This document shows positions 1-64,000 of a stretch of 64,000 bases of DNA, piece after piece. Each line of letters opens with the position of its first letter. The first letter of the stretch is position 1. The stretch is from the NCBI GenBank assembly GCA_902521725.1, contig CABYTF010000001.1, positions 254,386 through 318,385 on the forward strand. Reading direction: 5' to 3'. Position numbers and translations under genes: made by a program. Origin of the DNA: an uncultured Gammaproteobacteria bacterium. GTDB lineage: Bacteria; Pseudomonadota; Gammaproteobacteria; GCA-002705445; GCA-002716945. Below the pieces are notes generated by a model. That model did no database searches. It was not told where the DNA came from and saw nothing but the letters and a program-made list of their open reading frames with translations.

Positions 1-436
1 GAGGATGATTTATGCCACACTTACCACCAATAGACGAGTCAACTTGAGCAAGTAAAGTAGTTGGAATATGGATTAATTGAACACCTCTCATAAATGTATC
101 TGCAGCAAACGCGACCATGTCTCCAATTACACCTCCACCAAGCGCAACTATTGTAAGCGATCTATCATATTTATTCTTTATCAGATAGTCGTGTATTTGT
201 TGTAATGTTTTTATATTTTTATATTTTTCGCCATCCCGTAAGATCAAACTATCCACATTGTAATCTTTGAACATACGTTTAGTCTGTTTGAGGTATAACT
301 TTGCAATGGTTGAGTTTGTTATTATTACAACATCATTCTTCTTAACATAATTCTCAGGATTTATTGTTTTCAATATATTCGATCCAACTAGGATAGGAAT
401 TTTGATATTATTTAGTTGAAGGTTAATTTTTCTCAC
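1..436 (-). CDS. aroB: 3-dehydroquinate synthase, N-terminal part (gene continues beyond window start)
   Basis: My own translation of the minus strand gives MRKINLQLNNIKIPILVGSN...TIVALGGGVIGDMVAFAADTFMRGVQLIHIPTTLLAQVDSSIGGK with the GGGVIGD nucleotide-binding motif. A GTG start overlaps the aroK stop. Classic aroK-aroB order. Absent from the ORF track because it runs off the edge. Confidence 0.8.
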   Translation of the reverse strand, partial: MRKINLQLNNIKIPILVGSNILKTINPENYVKKNDVVIITNSTIAKLYLKQTKRMFKDYNVDSLILRDGEKYKNIKTLQQIHDYLIKNKYDRSLTIVALGGGVIGDMVAFAADTFMRGVQLIHIPTTLLAQVDSSIGGKCGINHP

Positions 437-937
437 TGTAACTCTCTAATCCTCTGATAATAGTGGATAATACATCTTCTTTATCTAAATTTGAAACATC
501 AACTTCGATATCAGAAATACCTGAATAGACAGAACCCCTCTCTTTATCTAGTTGTACAAGGGTATCTTTTGTGACGTTATTCAATAAAGGTCTATGTGTT
601 CGGTTTTTTACTCTCTCAAATTGAGTTTCTATTGATATCTTTAAGTATATAACAAGACCTTTTCTTAAAATATTCAGATTTTGATCTCTTAAAACACAAC
701 CACCACCGGTCGAAATAACGAAGTTACTTTCTTCTGAGTATTGCTTTAGGGTAATTGACTCTAAGTCTCTAAAATATTTCTCATTGTATTTTTGAAAAAT
801 ATCGCTAACAGACATCTTCTCTTGGTCTTCAATTAGCTTATCGAGATCAAAATAAGGTAAACCTATTTTCTTCGCCAATAGTCGTCCCATTGTAGATTTC
901 CCAGAACCCATAGGACCGATTAAATAGATCTGATTTA

Positions 938-941
<4 letters not shown>
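423..941 (-). CDS. aroK: shikimate kinase
   Basis: 172 aa; P-loop GPMGSGKST; typical AroK length; lies upstream of aroB. Confidence 0.9.
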
Positions 942-3399
<2,458 letters not shown>

Positions 3400-3428
3400 T
3401 TATCTCTATTAAGCGATATGAACGAATG

Positions 3429-3881
3429 TTAACTTAAGTGTTTTTTTATTAACTGACTAACGAGCGATAAATCAATAGTGTCAGCATGGTTTTTTTTAAT
3501 TTCTCCCATTGCCTTACCCATTTCTTTCATTGAGCTAATTCCTAGCTTATCAATAGTCGACTTTACAATTTCTTCAGTTTCATTTTCATTCATAACTTCA
3601 GGGAGGTAACTCTGAAGTAAGTCCATTTCTTTTTTTTCTTTTTCTGCTAATTCTGGTCTATTAGCAGATGTAAATTGGTCGTAAGAATCTTTATTTCTTT
3701 TGATAAGAGATTTAATAACTGCTACTACTTGAGAATCAGATAATTCAATTTGCTTATCCTTTTCATCTTTGTTGATAAATGACAATGCGAATCTCAAAAT
3801 TGAGGAATCTTCTTTTTTACCTTCTTTAAGAAAATTTATTTGATCTTGCTGGATACTATCTTTGATAGCCGATTTTGCCAT
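3429..3881 (-). CDS. yqeY: GatB/YqeY domain protein
   Basis: 150 aa; collinear with E. coli YqeY along its length (LRLxxxxxK motif, C-terminal MGKxMxxxK); conserved position downstream of rpsU. Confidence 0.8.
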   Translation of the reverse strand: MAKSAIKDSIQQDQINFLKEGKKEDSSILRFALSFINKDEKDKQIELSDSQVVAVIKSLIKRNKDSYDQFTSANRPELAEKEKKEMDLLQSYLPEVMNENETEEIVKSTIDKLGISSMKEMGKAMGEIKKNHADTIDLSLVSQLIKKHLS

Positions 3882-3887
3882 TATTAA

Positions 3888-4112
3888 CTAGAATTTTTTA
3901 TAAGGGGGTTTTTTTCTGAGTGTATCCATACTGACTTTTCTTTTACATCTTTTAGTTGCAGCTGCAATTTTTCTTTTTCGCATAGCAGTTGGTTTCTCAT
4001 AAAATTCTCTGCGACGTGTTTCAGTTAAGATACCTGCTTTTTCACAGCCTCTTTTGAATCGTCTCAATGCAATTTCAAAAGGCTCATTCTCTCTTACTTG
4101 TACACTTGGCAT
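3888..4112 (-). CDS. rpsU: 30S ribosomal protein S21
   Basis: 74 aa; [31 protein letters not shown] is near-identical to the S21 consensus. Confidence 0.93.
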
Positions 4113-4190
4113 ATATATCCTTAATAATTAAATATTGCGATATATTACTCGATATTGTCTATAAAGCAAGTTTTAACTTATAATACACCG

Positions 4191-5180
4191 ATGAATATCT
4201 TGGGAATAGAATCATCTTGTGATGACACAGGTTTAGCTATTGTTGATTCATCTGGGCAAATAATTGCTCACGTCACGAGCTCTCAACATCAAATACATGC
4301 TAAATATGGCGGCATAGTACCTGAATTGGCCTCCAGAGATCATGTTAAAAAATTTATACCACTACTTGATTTCTTACTTAATAAAACAAATACAAAGATT
4401 AGCGATATTGGAATGATTGCATTTACTAATGGTCCTGGGCTTCTCGGTCCGCTTTTAGCAGGAGCGTCGCTTGCCAAGGCTTTGGGATGGTCCAGAAGTA
4501 TTCCAACAATTGAGGTTAATCACTTAGAAGCTCATATATACTCTCCTATGATTACAGAGAAGAATCTCGCTCCGCCTTTCATTTCATTACTCGTGTCAGG
4601 TGGTCACACACTTTTATCAATTGTAGATCAAGACTTTCAAATTAAAACTTTAGGCACTACGCTAGATGATTCTGCAGGAGAGTGCTTTGATAAAATTGCT
4701 AGAAAACTCGGTTTAGGATACCCAGGTGGACCAGAAATTGCCAGGCGTTCAGAGGATGCTATAGACAATAAATTTTCTTTTCCTAGGCCGATGATAAATA
4801 GTAATGACTATAATTTCAGTTTCAGTGGACTCAAAACGCACGTAATAAATAAACTACAAAAAATTGAACTAACCGATGAAAGTATTAATAATATTTCTTT
4901 TGAGTTACAAGATTCTATTGTTGAGACACTGATAAGCAAATCTCTAAAAGCTTCACAAGATCATGGAATAAATAATATTGTGGTTACTGGTGGAGTCAGT
5001 GCTAATAAAAGACTAAGAGATAAATTCTCTCAAGTAAGCAACTACAATGTTTTTTTTCCAGATGTAAAGTTTAGTACCGATAATGGAGCAATGATTGCAT
5101 ACGCAGGTTTCCTTAAATCTCGCTCATCCGATATTGAAGAAAATTTCAAAATAAAGCCAAACCCTTCTTTAACTCTGTAA
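4191..5180 (+). CDS. tsaD: tRNA N6-threonylcarbamoyladenosine synthase TsaD (Kae1/YgjD)
   Basis: MNILGIESSCDDTGLAIV N-terminus; HLEAH metal-binding motif. I place the start at the internal ATG 4191 rather than track start 4155, by homology. Divergent from rpsU as in E. coli. Confidence 0.9.
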   Translation: MNILGIESSCDDTGLAIVDSSGQIIAHVTSSQHQIHAKYGGIVPELASRDHVKKFIPLLDFLLNKTNTKISDIGMIAFTNGPGLLGPLLAGASLAKALGWSRSIPTIEVNHLEAHIYSPMITEKNLAPPFISLLVSGGHTLLSIVDQDFQIKTLGTTLDDSAGECFDKIARKLGLGYPGGPEIARRSEDAIDNKFSFPRPMINSNDYNFSFSGLKTHVINKLQKIELTDESINNISFELQDSIVETLISKSLKASQDHGINNIVVTGGVSANKRLRDKFSQVSNYNVFFPDVKFSTDNGAMIAYAGFLKSRSSDIEENFKIKPNPSLTL

Positions 5181-5738
5181 GAGTTCTTTTATATTATTTC
5201 TGTGATTAATAAGTATTACTGCAGTGTGTAATATTGATAACATTAAAAATTCGCCATTATTAATGATAATAAGAGCAATAAATGGCAATAATATAAAACT
5301 TATAATTGCTGATAAACCTGAAATTCTCTTTAATGCGAAAACTAAAACCCACATTAACATCACGATCAATCCTAGTTTTAAATTTATAGCTAAAAGGAAG
5401 CCAAAAGAGGTGGCAACACCTTTGCCTCCGCTGAATCGATTGAAAATGGAAAACATATGTCCTGCGAGAATAAAGAATGCTGCAAGATATAAGATTGTTG
5501 GTTCGAAGTCCACTAACATATATATGGGTATAAAACCTTTTAGAAAATCACCCGTGAACGTCAATACCCCAGCAAGAGGTCCAGCAACTCTATACATATT
5601 TGTCGCACCAGGATTTTTTGATCCTAATTCTCTTGGATCATTTGTAGATAATAAGTTATGAACGATCAATGCGAAAGGTAGTGAGCCGATTATATAAAAA
5701 ATTAAAAAAATGAAATAAATATCAGAACCAGACCCCAT
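5169..5738 (-). CDS. plsY: glycerol-3-phosphate acyltransferase PlsY
   Basis: 189 aa polytopic membrane protein; GSKNPGATNMYR motif; next to tsaD as in many gammaproteobacteria. Confidence 0.88.
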   Translation of the reverse strand: MGSGSDIYFIFLIFYIIGSLPFALIVHNLLSTNDPRELGSKNPGATNMYRVAGPLAGVLTFTGDFLKGFIPIYMLVDFEPTILYLAAFFILAGHMFSIFNRFSGGKGVATSFGFLLAINLKLGLIVMLMWVLVFALKRISGLSAIISFILLPFIALIIINNGEFLMLSILHTAVILINHRNNIKELLQS

Positions 5739-5760
5739 TTATAAAGCATACACTAGTGTT

Positions 5761-6477
5761 TTGTATTATTCTAACTTTGTAATGTTAATTCAGAATTCAA
5801 ATAAAATAATATTTATTCATGGATGGTTGTTTGGCTCTTATATTTGGAAAAACATTCAAGGGTGTTTTCCAAATGTCTCCTTTAGTGAACTGGTGTCTCT
5901 CCCTGGATATTACAAATCAAGTACACCTGATCACAGTCGTAAAGTCATTGATTCTATCCTCGTGTCTTCAAAAAAGGATGATACGATAATAGTTTATTCA
6001 TACACTGCTGCTAGAGTACTTTTGTCGAGTGAACTGAATAAGTGTGATGCTACTATTATACTTATTAATCCTTTTTTAAAACCAAAAAACAGCACAATAA
6101 CTATGCTGAGAGATAATCTGGTCGAAGATTTTGATAGCACTATCAAGAAATTTATTTTTGAGTGCGTGAAAGGAAACAATCTCGCTAAGAAAAATTTTAT
6201 GAAACTTAAAAATTTATTTTATACTAACTACATACCTGAAAAAGATTCCTTGATTGCAGAGCTTGATGAGATGGCTAACTTTGATTTATCGAAATTTAAA
6301 GTTAATTATAGAGAAAATCTTGTGATCTTGTTGTCGGACAGTGATGAAGTTTGTGATACCAGAATTATGAATACACTCAAACATCATAAGATGAAGATAG
6401 TTACTTTGAAAAATTCACCACATTTCCCTTTTTTTGACTTCAAAGAGATCTGTGAGACTATTGAACTATTAGAATAA
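5761..6477 (+). CDS. alpha/beta-hydrolase, probable pimeloyl-ACP methyl ester esterase (BioH/BioG-like)
   Basis: 238 aa; IFIHGW oxyanion-hole region; immediately upstream of bioC. Nucleophile elbow is VYSYTA rather than GxSxG. True start may be the ATG at 5782. Confidence 0.5.
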   Translation: MYYSNFVMLIQNSNKIIFIHGWLFGSYIWKNIQGCFPNVSFSELVSLPGYYKSSTPDHSRKVIDSILVSSKKDDTIIVYSYTAARVLLSSELNKCDATIILINPFLKPKNSTITMLRDNLVEDFDSTIKKFIFECVKGNNLAKKNFMKLKNLFYTNYIPEKDSLIAELDEMANFDLSKFKVNYRENLVILLSDSDEVCDTRIMNTLKHHKMKIVTLKNSPHFPFFDFKEICETIELLE

Positions 6478-6482
6478 AAATC

Positions 6483-7286
6483 ATGAATCCATTTTCAAAT
6501 AAAGCCAGTTCGTATGATAAGCATTCATTCATACAAAAGGAGGTAAATAACAGGTTACTTAGTAGGCTAGATTTAATTAAACATGATAAGTTAAATGTTT
6601 TAGAAATCGGTTCAGGAACAGGGTATTTATCTCAGGATCTCCAACAAAAACACCCACATGTAAATATCATCTCTATGGATTTATCATATGAGATGGCACT
6701 TATTCATAAAAACAAAAACGATAATGCAAAATGCGTCGTAGGCAATGCTGAGAATCCGCCATTTCAGCTCTCAACATTCGATACGCTTTTATCAAGCCTC
6801 ACGCTTCATTGGTGTAACATTGATCCTAACTTATTTGATAAATTTTCAAATTTACTCACCCCTAATGGCTTACTCTTATTTTCAGTTGCTGGACCAGATA
6901 CATTTAAAGAATTTAAAAAATGTCCTCCTGACATTTATGAAAAACTTAGGTTCAATGAATATTTAGATATGCATCACTATGGCGATTTCTTACTTCAGTC
7001 TGACTTTAGAGATCCCGTAATGGATAATGAGCAAATCACTATTGAGTTTTCCAAATTTAGCCAGCTGCTTGATTCAATTCGTTTAACTGGCACTAATATC
7101 ACGGATTCCAAAAATAGGGCACATATTTCTAAAGCTGAATACAACATCATAAAATCTTGCTTATATAATGACGCATCAAGCTCATTTGAATTAACTTATG
7201 ATATAATTTTCGGGTATGCTCTGAAACCTGCGAAAACCCTTGATAAATCAGGTAAATTGATAAAGATCAAAGAGATAAAAAAATAG
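6483..7286 (+). CDS. bioC: malonyl-ACP O-methyltransferase
   Basis: 267 aa class I SAM MTase; N-terminal SYDKHSFIQKEV (BioC A-x-x-Y-D / Q motif) and VLEIGSGTG motif I; the BioC-typical short architecture. Confidence 0.72.
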   Translation: MNPFSNKASSYDKHSFIQKEVNNRLLSRLDLIKHDKLNVLEIGSGTGYLSQDLQQKHPHVNIISMDLSYEMALIHKNKNDNAKCVVGNAENPPFQLSTFDTLLSSLTLHWCNIDPNLFDKFSNLLTPNGLLLFSVAGPDTFKEFKKCPPDIYEKLRFNEYLDMHHYGDFLLQSDFRDPVMDNEQITIEFSKFSQLLDSIRLTGTNITDSKNRAHISKAEYNIIKSCLYNDASSSFELTYDIIFGYALKPAKTLDKSGKLIKIKEIKK

Positions 7287-7375
7287 TAAATTAGAAATTC
7301 CATAAGTACTAATATTTTGCTATTATTGAACTCGGAAAGGATGTTATTAAAGGACTAATGACCATATTTTAGGGA

Positions 7376-8182
7376 ATGAAAATGAATAGACTATCAGCAT
7401 TATTAATCGCATCGTTGGCTTCTGTCTCAAGCTTCGCGGATTGGGAAGTCAATATGCCAAGAGGTGTCTCACCTACCGCCAACGCTGCCTATGACCTGCA
7501 TATGTTAATTTTTTATATTACTGTTGTGATAGGTGTAATCGTATTTGGGGTAATGTTCTATTCAATATTCCATCACAGAAAGTCTAAAGGAGCTAAACCA
7601 GCTTCGTTTCATGAGAGCACTACGGTCGAAGTTATATGGACAGTAATACCATTTGTAATCTTAGTTGGCATGGCTATACCTGCCACAAAAACACTTATAA
7701 TGATGGAAGATACAAGAGATTCTGAGATAACACTCAAAGTAACTGGCTATCAATGGATGTGGAAATATGATTATGTTGAAGATAATGTCTCATTTTTCAG
7801 TAAGCTTGATAATAAAAGTAATGAAGCGAGACAACTTGGTTCTAAGATAGATGTTAAAAAAGTTGATAACTATCTTCTTAATGTTGACAATGAAGTTGTT
7901 CTTCCAACAGACACCAAAGTCAGAATACTATTGACCGCAAGTGATGTGATTCATGCTTGGTGGGTTCCAGAAATCACTGGAAAGAAAGATGCTATTCCTG
8001 GATACATCAATGAATTATGGGTAGATATTAAAAAGCCTGGTGTTTACCGAGGTCAGTGTACGGAATTATGTGGTAAGGATCATGGATTCATGCCAATAGT
8101 TGTTCGTGCAGTCCCTAAACAAGAATATGTAAAATGGGTTTCATTAAACCAAAAGAACCGAGTAGCAGACAAATCAGAATAA
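7376..8182 (+). CDS. coxB: cytochrome c oxidase subunit II (CuA)
   Basis: 268 aa; signal peptide plus 2 TM; CuA ligands HAWWVP...[12 protein letters not shown]. Confidence 0.93.
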
Positions 8183-8192
8183 GGAAATTAAT

Positions 8193-9770
8193 ATGAGCAC
8201 TAATATCGATCACATCAAAGAGGAACATCATCATCAGCCATCTGGTTTGATGAGGTGGATTACGACCACAAATCATAAAGACATAGGATCCCTATATCTA
8301 TGGTTCAGTTTACTTATGTTTTTTATTGGTGGATTTATGGCGCTAATTATTCGTGCAGAATTATTTCAACCGGGTCTTCAGCTTGTAGTTCCCGGCTTTT
8401 TCAATCAAATGACCACAATGCACGCTCTTATTATGATTTTTGGTGCACTTATGCCTGCTTTTGTAGGGCTAGCTAATTGGCAACTTCCGATGATGATTGG
8501 CGCCCCTGATATGGCACTTCCAAGACTCAATAACTGGAGTTTTTGGATATTACCTTTCGCTTTTACAATGCTACTGAGCACCTTATTTTTTGAAAGTGGT
8601 GGCCCAGCAGCAGGTTGGACATTATATCCCCCATTATCATTACAGGGCGGGAATTCTATGCCGTTTGTAATATTTTCGCTTCATTTATTAGGGGCCTCAT
8701 CAATTCTCGGTGCTATAAATGTCATAGCTACAATTCTTAATATGAGAGCGCCTGGCATGACTCTAATGAAGATGCCAATCTTTGTATGGACATGGCTTAT
8801 AACCGCATTTCTACTTATTGCCGCTATGCCCGTACTAGCTGGTGCCATTACCATGTTATTGACGGACAGATTTTATGGAACTAGTTTCTTCACAGCTGCC
8901 GGTGGTGGAGACCCTGTTTTATTCCAGCATATATTCTGGTTCTTTGGTCATCCTGAAGTTTACATTTTAATACTTCCTGCATTCGGTATTATATCGACCA
9001 TAATTCCTGCATTCTCTAGAAAAAAACTATTTGGATACGACTCTATGGTATATGCGACTGCTTCAATCGCTTTACTATCATTTATTGTTTGGGCACACCA
9101 CATGTTCACAGTGGGAATGCCACTTGCCGGTGAAATATTTTTTATGTTTACAACGATGCTGATAGCTGTACCCACAGGCGTAAAGGTTTTCAATTGGGTT
9201 GCAACGATGTGGAGAGGGTCAATGACTTTTGAGACACCCATGTTATTCTCACTAGCTTTCATTATTCTATTCACTATCGGAGGCTTCTCTGGGTTGATGC
9301 TTGCAATAACTCCAGCGGATTTCCAGTACCACGACACATACTTTGTAGTAGCACACTTCCACTACGTTCTCGTCCCTGGCGCAATATTTGCTGTTATAGC
9401 AGCAGTATATTACTGGCTTCCTAAATGGACGGGGAAAATGTACAACGAAACACTCGGGAAAGTTCATTTCTGGATGACAACAGTATTTGTAAACATTACC
9501 TTTTTCCCTATGCACTTCGTTGGATTAGCTGGTATGCCAAGAAGGATTCCTGATTACGCTGTTCAGTTTACAGACTTCAATATGATTGCATCTATTGGTG
9601 CATTTGGCTTTGGATTATCACAACTTCTTTTCGTGTACATACTATTTCAAACGCTTAGACAGCCTGTAACAGCAGCTGATAAGTCTTGGGAAGGCGCTGA
9701 GGGATTAGAATGGACTTTACCTTCTCCAGCACCATATCATTCATTTGATACACCACCTAAGGTTGACTAA
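8193..9770 (+). CDS. coxA: cytochrome c oxidase subunit I
   Basis: 525 aa; 12-TM haem-copper oxidase; GHPEVY and HHMF(T)VG motifs. Confidence 0.95.
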
Positions 9771-10306
9771 TGAAAAGCGTTAAATCAACTATTACAAAAC
9801 TCTCACTCGTAGTTGTCGCTATGTATGGTTTTTCTTACGCATTAGTGCCTATTTACGATACATTTTGCGAAATAACTGGTTTGAATGGCAAAACTAATGA
9901 GGTTGCTTACACAGGTAGTGATATTGAAAAAGAAAATAGATTTATAAAAATTAAATTTATCTCAAACGTCGCAAATTCAGCACCACTATATTTTGAGCCT
10001 GCGGTAACAGAAATGACTGTTCAAGTTGGAAAACCTTATAATACTCACTATGTTATGAAGAATAATTCAACTAAACAGCTACATACCACGGCTAGCCCAA
10101 GTGTAACCCCAGGTAAATTTGCAGAATATTTTAAAAAAATAGAATGTTTCTGTTTCAATCAACAAACAATTGATTCTGGTGAGATTAAAGATTTAGGGAT
10201 TCAATTTGTAGTAGATAACGATCTTCCGACTAATATAGGTGATATAGTGCTTTCGTACACTATGTTTGATATTACTAATAAAGTAGTAGAGGCAGATAAA
10301 TTGTGA
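9770..10306 (+). CDS. ctaG: cytochrome c oxidase assembly protein CtaG/Cox11
   Basis: 178 aa; N-terminal TM; CFCF copper-binding motif (KIECFCFNQQ); TAATG overlap with coxA. Confidence 0.88.
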   Translation: MKSVKSTITKLSLVVVAMYGFSYALVPIYDTFCEITGLNGKTNEVAYTGSDIEKENRFIKIKFISNVANSAPLYFEPAVTEMTVQVGKPYNTHYVMKNNSTKQLHTTASPSVTPGKFAEYFKKIECFCFNQQTIDSGEIKDLGIQFVVDNDLPTNIGDIVLSYTMFDITNKVVEADKL

Positions 10307-11160
10307 GTGGCTCATCGTATTACGTTCCTCACGAAACCAAGTGGCCATTTTTAGCAACGATAGCATTGATGATTATGTTCATTGGCCTTGCCAATTATAT
10401 GAACGATGAGTCCACACTGACACTTACATTAACAGGTCTGGGTCTATTGTTGATAGTTATATATGGTTGGTTTTCTTATGTTGTCAGGGAGAGTGAAGGT
10501 GGATTATATGATGATCAAGTAGATATGTCATTTAGGTGGGGTATGGCATGGTTTATTTTCTCTGAGGTTATGTTTTTTGCGGCATTTTTTGGGGCTCTTT
10601 ACTATGCAAGAGAGCTATCATTGCCATGGTTAGCGGGCGATGGTTCTGGAGTGAGTACCAATCAGGAGTTATGGCCTTCGTTCGAAAATGTGTGGCCTTC
10701 CAATGGTCCTGCCAATTATGGCGGTGATTTTGTGGTAATGAAAGCAGCAGGTATACCCGCGCTTAATACAATTATTTTACTCATTAGTGGTTTGACAGTC
10801 ACATGGGCTCACCACGGTCTCAAAGAGGGCAAAAGGAATCAGCTTATTCTAGGATTAATCGCGACTGTTCTTTTAGGTTTTATATTTGTAGGTTTTCAAG
10901 CCTATGAATATTCTCATGCTTATAATGATCTTAATTTAAAAATGTCATCAGGGATTTATGGTTCGACATTTTATATGTTAACCGGATTTCATGGTTTCCA
11001 TGTCACACTAGGTGCAATAATGTTGACTGTTATTTTATTCAGATGTATTCGAGGACATTTTAGTAATGAGAATCATTTTGGATTTGAAGCCGTTGCCTGG
11101 TATTGGCATTTTGTCGATGTTGTTTGGCTTGGATTGTTTGTGTTTGTCTACTGGCTGTGA
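10303..11160 (+). CDS. coxC: cytochrome c oxidase subunit III
   Basis: 285 aa; GTG start overlapping the ctaG stop; YYVPHETKWP N-terminus and 7-TM CoxIII profile. Confidence 0.9.
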   Translation: MSGSSYYVPHETKWPFLATIALMIMFIGLANYMNDESTLTLTLTGLGLLLIVIYGWFSYVVRESEGGLYDDQVDMSFRWGMAWFIFSEVMFFAAFFGALYYARELSLPWLAGDGSGVSTNQELWPSFENVWPSNGPANYGGDFVVMKAAGIPALNTIILLISGLTVTWAHHGLKEGKRNQLILGLIATVLLGFIFVGFQAYEYSHAYNDLNLKMSSGIYGSTFYMLTGFHGFHVTLGAIMLTVILFRCIRGHFSNENHFGFEAVAWYWHFVDVVWLGLFVFVYWL

Positions 11161-11166
11161 TTAATA

Positions 11167-11367
11167 TCAAAAATTATTCGGTTTAATCATATCCATATAA
11201 TATCCCACTATTAACAATGCAAAGAGTAATACAGACAAAACTATCCTTGTTTTCAGTGAAGCAAGTCCTCTGTTAGAGCTTGATTTATCTTTTAGAATGT
11301 ATACAAAACCCATAACAAGATTATATATTATTAAGATTAGAAGAGTTATAATCGCGAACTTAAACAT
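11167..11367 (-). CDS. small two-TM membrane protein (DUF2909-like 'twin transmembrane helix' protein)
   Basis: 66 aa with two hydrophobic helices and a basic loop; this kind of small ORF is recurrently found between coxC and surf1 in gammaproteobacteria, but here it lies on the opposite strand. Confidence 0.4.
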   Translation of the reverse strand: MFKFAIITLLILIIYNLVMGFVYILKDKSSSNRGLASLKTRIVLSVLLFALLIVGYYMDMIKPNNF

Positions 11368-11387
11368 AAAAACATGTTATCACTAGA

Positions 11388-12068
11388 ATGAAAAATATAC
11401 TTAAAAACTTGATCCTATTTTTTCTAATTTTAACTTGTGTATACTTAGGTTTTTGGCAGTTAGATCGAGCAGATCAAAAACTCAGTATTCAAACTGATTA
11501 TCAAAATCAATTATCAAAAGAATATTTAGATTTAAAAGAAGTACAAAAAAATCCTTTAAGATATACTAAAATTATGGCTAAAGGCACTTTTCTAGAACCA
11601 TATTTTCTTCTTGATAATATTGTTCATAATAAAAAAGCCGGATATCTTGTGATGTCACCATTTCTGGTTGAAGATAAGATCATTATTGTAAATAGAGGCT
11701 GGGTTGACAACTTTTCACGACAAAAATTTCCAGAGATTTTAACACCTGAATCTTACCAACAAATAAAGGGATACATTAAATATCCAATGAGACTCTTGGA
11801 GTTAAGCGGAGTTAATATGACTAATGAAAAACCATTTATAATACAGAATCTAAATATTAATGAAATATCTTCAATTCTAAAAAAAGACATCTATCCGTTT
11901 TATTTAAACTTGGAGATAAACAGCAATCATTCATACATACATATAAAAGAGAAGACTGAAAATAAATATCTCACACATTACATGTATGCAGGTCAATGGT
12001 TTTTGTTTGCTTTAATTGGTATCATTTTTTTAATACTTTTGAATAGGAAAAAAAATGTCAAAACTTAA
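11388..12068 (+). CDS. surf1: SURF1/Shy1 family cytochrome oxidase assembly protein
   Basis: 226 aa; N-terminal TM followed by GFWQLDRADQK (SURF1 signature); C-terminal TM. Confidence 0.85.
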   Translation: MKNILKNLILFFLILTCVYLGFWQLDRADQKLSIQTDYQNQLSKEYLDLKEVQKNPLRYTKIMAKGTFLEPYFLLDNIVHNKKAGYLVMSPFLVEDKIIIVNRGWVDNFSRQKFPEILTPESYQQIKGYIKYPMRLLELSGVNMTNEKPFIIQNLNINEISSILKKDIYPFYLNLEINSNHSYIHIKEKTENKYLTHYMYAGQWFLFALIGIIFLILLNRKKNVKT

Positions 12069-12561
12069 GTTCCTATTGATAGTATTTGTATTTGTACTTC
12101 CCTTTATATTTGCAAAATACTTCTTCGATAATGACGCGACTAGCACTAGAGGTACGACTAATCATGGATCTTTTTTAGTTGATGAGGTAAATATAACTAG
12201 CTTGGCTGATAATGATCATTGGATTATTCTTCAAGTGATTGATGATAAGTGCGATACAAGCTGCCAAGACAACATGCATATGTTAAGACAGATCAACACA
12301 GCTCTTGGTAAAGATATGGGAAGAGTAAAACGGTATCTACTCCATAAAAACACTAATGAGAATACAGTTTATTTAGATAACTATCCAAAAGTTATTGTTT
12401 TAGATAGATCAGAAACACTCTATAATAGTCTCACTAAAATGGATGAGAGAATATTTATTGCTGATCCTTTTGGTAAAATCATCCTAGGTTACGAAAATGA
12501 TTTTATTGCAAAAGGTTTACTCAAGGACATGAAGAAGCTACTTAAATTCTCAAAGAGGTAG
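12055..12561 (+). CDS. membrane-anchored thioredoxin-fold protein, Sco/SenC-like (divergent)
   Basis: 168 aa; N-terminal TM; CDTSC (CxxxC) aligns by eye with the Sco CxxxCP region, and the C-terminal IFIADPFGKII with the Sco FYLVxPDGKV strand; the conserved Cu-ligand His is not evident. Confidence 0.45.
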   Translation: MSKLKFLLIVFVFVLPFIFAKYFFDNDATSTRGTTNHGSFLVDEVNITSLADNDHWIILQVIDDKCDTSCQDNMHMLRQINTALGKDMGRVKRYLLHKNTNENTVYLDNYPKVIVLDRSETLYNSLTKMDERIFIADPFGKIILGYENDFIAKGLLKDMKKLLKFSKR

Positions 12562-12564
12562 ATT

Positions 12565-13569
12565 ATGGATGATTCAATGATATCGAAATTAAGTTTTCTA
12601 GGCGCAGCCTTTACACTTTTTGTGATATCGCTCGGGGCTTGGGTAAGATTGACTGATGCTGGACTCGGATGTCCAGATTGGCCAGGCTGCTATGGTCTTC
12701 TGACTACGCCTGATACAGCTGATGAACTTGCGAAAGCCAAAGAGAATTATCCAGGCGCTAATATTGACATAGGAAAAGCATGGAGAGAAATGCTGCACAG
12801 ATATGTTGCTGGTATTCTTGGCTTATATGTTTTTTTCATCACCTATATATCAATTAAATTCTCAAAACAGAACTATACGCTTCCAGTATTGATATCAGTT
12901 CTAATAATAATACAGGCAATAATGGGAATGCTCACTGTAACAATGCTTGTCAAACCAACTATAGTTACAACACATCTATTTTTCGGAATGTTAACAGCAA
13001 CATTGCTTTTTATTAATGGTCTCAAGTATGCTGATATAGATGTTTCACAAAATAAGTTGCCTAAATATGCGCTTGTGACGGTGTTTGTGACATGGTCTCT
13101 GTTGATTATACAAATTCTGCTGGGTGGATGGACAAGCACTAATTATGCCTCACTGGCATGTACTGACTTTCCAAAATGTCTTGACCAGTGGTATCCAAAA
13201 GAGATGGTTTTTGATGGGGCGTTTAATTTAATAAACCTACCTGATATAAATTACGAAGGTGGTTTTTTAGCTTACGGCGCTAAAGTAGCTGTTCATTATG
13301 TTCACAGAATTACGGCATTAATATTGACCCTGTTCTTCCTCTTGACTATATATATAATTTTTAAACTTGAAGAACATAGTTTCTTAAAGAAAGTCATAGG
13401 CGTAAGTATAATCTTTTTTGTGCTTCAAGTAGCTTTGGGTATATCTAATGTAGTGTATAGCCTCCCGCTTAACATTGCTGTCTGGCATACCATGAATGCA
13501 GCCATTTTAATGGCATTAATCTCGGGCGCTTTGTATTATTCTTTGATATCATTTACAAAAACACAGTAA
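12565..13569 (+). CDS. ctaA: haem A synthase (COX15/CtaA)
   Basis: 334 aa; 8-TM; paired His-containing helices; position upstream of ctaB. Confidence 0.85.
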   Translation: MDDSMISKLSFLGAAFTLFVISLGAWVRLTDAGLGCPDWPGCYGLLTTPDTADELAKAKENYPGANIDIGKAWREMLHRYVAGILGLYVFFITYISIKFSKQNYTLPVLISVLIIIQAIMGMLTVTMLVKPTIVTTHLFFGMLTATLLFINGLKYADIDVSQNKLPKYALVTVFVTWSLLIIQILLGGWTSTNYASLACTDFPKCLDQWYPKEMVFDGAFNLINLPDINYEGGFLAYGAKVAVHYVHRITALILTLFFLLTIYIIFKLEEHSFLKKVIGVSIIFFVLQVALGISNVVYSLPLNIAVWHTMNAAILMALISGALYYSLISFTKTQ

Positions 13570-14460
13570 ATGAACAGCACATCATCAACACCTAATCCAA
13601 TTATATTTGACCTAATTGCTCTGACCAAACCGAGGGTAAATTTTCTTATTATCTTCACAGCCATTGTTGGTATGCTTTTAGCTCAAGATTTTACTTTGAA
13701 CTATAGTCTCATGATTTACGCTAGTATAGGAATCTATCTTGCTGCATCAGCAGCTGCCGTGATAAACCAAATAGTGGATCAGAAGATTGACGCCATAATG
13801 GATAGGACCAAAAGTAGACCGCTCATCAAGGGAAATGTTACTTCGAAGCATGCCATCTATTTTTCAATAGTTATATCTCTTATTTCTACTTATATTCTTT
13901 ATGAATACGTAAACACAATCACCACTGTATTGACTTTATTTTCAATAATAGTTTATTCAATAATCTATTCTGTGTATCTAAAAAATCTTACCTCGCAAAA
14001 TATTGTAATAGGAGGTATAGCCGGAGCTATGCCACCCCTACTTGGATGGACGGCTATCACTAATGGAGTTAGTGAACTTCCTCTACTATTATTTCTCATT
14101 ATATTTTTATGGACACCCCCACATTTCTGGGCGTTAGCAGTCTACAAAAAAGATGATTATAGCAAAGCGAATATCCCTATGTTACCAGTCACTCATGGTG
14201 ATGATTTTACAAGACTGCATATTTTTCTTTATTCAATTTTATTGTTTTGTATTACTTTGTTTCCATATTTACTTGGACTCGTATCTTATATTTATCTAGC
14301 ATCAGTTATTTTACTCGGTGGGAAGTTCATATACGATTCATATGATCTTTATATAACTAAGAACATTAGAAAGGCTCTATTGCTATTTAAGTACTCTATT
14401 ACTTACCTTGCAATGTTGTTTGCAGCTTTGTTAGCCGATCACTATATTTTGATGCTCTAG
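13570..14460 (+). CDS. ctaB: protohaem IX farnesyltransferase (haem O synthase)
   Basis: 296 aa UbiA-family prenyltransferase; start abuts the ctaA stop. Confidence 0.92.
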   Translation: MNSTSSTPNPIIFDLIALTKPRVNFLIIFTAIVGMLLAQDFTLNYSLMIYASIGIYLAASAAAVINQIVDQKIDAIMDRTKSRPLIKGNVTSKHAIYFSIVISLISTYILYEYVNTITTVLTLFSIIVYSIIYSVYLKNLTSQNIVIGGIAGAMPPLLGWTAITNGVSELPLLLFLIIFLWTPPHFWALAVYKKDDYSKANIPMLPVTHGDDFTRLHIFLYSILLFCITLFPYLLGLVSYIYLASVILLGGKFIYDSYDLYITKNIRKALLLFKYSITYLAMLFAALLADHYILML

Positions 14461-14462
14461 TT

Positions 14463-15323
14463 TTATGCTAGAAGTATTGAATCTTTGAGAATGTTGAGAG
14501 ACTTCTCTTCAATTTGGCGAATTCTTTCTTTTGATACTTTATATTTTTTTGAAAGTTCGTCTAAAGTTGGTTTCTGTTCAGATAAAAATCGTTGTGAGAT
14601 AATGTCACGACTTCTTTCATCCAATTTGCTAAGTGCAAAGATCAGTTTTTTTGTATTATCATCTTCAGAGTCTTGAGCTTCTAGAATTGTTAAAGGGTTT
14701 GTATTTTGTGATAAATACCCAGATGGTGAATTGTCGTCTTCTTCAACTGGATCAAATGCGACATCCGTTCCGCTAAGACGGTTTTCCATTAATTTAACAG
14801 TTTTACTGTCAACATTTAATTCAGAAGCAATGTCATGTGTCTCTTGCTCCGATAACCAGTTTGACGAGGTTTTCTTACTTCTTAATTTAAAGAATAGTTT
14901 TCTCTGAGCTTTTGTTGTCGCAACTTTGACTATTCTCCAATTTTTCAATACAAATTCATGAATCTCAGCTCTTATCCAATAGATAGCAAATGATAATAAT
15001 CTGACTTTCTTACTTGGATCAAATTTTTTCACTGCCTTCATTAAACCAACATTTCCCTCCTGAATAATATCCAGTAATGGCAAACCATATCCTTTATAGG
15101 TTTTTGCAATGTGTACAACAAATCTGAGATGCGACATAACAAGTTTTTTAGCGGCATCCATATCGTCTGCATTCTGAAGTCTAAAGAATAATTCTTCTTC
15201 TTGCTCTTTGGATAGTAGCGGTGTTTCCCTGAGCTGTGCGAGATAATAATTTAAGGCATCAGAAGACTCTAGGTCTATTGCAACCTCTTTAGCAATCGCT
15301 CTATTTGTTAAGTTTTTGTTCAT
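14463..15323 (-). CDS. rpoH: RNA polymerase sigma-32 factor
   Basis: 286 aa; RpoH box QRKLFFKLR; sigma-70 region 2 and 4 motifs. Confidence 0.93.
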   Translation of the reverse strand: MNKNLTNRAIAKEVAIDLESSDALNYYLAQLRETPLLSKEQEEELFFRLQNADDMDAAKKLVMSHLRFVVHIAKTYKGYGLPLLDIIQEGNVGLMKAVKKFDPSKKVRLLSFAIYWIRAEIHEFVLKNWRIVKVATTKAQRKLFFKLRSKKTSSNWLSEQETHDIASELNVDSKTVKLMENRLSGTDVAFDPVEEDDNSPSGYLSQNTNPLTILEAQDSEDDNTKKLIFALSKLDERSRDIISQRFLSEQKPTLDELSKKYKVSKERIRQIEEKSLNILKDSILLA

Positions 15324-15441
15324 TTTGTAAATACAATTATAGTTGTAGATTACCTTATTTCAAGTGATTGATATCAAAAAAATGGTCAAAGATAATCGTA
15401 TTATAGAGACAAAAAAATCTATTTTTTGATATTATTGCGAT

Positions 15442-16773
15442 ATGTTTCGCATCAATCAAACAATCATTTTTTTAATGTTTTTATTTGTATCAATTAATCT
15501 TGACGCAAGTATAAAGTTCTCTGAGAGATTAGAGGAGTACTCTCTAGAAAATGGTCTTAAGGTGATATTGATCGAGGATAAAAGAAGCCCAGCTGTTGTT
15601 AACAGTATTTGGTATAGAGTAGGATCCAGTAATGAGGTAAATGGTAAAACCGGTATCTCTCATATACTTGAGCACATGATGTTTAAAGGAACCAATAAAT
15701 TAGGGCCTGGTGAATTTTCTTCTATAGTCAAAAAAATGGGAGGAACTGATAATGCTTTTACGGGCAAAGATTTCACTGGTTATTATCAAAAAGTTCACAA
15801 TGAAGATCTAGAAAGATGTATAGAGCTAGAGTCAGATAGGATGATTAATCTTAAACTGGATGACAATCAAATAGAAAAAGAAATTAATGTTGTTAAAGAA
15901 GAGCGAAGGCTTCGAACAGATGATAATCCAGTCTCTAAAACTTTCGAAAAAATAATGATTAATGCATTTGGAATGAATAAGTATGGTATTCCAATAATAG
16001 GAACAATGCAGGACATAGAAGACACCACAAAAAAAGATCTTGAAGATTGGTACAACTCATATTACCAACCTAGAAACGCTATAGTTATTATTGCAGGTAA
16101 TTTTGACAGAGATAAAGTCAAACAATACATAAACAAATATTACAGCTCTATAGAAAACGATGAGCCATTAAATTTAATATCAAGTGACGCCGAATATATT
16201 TCAAAAGAATATTTTGAAGTGCAGGGAGATGTTTCAAAACCTGTAGTTTTCATCTCGTTTATAAAACCAGAATTTAATGATCAAGACCCTAGAAAATCAT
16301 ATGCACTAGATTTATTCATAGAAATAATGGATGGAGGATACTCTTCGCGTCTTACAGAAAATTTAGTAAACTCAAAAAAAGTTGCACTGGACACATTTAT
16401 ATCGAATGATACATATAATCAGCACGACAACCTCATCATTATAGGAGGAACACCGAGAGGGAACACTACGACTGATGAATTTATATCATATGTCTTAAAT
16501 GAATTTTCTGATGAATCAATTGATACAATCGGACAAGAGGAACTAGAAAGTGCAAAAGCAAGAATAAAATCTGACAATGTCTTCAAATTTGACTCTGTCT
16601 TTTACCAAGCAATGCAAGTGGGAATGTTAGAGACAAAAAATATTAGCTGGAGAAACTTAGATAACTACTACAAAATTTCAGAAACTATAACCTTGAGTGA
16701 AGTTATGTCAGCAGGTAAATCATACATAACTCAGAACAAACCCTTGATTACTGTTTTGAGACCCATAGAATGA
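15442..16773 (+). CDS. M16-family zinc peptidase (active subunit, PqqL/PitrM-like)
   Basis: 443 aa; signal peptide; inverted zinc motif HILEHMMFKG. Confidence 0.85.
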   Translation: MFRINQTIIFLMFLFVSINLDASIKFSERLEEYSLENGLKVILIEDKRSPAVVNSIWYRVGSSNEVNGKTGISHILEHMMFKGTNKLGPGEFSSIVKKMGGTDNAFTGKDFTGYYQKVHNEDLERCIELESDRMINLKLDDNQIEKEINVVKEERRLRTDDNPVSKTFEKIMINAFGMNKYGIPIIGTMQDIEDTTKKDLEDWYNSYYQPRNAIVIIAGNFDRDKVKQYINKYYSSIENDEPLNLISSDAEYISKEYFEVQGDVSKPVVFISFIKPEFNDQDPRKSYALDLFIEIMDGGYSSRLTENLVNSKKVALDTFISNDTYNQHDNLIIIGGTPRGNTTTDEFISYVLNEFSDESIDTIGQEELESAKARIKSDNVFKFDSVFYQAMQVGMLETKNISWRNLDNYYKISETITLSEVMSAGKSYITQNKPLITVLRPIE

Positions 16774-18047
16774 GAATATTATTTCTTGTCACATTCTTAT
16801 TTTTTTCACAAACAATAAATTCTAATCCTGTTATACAGTCTTTAGCAGATAATGAAGATTATCTCTACGTCAATTTAACGAACCTACCAATTATTGATGT
16901 CAATCTCTCACTCAAGCAAGGTAGTGTAAGTGATGGTGACACGCCCGGTTTAACCAATCTTATGTTAAATGTTCTGATGAATTCAGACATTAATGGCAAA
17001 AAGCTAGTTAGTTATTTTGAAAATGTAGGAGCAAAGCTATCATACTCGGTCAGCAATGAGACCTTGTCGATTGCGATAAGATCTGTAAGTAATTTGGATC
17101 AGGTCATGATGCTTTCAGATGTGCTTAACAGCGCGTTATTTACAGACGACATTGATGACGTAGTATTTAATTTACAAAAAGATAAAATACTAAGAGCTAT
17201 CTCTGAGTCGTATAAAAAACCAGATTCTCTTCTTGAGTCTGTAGTTTCTGAGAAACTTTTTTATGATACACCTTTTGCACATCAGCCAGTTGGTACAAAA
17301 GATTCGGTAATAAATATATCTAAAAAGGACATAAAGTCGCATAGGGACAAAATTTTTAATCTAGATAACTTAGAGATTAATATAGTCGGAGACATAACTT
17401 CCAAAGGATCAAAAAGACTGATAAATAAATTGACGAATGAATTTTCAAAAAAAGAAGTTGAACCTTTAGAGGAATATAAACTTAAGACTGTTACACATCA
17501 TACTGAGTTTGACTCAACTCAGACCCATTTGGCAGTCATCATTCCTGCTATCTCAAGATCGGATCCGGATTATTATAATTTATTGGTGGCAAATTATATT
17601 TTTGGAGGAAGTGGATTTGGTTCTTGGTTAATGGAGGAAATTAGACAAAAAAGAGGTCTATCCTATTCTGTATATAGTTACTTATCTACTCATCAAAATA
17701 GCGGATATTTGAGAATTTCACTACAAACTAAAAATGAGAGTATAAATCTTGCTAAAAACATAATCCGTGAACAGGTCAATAAGCTTAGCAAGTTTGATGT
17801 TGAGGATACTAAAATAACTGCTACAAAAAAAGCGATCTTGAGAAGTTTTGAGATGAGAGCTGACACAAATCGAAAAATTCTCAATTTAATATCTAGTATT
17901 AATTATTTAAATCTTGACCTAAATTATTTTGAAAATTACAAAAACAACTTAAAAGAAGTCAACAAGGATAGTATAAAAGCTGCACTGAAACGCGCCATGG
18001 ATTTCGATAATGTTTCAGTATTTACCGTTGGCAAGTCAATTGAATAA
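16770..18047 (+). CDS. M16-family peptidase, second (non-catalytic-type) subunit
   Basis: 425 aa; M16 fold but no HxxEH motif; ATGA overlap with the upstream M16 gene. Confidence 0.72.
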   Translation: MRILFLVTFLFFSQTINSNPVIQSLADNEDYLYVNLTNLPIIDVNLSLKQGSVSDGDTPGLTNLMLNVLMNSDINGKKLVSYFENVGAKLSYSVSNETLSIAIRSVSNLDQVMMLSDVLNSALFTDDIDDVVFNLQKDKILRAISESYKKPDSLLESVVSEKLFYDTPFAHQPVGTKDSVINISKKDIKSHRDKIFNLDNLEINIVGDITSKGSKRLINKLTNEFSKKEVEPLEEYKLKTVTHHTEFDSTQTHLAVIIPAISRSDPDYYNLLVANYIFGGSGFGSWLMEEIRQKRGLSYSVYSYLSTHQNSGYLRISLQTKNESINLAKNIIREQVNKLSKFDVEDTKITATKKAILRSFEMRADTNRKILNLISSINYLNLDLNYFENYKNNLKEVNKDSIKAALKRAMDFDNVSVFTVGKSIE

Positions 18048-18606
18048 TAAATTAAAGATCATATCCGGTAGATATAAATCACGATCAATCAATATACCAG
18101 ACAAGCCAAACCTCAGACCATCAAAAGCATTCATTAGAGAGACACTCTTTAATGTCATAGATATAGGCTTATGCTCATCATCCTTAGATCTTTTCTCCGG
18201 TAGTGGCATACTCTCTTTTGAGGCACTCTCAAGAGGCATAAAGTCTGCAACATTGATTGAGAAAGATATTGATTTAGTAAGGTCGATCAAGTCAAATATG
18301 TCTGTTTTGAATATTGAGGGTGCAAGCGTAATTAAGTCAATGGTAAATAAATTTCTTTTAAATCATGATATAGGTCCTTATGACATCATATTCATAGATC
18401 CACCGTATAATACTTCTCTTTTAGATGAGACTTTTCAATTGCTTAAAAATAAAAATTATTTAGATCATAATAAATATTTATACTATGAAAAGTCTAAAAA
18501 AGATAAGAGTGAGTATGAGAAATACTTCAATGAAACGCACGATATTATCAAAGATTTGAGTATTGGTGATGTAAGTTATACAATTCTGATAAATAAAAAT
18601 CTATGA
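18010..18606 (+). CDS. rsmD: 16S rRNA (guanine966-N2)-methyltransferase
   Basis: 198 aa; LRPSKAFIRETLFN and DPPY motifs. The start overlaps the upstream gene by 38 nt, so the start is uncertain. Confidence 0.82.
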   Translation: MFQYLPLASQLNNKLKIISGRYKSRSINIPDKPNLRPSKAFIRETLFNVIDIGLCSSSLDLFSGSGILSFEALSRGIKSATLIEKDIDLVRSIKSNMSVLNIEGASVIKSMVNKFLLNHDIGPYDIIFIDPPYNTSLLDETFQLLKNKNYLDHNKYLYYEKSKKDKSEYEKYFNETHDIIKDLSIGDVSYTILINKNL

Positions 18607-19082
18607 AAATCAAAGCAATATATCCCGGGACATTTGACCCTATAACAGCTGGCCATGAGGATCTTGTCAAAAGAGCTTCAAATATCTTTGAATTGGTAAT
18701 AGTTGCCGTTGCATATAACACCCAAAAAAATACTTTGTTTTCATATGATGAGAGATATGACATGTGCAGAAAAGTTCTATCAAAATATAAAAATGTTGAT
18801 GTAATTAAGCTAGATAAATTAACGGTAGAGCACGCTAAGGAGCTTGAAGCAAAAGTAATGCTCAGAGGTTTAAGAGCAGTATCTGATTTCGAGTATGAGG
18901 TTCAGTTATCAAATTTAAACAGAGCCATGAACCCAGGTATAGAGAGCATCTTTTTAAGTCCTGACGAAAAATATAGTTTCATTTCGTCTTCTATAATTAA
19001 AGACATAGCAAGACATAATGGGGAACTTAAAATGTTTGTAGATGATTACGTTGAAAAAAAGTTGAAAGAAAAAGTAAACTAG
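18603..19082 (+). CDS. coaD: phosphopantetheine adenylyltransferase
   Basis: 159 aa; YPGTFDPITAGH nucleotidyltransferase motif. Confidence 0.93.
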   Translation: MKIKAIYPGTFDPITAGHEDLVKRASNIFELVIVAVAYNTQKNTLFSYDERYDMCRKVLSKYKNVDVIKLDKLTVEHAKELEAKVMLRGLRAVSDFEYEVQLSNLNRAMNPGIESIFLSPDEKYSFISSSIIKDIARHNGELKMFVDDYVEKKLKEKVN

Positions 19083-19083
19083 A

Positions 19084-20340
19084 TCACCTTTTCATTGACT
19101 CAAAGAATTCAGAATTAGTTTTAGTAGATTTAAGTTTATTTAACATAAACTCCATCGCATCTAGCTCGTCCATAGAGTGAAGTACTTTTCTTAGAATCCA
19201 AATTTTTTGTAATTCATCTGGTTCCATGAGAAGTTCCTCTCTTCGAGTTCCAGAACGATTTATATTTATAGCAGGATATATTCTTTTTTCTGCGATCCTT
19301 CTGTCTAAGTGAACCTCCATATTTCCTGTTCCTTTAAATTCCTCGTAAATAACCTCATCCATCTTAGAACCAGTATCAATTAGTGCAGTTGCAAGGATTG
19401 TGAGGCTACCACCTTCTTCAATATTTCTTGCTGCTCCATAAAACTTCTTAGGTTTAGTCAGAGCATTTGCATCAACCCCACCTGTGAGCACTTTACCTGA
19501 TGATGGGGCAATAGTGTTATATGCCCTCGCGAGTCGAGTGATAGAATCAAGAAGGATAATTACGTCTTTTTTATGCTCAACAAGTCGTTTAGCTTTTTCT
19601 ATAACCATCTCTGCTACCTGTACATGCCTATTTGCAGGCTCGTCAAATGTACTCGCTACTACCTCACCTTTAACCATTCTTGACATTTCAGTGACTTCTT
19701 CAGGCCTCTCATCAATTAACAAGACAATCAAATGAGCATCTGGGTTACTCGCGGTTAAACTCTGAGCAATGTTTTGTAACATAATAGTTTTACCCGCCTT
19801 AGGTGGAGATATTACTAGCCCTCTTTGTCCTTTTCCAATTGGAGATGCAATATCGATCAATCTTGCTGAGATGTCTTCAGAACTGCCATTACCTTGCTCT
19901 AGCCTCAATCTTTTATTTGCATGCAGGGGAGTTAAATTCTCAAATAAAATTTTGTTTTTTGTACTCGATGATGTATCCGAATTTATGTTATCGATTTTGA
20001 GAAGAGCGAAATATCTTTCACTTTCTTTTGGCGGCCTTATCTTTCCTTGAATTGTATCTCCCGTCCTGAGTGAAAACTTTCTTATTTGACTGGGGGATAC
20101 ATATATATCATCAGGTCCTGCTAAATATGAACTATCTGCTGATCTTAGAAAACCAAATCCATCCTGAAGTATCTCTAATACTCCGCCACCAGAGATATCT
20201 TCACCACTTGAAGAGTGACTTTTAAGGATAGTGAAGATAACATCCTGCTTTCGTAATCTACCAACATTGTCAGCTCCCATTCCCTCTGCTATCTCGACAA
20301 GTTCTTGTACTGGTTTCTGTTTAAGTTCTGAAAGATTCAT
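19084..20340 (-). CDS. rho: transcription termination factor Rho
   Basis: 418 aa; cold-shock-like RNA-binding N-domain, Walker A GKT and RecA-like core. Confidence 0.96.
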
Positions 20341-20342
20341 TT

Positions 20343-20666
20343 TTATAGGTTTTTATCTAAAAAACTTGAGAGTTCACTTTTTGACAGGACACCTACGCTG
20401 GTATCTGCCTTCTCGCCATTTTTGAATAGTATTAGTGTAGGAATGCCTCTTATCCCATACTTTTGAGTATTATTAGGATTATGATCGATATTCAGCTTAA
20501 CAAATTTAACCTTGTCAGAGTAATCTACAGCGACTTCATCAATAACTGGACCAAGTACTTTGCATGGTCCACACCATTCAGCCCAAAAGTCTATAAGAAC
20601 GGGTTTATCTGATTCTAGAACTTCAGAATCAAAATTGTCATCACTAATATCTATTGCATTACTCAT
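20343..20666 (-). CDS. trxA: thioredoxin 1
   Basis: 107 aa; WCGPC active site; conserved trxA-rho synteny. Confidence 0.93.
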
Positions 20667-20813
20667 ATGATCTCCATTAAATTAAATAATTACATCTGGT
20701 AGTTGATTTTGTACGGGTTGATTAGTAACTCTGAGTAAGTTTATGATTAAATAGTTTGGTATTTATGTCAAGTTATTCTTTGATCAAGAAGTAAATATTT
20801 TCTGTTAATATAA

Positions 20814-21257
20814 TTGAGTATGAAAATCTCAGATAATAAGTTAGTGAGTATGACATATTCAATATATGAAGGTGATGATTTGTTAGAGAATGTAGATACA
20901 CCAGTAAGCTTTATATATGGTAAAGAAACAAACCTTTTACCAATTGTCGAAAAAGCTTTACATGGTAAAGAAAAAAATAGTGAGGTGTCTATAGAAGTTA
21001 GTTCTGAATTAGGTTTTGGAAAAATAGACGAGGGATTGATTTTTCAAGATTCACTTGAAAACGTACCCAAAGAGTACAGAAAAATTGGTATGCAAATTGA
21101 TTTTGCAAATAATAAAGGTGTAAAGAGAAAATTTAGGGTTACTAAGATGGATGATAAAAACATAACATTTGATGGTAATCACCTGTTTGCTGGGAAAGAA
21201 TTACTATACAAAATAAAAATTATTGATGTAGCTGATACTGAACTGATAGAAAATTAA
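20814..21257 (+). CDS. FKBP-type peptidyl-prolyl isomerase, SlyD/FkpB (SlpA) family
   Basis: 147 aa; collinear with SlyD/FkpB, including an insert-in-flap region and FDGNHLFAGKEL (compare SlyD VDGNHMLAGQNL); no His-rich tail. Confidence 0.7.
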   Translation: MSMKISDNKLVSMTYSIYEGDDLLENVDTPVSFIYGKETNLLPIVEKALHGKEKNSEVSIEVSSELGFGKIDEGLIFQDSLENVPKEYRKIGMQIDFANNKGVKRKFRVTKMDDKNITFDGNHLFAGKELLYKIKIIDVADTELIEN

Positions 21258-21412
21258 GTTAGATCACTTCAACATTTCCACATTGTCTAAAATAAAATCC
21301 CAATTTCCTTTGAATGATACGCTAAGAATAATTTCTTCTTTGATATTTTTTTCAATGCATTATATTATCTCTCAATTATCAACAATAAAACTTTATACGC
21401 GGGTGAACAAAT

Positions 21413-22615
21413 ATGACTAATCTGATCATGCCACATGGCTCGAATGAACTGAATACACTCTACATTGAAGATGAAATGGCAAGATCATCAATGTTATCTG
21501 CATCAGCCGAGATGCGTAGTCTTGAAATAAATTCAGCTGCAGCAGCTAATGCAGTCATGATGGCTGCTGGTTACTTCAATCCGCTGACAGGTTATATGAA
21601 TAAGGAGGAGACGCTGAAAGTATCAAAAGAGATGCTGACATTAGATGATATATTCTGGCCGGTTCCGATCGTTAATATTACAACAGACGCAAACTCACTT
21701 GACTATACGCACGGAGAGGAGATTGCTCTAAGAGACCCGAATGTTGAAGGCAATCCAGTCATTGCGATTCAAAGAATAGATAATGTAGAAAAGCTAAGTG
21801 ACGACGATATTGAAACCATTGTTAAAAATGTTTTTGCAACAACTGATGTAAATCATCCCGGTGTAAAAAATTTTAAAGATCAGGGTAAATATATTATTTC
21901 TGGATCAATTGAAGTCTTAAACTATAGTTATTTTCCGCATGATTTTCCAAATACATTTGCCACAGCTCCAGATATACGAAAGATGCTAACTGAGGCTGGC
22001 TGGTCTAAAACTGTTGCATTTCAAACCAGAAATCCAATGCACAGAGCGCACGAAGAACTTTGCAAAATGGCTTATGAAAGATTAGAAGCTGATGGAGTTC
22101 TGATTCATATGCTCTTGGGCAAACTCAAAGAAGGTGATATTCCAGGAGATGTAAGAGATGCTGCGATAAGGAAAATGGTAGAAATATATTTCGAGAAGAA
22201 TACTGCAATCATCTCTGGATTTGGATTCGACATGATGTACGCAGGTCCTCGTGAAGCTCTACTCCACGCAGTATTTAGGCAAAATGCAGGATGTACACAT
22301 TTGATAGTTGGTCGAGATCATGCTGGCGTTGGTGATTACTATGAACCATTTGAGGCGCAAGAAATATTTGATTTGGATGTTGTAAAAGATTCACTTAAAA
22401 TCGAAATTTTTAAAGCTGATCACACAGCCTACTCTAAAAAACTAAACAAAGTGGTAATGATGAGGGATGCCGAGGATCACTCCAAAGATGATTTTGTTTT
22501 ACTATCTGGGACAAAAGTGAGGGAAATGCTTGCTGCAGGTCAAGATTTACCACCAGAATTTGCTAGAAAAGAAGTAGCCAAGATATTGATGACTTACTAT
22601 CAGGAGAAAAGCTGA
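21413..22615 (+). CDS. sat: sulfate adenylyltransferase (dissimilatory-type ATP sulfurylase)
   Basis: 400 aa; QTRNPMHRAHEEL and GRDHAGVG motifs of homo-oligomeric ATP sulfurylase. Confidence 0.92.
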   Translation: MTNLIMPHGSNELNTLYIEDEMARSSMLSASAEMRSLEINSAAAANAVMMAAGYFNPLTGYMNKEETLKVSKEMLTLDDIFWPVPIVNITTDANSLDYTHGEEIALRDPNVEGNPVIAIQRIDNVEKLSDDDIETIVKNVFATTDVNHPGVKNFKDQGKYIISGSIEVLNYSYFPHDFPNTFATAPDIRKMLTEAGWSKTVAFQTRNPMHRAHEELCKMAYERLEADGVLIHMLLGKLKEGDIPGDVRDAAIRKMVEIYFEKNTAIISGFGFDMMYAGPREALLHAVFRQNAGCTHLIVGRDHAGVGDYYEPFEAQEIFDLDVVKDSLKIEIFKADHTAYSKKLNKVVMMRDAEDHSKDDFVLLSGTKVREMLAAGQDLPPEFARKEVAKILMTYYQEKS

Positions 22616-22751
22616 ATAAAAACCCTATAAAATAGGGTGAAAAAATAAGTAAAATTAAGTAAATAATTAATTCCTAATATTCTCAAATTTGGCTATAATA
22701 TTGTTCGAGCAGTTATTCATAAACTGCAGAATATTAAGATAGGGAGAAAAC

Positions 22752-23543
22752 ATGCTAGCTTACAATCCATTTTCAGATTTAGGAGCAACTATACCTTCAA
22801 TTGCAATGCAGGCATTCTTAATTGCAATGGTTATGTTGGTTATAGCAGGGGTCGTGCTCGATATGATGCACAAAAAGAATGTAAAATATTTTTTCGAAAA
22901 CGCAAAAAAAGCAAAACAAGCGGCTACAAGAGAATTATCCTCCGGTGAAAAAGTATCAATAATCGCAAAGACAGTCGCATCTGACATCATGACTTCTTCG
23001 GAGTTTTGCACATTTCAAAGACGAGCAGCACATTTATTAGGGATGTATGGAACTATAATTTTCTGGGTAACATCAGCAATATTAATTTTCAGCTATTCAA
23101 CACCCTCTTCTGCAGCGCCAGCTATGGTACCTATGTTATGGCACATTGGTGCAATTATGACATGCGTGGGCGGTTTTTGGTTCTGGTTCTCAATAAGAGT
23201 TAACGTATCTGCCGAGGGACACCCTTGGTACCATGTTATGTTCGCAGATTTATTTGTACTAGCATTATTAGCATCTCAATCTACCGCACTATTGTGGTCA
23301 ATAACACAAAGCTCAGGATCTATTCTTAGCGGTTTGTTTTTGTTGTTATTCATTGTTTCAAATGTAGTTCTGTTTGGGGGAGTATATTGGTCAAAATTTG
23401 CTCATATGTTTTACAAACCTGGAGCAGCAATACAGAAACACTTAGCTAAGGCTGATGGTTCAAACAGCAATTTACCTGAACCTGCAGATAAGCCAAAGCA
23501 ATTTGGATTGGGAATAAGACGTGAGTCACCAAAGAATTATTAA
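22752..23543 (+). CDS. aprM: adenylylsulfate reductase membrane anchor
   Basis: 263 aa with ~5 TM helices; position immediately upstream of aprBA, as in sat-aprMBA loci of purple sulfur bacteria. Confidence 0.72.
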   Translation: MLAYNPFSDLGATIPSIAMQAFLIAMVMLVIAGVVLDMMHKKNVKYFFENAKKAKQAATRELSSGEKVSIIAKTVASDIMTSSEFCTFQRRAAHLLGMYGTIIFWVTSAILIFSYSTPSSAAPAMVPMLWHIGAIMTCVGGFWFWFSIRVNVSAEGHPWYHVMFADLFVLALLASQSTALLWSITQSSGSILSGLFLLLFIVSNVVLFGGVYWSKFAHMFYKPGAAIQKHLAKADGSNSNLPEPADKPKQFGLGIRRESPKNY

Positions 23544-23572
23544 TAACTATATGGAAATAAGGAGATAAGATT

Positions 23573-24064
23573 ATGTCAACTTTTGTATATATGACCAGAT
23601 GTGATGGTTGTGGAATGTGTGTAGATATCTGTCCATCAGATATAATGCATATCGATAAAACATTGAGGCGTGCGGTTAACATAGAACCAAACATGTGTTG
23701 GGAGTGTTACTCTTGCGTGAAAGCATGTGACCAAAATGCTATCGATGCTCGTGGTTACGCTGATTTCTCACCACTGGGCCATAGCGTAAGGGCACTCAGA
23801 GAGGAAGAAAAAGGAACTATTTCTTGGAAAATTAAGTTCAGAAACGGCACAGAAAAAAATTTCTGTTCACCAATTACTACTAAACCTTGGGGAGAGTACA
23901 TTCCTGAGTTAGCAACAGAGCCATCACCAGCAAAAGATGTTTATGACGGCGAGCTACTGTACAATGAACCAAAATATCTCAAAACAGGTGAAGTGCAAAC
24001 TGCTAATGATGGTCTACCTGAAATGACAAAAATCGGTAAGCTAAAACAGGGAGTATATTACTAA
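23573..24064 (+). CDS. aprB: adenylylsulfate reductase beta subunit (2x[4Fe-4S])
   Basis: 163 aa; CDGCGMCVDICP and CWECYSCVKAC clusters with the AprB C-terminal tail. Confidence 0.9.
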   Translation: MSTFVYMTRCDGCGMCVDICPSDIMHIDKTLRRAVNIEPNMCWECYSCVKACDQNAIDARGYADFSPLGHSVRALREEEKGTISWKIKFRNGTEKNFCSPITTKPWGEYIPELATEPSPAKDVYDGELLYNEPKYLKTGEVQTANDGLPEMTKIGKLKQGVYY

Positions 24065-25917
24065 TGGCTAGAAAAACACATTATGAAGATTGCGATATTC
24101 TTGTTGTAGGCGGAGGTATGGCCGGTACAGGTGCTGCGTTTGAATCAAGATATTGGGGTAAAGACATGAAAATCATTGTGGCCGAGAAAGCTAACATTGA
24201 TAGAAGTGGTGCTGTGGCTCAAGGTCTGTATGCTATCAACTGTTACATGGGCATGCAGTGGGGTGAGAATGCTCCTGAAGATCATGTGAGATATGCGCGT
24301 AATGACCTGATGGGAATGGTCCGAGAAGATCTTGCGTATGATATGGCTCGACATGTTGACTCTGCGGTTCACATGTTTGAAGAGTGGGGTCTGCCATTGA
24401 TGCGAAATAAAGAAACAGGTCGCTATCAAAGAGAGGGCAAATGGCAAATAATGATCCACGGCGAGAGCTACAAGCCTATAGTTGCTGAAGCAGCCAAGAA
24501 ATCAGCTGATAAGATTTACAACAGAGTAATGATTACTCACTTGCTGATGGATGAAGCCAAAGAAAACAGGATAGGTGGTGCATGTGGGTTCAACATGCGT
24601 ACAGGTGAGTTCCATGTATTCCGCGCTAAAGCTGTTGTATGTGCTGCAGGTGGAGCCTCTCATATATTCAAACCTAGATCAGTTGGAGAAGGTATGGGTC
24701 GTACTTGGTATGCACCTTGGAGTAATGGCTCTGCTTATGCATTACCGATTGCTGTTGGTGCAAAGATGACCCAAATGGAAAATAGAATCGTATTGACACG
24801 TTTTAAAGATGGTTATGGTCCTGTTGGAGCTTATTTCCTCCATCTTAAAACTTATACACAGAATGCAGCAGGTGAAAACTATGAGAAAAAGTGGTACGAC
24901 AACACAAAAGCAATTGTCGGCGAGTACCTTGATCATGTTCCAACACCAACCTGTCTGAGAAACCATGCTTTCATTCAAGAGACAATACACGGAGGCGGAC
25001 CTATCCATATGGTAACTATGGAAGCATTCCAAGATCCTCACCTTGAGGAAATCGGTTGGGAAAACTTTCTAGGTATGACTGTTGGACAAGCAGTGGTTTG
25101 GGCTGCTCAAGACATTGATCCTAAATATCAAAACCCGGAACTAACAACATCAGAACCATATGTAATGGGTTCTCATGCAACATGTTCTGGAGCTTGGTGT
25201 AGTGGTCCAGAGGACTTATCTCCACCGGAGTATTTCTGGGGATACAATCGTATGATGACTATTGATGGATTATTTGCTGCTGGTGATGCCGCAGGTGGAA
25301 CCGCACACGCATTCTCCTCAGGCTCATTTACTGAGGGTAGATTATGCGCCAAAGCAGCGGTCAAATACATTAAAGATCAAAAAGCTGTTGGAATCAGAGT
25401 TTCCGATAGCCAAATCGAAAAATACAAAGAGGAAGTTTATAAACCTCTTGAAAACTATACCGTTGGACGTAACGAGATAACAGCAGGTACAGTATCACCA
25501 AGTTATCTACTTCCAATTCAGGGTCTTCAGCGTCTGCAGAAGATTATGGATGACTACGCGGGAGGTATAGGAACAAACTATATGACTAACGGTAATATGC
25601 TCAAAAGAGGTCTTCAGTTACTCGATACACTTACTGAAGATTTAGAGAAAATTGGTGCAGAGGATTATCATCAGTTAATGAGAGCATGGGAGCTTAAACA
25701 TAGAACTTTAGTCTCTCAATGTGTTTGTGAACATACATTATTCCGTGAAGAAACACGTTGGCCTGGTTATTACTATCGTGGTGATTTTTTAAAGCTTGAT
25801 GACGATAACTGGCATTGTCTAACAGTCTCAAGAAGAGATCCTGAAACAGGTAAATTCACTTGTGAAAAAGCTCCTCTATATCATATCGTTGACGAAGAGA
25901 CAGAAAAAGTTTCTTGA
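24064..25917 (+). CDS. aprA: adenylylsulfate reductase alpha subunit (FAD)
   Basis: 617 aa; VVGGGMAGTGAA FAD fold; fumarate-reductase-like flavoprotein architecture; start overlaps the aprB stop. Confidence 0.93.
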   Translation: MARKTHYEDCDILVVGGGMAGTGAAFESRYWGKDMKIIVAEKANIDRSGAVAQGLYAINCYMGMQWGENAPEDHVRYARNDLMGMVREDLAYDMARHVDSAVHMFEEWGLPLMRNKETGRYQREGKWQIMIHGESYKPIVAEAAKKSADKIYNRVMITHLLMDEAKENRIGGACGFNMRTGEFHVFRAKAVVCAAGGASHIFKPRSVGEGMGRTWYAPWSNGSAYALPIAVGAKMTQMENRIVLTRFKDGYGPVGAYFLHLKTYTQNAAGENYEKKWYDNTKAIVGEYLDHVPTPTCLRNHAFIQETIHGGGPIHMVTMEAFQDPHLEEIGWENFLGMTVGQAVVWAAQDIDPKYQNPELTTSEPYVMGSHATCSGAWCSGPEDLSPPEYFWGYNRMMTIDGLFAAGDAAGGTAHAFSSGSFTEGRLCAKAAVKYIKDQKAVGIRVSDSQIEKYKEEVYKPLENYTVGRNEITAGTVSPSYLLPIQGLQRLQKIMDDYAGGIGTNYMTNGNMLKRGLQLLDTLTEDLEKIGAEDYHQLMRAWELKHRTLVSQCVCEHTLFREETRWPGYYYRGDFLKLDDDNWHCLTVSRRDPETGKFTCEKAPLYHIVDEETEKVS

Positions 25918-25919
25918 TA

Positions 25920-26273
25920 ATGACACAGCTATTGGAGCTATCTGATCAAGAAATTATTGATATTGCTAACCCGTTGTGGGAAGACTTAATTAGGACTTCT
26001 AATAACAAAGACTACGGCGGGTTTACCAAGAATTTCTCAAAAAAAATGCTTATGGGTGCGGATGAGGTAACTCTCGGTAAACAATGGGCTAATAGCCCAA
26101 TATTAGCTAAATTATCACCTGATTTCGAAGCATTAGGTTGTCTAAAAAGAGATGAGTACGTCACTGTAATTTTCAAACAGGTCAGTGAATCTGTACCTGG
26201 TGAATATTTGGGAAGATTGGTATTAGGCGTCCAAGATGATGATGTTAAGATATATGGATGTACAATCTTTTAA
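25920..26273 (+). CDS. hypothetical protein, translationally coupled to aprA
   Basis: 117 aa from the ATG 2 nt after the aprA stop (the track uses a TTG at 25914); no motif I can recognise. Confidence 0.5.
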   Translation: MTQLLELSDQEIIDIANPLWEDLIRTSNNKDYGGFTKNFSKKMLMGADEVTLGKQWANSPILAKLSPDFEALGCLKRDEYVTVIFKQVSESVPGEYLGRLVLGVQDDDVKIYGCTIF

Positions 26274-26279
26274 CTCTTG

Positions 26280-26798
26280 ATGCATGACATAAGAAAAATC
26301 ACGGTTATTTCTGATACGCACGGAGTCATCGATGATCAAATAATCCCAGTGTTGAATGATTCAGATATGATTGTCCATGCTGGAGATATCATGAGCACAT
26401 CTATCATCAAAAAACTTAAGACGTATTCTAGGAGGGTTGTCGCTGTTGCAGGTAACAATGATTTACCTGAAAGATATTCAGATGAAGAGGATAAAAAAAT
26501 TATCTCTGAGTTAAAAAAAGTAGAGCAGTTTTCAATCAACAACGAACTTGTCACAGTCGAGCATGGTGACAGATTTGGTCATCACCCACCGCATGCTGAT
26601 TTAAGAGCCGCTTACCCTGATTCAAAGTTGATTATTTATGGGCACACACATAACCAAGTGTGTGATAAGAGCAAGAGCCCATGGGTTGTAAATCCAGGCG
26701 CTGCAGGACACACTAGGAATAATGATGGCGGCCCGTGCTACATGCAAATATTGATTGATAATGACAAATGGGAAATTAAATCTCATTGCATAAAATAA
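26280..26798 (+). CDS. metallophosphoesterase, YfcE/MJ0936 family
   Basis: 172 aa; SDTHG, GDI, GNND and GHTH calcineurin-like motifs; collinear with E. coli YfcE. Confidence 0.8.
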   Translation: MHDIRKITVISDTHGVIDDQIIPVLNDSDMIVHAGDIMSTSIIKKLKTYSRRVVAVAGNNDLPERYSDEEDKKIISELKKVEQFSINNELVTVEHGDRFGHHPPHADLRAAYPDSKLIIYGHTHNQVCDKSKSPWVVNPGAAGHTRNNDGGPCYMQILIDNDKWEIKSHCIK

Positions 26799-27730
26799 TG
26801 AATGACAAGGTCCTCACTATTTTCGGTGGTTCAGGATTCATAGCATCTGAACTGGTTTACAAACTTTCTGATCACTTTAAGGAAATTAGAGTGCTATCTC
26901 GTAATATCGAAAAATGCAAACAAATTAAAGTGATTAAGAATGTTGACTTATTTTTGTATGATCCATCAAATGCAAGCTCATTCACTCGATTCTTAAAAGA
27001 TAGTCACGTTGTTATTAACACTGTAGGTATTTTGAATGAGTCTAGAAAAATGACTTTTGATGATGTTCATTTTAATTTTGTAAAAACCTTAGTGAGTAAA
27101 TCTAGAGAAAATAATGTAGCAAAGTTCATCCAATTAAGTGCTCTAAACGCAGATATGAATGCGCCAAGCAAGTATTTACAATCAAAAGGTAAGGCAGACG
27201 ACTACATATCCTCTAATAATGATACAAAATTCAAGACTGTGGTGTTTAGACCATCAATTGTTTTTGGTGAACGCGACAGTTTTTTCAACAGATTTAATCG
27301 TTTACTTAAATATATTCCTATTTTCCCTCTAGCATGTCCTAAATCCTTATTTTCTCCAATTTACGTGAAGGACTTGTCAAACTTTGTGGTCGAATCAATC
27401 TTGACAAATAAGTATGATAATCAGGTTAATAATGTGACTGGCCCAAAAAATTACAGTTTTCTTGAACTAATTAATTTTATACTGAAAGTTAAAAATACTA
27501 AGCGTATTATTATTCCACTAAACTATACGCTGTCTTATTTGCAAGCATTCGGATTTACCTATCTTGTTCCAGGTAATATTTTTACACTTGATAACCTTAA
27601 ATCTCTTCAAATTGACAACATAAGTTCTGATGGCCTTAAAGGTAAGACTACCATTGATGAGATAGTTCCATCGTATTTATCTAAAAAAAATAATAAACTT
27701 GATACTTATAGAAAAAACGCAGGCAGATAA
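26798..27730 (+). CDS. NAD(P)-binding atypical SDR, NDUFA9-like (complex I 39-kDa subunit-like) family
   Basis: GGSGFIASE Rossmann motif; LSALNADxNAPSKYLQSK, RPSIVFGERDSFFNRF and IFPL...PIYVKD blocks parallel the NDUFA9-like family. Start taken at ATG 26798 (TAATG overlap); track alternative is 26786. Confidence 0.68.
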   Translation: MNDKVLTIFGGSGFIASELVYKLSDHFKEIRVLSRNIEKCKQIKVIKNVDLFLYDPSNASSFTRFLKDSHVVINTVGILNESRKMTFDDVHFNFVKTLVSKSRENNVAKFIQLSALNADMNAPSKYLQSKGKADDYISSNNDTKFKTVVFRPSIVFGERDSFFNRFNRLLKYIPIFPLACPKSLFSPIYVKDLSNFVVESILTNKYDNQVNNVTGPKNYSFLELINFILKVKNTKRIIIPLNYTLSYLQAFGFTYLVPGNIFTLDNLKSLQIDNISSDGLKGKTTIDEIVPSYLSKKNNKLDTYRKNAGR

Positions 27731-28812
27731 TGAAGACTTACCTGGTAGGTGGTGCAATACGTGACAGATTACTTGGTTTTAAACCTAAGGAAAGAGATTG
27801 GGTTGTTGTAGGTTCATCACCTCAGGAAATGAAATCTAAAGGCTTTAGACAGGTTGGAAAAGATTTTCCTGTGTTTATTCATCCTCAGACGGGAGAAGAA
27901 TATGCGCTTGCAAGGACAGAAAGAAAATCTGGACATGGTTACTCTGGTTTTGAGTTCGACATTAATTCAAATGTTACTTTAGAAGAAGATTTGGAGAGAA
28001 GGGACCTTACCATTAATGCGATAGCGGAGGATGAACATGGAAACCTTATAGACCCATTTGATGGACAAAAGGACATTGAAAATAAAAAATTAAGACACGT
28101 ATCAGATGCATTTTCAGAGGATCCCCTCAGAGTTTTAAGACTAGCAAGATTTAAGGTGAGATATGATGACTTTGAAATAGTACCAGAGACTCTGGATAAA
28201 GTTACAGAAATAATAGGGAGTTCTGAGTTAGATCATTTAACTGGTGAGAGAGTTTGGCTAGAAATGTACAAATCTGACAATCCATGGTTGTTCAGAAAAG
28301 AGCTCACTCATCTGGGTGCTGATAATGTTCTTTATATCGACTCAAAAAAAAGTGATGGGATCTGTTTATCTCCGAATATGAAAAACAAACTGCATATGAT
28401 TTCATGTTTTATTCATGAAGAGGTATCTAATATTGATGAATTTTGTCTAAAGTTAAAAATACCAAATGAATACAAAGACCTTGCAAATTTACTAAATCAA
28501 TCTAAAGCTAGTATAGAAGAATATGAGCCAGTTACAGATAGCTATGAACAGCTTATTGGCATTGTAAAAGAACTTGACATAAGAAAAAAAGATAGACTTA
28601 AAAACTTTTTTGAAGTGTACACCAATGATGGAAATAAGGATAAGGTTGACTTTTTTCAATCATTCATAGAAAAATTAGATCAATTCAGACTAAAAGAGGA
28701 GGACCGTAAAAAGACAAACGATGAGATCAAAAAAGTTATTGAACATTCCTATAGAATACTTGCACAAGATCACATTAGAGAGTACTTAGATAATCAGCAA
28801 AATAGATCCTAA
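27730..28812 (+). CDS. cca: tRNA nucleotidyltransferase (CCA-adding enzyme), HD domain degenerate
   Basis: 360 aa; GGAIRDxLLG head-domain motif plus RDLTINA. The region where the HD motif would sit shows no His-Asp pair. Confidence 0.85.
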   Translation: MKTYLVGGAIRDRLLGFKPKERDWVVVGSSPQEMKSKGFRQVGKDFPVFIHPQTGEEYALARTERKSGHGYSGFEFDINSNVTLEEDLERRDLTINAIAEDEHGNLIDPFDGQKDIENKKLRHVSDAFSEDPLRVLRLARFKVRYDDFEIVPETLDKVTEIIGSSELDHLTGERVWLEMYKSDNPWLFRKELTHLGADNVLYIDSKKSDGICLSPNMKNKLHMISCFIHEEVSNIDEFCLKLKIPNEYKDLANLLNQSKASIEEYEPVTDSYEQLIGIVKELDIRKKDRLKNFFEVYTNDGNKDKVDFFQSFIEKLDQFRLKEEDRKKTNDEIKKVIEHSYRILAQDHIREYLDNQQNRS

Positions 28813-29550
28813 GACAATTCTATATATTATGTATGGAGAAAAAGTCACTTTATTAATTGTTGAAATAAATAATCTAATAGTTAAATAAGAAAATACAAAT
28901 GAAAGCAAAAATCCTAAGATGTAATCTTTCATTATGATAACCTCATCTACACTCAAAAGCTGTACTGTTTGGTAGGTTGATGCCATAAAAATAGCAGGTA
29001 TTGATAAAAGAAAAGATATTCTAATAGAATCTTTTCTTGTGAAACCAACTAGCAATGCTGCTGTGATAACAACACCTGCCCTTGATACACCAGGCATGAT
29101 TGCAAGAGCCTGCATTAGACCAATAAAAAACATGAGCCTGTATGAGCAATTAATCATGTTTTTGTTCTCTTCTCTATTTTTATCTACAAAATATAGAGCT
29201 AGAGCGAATATTATAGTCATAATTGCAATAGAATGAACATTTCTCATGTAGAGAGAAACATAATCAATGAATATTATTCCAATAATTGGTAAAGGTATTG
29301 AGGCAAATATCATCAGCTTCAAATAATGTCTACCATCATCTGTCATAACAAAGATCTTTTTTATTTCATCTTTGAAATAGATCAATATCGCCAATAAAGA
29401 TCCAGTATGTAATGCAATATCAAATCCCAGCCCTTGGTCAGGAAAATTACTAAGTTCAGATAATAAGACTAGATGTGCACTACTTGATATTGGTAAAAAT
29501 TCTGTCACACCCTGAATAAAGGACAATATAATTATATTTATTATTTCCAT
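28786..29550 (-). CDS. uppP: undecaprenyl-diphosphatase
   Basis: 254 aa; 8-TM; QGVTEFLPISSSAHL signature; 27-nt convergent overlap with cca. Confidence 0.92.
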   Translation of the reverse strand: MEIINIIILSFIQGVTEFLPISSSAHLVLLSELSNFPDQGLGFDIALHTGSLLAILIYFKDEIKKIFVMTDDGRHYLKLMIFASIPLPIIGIIFIDYVSLYMRNVHSIAIMTIIFALALYFVDKNREENKNMINCSYRLMFFIGLMQALAIMPGVSRAGVVITAALLVGFTRKDSIRISFLLSIPAIFMASTYQTVQLLSVDEVIIMKDYILGFLLSFVFSYLTIRLFISTINKVTFSPYIIYRIVLGSILLII

Positions 29551-30632
29551 TACAATTTCATTATGTCATTTTTAATAAAATTCTTATTAGAGTCACTCTT
29601 TATATTCTTTACAGCAATTAATACTTTAAATATCTCACCCATCTGATTGGGCATTATTAATTTTTTAATTGACGTTAACTCACCTATGTTTTCTATGTCA
29701 ATGTCATTTAGAATATCATAACTTAGTAAGTAATTAGCTTGACTCATGAAAGCATAAGGAGACCACCTGCTACATTTTAATATATTTTTAAGGTATGAAA
29801 AATTCACAAAGGAGCTTACATCCTTCTCACCAATATCCTCTAGAGGATTAAAGTCGGATAAATGATCTTTAATACATGCTATAGTCCCGTGCATTCTATC
29901 ATCGATATATAGCTCATTTGCAGAATAACCGTAGTCAAAAATTAGAAAATAACCCTTGTCAATGTATCTACTGATATTATTGATTATGTCATACTGTGCC
30001 GGACTAAACTCAAACAGATAATTATCTATTAGTTCACTGGGTAGCGACAGGTATTTAGCTTGTATCTCTGAGAACAGGTCATATTCTTGCCAAAATATTT
30101 TAAATTCATCATTTATATAAGCCTTATGAAATAAATTATTTTTATATTTAATAATTTCAGTTGGGATACAGTCAAATAATTCATTAGTTATAATAAATGC
30201 TTCACTCGGTAAGTCTTCATATTTATTAATCCAAATAAAATCTACAGATTCTCCCAGTTCAAGAGCATCTATCACTTTCTTTTGTATTTTTGTTAAACTG
30301 GATGACTTCTCTAAGAAATAATATCTTTTTGGTAGACATTTTTTCTTTTTCAAATACAGAATCAAATCTCTCGCAAGCTGAGCATTACCAGCGCCAAACT
30401 CTAAAATATAATTTATCTTTTCGTCATTAGAAACACTGATAAAATTCTTCGCTACGCAATGAGAAAAATGTTTGGAAACTAATGGGGATGTTATAAAGTG
30501 ACCTTCTTGACCTAAAACTTGGTCTTTTTCATAAAGACCATAGTCTTTATCAAAGAGGATTATTTCCATATATTCTGAGAAACTTATATTTTTATCTTCC
30601 TTTATTTTTAATTCAAGTTTCTCTCTCAACAA
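29550..30632 (-). CDS. SAM-dependent methyltransferase, MidA (DUF185/NDUFAF7-like) family
   Basis: 360 aa; GHFITSPLVS (compare GDFiTAPEiS) and ILEFGAGNAQLARDLL blocks of the MidA family. Confidence 0.7.
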   Translation of the reverse strand: MLREKLELKIKEDKNISFSEYMEIILFDKDYGLYEKDQVLGQEGHFITSPLVSKHFSHCVAKNFISVSNDEKINYILEFGAGNAQLARDLILYLKKKKCLPKRYYFLEKSSSLTKIQKKVIDALELGESVDFIWINKYEDLPSEAFIITNELFDCIPTEIIKYKNNLFHKAYINDEFKIFWQEYDLFSEIQAKYLSLPSELIDNYLFEFSPAQYDIINNISRYIDKGYFLIFDYGYSANELYIDDRMHGTIACIKDHLSDFNPLEDIGEKDVSSFVNFSYLKNILKCSRWSPYAFMSQANYLLSYDILNDIDIENIGELTSIKKLIMPNQMGEIFKVLIAVKNIKSDSNKNFIKNDIMKL

Positions 30633-30701
30633 ATCTAGCCTCTCCTAATAATTGCTATACAATCAGTATAAATTAATTTTAGATTATGTAATTATATATT
30701 A

Positions 30702-31436
30702 ATGATGAACAAAGTCGTATTAATTACTGGTGGAGCGAGAAGAATAGGCGCCGAAACAGCGAATTATCTTCATTCAAAAGGGATGAATATTTTGATAACT
30801 TATAGTAAGTCTGCAAGTGCTGCAAGAGAACTGAAGAAATCATTGAATTCCAAACGAGAAAACTCTTGTGAGATCTATAGAGTAGAGTTTAAATCTAACT
30901 TGAATTACAAGAAAGTTTCGAATGACTTTTTAAAAATATTTGGTCGAATAGATTATCTTATAAATAATGCATCTAAATTTTATCCAACTAAAATTAACGA
31001 TGTCTCAGAGAAAGTATGGCTTGACACTATCGATACAAATATAAAAGCTCCATTATTTCTGTCAAAACATTTGTTTGGAGAATTAAAGAAAAGAAAAGGG
31101 AGTATCATCAACATTATAGATATTCATGTAGAACCACCACTTAAAGATCATGTTATTTACAATATTAGCAAAGCTGGTTTACTTGCACTTACAAGATCTC
31201 TTGCAAAAGATCTAGCGCCACATATTAGAGTGAACGGAGTATCGCCTGGTGCTATCATGTGGCCCGAGAGTGATTCAAGTAAGAAGAAAAAACTAGATAT
31301 TATAAGTAAAATACCAATGAGATCTACTGGCGAGCCACTTGACATAGCTAAAGCGATATATTTTCTTCTAAATAACGCACCATATATCACTGGTCAGAAC
31401 ATTAATGTTGATGGTGGCAGACGATTAAATATGTGA
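30702..31436 (+). CDS. short-chain dehydrogenase/reductase, pteridine-reductase-like
   Basis: 244 aa; TGGARRIG cofactor motif; YxxxK catalytic dyad (YNISKAG). FolM-like by motif only. Confidence 0.55.
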   Translation: MMNKVVLITGGARRIGAETANYLHSKGMNILITYSKSASAARELKKSLNSKRENSCEIYRVEFKSNLNYKKVSNDFLKIFGRIDYLINNASKFYPTKINDVSEKVWLDTIDTNIKAPLFLSKHLFGELKKRKGSIINIIDIHVEPPLKDHVIYNISKAGLLALTRSLAKDLAPHIRVNGVSPGAIMWPESDSSKKKKLDIISKIPMRSTGEPLDIAKAIYFLLNNAPYITGQNINVDGGRRLNM

Positions 31437-31859
31437 GTCGTACAACCGCGATAAAATTATCAAACTCAGAGCTAGAGTAGTGGTTATGGGAATACGTAAC
31501 TTTAGATAATATACAGTAGGGAATAGCCCTTTGAGAGTTAATAACAAATCTGCAATCAGCTGCAATAAAAATGCAAACACAATAGCATTTATGAGGATTA
31601 CTCTATCGAAATCAAGTAAGGCAAGAATAATTATAATCATTGAAAATAAGCTGGGTAAGAAGCCATAGAATTCAAGGATAAAATTATCATTTTTAAAGTC
31701 CCAGTTATATGCGCCTATAAATGTAAAAATAATACATGCCATAAAAATTGATACATCTAGAATAAAAATTATGTCAAGAATCTCTATGAAATAGCCATCT
31801 AAAATTAGATAAAGAAAAGGAACAAGACCAAGATATGAGACAATATATTTCAAATTCAT
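31425..31859 (-). CDS. hypothetical 4-TM membrane protein
   Basis: 144 aa; very hydrophobic; ATGA overlap with the folK stop, suggesting co-translation with folB-folK. Confidence 0.5.
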   Translation of the reverse strand: MNLKYIVSYLGLVPFLYLILDGYFIEILDIIFILDVSIFMACIIFTFIGAYNWDFKNDNFILEFYGFLPSLFSMIIIILALLDFDRVILINAIVFAFLLQLIADLLLTLKGLFPTVYYLKLRIPITTTLALSLIILSRLYDSHI

Positions 31860-32362
31860 ACTGCTAGAGGTAAGGAAATTCTTTTGACTATCATTTTCTG
31901 GTAGATGTTATCAGCAAGCATCTTATTATGAGTTTTTCTTGTATTAGGATGAATGTGCCCTGGAGCCAGATCGTATAGAGGACGTAAGACGAAATCGAAT
32001 TTAATAATTTCACTTCTTGGAATATTCTTTTCTTCATCAATAATATCGTCATAGTAGAGTATATCTATATCTAGTGTTCGTGAACTAAACTTAACTTCTC
32101 CTAATGATCTTCCGTTTTGAGTTTCAATATCATTCAATAATTTTTTTAGTGATACTAGATCATTCTTTGTCTCAAAAAAGGCAGCTAAATTATAAAAGTT
32201 TGGACCATCAAATCCCATTGATGACGATTCATATATGGGGGAGAGACGCAAATTGGAAAAATTTTCCTTAAGGGATTTTATACATTTTTTTATGTGTGAA
32301 ATTGGTTCTATGTTACTACCAATACCTACATAAACCTTATGTACTGTCTCTATATCGCTCAA
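31856..32362 (-). CDS. folK: 2-amino-4-hydroxy-6-hydroxymethyldihydropteridine pyrophosphokinase
   Basis: 168 aa; VYVGIGSNI N-terminus and HPPK fold. Confidence 0.9.
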   Translation of the reverse strand: MSDIETVHKVYVGIGSNIEPISHIKKCIKSLKENFSNLRLSPIYESSSMGFDGPNFYNLAAFFETKNDLVSLKKLLNDIETQNGRSLGEVKFSSRTLDIDILYYDDIIDEEKNIPRSEIIKFDFVLRPLYDLAPGHIHPNTRKTHNKMLADNIYQKMIVKRISLPLAV

Positions 32363-32696
32363 TTATGACTCCTACTTCTTTCGAACCAGTTACAGCACCC
32401 GGTTTGCTAAATCTTCCTTTTATGTAGTTTACATTAAACTTCTCAAAAATCAGCTTAACTGACTCCTCTGCAAGAGCCTCTATTAGTTGAAATTCACTAT
32501 CACCAATAAATGATTTCAATGTCTTTGAAACGGCCTTATAGTCAATAGTATCATCAATCACATCACTATTAGATGCATTACTGATATCTGTTCCCAGTTC
32601 AAGATCAATGCACACGAACTGTTTTATCTTTCTCTCCCAGTCATATATGCCTATGACAGTCTCAATACAAAGTTCTTTAATAAATACAATATCCAT
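32337..32696 (-). CDS. folB: dihydroneopterin aldolase
   Basis: 119 aa; MDIVFIKEL...IGIYDWER DHNA signature. Confidence 0.85.
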   Translation of the reverse strand: MDIVFIKELCIETVIGIYDWERKIKQFVCIDLELGTDISNASNSDVIDDTIDYKAVSKTLKSFIGDSEFQLIEALAEESVKLIFEKFNVNYIKGRFSKPGAVTGSKEVGVIIERYRDST

Positions 32697-32772
32697 ATTT
32701 TTCTCTCAATTTAGACAATAAACAGTATTGTATCTGATTAGGTTTCTGATATCATTACTGAGTTACAAAATC

Positions 32773-33000
32773 ATGTCTAAAATATGCGAAATAACAAAAA
32801 AAAGAGTTATGGTTGGGAATAATGTGTCCCACGCCAAGAACCGCACTAGACGCACATTTGAACCTAACCTTCACTCTCACAGGCTATGGTCTGAGAAACA
32901 AAAAAAGTTTATTAAACTAACTCTCTCGAATAAAGGGCTTAGAATAGTAAACAAACTAGGTTTAGATGCAGCTTTGACTAAGTATGGATTAGATCAATGA
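32773..33000 (+). CDS. rpmB: 50S ribosomal protein L28
   Basis: [39 protein letters not shown] matches L28. Start moved from track start 32728 to ATG 32773. Confidence 0.93.
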
Positions 33001-33152
33001 GAGAGAAAATTAAACTAGTTTCATCCGCAGGAACAGGTCACTTTTACACCACAACAAAGAATAAAAAAACTATGCCTGACAAAATGGAAATCAAGAAATT
33101 CGACCCTGTTGTTAGAAAGTATGTGGTTTATTCAGAGAAGAAAATCAAGTAA
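32997..33152 (+). CDS. rpmG: 50S ribosomal protein L33
   Basis: Not in the ORF track (51 aa). My translation [51 protein letters not shown] matches L33; ATGA overlap with rpmB. Confidence 0.9.
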
Positions 33153-34308
33153 CTTTATAACTTCTCAATCTGATTAGAAAATCGTCTAAAGCATCAATTC
33201 CATGACTTTTGGCTTCTTCTGACCATTTGTTCAGTATTTGTATGAAATTATCATGTTTAATTTCTCTGGAGTGGAGAAGTTCATGAAGTTTATTTTTAAG
33301 ACTGTATACAGTGCTGAGCTTTATGTTTTTAGCTAATAGATCTTTGACTATACTTTCTTGATTTTCACTTAGTCTATTTGGATGATCAGCTAAAAGTTTG
33401 AAAGAAAGATTAAAGTTTTCTTTTGTATAAATCGGTTTTAAAACTTTTTGTGTAAAATCTGTAATTACAGCTAACTTGGATTGTAAAATTGATTGTGTAA
33501 TGAGCCTAGAGTCAGTGTTTTGTTTGTTTTGTATGATAGGTTTTGGTGCTAGTCGCTTAACTTTACAGAGCCCAAAAAAGCCAAATACTTTTATGTACAT
33601 CCATCCGATATCAAACTCCCATGGTTTTAGAGAAAATTTTGCTGCTGTTGGGTAAGCGTGATGATTGTTGTGTAACTCTTCGCCTCCGATAATAACTCCA
33701 ATAGGGGACATATTTGTCGAATCATCATTTGTATTATAATTTCTGTATCCCCAATGATGACCTGCGCCATTTATTCCACCAGCTGCGAATATAGGTGTCC
33801 ACATCATTTGAATAGACCAAATAATAATACCAACTGTACCGAAAAGAACTATATTTAGTATGAACAAAATGAGTATTCCTAAATTATTTCTTCCAGTGTA
33901 TATTTTTTCTTCTACCCAATCTGTTGGACAATTTTGTGAATATTTTTCAATTGTTTCTTTATTGTTTTTTTCCATGTGATAGAGGTCCGCACCTTGAAAC
34001 AAAACTTTGTTGATACCAAAAAAAGCAGGACTGTGTGGATCGTGTTCTGTCTCTACTTTAGCATGGTGTTTTCTGTGAATTGCAACCCAATCAGCAGTTC
34101 GCATAGATGTAGTTAACCAAAGCCAAAATCTAAAAAAGTGGGAGAGCAATGGATGTATATCGATTGCAGAGTGACAGACCCCTCTGTGTAAATACAAGGT
34201 AATAGCCACGATTGTGATGTGGGTCACTGCTAAGGTATAAATTATGTAGCCGAGTGTCGTGAGTGGTATAATTCCGTTAATGAATATTTCGATCATATTT
34301 GTTTCCAA
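33145..34308 (-). CDS. membrane fatty-acid (acyl-CoA/acyl-lipid) desaturase
   Basis: 387 aa; three His boxes (HRKHH, HxxHH in GAGHHWGY..., EELHNNHH); about 120-aa soluble C-terminal extension. Confidence 0.85.
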
Positions 34309-34351
34309 TAAGCTACTATATTAACAAGAATTTATACTATATCAAATCATT

Positions 34352-35170
34352 ATGCCTGAATTACCGGAAGTTGAGACTGTTAAGACCTACGTACATGACA
34401 GAGTCCTTCATAAAAAGATTAAAAATATTAAGGTTTTAAACAAGAAACTAAGATGGCCGATTGATACTAAGAAAATTGGCAACTCAAAAAGCAAGACCAT
34501 AAAGCAAGTAACAAGGAGAGGTAAGTATATTCTACTTCAATTTGATGAGCCTATGTTAACTATCGTTATACATTTAGGAATGACGGGTATAATTTATTTT
34601 AGAAAAATTAGTGAATACAAGAAGCGGAAGCATGATCATCTTCTATTGTACTTTGATGAGCATGTCCTTGTTTATAATGATGTGAGAAAATTTGGTTCCA
34701 TACACGTCACTAATGATCCTAGTAATATGTTTTTGCTGAAAGGTTTAGGACCAGAACCTATGTCGGAGGGATTCAATACAGATTACTTATTTGATAAAGC
34801 AAATAGGCGGACCTGTTCTGTAAAAGAACTAATTATGAATCAGAGAGTTGTAGTCGGTATAGGTAATATCTATGCTGCTGAGGCATTGTTTCTATCTAAA
34901 ATTCATCCATTATCTTCAGCTAATAAAATCCCGAAAAAAAAATATGAAATATTGGTAAAAAATATAAAACAAGTCTTATCAAAGGCAATATCGATGGGAG
35001 GATCAACGATAAAAGATTTTGTGAATGCTGAGGGCAAGCCCGGCTATTTTACACAGGAGCTATTGGTCTATAAAAAAAAATATTGCCCTATCCATAAAAA
35101 AAATTTAATTAGAAATATAAAAATTTCAGGGCGATCATCATTTTTTTGTGATAAATGTCAGAAGCTTTGA
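34352..35170 (+). CDS. mutM: formamidopyrimidine-DNA glycosylase
   Basis: 272 aa; MPELPEVE N-terminus; C-terminal CxxC...CxxC zinc finger. Confidence 0.93.
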   Translation: MPELPEVETVKTYVHDRVLHKKIKNIKVLNKKLRWPIDTKKIGNSKSKTIKQVTRRGKYILLQFDEPMLTIVIHLGMTGIIYFRKISEYKKRKHDHLLLYFDEHVLVYNDVRKFGSIHVTNDPSNMFLLKGLGPEPMSEGFNTDYLFDKANRRTCSVKELIMNQRVVVGIGNIYAAEALFLSKIHPLSSANKIPKKKYEILVKNIKQVLSKAISMGGSTIKDFVNAEGKPGYFTQELLVYKKKYCPIHKKNLIRNIKISGRSSFFCDKCQKL

Positions 35171-36514
35171 TTAGGAACCTATATCACTTCTAAAGAAAAC
35201 TAATGATTCATCTTCATTTCGTAATTCAGGATCTTTGTAAGCTTTAATTCTTCTAATGTTTTCATAAGCTAGGTCTATTGCTTCTTGTTTACTATCACAG
35301 CACGTATTAACTGATAATATTCTTCCTCCTGTGACTTTTACTGCACCATTACTAATCTTGGTACCAGCATGAAAAACTTTTAAATTTGAACTTTCTTTTA
35401 TTTTAGATAAGTCTACAAAAAAATCTTTCTTTGGTTCTGAAGGGTAGCCGTCTGCTGCAAGTACGACCGTGCAACAAAAGCCAGTATATTTTTTGTCATC
35501 TATGAATGTAAGATTAAAGTTATCAGGATATTCTGAATTATTAAAACCAATCAAATCAAGAAAATCGACATCATTATTATATAAATACATCATTAGATTT
35601 TGAGTTTCAGGGTCTCCCATTCTACAATTATACTCTAGAAGATATGGCTTGTTGTCTTCTGTAGATATCATTAAGCCAAGATATAAAAAACCATTATAGT
35701 TACTTTGATCACCAGAGCTATTATTGATTGATACAATGGTTTTGATAATAATCTTTTCAATTTCAGTATTGAGTGAGTAGACATCATTTTTTTTGAAGGA
35801 ACAATATGGATGAGTAATCGCACCCATACCTCCTGTGTTTGGACCTGCGTTGTATTCATCACGTGACTTATAATCTTTTACCCAAGGCAAGCCAATAGTC
35901 TTCTTTGATGCGTTGGGATTGCAGATATATATAGATGAAAGCTCTATGCCTTTAATGAAATCTTCAACTATTATACTTTCGTTTGGTTTGAGAAGATTTT
36001 TTATAGATGATTCTGCGTGATCTTGCGATTCACATATATCAACTCCCTTACCAGCTGCCAAACCGTCATACTTAACAACAATAGGGGGCTTTTTTGATTT
36101 TACGTAATGAACAGCTTTTTCAATATCATCAAATTCCTTATAATCGGCCGTAGGCAAATTATTATTTTGCATAAATTTTTTAGAAAATACTTTTGACCCC
36201 TCTAACTGCGCGAAATACTTTTTTGGTCCAAAAATATTAAGGTTATTCCTTTCAAACAGATCACTTATTCCATCCACCAGAGGGACTTCTGGTCCAACTA
36301 TAGTAAGGTCAATTGTATTTTCAATAGCAAAGTTTAATACCTCATCTTTGTTGTTTATATCAATATCGATATTGAAAACATTTTTTTCTGTTATTGTTCC
36401 AGCATTTCCTGGCATAACATAAATCTTATCAACTTGGCGCTTTGACTTCGCTATTAACCACGCAATCGCATGTTCTCTTCCACCAGACCCAATAATTAAT
36501 ATTTTAAGGCTCAT
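35171..36514 (-). CDS. purD: phosphoribosylamine--glycine ligase
   Basis: Start placed at MSLKILIIGSGGREHA (TAATG overlap with the purH stop) rather than track start 36547. Confidence 0.92.
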   Translation of the reverse strand: MSLKILIIGSGGREHAIAWLIAKSKRQVDKIYVMPGNAGTITEKNVFNIDIDINNKDEVLNFAIENTIDLTIVGPEVPLVDGISDLFERNNLNIFGPKKYFAQLEGSKVFSKKFMQNNNLPTADYKEFDDIEKAVHYVKSKKPPIVVKYDGLAAGKGVDICESQDHAESSIKNLLKPNESIIVEDFIKGIELSSIYICNPNASKKTIGLPWVKDYKSRDEYNAGPNTGGMGAITHPYCSFKKNDVYSLNTEIEKIIIKTIVSINNSSGDQSNYNGFLYLGLMISTEDNKPYLLEYNCRMGDPETQNLMMYLYNNDVDFLDLIGFNNSEYPDNFNLTFIDDKKYTGFCCTVVLAADGYPSEPKKDFFVDLSKIKESSNLKVFHAGTKISNGAVKVTGGRILSVNTCCDSKQEAIDLAYENIRRIKAYKDPELRNEDESLVFFRSDIGS

Positions 36515-38061
36515 TAATGCTTGAACACTCTTGTATGTGAAAAACACATTGCTAGCTTATGTTTGTCTGCAACGTCGATTATCTTATCATCATTTAAAGA
36601 TCCGCCAGGTTGAATGATCGCAGATACACCAATTTTTTTAGCTAAATCAACATTATCTCTAAACGGGAAAAAAGCTTCAGATGCCATCACTGACCCCTTA
36701 AGCGATATTTTCTCTTTTTTTGATTTATTAAACGCTATATTTGTAGAATCAATTCTACTCATTTGTCCTGCTCCTATGGCTAGCGTCTTATTATTTTTCA
36801 CGAAAACAATTGAATTTGATTTTACGTACCTTGCTATTTTAAAAGCAAATAACATGTCGTCAAATTGTTTGGTTGTAGGCTTTTTCTTCGTTACGACAGA
36901 CAAAGATTTTTTCGTTATAGTCTTCTCGTCTTTTTCTTGAATAAGAAGTTTATCTCTTAAGAGTTTCGTTTCGTATATCAAATCATTTTTACCTTTCAAC
37001 TTTATTTCAAGAATTCTTATATTAGGTTTATTCTTGACAGCTTCCAGTATTTTTTTATCAAATGAGGGAGCTGCAATAACTTCAACGAACTGTTTCTCGA
37101 CAATTTTTTTTACAAGTTTAGAACTCGGTTTCTTATTAAATACAATTATCCCTCCAAACGCAGAGGTGGGATCAGTTTTATAAGCATGATTATATGCTTG
37201 TTCTAGGTTATCTGCACAAGCTGCTCCACATGGATTTGCATGTTTTACAATTACACAACTAGGGCGACTAAATTGTTCTACACATGAATAAGCGCTCTCT
37301 GTATCTACAAGATTGTTAAAAGAAAGTGCTTTCCCTGAAAGTTGATTATAATCAAATGCAGTCAGTGAAGGTTGAGATATTTTATATAATTTAGCTTTTT
37401 GGTGAGGGTTCTCTCCATACCTAAGCTTATCAAGTTCGTGTGCATTTATAGAAATCTCCTCTTGCATAAAATCCTCAGCTTTTATTGATTTACTATTCAG
37501 GTAAGACGATATTAGTGAGTCATATTTTGATACTTTAGAGAAAACCTTAGCTGCAAGCTTCAATCTTGTGGAGGATCTTACCTTCCCGTTCTTAACAAGC
37601 TCCTCGAGGACCAGACTATAGTCAGAAGGATCAGTCAATACAGTCACTCGATCATGATTCTTGGCTGACGCTCTTAAAAGTGTTGGACCTCCAATATCAA
37701 TGTTCTCTATTGCATTACCAAAGGTACAATCTTTTTTAGAAATTGTTTTCTCAAAGGGATATAAGTTAACTATAACAACATCAATCAGGGAATATTTTGA
37801 GTCGCGAAGATCTTCAATGTCTTTTTTAGATTTTGCAAGGATTCCAGCGTGAATAATGGGGTGAAGCGTTTTTACTCTTCCTTCAAGAATTTCCTCAAAT
37901 TTTGTGAACTCTGATATGGGTATGATTTTAATACCTTTGCTGATGAGGTGTTTAGCTGTACCGCCTGTAGATATGATATCGTATCCCATCTTTGATAATT
38001 CTGATGCGATTGAATCTATGCCTGTTTTGTCAGAAACACTTATAAGTGCAATTTTCTTCAT
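36514..38061 (-). CDS. purH: bifunctional AICAR transformylase / IMP cyclohydrolase
   Basis: 515 aa; MGS-like N-domain and AICARFT C-domain. Confidence 0.95.
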   Translation of the reverse strand: MKKIALISVSDKTGIDSIASELSKMGYDIISTGGTAKHLISKGIKIIPISEFTKFEEILEGRVKTLHPIIHAGILAKSKKDIEDLRDSKYSLIDVVIVNLYPFEKTISKKDCTFGNAIENIDIGGPTLLRASAKNHDRVTVLTDPSDYSLVLEELVKNGKVRSSTRLKLAAKVFSKVSKYDSLISSYLNSKSIKAEDFMQEEISINAHELDKLRYGENPHQKAKLYKISQPSLTAFDYNQLSGKALSFNNLVDTESAYSCVEQFSRPSCVIVKHANPCGAACADNLEQAYNHAYKTDPTSAFGGIIVFNKKPSSKLVKKIVEKQFVEVIAAPSFDKKILEAVKNKPNIRILEIKLKGKNDLIYETKLLRDKLLIQEKDEKTITKKSLSVVTKKKPTTKQFDDMLFAFKIARYVKSNSIVFVKNNKTLAIGAGQMSRIDSTNIAFNKSKKEKISLKGSVMASEAFFPFRDNVDLAKKIGVSAIIQPGGSLNDDKIIDVADKHKLAMCFSHTRVFKH

Positions 38062-38327
38062 TTAATCTTGAGATTATACTCTTTTATTCTTTTAATAAGT
38101 GTCCCGCGACTTATTCCCAGAAAATCTGCTGATCTAGTGACATTTCCATTACATGTTTCCAGGACAGTATCTATTAGGGTACGTTCTGTATCATTCAAAA
38201 ATAAGCTATGCATATTAGATTTGCTGCTATTACCATTCATATTTTTGATAAATGCATTAGCTTCTTTTTTCACCACAGCACTTAGACTACTATTGGATAA
38301 ATTTTTTGTGATTCTGTTCTTCTTCAT
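38058..38327 (-). CDS. fis: Fis-family DNA-binding protein
   Basis: 89 aa; C-terminal HTH GNVTRSADFLGISRGTLIKRIKEY; fis-purH-purD order as in pseudomonads. Confidence 0.78.
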   Translation of the reverse strand: MKKNRITKNLSNSSLSAVVKKEANAFIKNMNGNSSKSNMHSLFLNDTERTLIDTVLETCNGNVTRSADFLGISRGTLIKRIKEYNLKIK

Positions 38328-38409
38328 CTTAAATTTCGGAAAATGAGCACCCCTGAATGAAATATATTACAATCAAAGGAGCTATTGATAAAGACTATTT
38401 GAAAAAAAA

Positions 38410-39756
38410 CTAATTATTTTTAATATATTCTGTAAGCGTGTTAATGGAGTACTTACCTGATTTGAAGAAATCTGTTCTGAGCAACTTCTTATGTAATTCT
38501 ATATTGGTCTTCACGCCTTGAACAACAGTTTCGCTAAGCGCTTGATACATCTTCTCAATAGCAAGTTCTCTGGTCTTATCATATGTGATCAGCTTGGCTA
38601 GTAAAGAATCATAGAAAGGAGGCACTGAATACCCACTATAAACATGTGTATCTATTCTTACTCCTGGTCCCCCTGGCGCATGGAAGACATCTATTTTGCC
38701 TGGTGAGGGTATAAACGTCTTGGGATCCTCAGCGTTTATTCTACATTCGATGGCATGACCTTTAAGCGAGATATCCTCTTGCTTCATAGTTAATTTCTCA
38801 CCAGATGCGACATTTATTTGTTCAGCTATCAAATCTGTATTTGTAACAAGCTCAGTAACAGGGTGCTCAACTTGAATTCTCGTATTCATCTCTATAAAGC
38901 TAAATTGCCCATCTTGATATAAAAATTCGAAAGTTCCAGCACCCGTATAACCAAGTTTTATACAAGCCTCTGAACATATAGCACCTATTTTATCAATCTC
39001 TTCTCTTGTAATGCCACATGCCTGAGTCTCTTCAATTATTTTTTGATTTCTTCTTTGCATTGAGCAGTCTCTCTCACCAAAATGAACTGCATTTCCATGC
39101 TCATCACTCATTATTTGTATTTCAATATGTCTTGGATTATCGTAATATTTTTCAAAGTACAGGTCCCCATTACCAAATGCATTCTTTGCCTCTGTTCTAA
39201 CCAGGTTCATGCTATTTGCTAGATCTGATTTTTTTTCTACAATCATCATTCCTCTTCCCCCACCACCATGAATTGCCTTTAGCATAATTGGATATCCTAT
39301 CTCATCAATTTTTTTCAACATTTCTCTATTTGGCTGCTCAGGTAAGACCCCATCATATCCGGGAATACATGGGACACCAAAATCTTTCATCGCTTTCTTC
39401 GCTTTAATTTTGTCACCCATTTTATTTAAGACTTTGCTTGTAGGCCCTATAAACTTAAACTTATTTGTTTCTATAATCTCTGCAAACATCTCTGATTCTG
39501 ATAAAAAACCATAACCAGGATGAATCGCATCTGAATTTGTTAATTCTGCTGCGCTTATAATTGAGGGCATATTCAGATAACTTTCTTTTGGATTTGGTCC
39601 ACCAATACAAACTGACTCATCAGCTAATTTGACATGAGCGAGCTGTCTATCAGCAGTTGAATGTACTGCAACTGTCTTGATCCCCAGTTTTTTACATGCC
39701 CTCATCACTCTGAGTGCTATTTCACCTCTATTAGCTATAAGTACCTTGCTTATCAT
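38410..39756 (-). CDS. accC: acetyl-CoA carboxylase biotin carboxylase subunit
   Basis: 448 aa; ATP-grasp motifs. Confidence 0.96.
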
Positions 39757-40220
39757 TCTATAACAAACAATGGTTGGTCAAACTCTACCGGTTCAGCATT
39801 ATCAACAAGTATCTCAACTATTTTTCCATCAGATTCTGCTTGCACTTGATTCATCATTTTCATTGCCTCTAATATGCATAATGTGTCTCCCTTCTTGACA
39901 GATTGACCGATGGTCACGAATGGCTTAGATTCGGGCGAAGCTGACGAATAGAATGTCCCGACCATTGGTGAATTCACAGTGTTTCTTTTTTCTTCTTTTA
40001 AATTATCAACAGCGCTAGTCCCCAAATCGGAAGTCTGCTGGTTAATAGGAGGTTGACTAGTTTGCATAGGCTGTTGAATTATTTGAGGAACCTGCATATT
40101 CGTCGTCGATGAGATATTTCTGGATAATTTTATGGACTCTTCACCCTCTTTGACTTCAATTTCTGCAATCCCACTCTCCTCAAGAAGCTCCATTAATTTT
40201 TTAATTTTTCTTAAATCCAT
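39753..40220 (-). CDS. accB: biotin carboxyl carrier protein
   Basis: 155 aa; EAMKMMN biotinylation motif; Pro/Gln-rich linker. Confidence 0.92.
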
Positions 40221-40222
40221 GC

Positions 40223-40654
40223 TTAACCTCGTTTTATGATTGACAACAGAGCAAACTCATATCCACTTACTCCTAGCCCTGTTATTAAACCTTCACTTAT
40301 ATCTGATAAGAAGGATTTTTTTCTAAATTCTTCTCTACGATAAATATTTGAAATATGAACTTCAATAAATGGTATCTCTACTCCTAAAAACGCATCTCTT
40401 AAGGCAATGCTAGTATGTGTAAAAGCACCCGGATTAATTATAATCGCATCAACATTTTCCTGCTTTGCATTGTGAAGTTCATTTATTAATTCATTCTCAG
40501 AATTAGACTGATAAAAACGAATATTTACGTTGTGATTTTTAGAAATTGACTTGAGATTTTCCTCAATATCCTTGAGAGTATCTGTTCCATAAACTTCAGG
40601 CTCACGAGTACCCAGTAGATTCAAGTTAGGGCCATTTAACACTAATATATTCAT
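40223..40654 (-). CDS. aroQ: 3-dehydroquinate dehydratase, type II
   Basis: 143 aa; [21 protein letters not shown] signature; aroQ-accB-accC synteny. Confidence 0.92.
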
Positions 40655-40719
40655 TTTATAAGAACTTAATTAATTTTGAATGATTTTACATGAAGTTAAG
40701 CGAAAATAGAAGTTCTATT

Positions 40720-42471
40720 TTAATTTTTTACTAGTTTGAGTACTTTTAAGAAGTCCTCGCTGCCCATGAAGCCTACAATCCTTGCATCAATAATTTCACT
40801 ACCATCTGCATTAAAGAAAAATAAAGCAGGTGGCCCAAAGACCATCATATTTTGTAAATATTTCGAGTGTTCTTCGGTCGTTTCTGTGATATCAAATTTG
40901 ATAAGTTTTAGTTCGTTCAATTTCTCGCTGACTCTCTCGTCACTGAATGTATATTTTTCTAATTCTTTGCATGCCACGCACCAATCTGCATATAAATCAA
41001 CCATTACAGGCTCATTACTTTTATTTATTTCTTCGAATAATCTCTTTGTCGTTTTTACTGTTATGAATGTAATATTCTGCTCTTTTTGTATAAAGCTTGT
41101 TATCGGATCATAATAATTATTATTTATGATTCCATATGTTTGTAACCCAATATAAAAAAACGATAGAGACGACAGCGTCGCAATGATGATCTTAGATGAT
41201 AAATTATTTAATAACTTGAACGATTTAAATAATACTAATATTAGGAGGGCTGCAGAAATAGTCCATAAATAGGCTGCTGTCTCTAAGGACAAGATTCTCT
41301 CAAGCAACCAGACAGATACTATAATAAATAGAATGCCGAAAAAGTAATTTACAAGCTCAAGGTAGGGACCTATTTTTGATATCAATTTTGTTGTTGTTGA
41401 ACCCAAAGCTATCAAGGGTGTACCCATTCCAATACCTAGAAAAAAAAGTGCCAAACCTCCAACTAGAATATTCCCCGTACTCGCAATGTATATCAGCGCA
41501 CCAATTAATGGTGCAGTTACACAGGGACCCACTATAAGTGCAGATAATACACCCATAGTCGCAACATCTTTAATATCACCAGACTTTTGCTTATTACTTA
41601 TTTTTGTAGCTATATTTTGTATTGATTTAGGCATCTGAATACTAAAGAATTTGAACATGGCTAACGCAAACATAAAAAACAAAAAGGATAAAAAGCTAAT
41701 TACGTAAGGATTTTGTAAACTAGCCTGTATATTTGTTCCTGATGTTGCAACAATAATTCCCGCAACAGCATAAGTCAGTGACATACTCAAAACATAAACT
41801 ATTGAGAGCGTTAGAGATTTTTTTTGAGATACATTTCCACGTCCAGCAATTATCCCGGTGAGAATCGGGACCATGGGTAAGACACAAGGAGTAAATGCTA
41901 ACAATAATCCAGCTAAGTAAAAAATGAAGGTGTTATAAATTAGAGAATTAATATTGAGTGATTCACTCATTGCAGTTTGACTATCAAATATTGATGTCTT
42001 TTGGAGACTAGATGTCGTTAACTTTTTTTTTACCGTGATTGTTTTAAAAATTGGTGGATAGCACAATCCTGCATCTGCACAACCTTGATATTTTATTTTA
42101 AGATCAAGATACTCAGAGAGGTTATTTTCCAAATAAACGTCTGCGCTCGTTGAGAAATAATAGATATCAACTTCACCAAAGAATTCATCTGTTTTTTTCT
42201 CTCCATCAGGCATCTCGACTTTTTGGATTAGGTTATCCTTATCAAGTGATTCAAATTCAAACATTCCCATATATAAATAATAACCTGGATGAATTTTCCA
42301 ATTTATTTTTATATGCTTGTCATTAACAACCTCATGGGACATTACAAAAGCTTGGTCAGGTGATAGAAACTCAGACTGTGAAATCGGCAGATCACTGGCG
42401 TGAATTTTGTCTCCCGTTAATAAGCATAAAAAAAATAGTGAATTAAAAAATATTGTTTTAATCAATTTCAT
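40720..42471 (-). CDS. dsbD: thiol:disulfide interchange protein DsbD
   Basis: 583 aa; N-terminal periplasmic domain, 8-TM core with conserved Cys, C-terminal thioredoxin domain WCVAC. Confidence 0.9.
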   Translation of the reverse strand: MKLIKTIFFNSLFFLCLLTGDKIHASDLPISQSEFLSPDQAFVMSHEVVNDKHIKINWKIHPGYYLYMGMFEFESLDKDNLIQKVEMPDGEKKTDEFFGEVDIYYFSTSADVYLENNLSEYLDLKIKYQGCADAGLCYPPIFKTITVKKKLTTSSLQKTSIFDSQTAMSESLNINSLIYNTFIFYLAGLLLAFTPCVLPMVPILTGIIAGRGNVSQKKSLTLSIVYVLSMSLTYAVAGIIVATSGTNIQASLQNPYVISFLSFLFFMFALAMFKFFSIQMPKSIQNIATKISNKQKSGDIKDVATMGVLSALIVGPCVTAPLIGALIYIASTGNILVGGLALFFLGIGMGTPLIALGSTTTKLISKIGPYLELVNYFFGILFIIVSVWLLERILSLETAAYLWTISAALLILVLFKSFKLLNNLSSKIIIATLSSLSFFYIGLQTYGIINNNYYDPITSFIQKEQNITFITVKTTKRLFEEINKSNEPVMVDLYADWCVACKELEKYTFSDERVSEKLNELKLIKFDITETTEEHSKYLQNMMVFGPPALFFFNADGSEIIDARIVGFMGSEDFLKVLKLVKN

Positions 42472-42778
42472 TTTGTAACCATTTCAAGTACTTTTCATTA
42501 CCCTCTGATATTTCTAGAGATATTATTTCAGGGGTTTCATAGTTATGCAATCGTTCAATAACCTTTCTGATTTCAGTAAATTTATCAGAGGTGGTTTTTA
42601 CATGTATAAGGTACTCATTATCTTCAACAACTTCACTATTATAGCGATATATGCTCAATACAGCAGGATAAATATTTACACATGCAGCCATTTTTTTTTC
42701 TACTAGCGATTTTGAAATATTTTCATATATCTGTTTTTTATTTGTATGTGTTTGAACAATTATGTATTTTTTTACCAT
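42458..42778 (-). CDS. cutA: divalent-cation tolerance protein CutA
   Basis: 106 aa; CutA1 fold; conserved cutA-dsbD pairing. Confidence 0.85.
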   Translation of the reverse strand: MVKKYIIVQTHTNKKQIYENISKSLVEKKMAACVNIYPAVLSIYRYNSEVVEDNEYLIHVKTTSDKFTEIRKVIERLHNYETPEIISLEISEGNEKYLKWLQNEID

Positions 42779-43189
42779 ATACTTATATTTGTGAGTTATT
42801 CAAGATACATTCTATTTCTTTTGCCCATAATTGAACTAATTATATTCATAGAGATTGGATCTTTGATAGGAAGTTTTTCTGTGGTTCTGAGCATTTTTAT
42901 AACTATTTTTCTAGGCTACTACTTGATTAAGCAAAAATTAAGAGGGATTGGCCTAAGTTTGTTTAATATTGGTAATATCCAAAACATGTATGATCAATAC
43001 ACTGACAATATTTATTCAATATTAGCAGGTATTCTCCTTATAATCCCGGGATATCTGACTGATGTAGCTGGACTAGTAATCTTACTCCCATTCTTCAGGC
43101 CAAAATTGTCTTACATTTTTAACCAAAAATACGGTAAAAGATCTTCTAAAAATAATGTGATCGAAGGTGATTACAGAGACAATGATTAG
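42746..43189 (+). CDS. fxsA: FxsA family inner-membrane protein
   Basis: LLIIPGYLTDVAGLVILLPFFR matches the FxsA core; upstream of groES as in enterics; N-terminal start uncertain. Confidence 0.6.
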   Translation: MCLNNYVFFYHILIFVSYSRYILFLLPIIELIIFIEIGSLIGSFSVVLSIFITIFLGYYLIKQKLRGIGLSLFNIGNIQNMYDQYTDNIYSILAGILLIIPGYLTDVAGLVILLPFFRPKLSYIFNQKYGKRSSKNNVIEGDYRDND

Positions 43190-43205
43190 TTTTTGATCAT
43201 AAATT

Positions 43206-43233
43206 CTTGAAATTATACATAAAGTCCCTATCA
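43206..43233 (+). promoter_or_regulatory. sigma-32 (RpoH) heat-shock promoter of groESL
   Basis: CTTGAAA, a 13-nt spacer, then CCCTATCA, versus consensus CTTGAAA-N13/14-CCCCATNT; 54 nt upstream of groES. Confidence 0.75.
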
Positions 43234-43260
43234 TTAGCAGTCAAGGAGTTAGAGTGCTAA
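43234..43260 (+). promoter_or_regulatory. CIRCE inverted repeat (HrcA operator)
   Basis: TTAGCAGTC-N9-GAGTGCTAA versus consensus TTAGCACTC-N9-GAGTGCTAA (1 mismatch), directly abutting the sigma-32 -10. Confidence 0.75.
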
Positions 43261-43286
43261 CTATTATTTGAAAGCGAGGTAAATCA

Positions 43287-43577
43287 ATGAATATAAGACC
43301 ATTGCACGATCGTGTAATCGTAAAAAGAAAAGAAGAAGAAAAGACATCTCCCGGAGGTATAGTGATACCAGATAGCGCAACTGAGAAGCCTGTAAAAGGC
43401 GAGGTAGTAGCAGTCGGCAAAGGGAAAATTCTGGAAAATGGTGATATTAGACCTTTAGACGTAAAAGAGGGTGATCAGATATTATTTGGGAAATATTCTG
43501 GAACAGAAATAACTATCGATGGTGAAGAAATGCTCGTTATGAGAGAAGATGACATCACTGCAATTATAACAAACTAA
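43287..43577 (+). CDS. groES: co-chaperonin GroES
   Basis: 96 aa; [12 protein letters not shown]... Confidence 0.96.
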
Positions 43578-45269
<1,692 letters not shown>

Positions 45270-45296
45270 TTTCCACTCGTCATCTTCTATGTATTC

Positions 45297-45326
45297 AAAG
45301 CCTCTTTATTAAGAGGCTTTGTTTTA
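45297..45326 (+). terminator. Rho-independent terminator of groESL
   Basis: Perfect 10-bp stem aaagcctctt/aagaggcttt with a tatt loop, followed by gtttta. Confidence 0.7.
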
Positions 45327-45367
45327 CCTAGTTTTAATAATCAGAAAATATATTCAGTGATACAATA

Positions 45368-47026
45368 TTGTCTATGAATAATAAATGGATAGAACAATAC
45401 CCAAATAATCTTAATAGCGAAATTGACTCTATAGATGACAGTACAGTTACTGATTTATTGGAGTCTGCTGTTAATAAATTTTCTTCAAAAACAGCATTCT
45501 ACTCACTCAATACATCTATAGATTATAAAATGACCAGCTTGCTATCCAAGAGAATAGCTGCTTACCTTCAATATTTAGGTGTAACCAAAGATACTAAAAT
45601 TGCCATAATGCTGCCAAATTTACTGACATATCCCATAACATTGTTTGGTTCTTATTACTGTGGAGCCACGGTTGTTAATATTAACCCAATGTATAAATCA
45701 CGTGAGATAAATGACATCCTAATTGACTCAGAAGCAGAATACATATTTGTTCTAGATAAATTTTATCAGGAACTTCAACCGTGCATACCTGACTCCAAGA
45801 TAAAAAAAATCATTGTCTGTAAGATAACTGATCTTTTAAGTCCGTTTATGCGAGTGTTAATTCCAATAGTAATGCTCTACAAGAAGCAGTCAGTGAGTAT
45901 AAAAAAACAAAATAATATTGTTTTTTTTAAAGATATTATATCCAATAACTTTTCATTCGAAGACATATTGATTGATGAAAATGATATAGCGCTTCTTCAA
46001 TACACAGGTGGGACAACTGGAAAATCTAAAGCAGCAATGCTGACACATAAGAATCTTTTAAGTAACGTTCAGCAAGTCTCGAATTGGATCGAGCCACACA
46101 TAAAGCAGGGTCAGGAGATTATTATCACTGCATTACCTTTGTTCCATATCTTCTCATTTACAGTCAACTGTCTCACGTTTCTTAAATTTGGCTCAGAGAA
46201 TGTTTTAATAGCAAATCCAAGAGATCTAGATTCTTTTATCAAAGTATTATATAAAAAAAAGTTTACAGTAATTACTGCTGTGAACACGTTATTTAATCTT
46301 CTTCTTACAAGCAGAAAATTTAGGGACCTAGACTTCTCAAATTTCAAATTTTCAGTTGGTGGAGGTATGGCGGTACTCAGCGATACAGCAAAAAAGTGGA
46401 GAGATGTAACAGGCACAAATATAACTCAAGGATATGGGCTAACCGAGACATCGCCAGTAGTAGCTATCAATCGAATTGACGATCCCTTTAATGGATATAT
46501 CGGCTTACCCGTTCAATCAACAAAAATAAAAATAATAGATAATGATGAAAATATATTAGGTTGTAATCAAGCCGGCGAACTGTGTGTTCGTGGCCCCCAA
46601 GTTATGTCTGGGTATTGGAAAATTTCAAATGAAAATAATAAATACTTTACTGACGATGGTTTTTTCAAGACGGGAGATATTGCCACAATGAGTGATGAGG
46701 GTTACCTCAAGATTGTGGATAGAAAAAAGGACATGATTATATCTTCCGGATATAATGTTTATCCGAACGAACTTGAGGATTATTTAGCTACCCATCCTGA
46801 TATTCTCGAGGCCGGAGTAATTGGAGTTGATGATAAAAATAGAGGAGAGTATATAAAAGCATTTGTTGTTTCAAAGAATGAGCATCTTTCATCCTCAGAT
46901 ATAATAGCTTTTTGTAAAAATGGACTGACTGAATATAAAGTTCCAAAAAGAATTGTTTTCATAAAAGAGCTACCTAAAACTAATGTCGGAAAAATTCTAA
47001 GAAGAGAGTTAAGAGAGCTAAATTAA
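45368..47026 (+). CDS. fadD: long-chain-fatty-acid--CoA ligase
   Basis: 552 aa; AMP-binding motif YTGGTTGKSKAA and the adenylate-forming superfamily layout. Confidence 0.85.
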   Translation: MSMNNKWIEQYPNNLNSEIDSIDDSTVTDLLESAVNKFSSKTAFYSLNTSIDYKMTSLLSKRIAAYLQYLGVTKDTKIAIMLPNLLTYPITLFGSYYCGATVVNINPMYKSREINDILIDSEAEYIFVLDKFYQELQPCIPDSKIKKIIVCKITDLLSPFMRVLIPIVMLYKKQSVSIKKQNNIVFFKDIISNNFSFEDILIDENDIALLQYTGGTTGKSKAAMLTHKNLLSNVQQVSNWIEPHIKQGQEIIITALPLFHIFSFTVNCLTFLKFGSENVLIANPRDLDSFIKVLYKKKFTVITAVNTLFNLLLTSRKFRDLDFSNFKFSVGGGMAVLSDTAKKWRDVTGTNITQGYGLTETSPVVAINRIDDPFNGYIGLPVQSTKIKIIDNDENILGCNQAGELCVRGPQVMSGYWKISNENNKYFTDDGFFKTGDIATMSDEGYLKIVDRKKDMIISSGYNVYPNELEDYLATHPDILEAGVIGVDDKNRGEYIKAFVVSKNEHLSSSDIIAFCKNGLTEYKVPKRIVFIKELPKTNVGKILRRELRELN

Positions 47027-48066
47027 TCCTCAAAAACAATCAGGTGGTCTAAGTCAAGCTTTACTCCGATTACTTCGTTTAAACTATGATTATGATGACT
47101 GGGCGCATAACAATATACAGTTTGCTTATCTTTTAACTCCAATCTATATAAAAAATCTGAACCACGGAATGTTTTCTCAATGACTTTTGCAGATGCTATA
47201 GCATGATCATCGTGTATAATGTCATCCGGGCGAACTAACATACGCACCTCATCACCTTTATTATAGCCTTCAGTACTTGCTACAAAGTCTCCAAGGACAG
47301 AACTAAGATGACTTGAGTCCTTCACGGTAGCTTTTATGTAACTTGAAATACCAAAAAAGTTAGCAATTTCTTTAGATACAGGTTTATGATACAAGTCATA
47401 TGGATCTGCATATTGTATTATTGTATTTTCACTTATAAACGCAATTTTATCTGACATTTTAAATGCCTCTTCGGTACTATGTGTGATTAGAATCGCTGTA
47501 ATTTTCTCAGACTTTATAAGTTTTTTGATATCATTCATCAATCCATCTTTAAGTTCATAATCAAGAGCACTGAAAGGCTCATCGAGTAATAGTAATTTAG
47601 GACCGGGCGCAATAGCCCTTGCGATAGCCACTCTCTGCTGTTGACCACCGGATATCTGATCCGGGTAACGATGTTTTATATCAACAATATTAAGAATCTC
47701 TTCTAGTTTTTCTGCTCTGTCAAACTGTTGTTTTTTTGATAATGTATTTAGACCAAAGCAAATATTTTCCCTCACAGTCAGATGAGGAAATAACGCAAGA
47801 TCTTGAAATATAACACCGACATTTCGTTTTGAGACATCCTCTCTTTTTTTTGAGTCATCAACAATTTTCTCGTCGATATATATATAGCCTGCGGTTATAT
47901 TATGAAATCCTGCAATCGATCGAATTAGAGATGTTTTTCCAGAAGCACTTGAGCCCATTAGTGACACTATATCTCCATCAATAACCTCAAGATTGACATT
48001 ATTGAGAACAACTTTTGAATCAAGAGTAATGTTTACCTTTTCTAATTTGAGTTTAGTGTCTGACAT
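47023..48066 (-). CDS. fbpC: Fe(3+) ABC transporter ATP-binding protein
   Basis: 347 aa; Walker A GSSASGKTS; LSGGQQQR signature; C-terminal TOBE-like domain. Confidence 0.85.
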   Translation of the reverse strand: MSDTKLKLEKVNITLDSKVVLNNVNLEVIDGDIVSLMGSSASGKTSLIRSIAGFHNITAGYIYIDEKIVDDSKKREDVSKRNVGVIFQDLALFPHLTVRENICFGLNTLSKKQQFDRAEKLEEILNIVDIKHRYPDQISGGQQQRVAIARAIAPGPKLLLLDEPFSALDYELKDGLMNDIKKLIKSEKITAILITHSTEEAFKMSDKIAFISENTIIQYADPYDLYHKPVSKEIANFFGISSYIKATVKDSSHLSSVLGDFVASTEGYNKGDEVRMLVRPDDIIHDDHAIASAKVIEKTFRGSDFLYRLELKDKQTVYCYAPSHHNHSLNEVIGVKLDLDHLIVFED

Positions 48067-49669
48067 TCTTTATAATACCTTTAGAAAGTATTATAACTGG
48101 AATTAGACAAATTATTATTAAAATAAGACCGGGTAAACCAATTGAAGATAAATTTTCAGCTTCCGCTAATTCATATAAATGGACTGGCAACGTATTAAAA
48201 TTGAAGGGCCTTAAAATTAATGTCATTGGAAGTTCTTTTACAATATCCACGAAAAGAAGAATCGTAGCAGAGGAAATTGTTGGAAGAAGTATAGGTAAAT
48301 GTACTCTGATGAGTGTCTGTAATTTTGAATATCCAAAGCTTGAGGCCAGAAGATCATAGCTATTTGATATTTTATTGAAGCCAGAGTCTATAGTTTTAAT
48401 GGAGATAGTTGAAAAACGAACTAGATAAGCTATTAGCAAAAGAAAAAATGTTCCTGATAAGAGATTTTCTGGTGGATAATCTAATACACTTGATATAGCT
48501 TTTTCAATATATGAAGTTGGGGTGATTATGCCTACAGCTAAAACGACACCCGGGATAGCATAGCCAAGTGAAAATATTTTTATGGACAATCTCGTTAATA
48601 TGTTTTTTGTGACCCTTGATATGAATGCTATATTGAGTGTAAATAAAACAATTACTATTGCCCCTATTAGAGCGATACTTGCGCTTGATGTAATTAGCTC
48701 TAAAATCAATAAAATATTTACTCTATCTAATGAATAAGATATCCAATAAAATATTTGAAAAAATTGTAGAATAGAACCAAAAAAAACTATTAAACTGCAT
48801 AAAATTACTAGTTGAGTTTTATTTTTAGGTACTTCTTTTTTTCTCTCGTAGATCTTATTCGTTGGATTATCAAATTTTCTGTTACCACGGGACATCTCCT
48901 CAAAATAAATTAGAAAGAATACGAGTGTCAGAAGAATAGAAGATAATCTAAAAGAGCTGACCTCATCACCTAAGACAAACCATGCTCTAAAGATGCCAGT
49001 TGCAAAAGTTGGTACTCCAAAGTACTCCATAGTTGCGTACTCTGCTAATGTTTCCATGATAACAAAGCTTATACCTGCTACTACGGAGGGTCTTACGATA
49101 GGTAAAGCAATCTTGGTAAGTCTTTGATATGTATTTAATCCAACAGATTTTCCAACCTCAAATACACTATAAGAATGATTAGCAAACGCGGGTAAGCAAA
49201 GCAAGTAAACATATGGGTATAGGCTTATTGTCATTATGAAAATTACGCCATAGATATTTTGTATGTCATATAAATTATAAACATATGGCCCTAGCCCAAA
49301 GTAGTAATCCATTACGTTGAATAATAACCCTGACGTCTCATTTAAGCCCGAGTATATATAACCATTTACGTAGGTAGGTATAGCCATAGGTAGTATTAGT
49401 AGCCATTTAAAAGCATTCACGCCAGGGAATTCATACATACTAACTATCCATGCTAATGATGTACCGATGATTACAGTGAATGCTGCGACAAAAATCACAA
49501 TTATAAGTGAATTCACCACATAATCTTGAAGAAGATAAGTTTGTATATGTAACCATACTTCTGAGGACTCAGAAAATATATTTAAAAAAATAAAAACAAC
49601 TGGCACCAAGAATATTAATACAAATATCAGTGTTAATGAGTTATTTAAGGTATCAGTTTTATTTGACAA
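48053..49669 (-). CDS. fbpB: Fe(3+) ABC transporter permease (duplicated-domain)
   Basis: 538 aa; two 6-TM permease modules, as in FbpB/HitB. Confidence 0.85.
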   Translation of the reverse strand: MSNKTDTLNNSLTLIFVLIFLVPVVFIFLNIFSESSEVWLHIQTYLLQDYVVNSLIIVIFVAAFTVIIGTSLAWIVSMYEFPGVNAFKWLLILPMAIPTYVNGYIYSGLNETSGLLFNVMDYYFGLGPYVYNLYDIQNIYGVIFIMTISLYPYVYLLCLPAFANHSYSVFEVGKSVGLNTYQRLTKIALPIVRPSVVAGISFVIMETLAEYATMEYFGVPTFATGIFRAWFVLGDEVSSFRLSSILLTLVFFLIYFEEMSRGNRKFDNPTNKIYERKKEVPKNKTQLVILCSLIVFFGSILQFFQIFYWISYSLDRVNILLILELITSSASIALIGAIVIVLFTLNIAFISRVTKNILTRLSIKIFSLGYAIPGVVLAVGIITPTSYIEKAISSVLDYPPENLLSGTFFLLLIAYLVRFSTISIKTIDSGFNKISNSYDLLASSFGYSKLQTLIRVHLPILLPTISSATILLFVDIVKELPMTLILRPFNFNTLPVHLYELAEAENLSSIGLPGLILIIICLIPVIILSKGIIKNVRH

Positions 49670-49675
49670 GTTTAA

Positions 49676-50707
49676 TTATTTCCAGCCAGCAATATCAAAG
49701 ATCTTTCCGGCCTCATCATTAAGCCTTCCGAGATTCGTTAGATTCATATTATCCATCTTAAATGGATATCCCCATGACTTTACAATTTCTGATACTTTTA
49801 TATCTTGTCTAATCGGATATTCATGATTTTTTCTTGCATAAATTTCTTGCGCTGTATCACCTGCAAGAAATTCTAATAGTCGTATCGCATTAGCTTTGTT
49901 CTTTGCATTGCTTGTTACAAATCCCCCGCTTATGTTAATGTGTGAACCTCTATTATCTTGATTGGGGAAAAGTACTTTTATTTGTTTTGCATATGATTTT
50001 TCTGTTTCTTTTTTTGATGAAATCCATTTGCCTAAATAATACGTATTAGCAATAGTTACATCACATTTTCCCAGAACAACTGCCGTCATTTGTCCTCTAT
50101 CATTACCCTTAGGTTCTCTAGAAAAATTTTTTACAACACCTTTAGCCCAATCTAATGCTGCTTGATCTCCATTATGGAATAATAGTGACGCAAGTAATGA
50201 CTGATTATAAATATTACTTGATGACCTGATACATACGCGGCCAGCGAGATTGTCATCAGCTAAATTCTCATAGTTCATAATTTCTTCTGGGTTGATTGCA
50301 GCTGGATTATACATGATTACTCTTGATCTCACTGACAGACCATACCAATGGCCATCCTTATCTCTCAAGTTTTTAGGAACTAGTTGATTCAATAATTTAG
50401 AGTCTATTTTCTGAGAAATATTCTTTAACTTCGCATCATGTAAATTTCCTGCGTCAACAGTAATTAAGAGGTCAGCAGGGCTATTTTCCCCCTCATCTAA
50501 TATCTTTTTGATCAGTACTTTTGTTTTAGCGGTTAAGATATTTACTTTGATACCTGTATCCTTTTCAAAAATATCAATCAGAGGTCTTAGTAAATGTTCT
50601 TTCCTAGCAGTATATAAATTCACTTCTTCTGCAACAGCACTACTAAAGCAACCTGTTGTAAAAACTGCCGGCAAAACGAGGTATATGTATATAAATTTTT
50701 TAAACAT
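49676..50707 (-). CDS. fbpA: periplasmic Fe(3+)-binding protein
   Basis: 343 aa; signal peptide; ferric-binding-protein family layout. Confidence 0.82.
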   Translation of the reverse strand: MFKKFIYIYLVLPAVFTTGCFSSAVAEEVNLYTARKEHLLRPLIDIFEKDTGIKVNILTAKTKVLIKKILDEGENSPADLLITVDAGNLHDAKLKNISQKIDSKLLNQLVPKNLRDKDGHWYGLSVRSRVIMYNPAAINPEEIMNYENLADDNLAGRVCIRSSSNIYNQSLLASLLFHNGDQAALDWAKGVVKNFSREPKGNDRGQMTAVVLGKCDVTIANTYYLGKWISSKKETEKSYAKQIKVLFPNQDNRGSHINISGGFVTSNAKNKANAIRLLEFLAGDTAQEIYARKNHEYPIRQDIKVSEIVKSWGYPFKMDNMNLTNLGRLNDEAGKIFDIAGWK

Positions 50708-50714
50708 TGTAAAT

Positions 50715-50736
50715 AAGAATGATAATCATTATTATC
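50715..50736 (-). promoter_or_regulatory. Fur box upstream of fbpABC
   Basis: aagAATGATAATCATTATtatc contains a perfect 15-mer AATGATAATCATTAT of the 19-bp Fur consensus GATAATGATAATCATTATC, 8-29 nt upstream of the fbpA start. Confidence 0.7.
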
Positions 50737-50858
50737 AGATTTAAGCATAAATTCAAGGAAATTCTTGGGTACTTTTTAGCAATTAACAATAACCCACTAA
50801 TTTCCCAACTGTTGAATACATGCTATAGTTTCCTTTAAATTCTAGTAGGGTAAAAAAA

Positions 50859-51779
50859 ATGATAATGTCAGACCTTAAAGGTAAAATATGGATGGACGGA
50901 GATTTACTCGAGTGGTCAGATGCTAAAATACATGTTCTCACGCACACACTTCATTACGGCACGGGAGTATTTGAAGGTGTTAGGGCATATGAGACATCAG
51001 CAGGTCCAGCTATCTTTAGGTTAAATGACCACACCAAAAGACTGTTCCATTCTGCTGATTTAATTGGCATGTCTATTCCTTATAGTCCTGAAGAATTAAA
51101 TGATGCACAGGCTAATATAGTCAGAGAAAATAAACTAAATAATGCCTATATAAGACCAATGTGTTTTTATGGTTCAGAGGGCATGGGTTTAAGAGCCGAT
51201 AATTTAAAAGTTCATGTATGTATCGCAGCATGGGATTGGGGTTCTTATCTTGGCGATGATAAAATTACCAATGGCATAAAAGTTAAAGTTACAGATTTCC
51301 CAAAAAGATGTGAGAAAAGTATGCTTCATAAAGCTAAAGCCTCTGGCAATTATTTATACTCCATGTTGGCATTAAAAGATGCTTTAAACTCTGGTTTTGA
51401 TGAAGCTTTGATTTTAGACGTCGATAACAATGTCAACGAGGGTTCTGGCGAAAACTTTTTTATGGTTAAAGATGATATACTATATACACCTAGAGATCAT
51501 ACAGTGCTAAATGGGATCACAAGACAGACTATTATTGATATATCCGATGATTTAGACTTGGAAGTTTTTGAGAAAGATATTTCTGTTGATGATGTAAAGT
51601 TAGCAGATGAAGCTTTCTTCACGGGAACAGCAGCTGAGGTAACACCTGTCGTCCAAGTAGACCAATCTAAAATAGGCAATGGCATGACAGGAAAAATTAC
51701 AAGAAAAATCCAAAAAGAATATTTCGATTTGATTAGGGGTAAAAATACGAAATATGATCACTGGTTAACACGAGTCTAA
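50859..51779 (+). CDS. ilvE: branched-chain-amino-acid aminotransferase
   Basis: 306 aa; collinear with E. coli IlvE (WxxGxLxxWxDAKxHV..HxLHYG). Confidence 0.92.
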   Translation: MIMSDLKGKIWMDGDLLEWSDAKIHVLTHTLHYGTGVFEGVRAYETSAGPAIFRLNDHTKRLFHSADLIGMSIPYSPEELNDAQANIVRENKLNNAYIRPMCFYGSEGMGLRADNLKVHVCIAAWDWGSYLGDDKITNGIKVKVTDFPKRCEKSMLHKAKASGNYLYSMLALKDALNSGFDEALILDVDNNVNEGSGENFFMVKDDILYTPRDHTVLNGITRQTIIDISDDLDLEVFEKDISVDDVKLADEAFFTGTAAEVTPVVQVDQSKIGNGMTGKITRKIQKEYFDLIRGKNTKYDHWLTRV

Positions 51780-51780
51780 A

Positions 51781-52710
51781 ATGTTTAAGAAAAAGAATGT
51801 TCTTGTTGTCGGCGATATAATGCTAGACAAATATAGTCATGGTATCGTAAATAGAATCTCGCCGGAGGCTCCAGTGCCTATCGTCGACATAAAAAAGACT
51901 GTTTTTAAGCCGGGTGGTGCATCAAACGTCGCTCAAAACTTATCAGCACTTGGTATGAGTGTATCTTTACTGGGAATTACTGGTGATGACCCCGAGCTTA
52001 AGGAGCTAATTAAAGTGTTAAGACATACTTCCATAAAGTTTGATCCGGTAAAAGATTTATCCATAAGAACAACTCTTAAGTCTAGAATAATTGGTAATGA
52101 TCAACATCTTATGAGGCTTGATCATGAAGATAAGAATAAATCAAATATGCATGATTCTTTATATAAGAAAGTTGTAAAGCATGCGCAAGACTCAGACTTG
52201 ATTGTAATATCTGATTATGACAAAGGCGCTATAAAACCAATCGCTAGCAAAATAATAAATTATGCTAACGAGCATAAAATTAAAGTAATTATCGATCCCA
52301 AAGGATCAGATTACTCTATGTATGCGGGGTCATACTTAGTAAAACCAAATGAGCTTGAGTTTGAGACAATAGTTGGTAAACCAAAAAATAAACAAGATAT
52401 GATAAAAAGAGGTAAGGAATTAAAAGAGTCCCTAAACCTAGACGCACTTTTATTAACACTTGGTAAGAATGGTATGATGCTTTTTCATAAAAAGTCAGTC
52501 ATTTCTTTTGCTACATCCCAAAAGGAGGTTTATGATGTAACAGGAGCAGGTGATACAGTGATATCAGTTTTAGCAGCATCTCTATCATCAAACAAGACTC
52601 TAAAAAAATCATGTGAACTGGCTAATGTGGCTGCGGGGCTATCTATACAACACCTAGGTACCGTGAGTGTAAGTAAGTCTGATCTTAATAATGCAATTAG
52701 AAAACTCTAA
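51781..52710 (+). CDS. hldA: D-glycero-beta-D-manno-heptose-7-phosphate kinase (HldE domain I as a separate gene)
   Basis: 309 aa; ribokinase/PfkB fold; GAGDT anion-hole motif near the C-terminus. Confidence 0.85.
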   Translation: MFKKKNVLVVGDIMLDKYSHGIVNRISPEAPVPIVDIKKTVFKPGGASNVAQNLSALGMSVSLLGITGDDPELKELIKVLRHTSIKFDPVKDLSIRTTLKSRIIGNDQHLMRLDHEDKNKSNMHDSLYKKVVKHAQDSDLIVISDYDKGAIKPIASKIINYANEHKIKVIIDPKGSDYSMYAGSYLVKPNELEFETIVGKPKNKQDMIKRGKELKESLNLDALLLTLGKNGMMLFHKKSVISFATSQKEVYDVTGAGDTVISVLAASLSSNKTLKKSCELANVAAGLSIQHLGTVSVSKSDLNNAIRKL

Positions 52711-53182
52711 ATTAATCACTGATATTGATAGCTTAAAATCTATCCTTAAAGATCAACAAAAATCAGGGAAACGTGTAGTCTTTACAAATGGTTGCTTCGA
52801 TATAATTCATCCAGGCCATATTTTTATTCTCGAGCAAGCTAAATTAAAAGGAGACATTCTTGTTGTCGGACTTAATTCTGATCAGTCTATCAAAAGTTTC
52901 AAGTCAGATCTCAGACCTATTTGCTCGCAGGATGATCGGGCGTATGTTCTTGCAGGCTTAGCATCTGTAGATTATATTTTTATATTCAACGAAGACACAC
53001 CTGAGAGAATCATAATGGAAATATCACCTGACGTATTAGTGAAAGGCAAAGATTATAAGATTGAAGATATAGCTGGTGCTGACTATATGTTGAAAGAAAA
53101 TAAAAAAATTGAATTGGTTGATATCATAGATAAAAAGTCTTCAACAGGAATCATAGAGAGCATAAAGAAGCTTATTTCTTAA
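52691..53182 (+). CDS. hldC: D-glycero-beta-D-manno-heptose-1-phosphate adenylyltransferase (HldE domain II as a separate gene)
   Basis: 163 aa; cytidylyltransferase motif FTNGCFDIIHPGH; 20-nt out-of-frame overlap with the kinase gene. Confidence 0.85.
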   Translation: MQLENSKLITDIDSLKSILKDQQKSGKRVVFTNGCFDIIHPGHIFILEQAKLKGDILVVGLNSDQSIKSFKSDLRPICSQDDRAYVLAGLASVDYIFIFNEDTPERIIMEISPDVLVKGKDYKIEDIAGADYMLKENKKIELVDIIDKKSSTGIIESIKKLIS

Positions 53183-54185
53183 TTATTTCTTTAATTTTGG
53201 CTTTAACATCATCAATAGTTATTAAACTCATTGCACTTGGATCTCTGACCCTTTCACCCCATTTGATACTACTTTTCTTCTTGCTTGAAAATTTATCTAA
53301 AGCTTCAGAATACTTATCGATTACATGTTCAAGTTTTTGATAAGGTCCTGTTCTTTGAGGATTAGAGGTAGCATATAACCCTATTGCAGGTTTATTAATC
53401 ATCCTTGCCATATGAAGTGTTCCTGAATCTGGACCAATATATAACTTGCTTAAATTAAGTACTGATAACATTTCACTTAAACTAGTTTTATTGATTAAAT
53501 TTATTATATTCGAATTTTCACCAAAACAACCCATAACCTTTTTGATTTTTTCGTGATTAGTTTTACCTAGAATTACTGTATTTAGTGAATATTGATTCTT
53601 GCAATACTCAGATATCGTAGCAAAATTATCATAGCTCCATTCTCTGTAATTATTCGATCTTACACTCGTAAAAGGATTAATTGCAATAAAGGGCTGTAAA
53701 CTATACAAGTTATTATTCTTTATAAATTGATCGTTATTACAGAGAATATTTTCGCATTGCCAATCTATAACTCTTTTTTTGATATTTATTTTTTCTAGAA
53801 AACCAAAAAAATGATCAATCACATGCGACCCTCTAGTTTCTATATCATTAAATGTGACATTAACTCTACCATTGATTATATTTGCAATTAATTTTGATCT
53901 TAGAGATTTTTGCATATGAAAGACAACATCAAATTGATAATTTTTAAATAGACTTCGCATCTCAAAAATTGAATCGAGTGTCTTTTTTTTATCCACAACA
54001 ATAAAGTCAATATTTTTTAGATTTTTAACTAACTCATGCTCAGTTTTTCCAATTACCCAACTTATTTTTGATTTTGGGTACACATCTCTAATTGTAGATA
54101 TTATTGGTATTACATGAGTAACGTCACCTATTGAGGATAATCTTAGAATACATATCGATATTGATGTATTATTATCTTTGACCAT
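53172..54185 (-). CDS. ADP-heptose:LPS heptosyltransferase (GT9; WaaC/WaaF family)
   Basis: 337 aa; N-terminal ICILRLSSIGDV (compare WaaF ILVIGPSWVGDM) and the GT9 C-terminal domain. Confidence 0.8.
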   Translation of the reverse strand: MVKDNNTSISICILRLSSIGDVTHVIPIISTIRDVYPKSKISWVIGKTEHELVKNLKNIDFIVVDKKKTLDSIFEMRSLFKNYQFDVVFHMQKSLRSKLIANIINGRVNVTFNDIETRGSHVIDHFFGFLEKINIKKRVIDWQCENILCNNDQFIKNNNLYSLQPFIAINPFTSVRSNNYREWSYDNFATISEYCKNQYSLNTVILGKTNHEKIKKVMGCFGENSNIINLINKTSLSEMLSVLNLSKLYIGPDSGTLHMARMINKPAIGLYATSNPQRTGPYQKLEHVIDKYSEALDKFSSKKKSSIKWGERVRDPSAMSLITIDDVKAKIKEIIKK

Positions 54186-54911
54186 ATGATAAAAACAAAA
54201 TTCGGTTCAATTGTCTCACACAAGTTTAACAACCAGTATATCTGTTACGATTCATCTATCCAACCGATTCTTAAAGATAGAATACTCGCATCGCTAGATT
54301 CTGATGAGTTTAGACTTTCAAATACCTCAAATTTTCTTGACTTAAATAATGGGCTAATAAAAAAACATTTCTGTAGAAAAGGCGCAATGCATTTATTTAA
54401 TGATAACTACTTTTTCTATGGTTTGAAGAACACCCGTCCTATAAGAGAACAGAAAAATTATATGGATTTTATGAATATAGTAAAGAATTCAAAAAATGAG
54501 TGGGTAATAAGTAAACTAGAGTTATGCATGCCTATATTCTCATATGTGAAAAGAAGCAACTTATTTTATAAAGGAGACATTATTCTTTCAAAAATATCGG
54601 GTGAGACACTTGATAAAACTCTGATGAAACGCCTCAAGCTGAATATAGAGGAAGAGATTGGACTATGTTTTAGATTTTTATTCAATAATGGCATTTATAA
54701 TTTCGACATGAACCTAACAAATATTATTTATAACCAGGAGTCCGATAAATTATCATTCATAGACTTTGATAAGGTTGCTATAAATTCACATAAGGTAAAC
54801 TCTCAGAACTATTCATCACGTGTAGTTGGTAAGTTTAGAGATTCACTTAAGAAATATGATTTATTTGCAAAATTTGATTGGGATAAGTTTATCAGATCGG
54901 TTTATGGATAA
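54186..54911 (+). CDS. kdkA: 3-deoxy-D-manno-octulosonic acid (Kdo) kinase / LPS kinase family
   Basis: 241 aa; protein-kinase-like core (HNDLNxxNII-like NFDMNLTNIIY, then IDFDK); adjacent to waaA. Confidence 0.55.
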   Translation: MIKTKFGSIVSHKFNNQYICYDSSIQPILKDRILASLDSDEFRLSNTSNFLDLNNGLIKKHFCRKGAMHLFNDNYFFYGLKNTRPIREQKNYMDFMNIVKNSKNEWVISKLELCMPIFSYVKRSNLFYKGDIILSKISGETLDKTLMKRLKLNIEEEIGLCFRFLFNNGIYNFDMNLTNIIYNQESDKLSFIDFDKVAINSHKVNSQNYSSRVVGKFRDSLKKYDLFAKFDWDKFIRSVYG

Positions 54912-56130
54912 TATGCTTTTCTATGTTAGAAATATACTCGTGAATTATAGATGCTTTAGCATCTAACAATAATTTAGCATTCTTCTCGAAGATTATTCTT
55001 TTAGATTTTGATCTGAAAAGCTTTTCGAATATATTCTTTAACATTTCAGGTTTTTGACACATAATAAGTGCATTATTTTTTAGAAACTCTTCAGTTTCTT
55101 CAACAAAATTATACATGTACGGACCTACTATAATTGCTTTCGAGTATGCAGCTGCTTCCATGAAAGAGTGTCCACCAACATCAACGAACGATCCTCCAAA
55201 TATTGCGAATTCTGAGTATTTAATTAAATTGCTCATTTCACCCAAAGTATCTGCTATGTAAATTTGTGTTGAACCTCTTATTTTTTCTGCCTTGCTTCTA
55301 ATTGCGATATTCACACCAGATAAAGGTATATCTGATAATATATCCCCTAGTCTTTCTGGATGTCTAGGTGCTATAACTAAAAGATATTTGTTGGATTTCA
55401 GTTTCAGCCACTCTTTGATTATTATTATCTCTTCTCTGTGATGCGATGATGCAAGAAGAACATATTTCTTATCAACAATTCGCTCTGTATTCACATCACT
55501 ACTTACTAATGAGTGTTTAATATTGCCCGTGAGACTTATTTTACTTTCCTCTATATATTCTTTGAATGCTGATACATCCTGCTGTGACTTACAATACACA
55601 TGATCGATCTTATCTAGAGTACTTCTATATAAACTTTTTGACATCAAGCCAAGAAGCCCTTGAGGAGGATTGAATCTTCCATTGATAGTTATTATATTAG
55701 TTTTATTCTTTTTACAGGAGTGATAAAGGTTTGGCCAAATTTCCGTTTCAACTATGATCAGTAAGTCCGCAGATACAGATTTAACAAACTTTTGTGTTGC
55801 GAAGAAAAAATCCAATGGAAGATAGCAATGATCAATTCCTTTTAAGTCGGATCCTTTATAAATAAATTCAGATGATGGAGTGTTTGATGTTATCAGAATA
55901 TCTTTGTAACCCTTTTCAAGTAGATACTTTGTGACTTCAATAGCTATTTTCATCTCGCCTACTGATGCTGCATGTAGCCAGAGGGAATACTCTTTGGTCA
56001 AGCTTTTCCCAAATAGCTTGTTACTAATATAAGATAACGATGTAGAATTTTTCAGACCATAGATAATTAATTTGAGTAGGATAAATGGTGATGTTAGATA
56101 TAATAAAAAATTATACTTAAGCATTACCAA
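54892..56130 (-). CDS. waaA: 3-deoxy-D-manno-octulosonic acid transferase
   Basis: 412 aa; WLHAASVGE N-terminal motif and the GT30 fold. Confidence 0.9.
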   Translation of the reverse strand: MVMLKYNFLLYLTSPFILLKLIIYGLKNSTSLSYISNKLFGKSLTKEYSLWLHAASVGEMKIAIEVTKYLLEKGYKDILITSNTPSSEFIYKGSDLKGIDHCYLPLDFFFATQKFVKSVSADLLIIVETEIWPNLYHSCKKNKTNIITINGRFNPPQGLLGLMSKSLYRSTLDKIDHVYCKSQQDVSAFKEYIEESKISLTGNIKHSLVSSDVNTERIVDKKYVLLASSHHREEIIIIKEWLKLKSNKYLLVIAPRHPERLGDILSDIPLSGVNIAIRSKAEKIRGSTQIYIADTLGEMSNLIKYSEFAIFGGSFVDVGGHSFMEAAAYSKAIIVGPYMYNFVEETEEFLKNNALIMCQKPEMLKNIFEKLFRSKSKRIIFEKNAKLLLDAKASIIHEYISNIEKHIIHKPI

Positions 56131-57428
56131 GCAAGATAGGCGTTTATTCTTCTCAGAGACGAAACATTTAGGGTGTTTTGTAAGTGGTTAAGTGTTAACT
56201 CGCTGTAGAGATAATCCATCATAATACTCTTAGCATCGAAGAGTGCTCTGGAGTATTCTAGTTTTGCCTCAAGCATTTGCGTGTTGGTATAGATGCCTTT
56301 TTCATAACCTTTTTGAGCATTTTCATATTTTTTCAGGTAGGTTTTTAATATCTGTAAAGACGTTGAATATAAACCTTCGCTAGTGTTGTAGACATTATAG
56401 TTATCTATAATTTCTTTTCTGATTAACCTTCTAGAATTTGTATGATCAAGACGCGCTTTTTTATAATTTAGCCTCGCCTCCTTAATTTTTGAGGATTGAT
56501 AACCACCGTTAAATATTGGGAAATTTAAAACTAATGAAATCGTCGAATCCTCACGAGTAGTTGCTCCGAACTGAGATCCACCTTGAGTAATATCAAGATA
56601 ATCATATTCCACTACTAGATCAATCGTTGGATAGTGTCTAGATCTTTGTGCGGCTATTTCATTACGATTAATACTCATACCCTGTTTTGACATTCGTATT
56701 GAATTATTATTAGTGTACGCAGAGTTAATTAAATCATCCAGTACTAGATTCTTATGAGTTATCGTCAATAGCTTTATATCATTGATATCATTGAGCTCTT
56801 TTCCTGAGAATATATAAACATCATTTTTTATTTGAGATAGATTATTTTTGCTTATATTTAAGTTATTTTTTGAAGATTCATAATTATTTTTCAGTGTTTC
56901 ATATTCCTCAACAGATATACTTCCGTTTTCAAATAGCTTTGAGGATACCCTGTATCTAGATCTTTGATAGTCATTTTCAATCTCACTTAGCGCAACAGCA
57001 TTCTTGAATTTAATTAGATTAAAATAATGTCTTACAGATTCAAGAATTAGTAGTGATTCAGCATTATCCTTAGTTATTTCATTTTGTTCTAGTGAGCTCT
57101 TAGCTTTTTTGATTTCATCAAATACATAAAGATGAAGTAGTGGCTGTTTTATTGATAAATTATATGTATCTCTATCATAATTAGATGGATCATATGATCC
57201 GAGCGACTTATACCTCTCGATTGTAGTTTCACTAGCTCGTGCATTGAAATTGATTTCTGGGAATACGGTTGATCTAGTTTGTTTGAGAGACTCATTAGCT
57301 ATGCCTACATCGATCTCATTATTTAATATATCAATATTATGATACTTTGCTCTTTCATAAAGATTAATCAGGTCTGTGGCATGACCATTAATTGATAAGA
57401 GTAACATTAAAAAAATAATTTTTTTCAT
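56124..57428 (-). CDS. tolC: TolC-family outer-membrane efflux channel
   Basis: 434 aa; signal peptide; two internal repeats of the outer-membrane-efflux-protein motif. Confidence 0.85.
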   Translation of the reverse strand: MKKIIFLMLLLSINGHATDLINLYERAKYHNIDILNNEIDVGIANESLKQTRSTVFPEINFNARASETTIERYKSLGSYDPSNYDRDTYNLSIKQPLLHLYVFDEIKKAKSSLEQNEITKDNAESLLILESVRHYFNLIKFKNAVALSEIENDYQRSRYRVSSKLFENGSISVEEYETLKNNYESSKNNLNISKNNLSQIKNDVYIFSGKELNDINDIKLLTITHKNLVLDDLINSAYTNNNSIRMSKQGMSINRNEIAAQRSRHYPTIDLVVEYDYLDITQGGSQFGATTREDSTISLVLNFPIFNGGYQSSKIKEARLNYKKARLDHTNSRRLIRKEIIDNYNVYNTSEGLYSTSLQILKTYLKKYENAQKGYEKGIYTNTQMLEAKLEYSRALFDAKSIMMDYLYSELTLNHLQNTLNVSSLRRINAYLAW

Positions 57429-57745
57429 CTGTATTTTTCCATATTGGGATCTACGTCATCAGACCATTTTTCAAGACCGCCCGTAAGATTATATAAGTTA
57501 TTTACTCCATTTTGCTCTAAGTATAATGCGACTGTTCTACTTCTGATTCCATGATGACAAACTATTACATATTCACCTGAGCCCTCAAAATAGTCAATAG
57601 AGTCGGGTATTTTACCCATAGGGATATGTTTGCTATTTTCAATATGGCACTTATCGAATTCCCATTGTTCCCTAACATCAACTATTTTTAGAATAGGGTT
57701 CGAGGCCATCATTTCTTTTATTTCTAAAGGTGTTTTTTCTTGCAT
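57425..57745 (-). CDS. single-domain rhodanese (sulfurtransferase)
   Basis: 106 aa; active-site loop CHHGIRS (Cys-x-x-Gly-x-Arg). Confidence 0.85.
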   Translation of the reverse strand: MQEKTPLEIKEMMASNPILKIVDVREQWEFDKCHIENSKHIPMGKIPDSIDYFEGSGEYVIVCHHGIRSRTVALYLEQNGVNNLYNLTGGLEKWSDDVDPNMEKYR

Positions 57746-58371
57746 TATATTTCTACTATCAAATCAGTCTGTGATGTTACTATATTTTTACTTACTGTGT
57801 AACTATTTCTTGTCTTATCTATTGTTATTCCTAAGCTGTAGGGCGACTTACCTTGCCATAGAAATGTAAAAGTTTTAGAATTTTCACTCAAATAGTCAAT
57901 GAAACAGTCATAGGATCTGACTGAACATGTGAAAATCACTTTCGAATAATTATCTATCTTATCGAGAAAATTGAATATATTCTTGTTTGAGAGATGTATC
58001 TTTTCCCTATTAAAGCTGTGTGCGTTTAAATTGTTATTACCAAATTCAAATAATGTATTGTTACATTCATAAGCGGTTACTGAGCTTGTTAAATGAGATA
58101 TACATTCAGTTAGATGACCGCTCCCATTTCCAATAACTAAAACATTATCGTTTTTATGGAAATCCATCTCTTGAAGAATTTTCGCTTCACATGAAGGTGT
58201 GAGCATGGAAATCCCACATCCAAGAGGCACCGGTATATCAGAATATGAAAAACTTTTATAAGCTTCAGGCACAAAGCTTTGTCTTTTTATCTTTCTGATG
58301 ACACTCAATATTTTTTCATCTAGAATATTATTACTTCGATAGATTTGGTTTAGATGATCATTACTATTCAT
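57745..58371 (-). CDS. protein-L-isoaspartate O-methyltransferase-like methyltransferase
   Basis: 208 aa; collinear with Pcm (ILDEKILSVIRKIKRQSFVPE compared with Pcm VLNALAAVPREKFV; motif I VLVIGNGSGH). Confidence 0.68.
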   Translation of the reverse strand: MNSNDHLNQIYRSNNILDEKILSVIRKIKRQSFVPEAYKSFSYSDIPVPLGCGISMLTPSCEAKILQEMDFHKNDNVLVIGNGSGHLTECISHLTSSVTAYECNNTLFEFGNNNLNAHSFNREKIHLSNKNIFNFLDKIDNYSKVIFTCSVRSYDCFIDYLSENSKTFTFLWQGKSPYSLGITIDKTRNSYTVSKNIVTSQTDLIVEI

Positions 58372-58415
58372 CAGATAATTATATCTATGTTTATGTTACT
58401 ATTGAACTATGTTGA

Positions 58416-60119
<1,704 letters not shown>

Positions 60120-61397
60120 CTATTTTTGAGATGCCTTTAGAGCTTTATCCAAATCCTCTAGTATGTCGTCGATATTCTCAAGACCAATTGACAGCCTTAC
60201 TAGGTCCTCAGGCACACCTGCAGCTTTCAATTCCTCTTTAGATAACTGTCTGTGAGTAGTGCTAGCAGGGTGGCATGCTAGAGACTTAGCATCTCCTATA
60301 TTAACGAGTCTTGTGATTAGCTGAAGATTATCAATAAATATCCCACCTTTTTTCATACCACCTTTGATACCAAAACTTAGGACGCTCGACGCCCTTCCAT
60401 TCATTAGTTTTTTCGTTAGTTTATATTCTTTATGAGATTTTAGGCCAGGATAATTAACCCATGTTACACACTTATGATTTTCTAAAAATTCCGCAACTTT
60501 TGTTGCATTCTCACAATGCCTATCCATTCTTACCGGTAGTGACTCAATTCCTTGAAGAATCAAGAAACTATTAAAAGGAGATATTGCAGCCCCCATATTT
60601 CTGAGTGGTACGACTCTTGCTGCTCCTATGAACGCTGCATCACCCATAGCCTCAGTAAATACAACGCCATGATAAGACATATCAGGTGTGTTAAGTCTTC
60701 TAAATTTAGTTTTGTGTTTCGCCCATGGGAATTTTCCAGAATCTACAATTATCCCCCCTATAGTTGTTCCATGCCCTCCCATATATTTTGTGAGAGAGTG
60801 TACAACTATATCAGCACCGTGCTCGATAGGTCTAAATAAGTATGGCGATGGCACAGTGTTATCGACGATGAGAGGTATGTTATGTTTGTGAGCAATTTTA
60901 GCTATTTCAGGAACATCTACAACATTTGCCGCCGGGTTACCTATAGATTCACAGAAAATTGCTTTAGTTTTTTTATCTATCAGCTTTTCAAGACTCGGAA
61001 TGTCATCATGATCTCCGAACTTTACATCAACTCCAAATCTGGGTAGCTGATGAGCAAATAACGTGTATGTGCCGCCATAAAGAGTACTTGTACTGACAAT
61101 GTTATCTCCAGCTTCGCAAATGGTCATGATCGCATAAGTTGTAGCTGCTGAACCAGAGGCTAATGCTAACGCCCCAATTCCTCCTTCCATAGCCGCAACT
61201 CTTTTCTCCAATACATCAGAAGTCGGGTTCATTATTCGAGTATATATATTACCTGCAACTTTGAGATCAAATAAATCTGCACCGTGTTGAGTATCATCAA
61301 AAGAGTATGATGTTGTTTGGTAAATTGGTACTGCTACTGATTTTGTTGTTGGTTCAGGTGAATATCCACCATGTATTGCTATCGTCTCAAATTTCAT
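60120..61397 (-). CDS. metY: O-acetylhomoserine (thiol)-lyase / sulfhydrylase
   Basis: 425 aa; PLP-dependent Cys/Met-metabolism family; SLTKYMGGHG PLP-lysine motif. Confidence 0.88.
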   Translation of the reverse strand: MKFETIAIHGGYSPEPTTKSVAVPIYQTTSYSFDDTQHGADLFDLKVAGNIYTRIMNPTSDVLEKRVAAMEGGIGALALASGSAATTYAIMTICEAGDNIVSTSTLYGGTYTLFAHQLPRFGVDVKFGDHDDIPSLEKLIDKKTKAIFCESIGNPAANVVDVPEIAKIAHKHNIPLIVDNTVPSPYLFRPIEHGADIVVHSLTKYMGGHGTTIGGIIVDSGKFPWAKHKTKFRRLNTPDMSYHGVVFTEAMGDAAFIGAARVVPLRNMGAAISPFNSFLILQGIESLPVRMDRHCENATKVAEFLENHKCVTWVNYPGLKSHKEYKLTKKLMNGRASSVLSFGIKGGMKKGGIFIDNLQLITRLVNIGDAKSLACHPASTTHRQLSKEELKAAGVPEDLVRLSIGLENIDDILEDLDKALKASQK

Positions 61398-61450
61398 ATT
61401 TTTAACCCCTAAGATTTACTCATCATACAGTTTATAAGATATAGGTCAAA

Positions 61451-62536
61451 TTATCTATTGAAAATATCGTACTGTGAGGGGTCTTCTCTCTTATCACTCA
61501 GCCTAAATCCTATTCCCAGTAGCCTGATAGGCTTGACGATTTTTACCATATTAGAATCGAATAAGTTATCAAATTCACGTAGATCTAAACTTAAACATTT
61601 TTTTTGTCTTGTAATTATTTCAAAATCACTAAATTTTATTTTTAGAAAAATTTCTCGGACATCATTTGTATTGATGCCGGACGATTGACATCTAGCGATA
61701 AGCTTAGTGAATAGAATCGATAATTGTTGTTTACACGTATGGGTATCTTTTAGATCATGAAGAAATGTATCTTCAACGCTGACACTTTTTCTTGTTCTAT
61801 TCGTCTCTATTTCCCTGTTGTCTATTCCTCTAACTAGATTGTGTAGTGTATTTCCATACGACCCAAATATTCTCACCAGTTCATCCTTAGATATTTTCTG
61901 CATATCACTGCAGCTCTTCATATTTAAATTTTCACATTTCTTGAAGTTTACTTTACCTATTCCGGGTATGGACTTTAAACTTACAATTTCTATAAAGCTC
62001 TGGATTTCATCATCACAAATTGAAAATTGGTTATCAGGCTTCTTCCAGTCAGAGCAAATTTTGGCAATCAATTTGTTTGAAGAGATTCCTGCAGACGCGG
62101 TGATACCGAAATCAGCTTTTATACATGATCTAATCTGTCTCGCCATTTCCTCAGGATCTCCCTGGCAATATCTTGACTCTGATACATCTAAAAAAGCTTC
62201 ATCGATTGATACAGGCTCAATTTTGCTCGAATAACATTTGAAAATTTTAAAAATTTCCTCTGATTCTTTTCTATACTTTGTAATATTCACAGGTAATATA
62301 ATAAGGTCTTTGCATAACTGAACGGCCCTTTTTGACGACATTGCAGAGTGAAGTCCATACTTACGTGCAACATAATTGCATGTTGTCAATACACCCCTTT
62401 CATTAGCTTTGCCACCCACTGCAACAGGCTTATTTTTTAGATTTGGATTGTCTCGAATTTCTATTGATGCAAAAAAACTATCCATATCGATATGGATTAT
62501 TTTTCTTTTTTTCCAGATCTTAGATTTTTGATTCAT
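61451..62536 (-). CDS. dinB: DNA polymerase IV
   Basis: 361 aa; IIHIDMDSFFASIE Y-family start. Confidence 0.93.
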   Translation of the reverse strand: MNQKSKIWKKRKIIHIDMDSFFASIEIRDNPNLKNKPVAVGGKANERGVLTTCNYVARKYGLHSAMSSKRAVQLCKDLIILPVNITKYRKESEEIFKIFKCYSSKIEPVSIDEAFLDVSESRYCQGDPEEMARQIRSCIKADFGITASAGISSNKLIAKICSDWKKPDNQFSICDDEIQSFIEIVSLKSIPGIGKVNFKKCENLNMKSCSDMQKISKDELVRIFGSYGNTLHNLVRGIDNREIETNRTRKSVSVEDTFLHDLKDTHTCKQQLSILFTKLIARCQSSGINTNDVREIFLKIKFSDFEIITRQKKCLSLDLREFDNLFDSNMVKIVKPIRLLGIGFRLSDKREDPSQYDIFNR

Positions 62537-62750
62537 CGAGTGTCATTGCTTTAATCGTTAAAGCATGAATCTCGCCTGTTTTTATATATCCATCTAATAA
62601 TGCATATATCATTTTGTGTCTTTGAATAATTGATTTACCCTCAAATACATTACTTATAATACTCACAGTGTATTTAGATTCTGATCCCTCCACTGATAAA
62701 TTATCAAATTTGATTCCTTTTGAGATAGCATCAGTTATTGCATCTTTCAT
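62520..62750 (-). CDS. BolA-family protein
   Basis: 76 aa; BolA fold; 17-nt overlap with dinB. Confidence 0.82.
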   Translation of the reverse strand: MKDAITDAISKGIKFDNLSVEGSESKYTVSIISNVFEGKSIIQRHKMIYALLDGYIKTGEIHALTIKAMTLDESKI

Positions 62751-62753
62751 ACT

Positions 62754-63197
62754 CTATTTCTCCCACAGCTCTGGATTAGCCCAATTTTTGTTATTCAACC
62801 AATCCGGATTATCTTTATAATCTGCTATATCATAAACAAAAACTTCTGCTTTATCACTGTTTGACGATCCGAAATACTTATAACCATAACCAAAAAACAT
62901 ATTCATATACTTAGTAGTATTCTTCTTGAATTTATCATCATTAGCAACAAGTAACATTATATTATTCAAACCGCAATTTTTTTTCAAAACACACGAATCG
63001 GTCAAGCTTCCAAGGTCTGTGATTATTACTAATAGATCCTCATCAGAAAAGACATTTTTTTCATAGCTATCGAGAGAATCTATACTCTCGTAAGTACATG
63101 AGTCTAACTCTTTTAAGATGTCACCATCCTCTACTAGTTTCAAAACTCTTACATTCGATTTATTTCTTATATATTTTGTTATATCCATTCTTCCCAT
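62754..63197 (-). CDS. hypothetical protein
   Basis: 147 aa; soluble; no motif I can assign; overlaps the rsmJ 3' end by 38 nt. Confidence 0.4.
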   Translation of the reverse strand: MGRMDITKYIRNKSNVRVLKLVEDGDILKELDSCTYESIDSLDSYEKNVFSDEDLLVIITDLGSLTDSCVLKKNCGLNNIMLLVANDDKFKKNTTKYMNMFFGYGYKYFGSSNSDKAEVFVYDIADYKDNPDWLNNKNWANPELWEK

Positions 63198-63837
63198 GTA
63201 GCAAGTGATATTTCACTGTCTTACCTTTGTAAGTATTTATAATATCAAAATTATCGTAGTCATTAGAAGATATATGCTCCTTAATTATTATTTTACTGCT
63301 AACTCGTTCAATAGTTTCATGAATGATATTTATGTTCTCATTTATATCATTTTTGACTATTTTCCTAAGAAACTGCTCATTTTTTGAAGGTAAAGCATTT
63401 CTGTTTATGTTGAACATAAAATCAAAATATATATAGTCGAAATGTTTATTCATATTTCTAAGGAAGTCTATACAATCGCCAAATCTAATTTTTATCCTGC
63501 TAAAAACAGATCGAATATCTTCGCTTTTAATTTTCTTATTAGCGTCAATCAATAAAGACATTATTAGAGGGTCCCGCTCAATTAGTGTTATATTATTCCC
63601 CAAAGACGCGAGTATTGCTGCATCTCTTGCAAAACCACCAGTACAATCTAAAATATTCAAATTCTTCGCCTTAAATATATTATTTAATTGATGTTTTTTT
63701 TTATCCAAGAGGACCTTGCTGTAATCATCAAAGGATAGTGACATCTTCATATTTTTTTCATGATCCCTTACTTCATAACCATCAGAAGTTTTATGTAATG
63801 TTATTTTTGGATAATCGGGGATAAGCCTGGACAACAT
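63160..63837 (-). CDS. rsmJ: 16S rRNA (guanine1516-N2)-methyltransferase
   Basis: 225 aa; NILDCTGGFARDAAILASLGNNITLIERDP parallels E. coli RsmJ. Confidence 0.75.
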   Translation of the reverse strand: MLSRLIPDYPKITLHKTSDGYEVRDHEKNMKMSLSFDDYSKVLLDKKKHQLNNIFKAKNLNILDCTGGFARDAAILASLGNNITLIERDPLIMSLLIDANKKIKSEDIRSVFSRIKIRFGDCIDFLRNMNKHFDYIYFDFMFNINRNALPSKNEQFLRKIVKNDINENINIIHETIERVSSKIIIKEHISSNDYDNFDIINTYKGKTVKYHLLHGKNGYNKIYKK

Positions 63838-63843
63838 TTTGTT

Positions 63844-64000
63844 CTATTTAATGCCGCCTATATTAAACTTTCTTCTTACAAGCCTTAAAGTATAATAAAT
63901 AACTGGCCAAATTGAAGCGCTGATGATTGACCCAACTAGCAAAGCTTGATAATCGATATTTCGGTCAATTATAAAATATGCCCAAACTAGCAGATGTTGT
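63844..64000 (-). CDS. C-terminal part of a membrane protein (gene starts beyond window end)
   Basis: My translation gives ...WAYFIIDRNIDYQALLVGSIISASIWPVIYYTLRLVRRKFNIGGIK* ending at 63844; hydrophobic; identity unknown. Confidence 0.3.
   Translation of the reverse strand, partial: QHLLVWAYFIIDRNIDYQALLVGSIISASIWPVIYYTLRLVRRKFNIGGIK

Follow-up and report, generated by a model that had tools for sequence, protein, structure and literature searches.

A thioredoxin-fold relative of Sco encoded between surf1 and ctaA in a gammaproteobacterial cytochrome oxidase cluster, a candidate thiol-disulfide oxidoreductase

Assembly of the CuA and CuB centres of cytochrome oxidase requires reduced cysteines in the oxidising environment of the periplasm. 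To our knowledge the reductant for these sites is known only in a few models, namely TlpA in Bradyrhizobium, Sco in Thermus and COA6 in mitochondria. Typical thiol-disulfide oxidoreductases such as thioredoxin, TlpA, ResA, CcmG and DsbA hold their substrates by a cis-proline loop, and CxxC is the classical redox motif. Arabidopsis HCC2, which is eukaryotic and is not known to be linked to Surf1, has lost its copper-binding motif including the cysteines, which the protein described here keeps. This SCO paralogue is reported to have functions that diverge from those of the COX-essential HCC1 (PMC3971200), and is a precedent for a Sco-family member whose job is not that of the canonical copper chaperone. 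TlpA is a membrane-anchored periplasmic thioredoxin which reduces ScoI and CoxB, the Sco protein of Thermus reduces the cysteines of COX II rather than delivering copper, and the histidine in the Sco loop is what gives the thioredoxin scaffold its metal binding (PMC6696091).

The protein which is the subject of this analysis belongs to the PA0111-like family (PF26971). An N-terminal membrane anchor and a thioredoxin fold are common to it and to the Sco/SenC/PrrC proteins (PF02630), such as ScoI of B. japonicum (4wbj) and the proteins of S. lividans (4bpy), T. thermophilus (2k6v) and B. subtilis (YpmQ, 1xzo). Both also have a CxxxC motif where helix 1 begins, a (D/N/G)PxG hairpin, a C-terminal helix and a location in cox operons. 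TlpA of Bradyrhizobium (1jfu) has CxxC and a cis-proline loop and is not encoded beside surf1, whereas the PA0111-like protein has CxxxC and lacks such a loop.

The gene between surf1 and ctaA

The window, i.e. the whole 64-kb stretch of DNA which was analysed, contains a cox cluster in the order coxB-coxA-ctaG-coxC-DUF2909-surf1-PA0111-like gene-ctaA-ctaB, with the neighbours identified by Pfam. On the forward strand coxB (7376 to 8182; COX2 and COX2_TM) encodes a subunit II which has the CuA cysteines and no cytochrome c domain and is a candidate substrate of the PA0111-like protein. It is followed by coxA for subunit I (8193 to 9770; COX1), by ctaG/cox11 (9770 to 10306; CtaG_Cox11) for the CuB chaperone with its CFCF motif, an alternative candidate substrate, and by coxC for subunit III (10303 to 11160; COX3). 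A small DUF2909 membrane protein, which judging from synteny is kept in such cox clusters, is encoded on the opposite strand (11167 to 11367). Again on the forward strand lie surf1 (11388 to 12068; SURF1), the PA0111-like gene (12055 to 12561), ctaA for heme A synthase (12565 to 13569; COX15-CtaA), the translation of which has two cysteine pairs in periplasmic loops (GCPDWPGC and CTDFPKC), and ctaB/cyoE for heme O synthase (13570 to 14460; UbiA). No canonical Sco gene was found within the 64-kb window.

The PA0111-like gene starts with ATG and encodes a membrane-anchored protein of 168 amino acids. Its 5' end overlaps the stop of surf1 by 14 nucleotides, an arrangement suggestive of translational coupling, and its 3' end lies 3 nucleotides short of ctaA. 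These coordinates are exactly those of the original prediction, which had placed a 168-residue reading frame between surf1 and ctaA, and the Pfam assignments of the neighbours agree with it. The gene is confirmed as real and conserved. Selection on it is purifying, with dN/dS values of 0.10-0.14 in comparisons with loci L001-L004, about 2,800 cluster representatives match its product, and a protein identical to it is found on public contigs in the same gene context.

Surf1 is encoded immediately upstream in all 27 other loci examined (L001-L022 from tblastn, together with L023/L024, L025/L026 and L027), each time inside a cox cluster and with a junction ranging from a 4-nucleotide gap to a 17-nucleotide overlap. 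The downstream gene varies and is either ctaA, as in the window and most loci, or ctaB; in L016, L019, L020 and L022 ctaB follows and the cluster has no ctaA. In L019/L020 and in the Pseudoalteromonas locus L027 the operon also includes a canonical Sco with the motifs CPDVCP, DPxRD and VDHS, which marks the PA0111-like protein as a paralogue of Sco and not as its replacement. No other protein of the cluster evolves as fast as the PA0111-like protein and Surf1, and the divergence of the one parallels that of the other, the identities in L005 being 71% and 58%, respectively, as compared to 96% for CoxA. Long fusion proteins which could have provided a gene-fusion link were not seen among the top 150 representatives.

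The family is already represented in databases. The model NF058629 (PA_0111/PP_0108 family redox-active disulfide protein) matches the window protein with an E value of 9e-19 from residue 3 to 167 (profile positions 5 to 178 of 180), at 68 bits, below the equivalog cut-off of 230, and all 143 members of the family alignment A2 match it as well. A protein identical to that of the window has an unmarked precomputed match to PF26971 (TM-like_Thioredoxin-like_C). With the NF058629 family, which equals PF26971 (plus PF26978, TM-like_N), the window protein shares the end-to-end alignment, the position between surf1 and ctaA or ctaB, and the CxxxC motif; it differs in being a distant, AT-rich member from a marine clade, with 168 residues rather than about 180-220 and without the terminal IG. 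According to the original prediction such proteins are usually annotated as hypothetical only. This does not hold for the family, which is covered by PF26971 and NF058629, but it does for this lineage and for Pseudoalteromonas, where GenBank/PGAP still gives 'hypothetical protein'. Some relatives are labelled 'Cu insertion factor (SCO1/SenC/PrrC family)' or 'SCO family protein' by JGI and NCBI. The name 'redox-active disulfide protein' is a prediction in its own right, chosen independently by the NCBIfam curators, and the thiol-disulfide idea is thus not new to the databases. For PA0111 there are no experimental data according to a 2026 paper (PMC13128677), and literature on PA0111, PP_0108, SO_4612, PF26971 and NF058629 yielded transcriptome tables only and no functional study.

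Fold, kinship with Sco and loss of the histidine loop

Structure prediction, which had been proposed as a check of the Sco-like reading, yielded an AF2 model with a thioredoxin fold and a pLDDT of 91.7 when the alignment of 143 sequences was supplied; with 14 close homologues the pLDDT was 51, so that only the larger alignment gave a confident model. An N-terminal membrane helix comprises residues 3-25 (12061 to 12129, forward strand as for all parts of the protein; pLDDT 94-96), corresponds to a hydrophobic stretch in the sequence and contains a nearly invariant P16. Lysines 3 and 5 before the helix and D25, D27, D43 and E44 after it suggest, by the positive-inside rule, an N-in topology with the domain in the periplasm. 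Classification as a lipoprotein was rejected, as there is no lipobox cysteine. The segment linking the anchor to the thioredoxin core contains a T-T-N-H-G motif at residues 34-38 (12154 to 12168), with N36 present in 133 and G38 in 142 of 143 sequences; this motif, TTNHG or TTNxG, is specific to the family. The thioredoxin-fold domain extends from residue 56 to 165 (12220 to 12549) in the order strand 56-62, helix 68-90, strand 91-97, helix 105-109, strand 113-116, helix 120-127, strands 133-136 and 141-146, and helix 152-165. The motif C66-D-T-S-C70 (12250 to 12264) caps the helix 68-90, aligns with the CxxxC of Sco (HCPDVC in ScoI) and is followed by a glutamine. A beta-hairpin turn, D137-P-F-G140 (12463 to 12474; D137 and P138 each in 141, G140 in 136 of 143), is equivalent to DRDG, GPDG or NPNG of Sco. 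Apart from the cysteines and TTNxG, the conserved features of the family include W56, R78-Q79, R90, Y146 and a C-terminal LKDLKxLLKxSxIG.

Kinship with Sco is visible only via the family profile, the structure model or relatives. Searches with the single sequence gave noise only in Pfam (ArlS_N, E 0.079) and autotaxin at an E value of about 0.2 in a phmmer search of the PDB. A comparison with PF02630, likewise proposed beforehand, had a divided outcome: the window protein gave no match even at E<=10, while 80 of 143 relatives match on their own at E<=0.01 (best 2.1e-12), with precomputed matches flagged 'weak'. When the PDB was searched with the family profile 13 distinct Sco sequences were retrieved down to an E value of 0.011, ScoI being the best with 7e-12, and no TlpA or thioredoxin chain appeared at E<=10. 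Alignment of the family with a canonical SenC by hhalign had a probability of 96.5% and an E value of 8.6e-10. A MAFFT/hhalign register against a single SenC, with DHSG on DPLG and a shifted C-terminal hairpin, was rejected; the HMM alignment to ScoI was preferred because of its high posterior probabilities and because it conserves the 18-residue spacing from the hairpin glycine to the conserved aspartate of the last helix.

The by-eye register of the original prediction proved correct, as in the alignment of the profile with PDB chains CxxxC falls on the CxxxC of Sco and DPxG on the DRDG/GPDG hairpin. The histidine, which had been described as replaced, is indeed absent from the Sco position in either register; the assignment 'DER instead of HQS', however, is off by one. 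In the HMM alignment to ScoI (4wbj) the residue on the copper-ligand histidine is M129 of KMDER (12439 to 12441), and the whole loop is shortened. The distance from the second cysteine to the hairpin has a median of 68 residues in the family as compared to 94 in a canonical Sco, and the His-bearing loop is about 26 residues shorter. In addition to this loop and the histidine ligand, the DPxRD motif of Sco and the proline after CxxxC are missing, the latter in all 308 relatives, where Q, K, R, E or N is found instead. Conversely the family has conserved motifs of its own in TTNxG, R78-Q79 and the C-terminal SxIG. The column of M129 is invariant in the close clade and variable family-wide (K16, D15, T14, Q12 and others), a histidine occurs anywhere in the 12-residue segment in no more than 28 of 299 relatives, and no conserved histidine or methionine column that could act as a third metal ligand exists across the family. 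The columns 127-132 before strand 133-136, where a cis-proline loop would be expected, contain no conserved proline and are variable or gapped.

The cysteine pair itself, the conservation of which had been suggested as a check, is kept in 308 of 309 full-length relatives. The figures are 142 of 143 in alignment A2 and 192 of 193 among relatives retrieved later, which are mostly distant (most about 25-40% identical), and the motif is CxxxC throughout, not the CxxC of the TlpA/ResA/CcmG type. The exception is the lineage P0136, whose protein contains no cysteine; two independent contigs carry its gene, again with surf1 before and ctaA after it, indicating that a role independent of cysteines can suffice; the CtaA beside it retains GCPDWPGC. 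The AF2 model, the Sco matches in the PDB and the cysteine pair thus support the Sco-like reading. The protein is homologous to Sco and has a thioredoxin fold, it has kept the cysteine pair and lost the histidine loop, and it occupies a fixed position after surf1.

Thiol-disulfide chemistry and rival explanations

Chances are about even, in our estimate, that the PA0111-like protein works as a periplasmic thiol-disulfide oxidoreductase in the biogenesis of aa3/caa3 oxidase, a proposal for which TlpA in Bradyrhizobium and Sco in Thermus are precedents. Within the thioredoxin-fold superfamily the protein descends from the Sco/SenC branch; it has lost the His-bearing loop and retained CxxxC. The pair C66/C70 would cycle between dithiol and disulfide and would hold copper-ligand cysteines reduced such that metallation becomes possible. 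As candidate clients one may consider CoxB, with its CuA cysteines, and CtaG/Cox11 or Sco, with theirs. The protein would be co-produced with Surf1 via the overlapping genes and may work physically beside it. Electrons may come from DsbD, a putative source encoded in the window on the reverse strand (40720 to 42471; DsbD_N, DsbD_TM and Thioredoxin). Periplasmic topology, redox activity, the reductase direction, the client and the electron donor are all parts of the scheme which we infer.

The reductase model is favoured by the cysteine pair which is so widely kept and caps helix 68-90 in the AF2 model, by the missing third metal ligand, by the position after surf1 in cox clusters, by the canonical Sco that shares some of the operons, by the examples of Thermus Sco and TlpA, and by the independent choice of name at NCBIfam. 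The dsbD gene in the window offers a putative supply of reductant. Several observations speak against this model: the cis-proline loop is missing and CxxxC stands in place of the classical CxxC, the Cys-less P0136 lineage persists, a pair of cysteines is by itself able to bind Cu(I), and the gene order associates the protein with Surf1, a factor of the heme a/subunit I module, rather than with the CuA/subunit II module.

It is rather improbable that the protein is a simplified Sco, i.e. a two-cysteine chaperone which would bind Cu(I) at C66/C70, in this clade perhaps together with M129, and pass copper to CoxB for CuA or to CtaG/CoxA for CuB, parallel to or upstream of canonical Sco. Homology to Sco with exactly conserved metal-ligand cysteines, the Sco-type labels which JGI and NCBI give to some members, the clade-invariant M129 at the position of the Sco histidine and the lack of a canonical Sco in the 64-kb window all fit such a chaperone. 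Its difficulty is that the defining loop has been lost with the very histidine which confers metal binding on the scaffold (PMC6696091), that no histidine or methionine column replaces it family-wide, M129 being variable outside the clade, and that the proline of CxxxCP is never present. The canonical Sco that shares the operon with other members (L019/L020 and L027) argues that the PA0111-like protein is not the copper chaperone of the cluster.

The position after surf1 raises a further, likewise doubtful explanation, namely that the protein assists Surf1 in the heme a/subunit I module as a partner or scaffold without catalysis, its cysteine pair being either dispensable or a structural disulfide that arises in the oxidising periplasm. 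The invariable neighbourhood in 27 of 27 loci, with frames usually overlapping or abutting while either ctaA or ctaB follows downstream, the parallel divergence of the two fast-evolving proteins, the persistence of a Cys-less member in the same position, and conserved non-cysteine features suggestive of interaction surfaces are all in line with it. A pair kept in 308 of 309 relatives at the exact redox or metal position, however, is far above what a dispensable feature would show, and a disulfide that spans one helical turn at an N-cap is the classic reactive arrangement and not a typical stabilising one.

Quite unlikely is a thiol-disulfide oxidoreductase devoted to CtaA, which would form or proof-read the two cysteine pairs of its periplasmic loops. 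While ctaA directly follows in the window and most loci, and the window CtaA does have both loop pairs, the idea is weakened by the four loci with ctaB in this place and no ctaA in the cluster, and by the Cys-less P0136 protein beside a Cys-bearing CtaA; the general DsbA/DsbB system would moreover be enough for such disulfides. A peroxiredoxin-like or glutathione-peroxidase-like antioxidant enzyme guarding the oxidase can practically be dismissed and was rejected for want of the peroxidatic PxxxTxxC motif (P, D, N or S at -3 from C66 with no conserved threonine, no conserved proline at -7), weak AhpC-TSA matches in only 19 of 143 members standing against sequence profiles which favour Sco by many orders of magnitude.

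A possible reductase for copper and heme a assembly

The thiol-disulfide oxidoreductase reading can be taken further, to a tentative proposal which we consider possible although on the unlikely side. The PA0111-like protein would be the counterpart of TlpA that has been missing in beta- and gammaproteobacteria, a CxxxC reductase which derives from Sco, lacks the histidine, is made with and docked to Surf1 and reduces the CuA cysteines of CoxB and/or those of Cox11 where subunit I receives heme a, thereby coupling the copper and the heme a branches of assembly. In a bolder variant the proteins of the marine clade, which have the invariant M129 and no Sco in the 64-kb window, would double as a Cys2Met Cu(I) donor replacing Sco.

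The analysis mostly confirms recent database curation, and the gain is a sharper hypothesis rather than a discovery. Members of the family are encoded in cox operons of Pseudomonas, Vibrio, Pseudoalteromonas and Legionella, and also in those of uncultured gammaproteobacteria that are abundant in the sea. If the PA0111-like protein is indeed this reductase, the assembly pathway would be completed for much of the Proteobacteria, and a metallochaperone scaffold would have reverted to thiol chemistry through the loss of one loop.

Position and neighbourhood of the gene

The gene encoding the Sco-like protein of 168 amino acids (12055–12561, + strand, ATG start) lies between surf1 and ctaA, and the open reading frame and the Pfam assignments of its neighbours confirmed exactly the position given in the original prediction. 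The cluster comprises COX2 (7376–8182), COX1 (8193–9770), CtaG/Cox11 (9770–10306), COX3 (10303–11160), SURF1 (11388–12068), COX15/CtaA (12565–13569) and UbiA/CtaB (13570–14460). The start of the gene overlaps the stop of surf1 by 14 nucleotides, and its end is located 3 nucleotides ahead of ctaA. Comparison with four relatives of 77–96% identity yielded dN/dS values of 0.10–0.14, which indicates purifying selection, and the identical protein occurs in the same context on public contigs such as the single-cell assembly GCA_902591735.1. A small DUF2909 membrane protein, encoded between coxC and surf1 (11167–11367, − strand), is another uncharacterised component of this type of cox cluster and is present in nearly all such clusters in which the region is covered.

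The source organism is an uncultured, small, AT-rich (34% GC) marine gammaproteobacterium, which has an APS reductase pathway with ATP sulfurylase (21413–22615), AprB (23573–24064) and AprA (24064–25917), all on the + strand. Directly 5' of a BioC-like methyltransferase (6483–7286), a 238 amino acids reading frame without a Pfam match (5761–6477, + strand) is probably a divergent BioH-like esterase; its slot holds an Abhydrolase_1 gene in two more distant loci, L021 and L022.

In all 27 other loci examined (15 genomic and 11 assembly loci plus an annotated Pseudoalteromonas record) the gene is found inside the cox cluster immediately 3' of surf1, the junction ranging from a 4-nucleotide gap to a 17-nucleotide overlap. 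It is followed by ctaA in most loci and by ctaB in L016, L019, L020, and L022. Both oxidase types are accompanied by it: CoxB is of the aa3 type, lacking a cytochrome c domain, in the window (7376–8182) and L021, and of the caa3 type with this domain in L016, L017, L019, and L022, many distant clusters being of the latter type. The ctaA of L002 (7511–8510) and the Sco-like gene of L011 (7001–7502) each appeared as two adjacent tblastn pieces, probably due to frameshifts or errors in metagenome assembly.

A canonical Sco with the motifs CPDVCP, DPxRD, and VDHS ends the operon in L019, L020, and Pseudoalteromonas piscicida, and the protein studied here is therefore a paralogue with a job of its own rather than a degenerate Sco replacement. 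In P. piscicida (NZ_CP099945.1) the 'hypothetical protein' at 6977–7468, which has CNKQC and a DKKG hairpin, shares its operon with an annotated 'SCO family protein' at 9370–9963 (CPDVCP, DPNRD, VDHS); the record is labelled as a 31-kb linear plasmid and looks like a chromosomal fragment. No canonical Sco was found within the 64-kb window.

Family, fold and descent from Sco

Searched as a single sequence, the protein yielded only noise against Pfam and no significant match against the PDB. It matched NCBIfam NF058629, the 'PA_0111/PP_0108 family redox-active disulfide protein', from end to end (E 9e-19, 68 bits, below the equivalog cut-off of 230 bits), and PF26971 'TM-like_Thioredoxin-like_C', a Pfam model more recent than the copy used for the direct search, is assigned in precomputed annotation to the identical protein as well as to every close homologue. 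Among 1.84 billion cluster representatives, 2,843 proteins matched the family profile at E<=1e-3, of which 1,148 also reached E<=1e-10. Members were located by tblastn in replicons of Vibrio, Pseudoalteromonas, Legionella, and Amphritea, and Pseudomonas belongs to the family going by the NCBIfam name. As these entries exist and no functional study of the family was found in the literature, the protein is a divergent member of a catalogued, uncharacterised family. The remark that such proteins are usually annotated as hypothetical only holds for the window clade and the Pseudoalteromonas orthologue, but not for the family, which is catalogued and some members of which carry an SCO-family label from JGI or NCBI; the original prediction is essentially already present in the family naming.

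AlphaFold gave a pLDDT of 51 with 14 close homologues, and of 91.7 (pTM 0.81) with 143 diverse sequences. In this model a membrane helix (residues 3–25) is followed by strand 56–62, helix 68–90, strand 91–97, helix 105–109, strand 113–116, helix 120–127, a hairpin (133–136/141–146), and helix 152–165, a predicted thioredoxin fold with helix 1 capped by the cysteine pair. Foldseek returned mixed matches with E around 1e-4. Against all PDB sequences the family HMM matched significantly only Sco proteins, namely B. japonicum ScoI (7e-12), B. anthracis Sco (1e-6), human SCO2 (2e-6), human SCO1 (4e-5), and B. subtilis YpmQ (1e-3), and no TlpA or thioredoxin chain appeared up to E<=10. Alignment by hhalign with the canonical SenC of a related locus gave 96.5% probability, and 80 of the 143 family members matched Pfam SCO1/SenC singly (E<=0.01). 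The family thus branches off from Sco and not from TlpA.

Motifs kept and lost

The register of the by-eye Sco alignment proved to be right: in the HMM alignment to PDB sequences the CxxxC (C66-D-T-S-C70, nucleotides 12250–12264) falls on the Sco CxxxC, and the DPxG ('ADPFG', residues 136–140) on the DRDG/GPDG/NPNG hairpin. The cysteine pair is kept in 308 of 309 retrieved full-length relatives, and in 192 of 193 sequences of a later, mostly distant set (most about 25–40% identical). The claimed absence of the copper-ligand histidine was borne out, the aligned residue being M129 (12439–12441), which is invariant in 14 close-clade sequences (63–98% identity); in the wider family this column is variable, with K, D, T, Q and others, and it stands in a gapped segment. 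From the second cysteine to the hairpin the family has a median of 68 residues versus 94 in a canonical Sco, so the 'Sco loop' is deleted. No conserved histidine or methionine column occurs anywhere in the family, the CxxxCP proline was never found in full-length relatives, and the cis-proline loop ahead of strand 3 of classical thiol-disulfide oxidoreductases is absent. Family-specific conserved features are TTN(H/Y)G in the anchor-domain linker, W56, R78-Q79, ALGK, R90, Y146, D158, and a C-terminal LLKxSxIG.

Proposed role and alternatives

Structure and conservation speak for the original interpretation, its functional part being a hypothesis. The reading with most support, to which we give about an even chance, makes the protein a periplasmic thiol-disulfide oxidoreductase, tethered to the membrane, that serves the biogenesis of aa3/caa3 oxidases. 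Its action would resemble that of TlpA, a reductant of ScoI and CoxB, or that of the Thermus Sco, which reduces the COX II cysteines and leaves copper delivery to PCuAC (PMC6696091). Candidate clients would be the CuA cysteines of CoxB, the cysteines of CtaG/Cox11, Sco, or the loop pairs of CtaA. A complete DsbD (DsbD_N, DsbD_TM, and a thioredoxin domain with WCVACK; 40720–42471, − strand) is encoded in the window, so a periplasmic electron supply exists, and this generic supplier is a candidate donor. The analysis establishes the homology to Sco, the fold, the conservation of the cysteine pair, the loss of the His loop and the place in the operon; redox activity, its direction, the client and the donor DsbD are inferred.

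A two-cysteine Cu(I) chaperone is a doubtful reading; two thiolates can bind Cu(I), and with the methionine invariant in the window clade a clade-specific Cys2Met site is conceivable. Just as questionable is a mainly structural partnership with Surf1, in favour of which are the invariable coupling to surf1 and P0136, the sole cysteine-free protein among the 309, with LxxxL in place of CxxxC. It is encoded in two independent assemblies (L023, 487–1056; L024, 689–1258) which keep the order surf1, Sco-like gene, ctaA, and suggests that a cysteine-independent role can be enough in one lineage. The CtaA adjoining it still bears the GCPDWPGC pair, which together with the loci without adjacent ctaA weakens the case for a CtaA-specific role, a highly improbable reading. 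A peroxiredoxin is likewise unlikely.

The cultured P. piscicida, with both Sco types in one operon, offers a handy experimental system. While it would not surprise a specialist, the reductase model is a sharp hypothesis that can be tested and that concerns many bacteria.

Follow-up and report, generated by a model that had tools for sequence, protein, structure and literature searches.

A predicted NTF2-like protein is a fixed fourth member of the aprM-aprB-aprA cluster in marine bacteria

Gene order at the apr locus

The window, meaning the whole 64,000-nucleotide stretch of DNA that we analysed, comes from an uncultured marine gammaproteobacterium of a low-GC type (about 30–45%) and encodes sat, an aprM-like gene, aprB and aprA on its forward strand (Table 1). 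Directly 3′ of aprA, in the same orientation, lies an open reading frame that we call X. The exact AprA sequence of the window falls in a cluster in which every member with a name is an 'adenylylsulfate reductase subunit A', and AprA relatives at 82–91% identity carry FAD_binding_2 and Succ_DH_flav_C domains. The AprM-like protein matches the membrane half of QmoC weakly but significantly (NF038018, E = 1.4e-8; profile positions 148–355 of 360), and it also matched TcuB; AprM has been stated to resemble no known domain (PMC3779200). Just upstream of sat is a 147-amino-acid open reading frame with a TTG start (20814–21257, + strand) and a sub-threshold match to FKBP_C (E = 0.024). An Rfam scan of the window returned no RNA families.

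Table 1 Features of the apr region in the window, and loci of distant X paralogues that overlap an upstream gene
Feature	Position	Strand	Remarks
Best sigma-70-like promoter match upstream of sat	21340–21368	+	10/12 consensus
sat (ATP sulfurylase)	21413–22615	+	66% identity to L007 gene with PUA_2 and ATP-sulfurylase domains
aprM-like membrane anchor	22752–23543	+	Position 5′ of aprBA in 80/80 genome loci; weak QmoC match
aprB (iron-sulfur beta subunit of APS reductase)	23573–24064	+	85% identity to L007 gene; Fer4 and APS-reductase_C
aprA (FAD-containing alpha subunit of APS reductase)	24064–25917	+	Exact sequence in 'adenylylsulfate reductase subunit A' cluster
aprA stop/X start junction	25915–25922	+	TGA-TA-ATG: TGA of aprA at 25915–25917, then TA, then ATG of X; 2-nt spacer
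X	25920–26273	+	ATG 25920, TAA 26271–26273; 117 aa; soluble, acidic, NTF2-like fold (predicted)
YfcE-family metallophosphoesterase	26277–26798	+	3 nt after X stop; Metallophos_2 E = 1.7e-27; TIGR00040 yfcE E = 1.8e-24
Epimerase/NmrA-like gene	26786–27730	+	
CCA-adding enzyme gene	27730–28812	+	
Overlapping distant X paralogues (24–36% identity; RND/PNPOx)	L012, L013 6001–6354; L176 3677–4030; L177 864–1208		

As the first-pass annotation had stated, X begins 2 nt after the aprA stop codon. An alternative in-frame TTG at 25914 would give a 119-amino-acid product. The spacer is 8–10 nt long in close relatives, which conserve the ATG and not the TTG and have an in-frame stop just upstream of the ATG; because of this pattern, sequence comparison identifies the ATG at 25920 as the true start of X, with a predicted product of 117 amino acids. 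Across 157 related loci, X starts a median of 16 nt after the aprA stop. The distance does not exceed 35 nt in 140 loci, becomes an overlap of 4 or 14 nt in eight, reaches about 91–117 nt in Ca. Thioglobus-type loci and is 384 nt in one locus.

The same annotation had argued that X has no room for a promoter of its own. The 2-nt spacing is real, but the + strand genes from sat to the CCA-adding enzyme are mostly separated by gaps of 0–4 nt or overlap, so that the spacing is weak evidence: because unrelated neighbours are packed equally tightly in this genome, the tight junction between aprA and X says little by itself. Between about 20.8 and 28.8 kb, the + strand genes leave hardly any intergenic space, with overlap or abutment at 26786–26798 and 27730 among the phosphoesterase, epimerase-like and CCA-adding enzyme genes, and this packing is a trait of the genome rather than of aprA and X alone. 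No terminator-like sites were detected on the + strand between 20600 and 29000, and hence none after aprA or X. Promoter-like sites in the region are no more frequent than in shuffled sequence; the best match upstream of sat is a possible, weak candidate for the start of a sat-aprMBA-X transcript.

X is a gene under purifying selection

X is a genuine gene under strong purifying selection. A word-indexed search found 137 homologues of 116–119 amino acids, a family profile search found 2,213, and 307 clusters reached E ≤ 1e-3 when HMMER was run exhaustively over 1.84 billion cluster representatives; a protein identical to X is already recorded, in a cluster of 449 members. Among 11 X sequences of 53–91% identity, 41 residues are invariant. 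The NG86 dN/dS of X was 0.017–0.031 against seven relatives of 91–97% amino-acid identity, whose dS lay between 0.46 and saturation. For 362 pairs in the range 0.1 < dS < 1.5, the median was 0.097 and the maximum 0.29; the values for AprA, given for comparison, were 0.005–0.012. A conservation pattern like that of non-coding sequence, which the first-pass annotation had named as the sign of a spurious frame, is thus not what these dN/dS values of 0.02–0.10 describe. The absence of a canonical Shine–Dalgarno sequence directly upstream of the X ATG in the window would suit a chance open frame in a 3′ untranslated region, but such low dN/dS, a length kept at 116–119 amino acids among more than 2,200 homologues and a confident structure prediction (see below) have already refuted that explanation, and we give it practically no weight.

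The protein belongs to no curated family that we searched, as had been surmised from the sequence of the window alone. Scans of X returned no Pfam families at E values up to 1 and no NCBIfam families, and a search of PDB sequences with the X family profile gave a best E of only 0.45. When 24 diverse members of the family were scanned against Pfam, three touched DUF3887 below the threshold (best E = 3e-3), and the rest was scattered noise. All members of the X family are named 'hypothetical protein' in their sources.

X accompanies aprMBA in two bacterial classes

At least 566 species genomes encode a relative of X. We kept the best 80 of these, comprising, by label, 26 Gammaproteobacteria, 51 Pelagibacterales/Alphaproteobacteria and three unassigned genomes. 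By tblastn with the proteins of the window, each of these 80 best matches from at least 566 genomes has aprM, aprB and aprA immediately 5′ of X in the same orientation; the set was found with the apr-linked sub-alignment A4 and is therefore biased toward the apr-linked clade. For the converse, we took 80 metagenome loci chosen by AprA alone, at 83–99% identity to the window AprA. X lies downstream of aprA in 74 of the 74 loci that extend at least 480 nt past aprA, and the 5′ part of X is visible in five of the six shorter ones. The linkage thus covers AprA proteins at least 83% identical to that of the window, with the AprM-type clusters of Chromatiaceae and Thiobacillus lying outside the sample. 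Within that range, no relative with aprMBA was found in which the frame is absent or disrupted, and the expectation that homologues always sit downstream of aprA held in both directions (80/80 and 74/74). Pairwise protein distances for X and AprA are correlated (r = 0.87, 83 loci), and both genes have therefore been inherited and transferred together. Occupying the same place in the apr cluster across lineages, X is a fixed fourth member of an aprM-aprB-aprA-X module, which is common to marine Pelagibacterales (SAR11), Ca. Thioglobus (here SUP05/ARCTIC96BD-19-type bacteria) and other low-GC marine Gammaproteobacteria.

Two parts of the original proposal had to be narrowed. It had connected X with sulfur-oxidising Gammaproteobacteria, in which X does occur, but about two-thirds of the genome matches are SAR11/Pelagibacterales, which are heterotrophs without a linked sat. 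It had also assigned X to the Sat/Apr pathway, whereas X is tied to aprMBA and not to Sat.

The closest loci (X 91–97% and AprA 98–100% identical) come from MAGs and SAGs that carry a Gammaproteobacteria label, such as 'Ectothiorhodospiraceae bacterium CM1_5m.P53' and AG-390-N19, and share the order sat-aprMBA-X-phosphoesterase-epimerase with the window. Orthologues of X in Pelagibacteraceae and Ca. Thioglobus are 54–66% identical. Upstream, sat is found in gammaproteobacterial loci only, with none within 5 kb in any SAR11 locus. Most gammaproteobacterial loci have a YfcE phosphoesterase gene beside X; its orientation is that of X in the clade of the window and the reverse in Ca. Thioglobus (opposite-strand loci: L052, L054, L074, L076, L079, L081, L082 and L093), and there is none in SAR11 loci. 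The presence of this gene largely tracks that of sat, and the phosphoesterase could have a role with APS, AMP or pyrophosphate. In some Gammaproteobacteria, a gene for a CbbQ/NorQ-type AAA+ (MoxR) protein follows X or the phosphoesterase (L001–L004, L032, L055, L068, L070, L095 and L166; at 7036–7848 in L001); this gene is missing from the window and from SAR11 loci.

In SAR11, X is followed by tauE-suyAB-xsc, genes of organosulfonate desulfonation and sulfite export. The order in locus L005 (6392–12341) is aprMBA-X-tauE-(YeiH-like gene, HIT-family gene)-suyAB-xsc, and a similar order is found in L014, L023, L031, L042 and many other SAR11 loci, so that the SAR11 APS reductase adjoins sulfite-producing desulfonation genes and a sulfite exporter. 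It is possible that the HIT-family gene (8628–9023 in L005) could provide an APS-removing step in loci without a linked sat.

The link between aprMBA and X persists across at least four different downstream neighbourhoods and two bacterial classes. This bears on the possibility that X is a hitch-hiker unrelated to APS reductase, kept in place by tight packing and block transfer in streamlined genomes. Such an origin would accord with the equally tight packing of the phosphoesterase, epimerase-like and CCA-adding enzyme genes in the window and with the occurrence of X paralogues in unrelated contexts. We nevertheless consider it decidedly improbable, given a linkage of 80/80 and 74/74 that outlasts the replacement of every other neighbour, the strong purifying selection on X, and conserved residues that are specific to the apr-linked subfamily.

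The apr-linked proteins are one clade of a wider family

Members of the X family at 24–40% identity form separate subfamilies in contexts unrelated to apr. One subfamily stands alone between LysR regulator and GNAT acetyltransferase genes in Thalassomonas, and among small open reading frames in a Saccharospirillaceae MAG and a cyanobacterial MAG. Members of a second overlap the stop of an RND efflux pump gene by 4 nt on three contigs, one paralogue overlaps the stop of a PNPOx-like flavoprotein gene by 4 nt (one contig), and one family member adjoins restriction-modification genes. Since the distant subfamilies sit in non-apr contexts, the apr-linked X proteins are a specialised clade of a more general family of small proteins. 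Other clades of the family may likewise be coupled to a specific upstream partner.

Several sequences were set aside. The P0162/P0186 subfamily (36–43% identity) was considered as apr-linked and rejected, as aprA is missing from its one contig and the 121 nt upstream are non-coding. Some long homologues resemble fusions (P0122, P0124–P0137, P0153, P0199 and P0271), but their extensions are unrelated or duplicated and they look like chimeras of assembly or gene calling. In P0123, a 167-amino-acid metagenomic fragment, the AprA C terminus continues in frame into X, with the stop codon apparently read as Gln; we did not accept it as evidence of a fusion, because this one sequence may simply be erroneous. 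P0212 has an N-terminal signal-like extension.

X is predicted to adopt an NTF2-like fold

X is acidic (pI 4.55), contains no histidine and has two cysteines, C74 and C114. Because its maximum Kyte–Doolittle hydropathy in a 19-residue window is only 0.57, X should have no transmembrane segment or signal peptide, in agreement with the first reading of the sequence. AlphaFold2, run with a 91-sequence alignment, gave a pLDDT of 94.5 and a pTM of 0.88. The model has helices at residues 9–28, 32–35, 41–45 and 49–58 and strands at 65–77, 80–89, 95–105 and 108–116, with the N-terminal helices lying on a curved antiparallel beta-sheet, as in the alpha+beta cone of NTF2-like proteins. No sequence match to a curated family of the NTF2 clan (SnoaL, DUF4440, DUF3887 and others) was found. 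We are therefore confident that X is, by predicted structure, an NTF2-like protein outside all curated sequence families of the clan. The earlier statement that X has no recognisable motif holds for sequence families but overlooked this confidently predicted fold.

We then compared residues across the family. The core residues A16, W20, F35, S89, G94, L97, L100 and L102 are kept in all X subfamilies. Among 92 apr-linked sequences, S27, N28, Y32, Q55, W56, G73, R77, Q87, R99, G103, K110, G113 and T115 are invariant. Of the 92, 88 have C74 and eight, all from the clade of the window, have C114, consistent with the earlier remark that X lacks a conserved cysteine pair. C74 is replaced by Thr or Ala in L087–L089 and L091, which still have aprMBA, and is also replaced in P0011. 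At 22 positions, a residue conserved to at least 90% in the apr-linked clade differs in both of the paralogous clades compared; examples are S66, G73, C74, R99, V101, G103, Y112 and I116, together with G34 and T36 of the DYGGFT loop and G46/A47.

When hairpin registers are taken from the predicted strands, nine of the 11 in-sheet clade-specific positions (S66, C74, R99, V101, G103, Q105, Y112, C114 and I116) would fall on one face of the sheet, as might be expected of a binding surface peculiar to this clade. By the predicted strands, the sheet is hydrophobic at the centre of both faces. One face would be buried against something other than the helices, be it another X molecule or a partner protein. 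Mean-field DCA of 522 sequences (Neff 99), applied to the question of which face lies against the helices, yielded only noise dominated by phylogeny. NTF2-fold enzymes such as ketosteroid isomerase, scytalone dehydratase, SnoaL and limonene epoxide hydrolase keep acid/base residues (Asp, Tyr or His) within their cone. Candidate acid/base residues of X are Y32, which is invariant, E49, which is invariant in the 11-sequence alignment, and D31, which is near-invariant in the apr-linked clade. We recognised no residue pattern in the X sequence that could be assigned to catalysis or cofactor binding.

A possible accessory role in APS reductase

The first-pass annotation had proposed X as a candidate accessory factor, assembly factor or small subunit. 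The comparative linkage that this proposal predicts is now established, and the role itself is still deduced from gene order. Our tentative reading, to which we give slightly less than an even chance, is that X serves the AprM-type APS reductase as a non-catalytic accessory or adaptor protein. This reading draws on the invariant linkage, the co-inheritance, surface residues specific to the clade, the lack of any signature of catalysis or cofactor binding, and precedents among NTF2-fold proteins. Other NTF2-fold modules act as structural small subunits or membrane-proximal adaptors. We infer that X is co-transcribed with aprA and made together with AprA; it would then bind AprBA, or bridge AprBA to AprM, and this binding would stabilise, assemble or dock the membrane-associated APS reductase. 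The docked complex would oxidise sulfite and AMP to APS and pass the electrons to the membrane. Several points count against a partner of this kind, among them that NTF2-like cones are equally often small-molecule pockets or enzymes, and the paralogues that lie near an RND pump gene, near a PNPOx-like gene or alone indicate that the fold is not specific to Apr. A stronger version, in which X is a stoichiometric fourth subunit of the membrane-bound AprM-type enzyme needed to couple AprBA to AprM and the quinone pool or to feed sulfite from desulfonating enzymes to AprA, we regard as doubtful.

It is possible, if on the unlikely side, that X is instead a small-molecule-binding or catalytic NTF2-like protein that acts in the same pathway and has no structural part in the enzyme. 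Sulfite, AMP/APS or quinone are examples of what such a protein could bind or pass on, and C74 and R77/R99/K110/Q87 may be the residues involved. The invariant polar and basic residues S27, N28, Y32, Q55, W56, R77, Q87, R99, K110 and T115 could line a pocket for an anion or another ligand, C74 is kept in 88 of 92 apr-linked sequences, and in SAR11 the module lies beside the sulfite-producing suyAB and xsc and the tauE exporter. However, C74 is Thr or Ala in four loci with aprMBA and is replaced in P0011 as well, X has no histidine and no assignable catalytic residues, and a minimal four-stranded cone of 117 amino acids is of a size at which the cavity is often filled. Nor does X carry a known sulfur-carrier motif: TusA, DsrE, DsrC and rhodanese have a strict active-site Cys motif, whereas C74 of X is replaceable and the predicted fold is NTF2-like.

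Alternatively, X might act transiently as a maturation or assembly chaperone for AprBA, in FAD or Fe-S loading or in membrane docking, and stay outside the mature complex. The conserved linkage to aprA would be the same in this case, and the CbbQ/NorQ-type AAA+ family, whose genes follow X or the phosphoesterase in some Gammaproteobacteria, functions in enzyme activation and cofactor insertion. By contrast, X is unlike known flavoprotein or Fe-S assembly factors in Pfam, NCBIfam and PDB sequence searches, and the window and the SAR11 loci have no CbbQ. We consider a chaperone improbable; the present data do not separate it from an accessory protein that remains with the enzyme.

Comparison with known systems

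The known partners of AprBA at the membrane are AprM and QmoABC (PMC2211403, PMC3333476, PMC3779200), whose presence correlates with AprBA lineage (PMC2211403, PMC3333476). X resembles them in being encoded in the apr cluster as a fixed, lineage-correlated member. It differs from them in being soluble, by prediction, in lacking cofactor motifs and in being unrelated in sequence and fold, and it is found in addition to AprM, not in its place. Searches of Pfam, NCBIfam and source names gave no homology between X and a described component of APS reductase. The qmoABC operon of Desulfovibrio vulgaris is reported to have a promoter-distal hypothetical gene (Zane et al. 2010, cited in PMC3333476), which, like X, is small and uncharacterised and closes a cluster serving APS reductase. 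That gene comes from a sulfate reducer with a Qmo-type system, and we liken it to X by description and claim no homology.

In its behaviour, X comes closest to the beta subunits of Rieske ring-hydroxylating dioxygenases; these are small and structural, have an NTF2 fold and are encoded after the catalytic subunit. The resemblance is an analogy of predicted fold and gene order only, not membership: X has no Pfam match, Ring_hydroxyl_B included, the gene upstream of it is aprA, and its putative partner is the aprA product, a flavoprotein of the fumarate reductase type and not a Rieske oxygenase. The NTF2-like 'cystatin-like/SnoaL-like' proteins in the PDB (2rgq, 3gzr, SgcJ 4i4k/4ovm and DUF4783 4q53) are of unknown function and at most 18% identical to X, and unlike X none is linked to APS reductase. 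NTF2-like adaptors such as the Tim44 C-terminal domain, VirB8/TraM/DotI/IcmL and the CaMKII hub belong to unrelated systems and are mostly membrane-anchored or part of larger proteins, whereas X is predicted to be a free-standing cytoplasmic protein.

In Allochromatium vinosum, sat-aprMBA corresponds to Alvin_1118–1121, and no further member is mentioned (PMC3779200, PMC3368242); given this description, X may be dispensable for the AprM-type enzyme in general. The locus tag after aprA (Alvin_1121), Alvin_1122, is a 'conserved hypothetical protein' that is down-regulated on pyrite (PMC11267869). Within the literature that we searched, with incomplete coverage, we found no description of a fourth apr-cluster gene in the organisms studied here, in line with the earlier impression that no such factor had been described, and the apr genes are absent from the supplementary tables of the Pelagibacter sulfur-limitation paper.

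Significance

AprBA is among the most abundant sulfur-cycle enzymes of surface-ocean bacteria, and to our knowledge an AprM-type APS reductase has never been purified as a membrane complex. The mechanism by which AprM-type enzymes hand electrons over to the membrane is not established (PMC2211403, PMC3779200), and the role of AprBA in SAR11, which lacks a linked sat and sulfate assimilation, has been hypothesised to be sulfite detoxification (PMC5069961). The aprMBA system itself was already known; what is new here is aprMBA plus a fixed fourth gene with a predicted NTF2-like product. X defines an unannotated protein family of more than 2,200 cluster representatives that annotation pipelines label 'hypothetical'. 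If X is only a homodimeric pocket protein with a side role, its recognition would be a useful annotation and would change no concept. If X is a fourth subunit, the APS reductase at work in SAR11 and SUP05-type cells would be AprMBA-X and not AprMBA alone. As X accompanies aprMBA without exception in the loci sampled, it is an obvious candidate for a missing piece of this system and offers an experimental handle on it.
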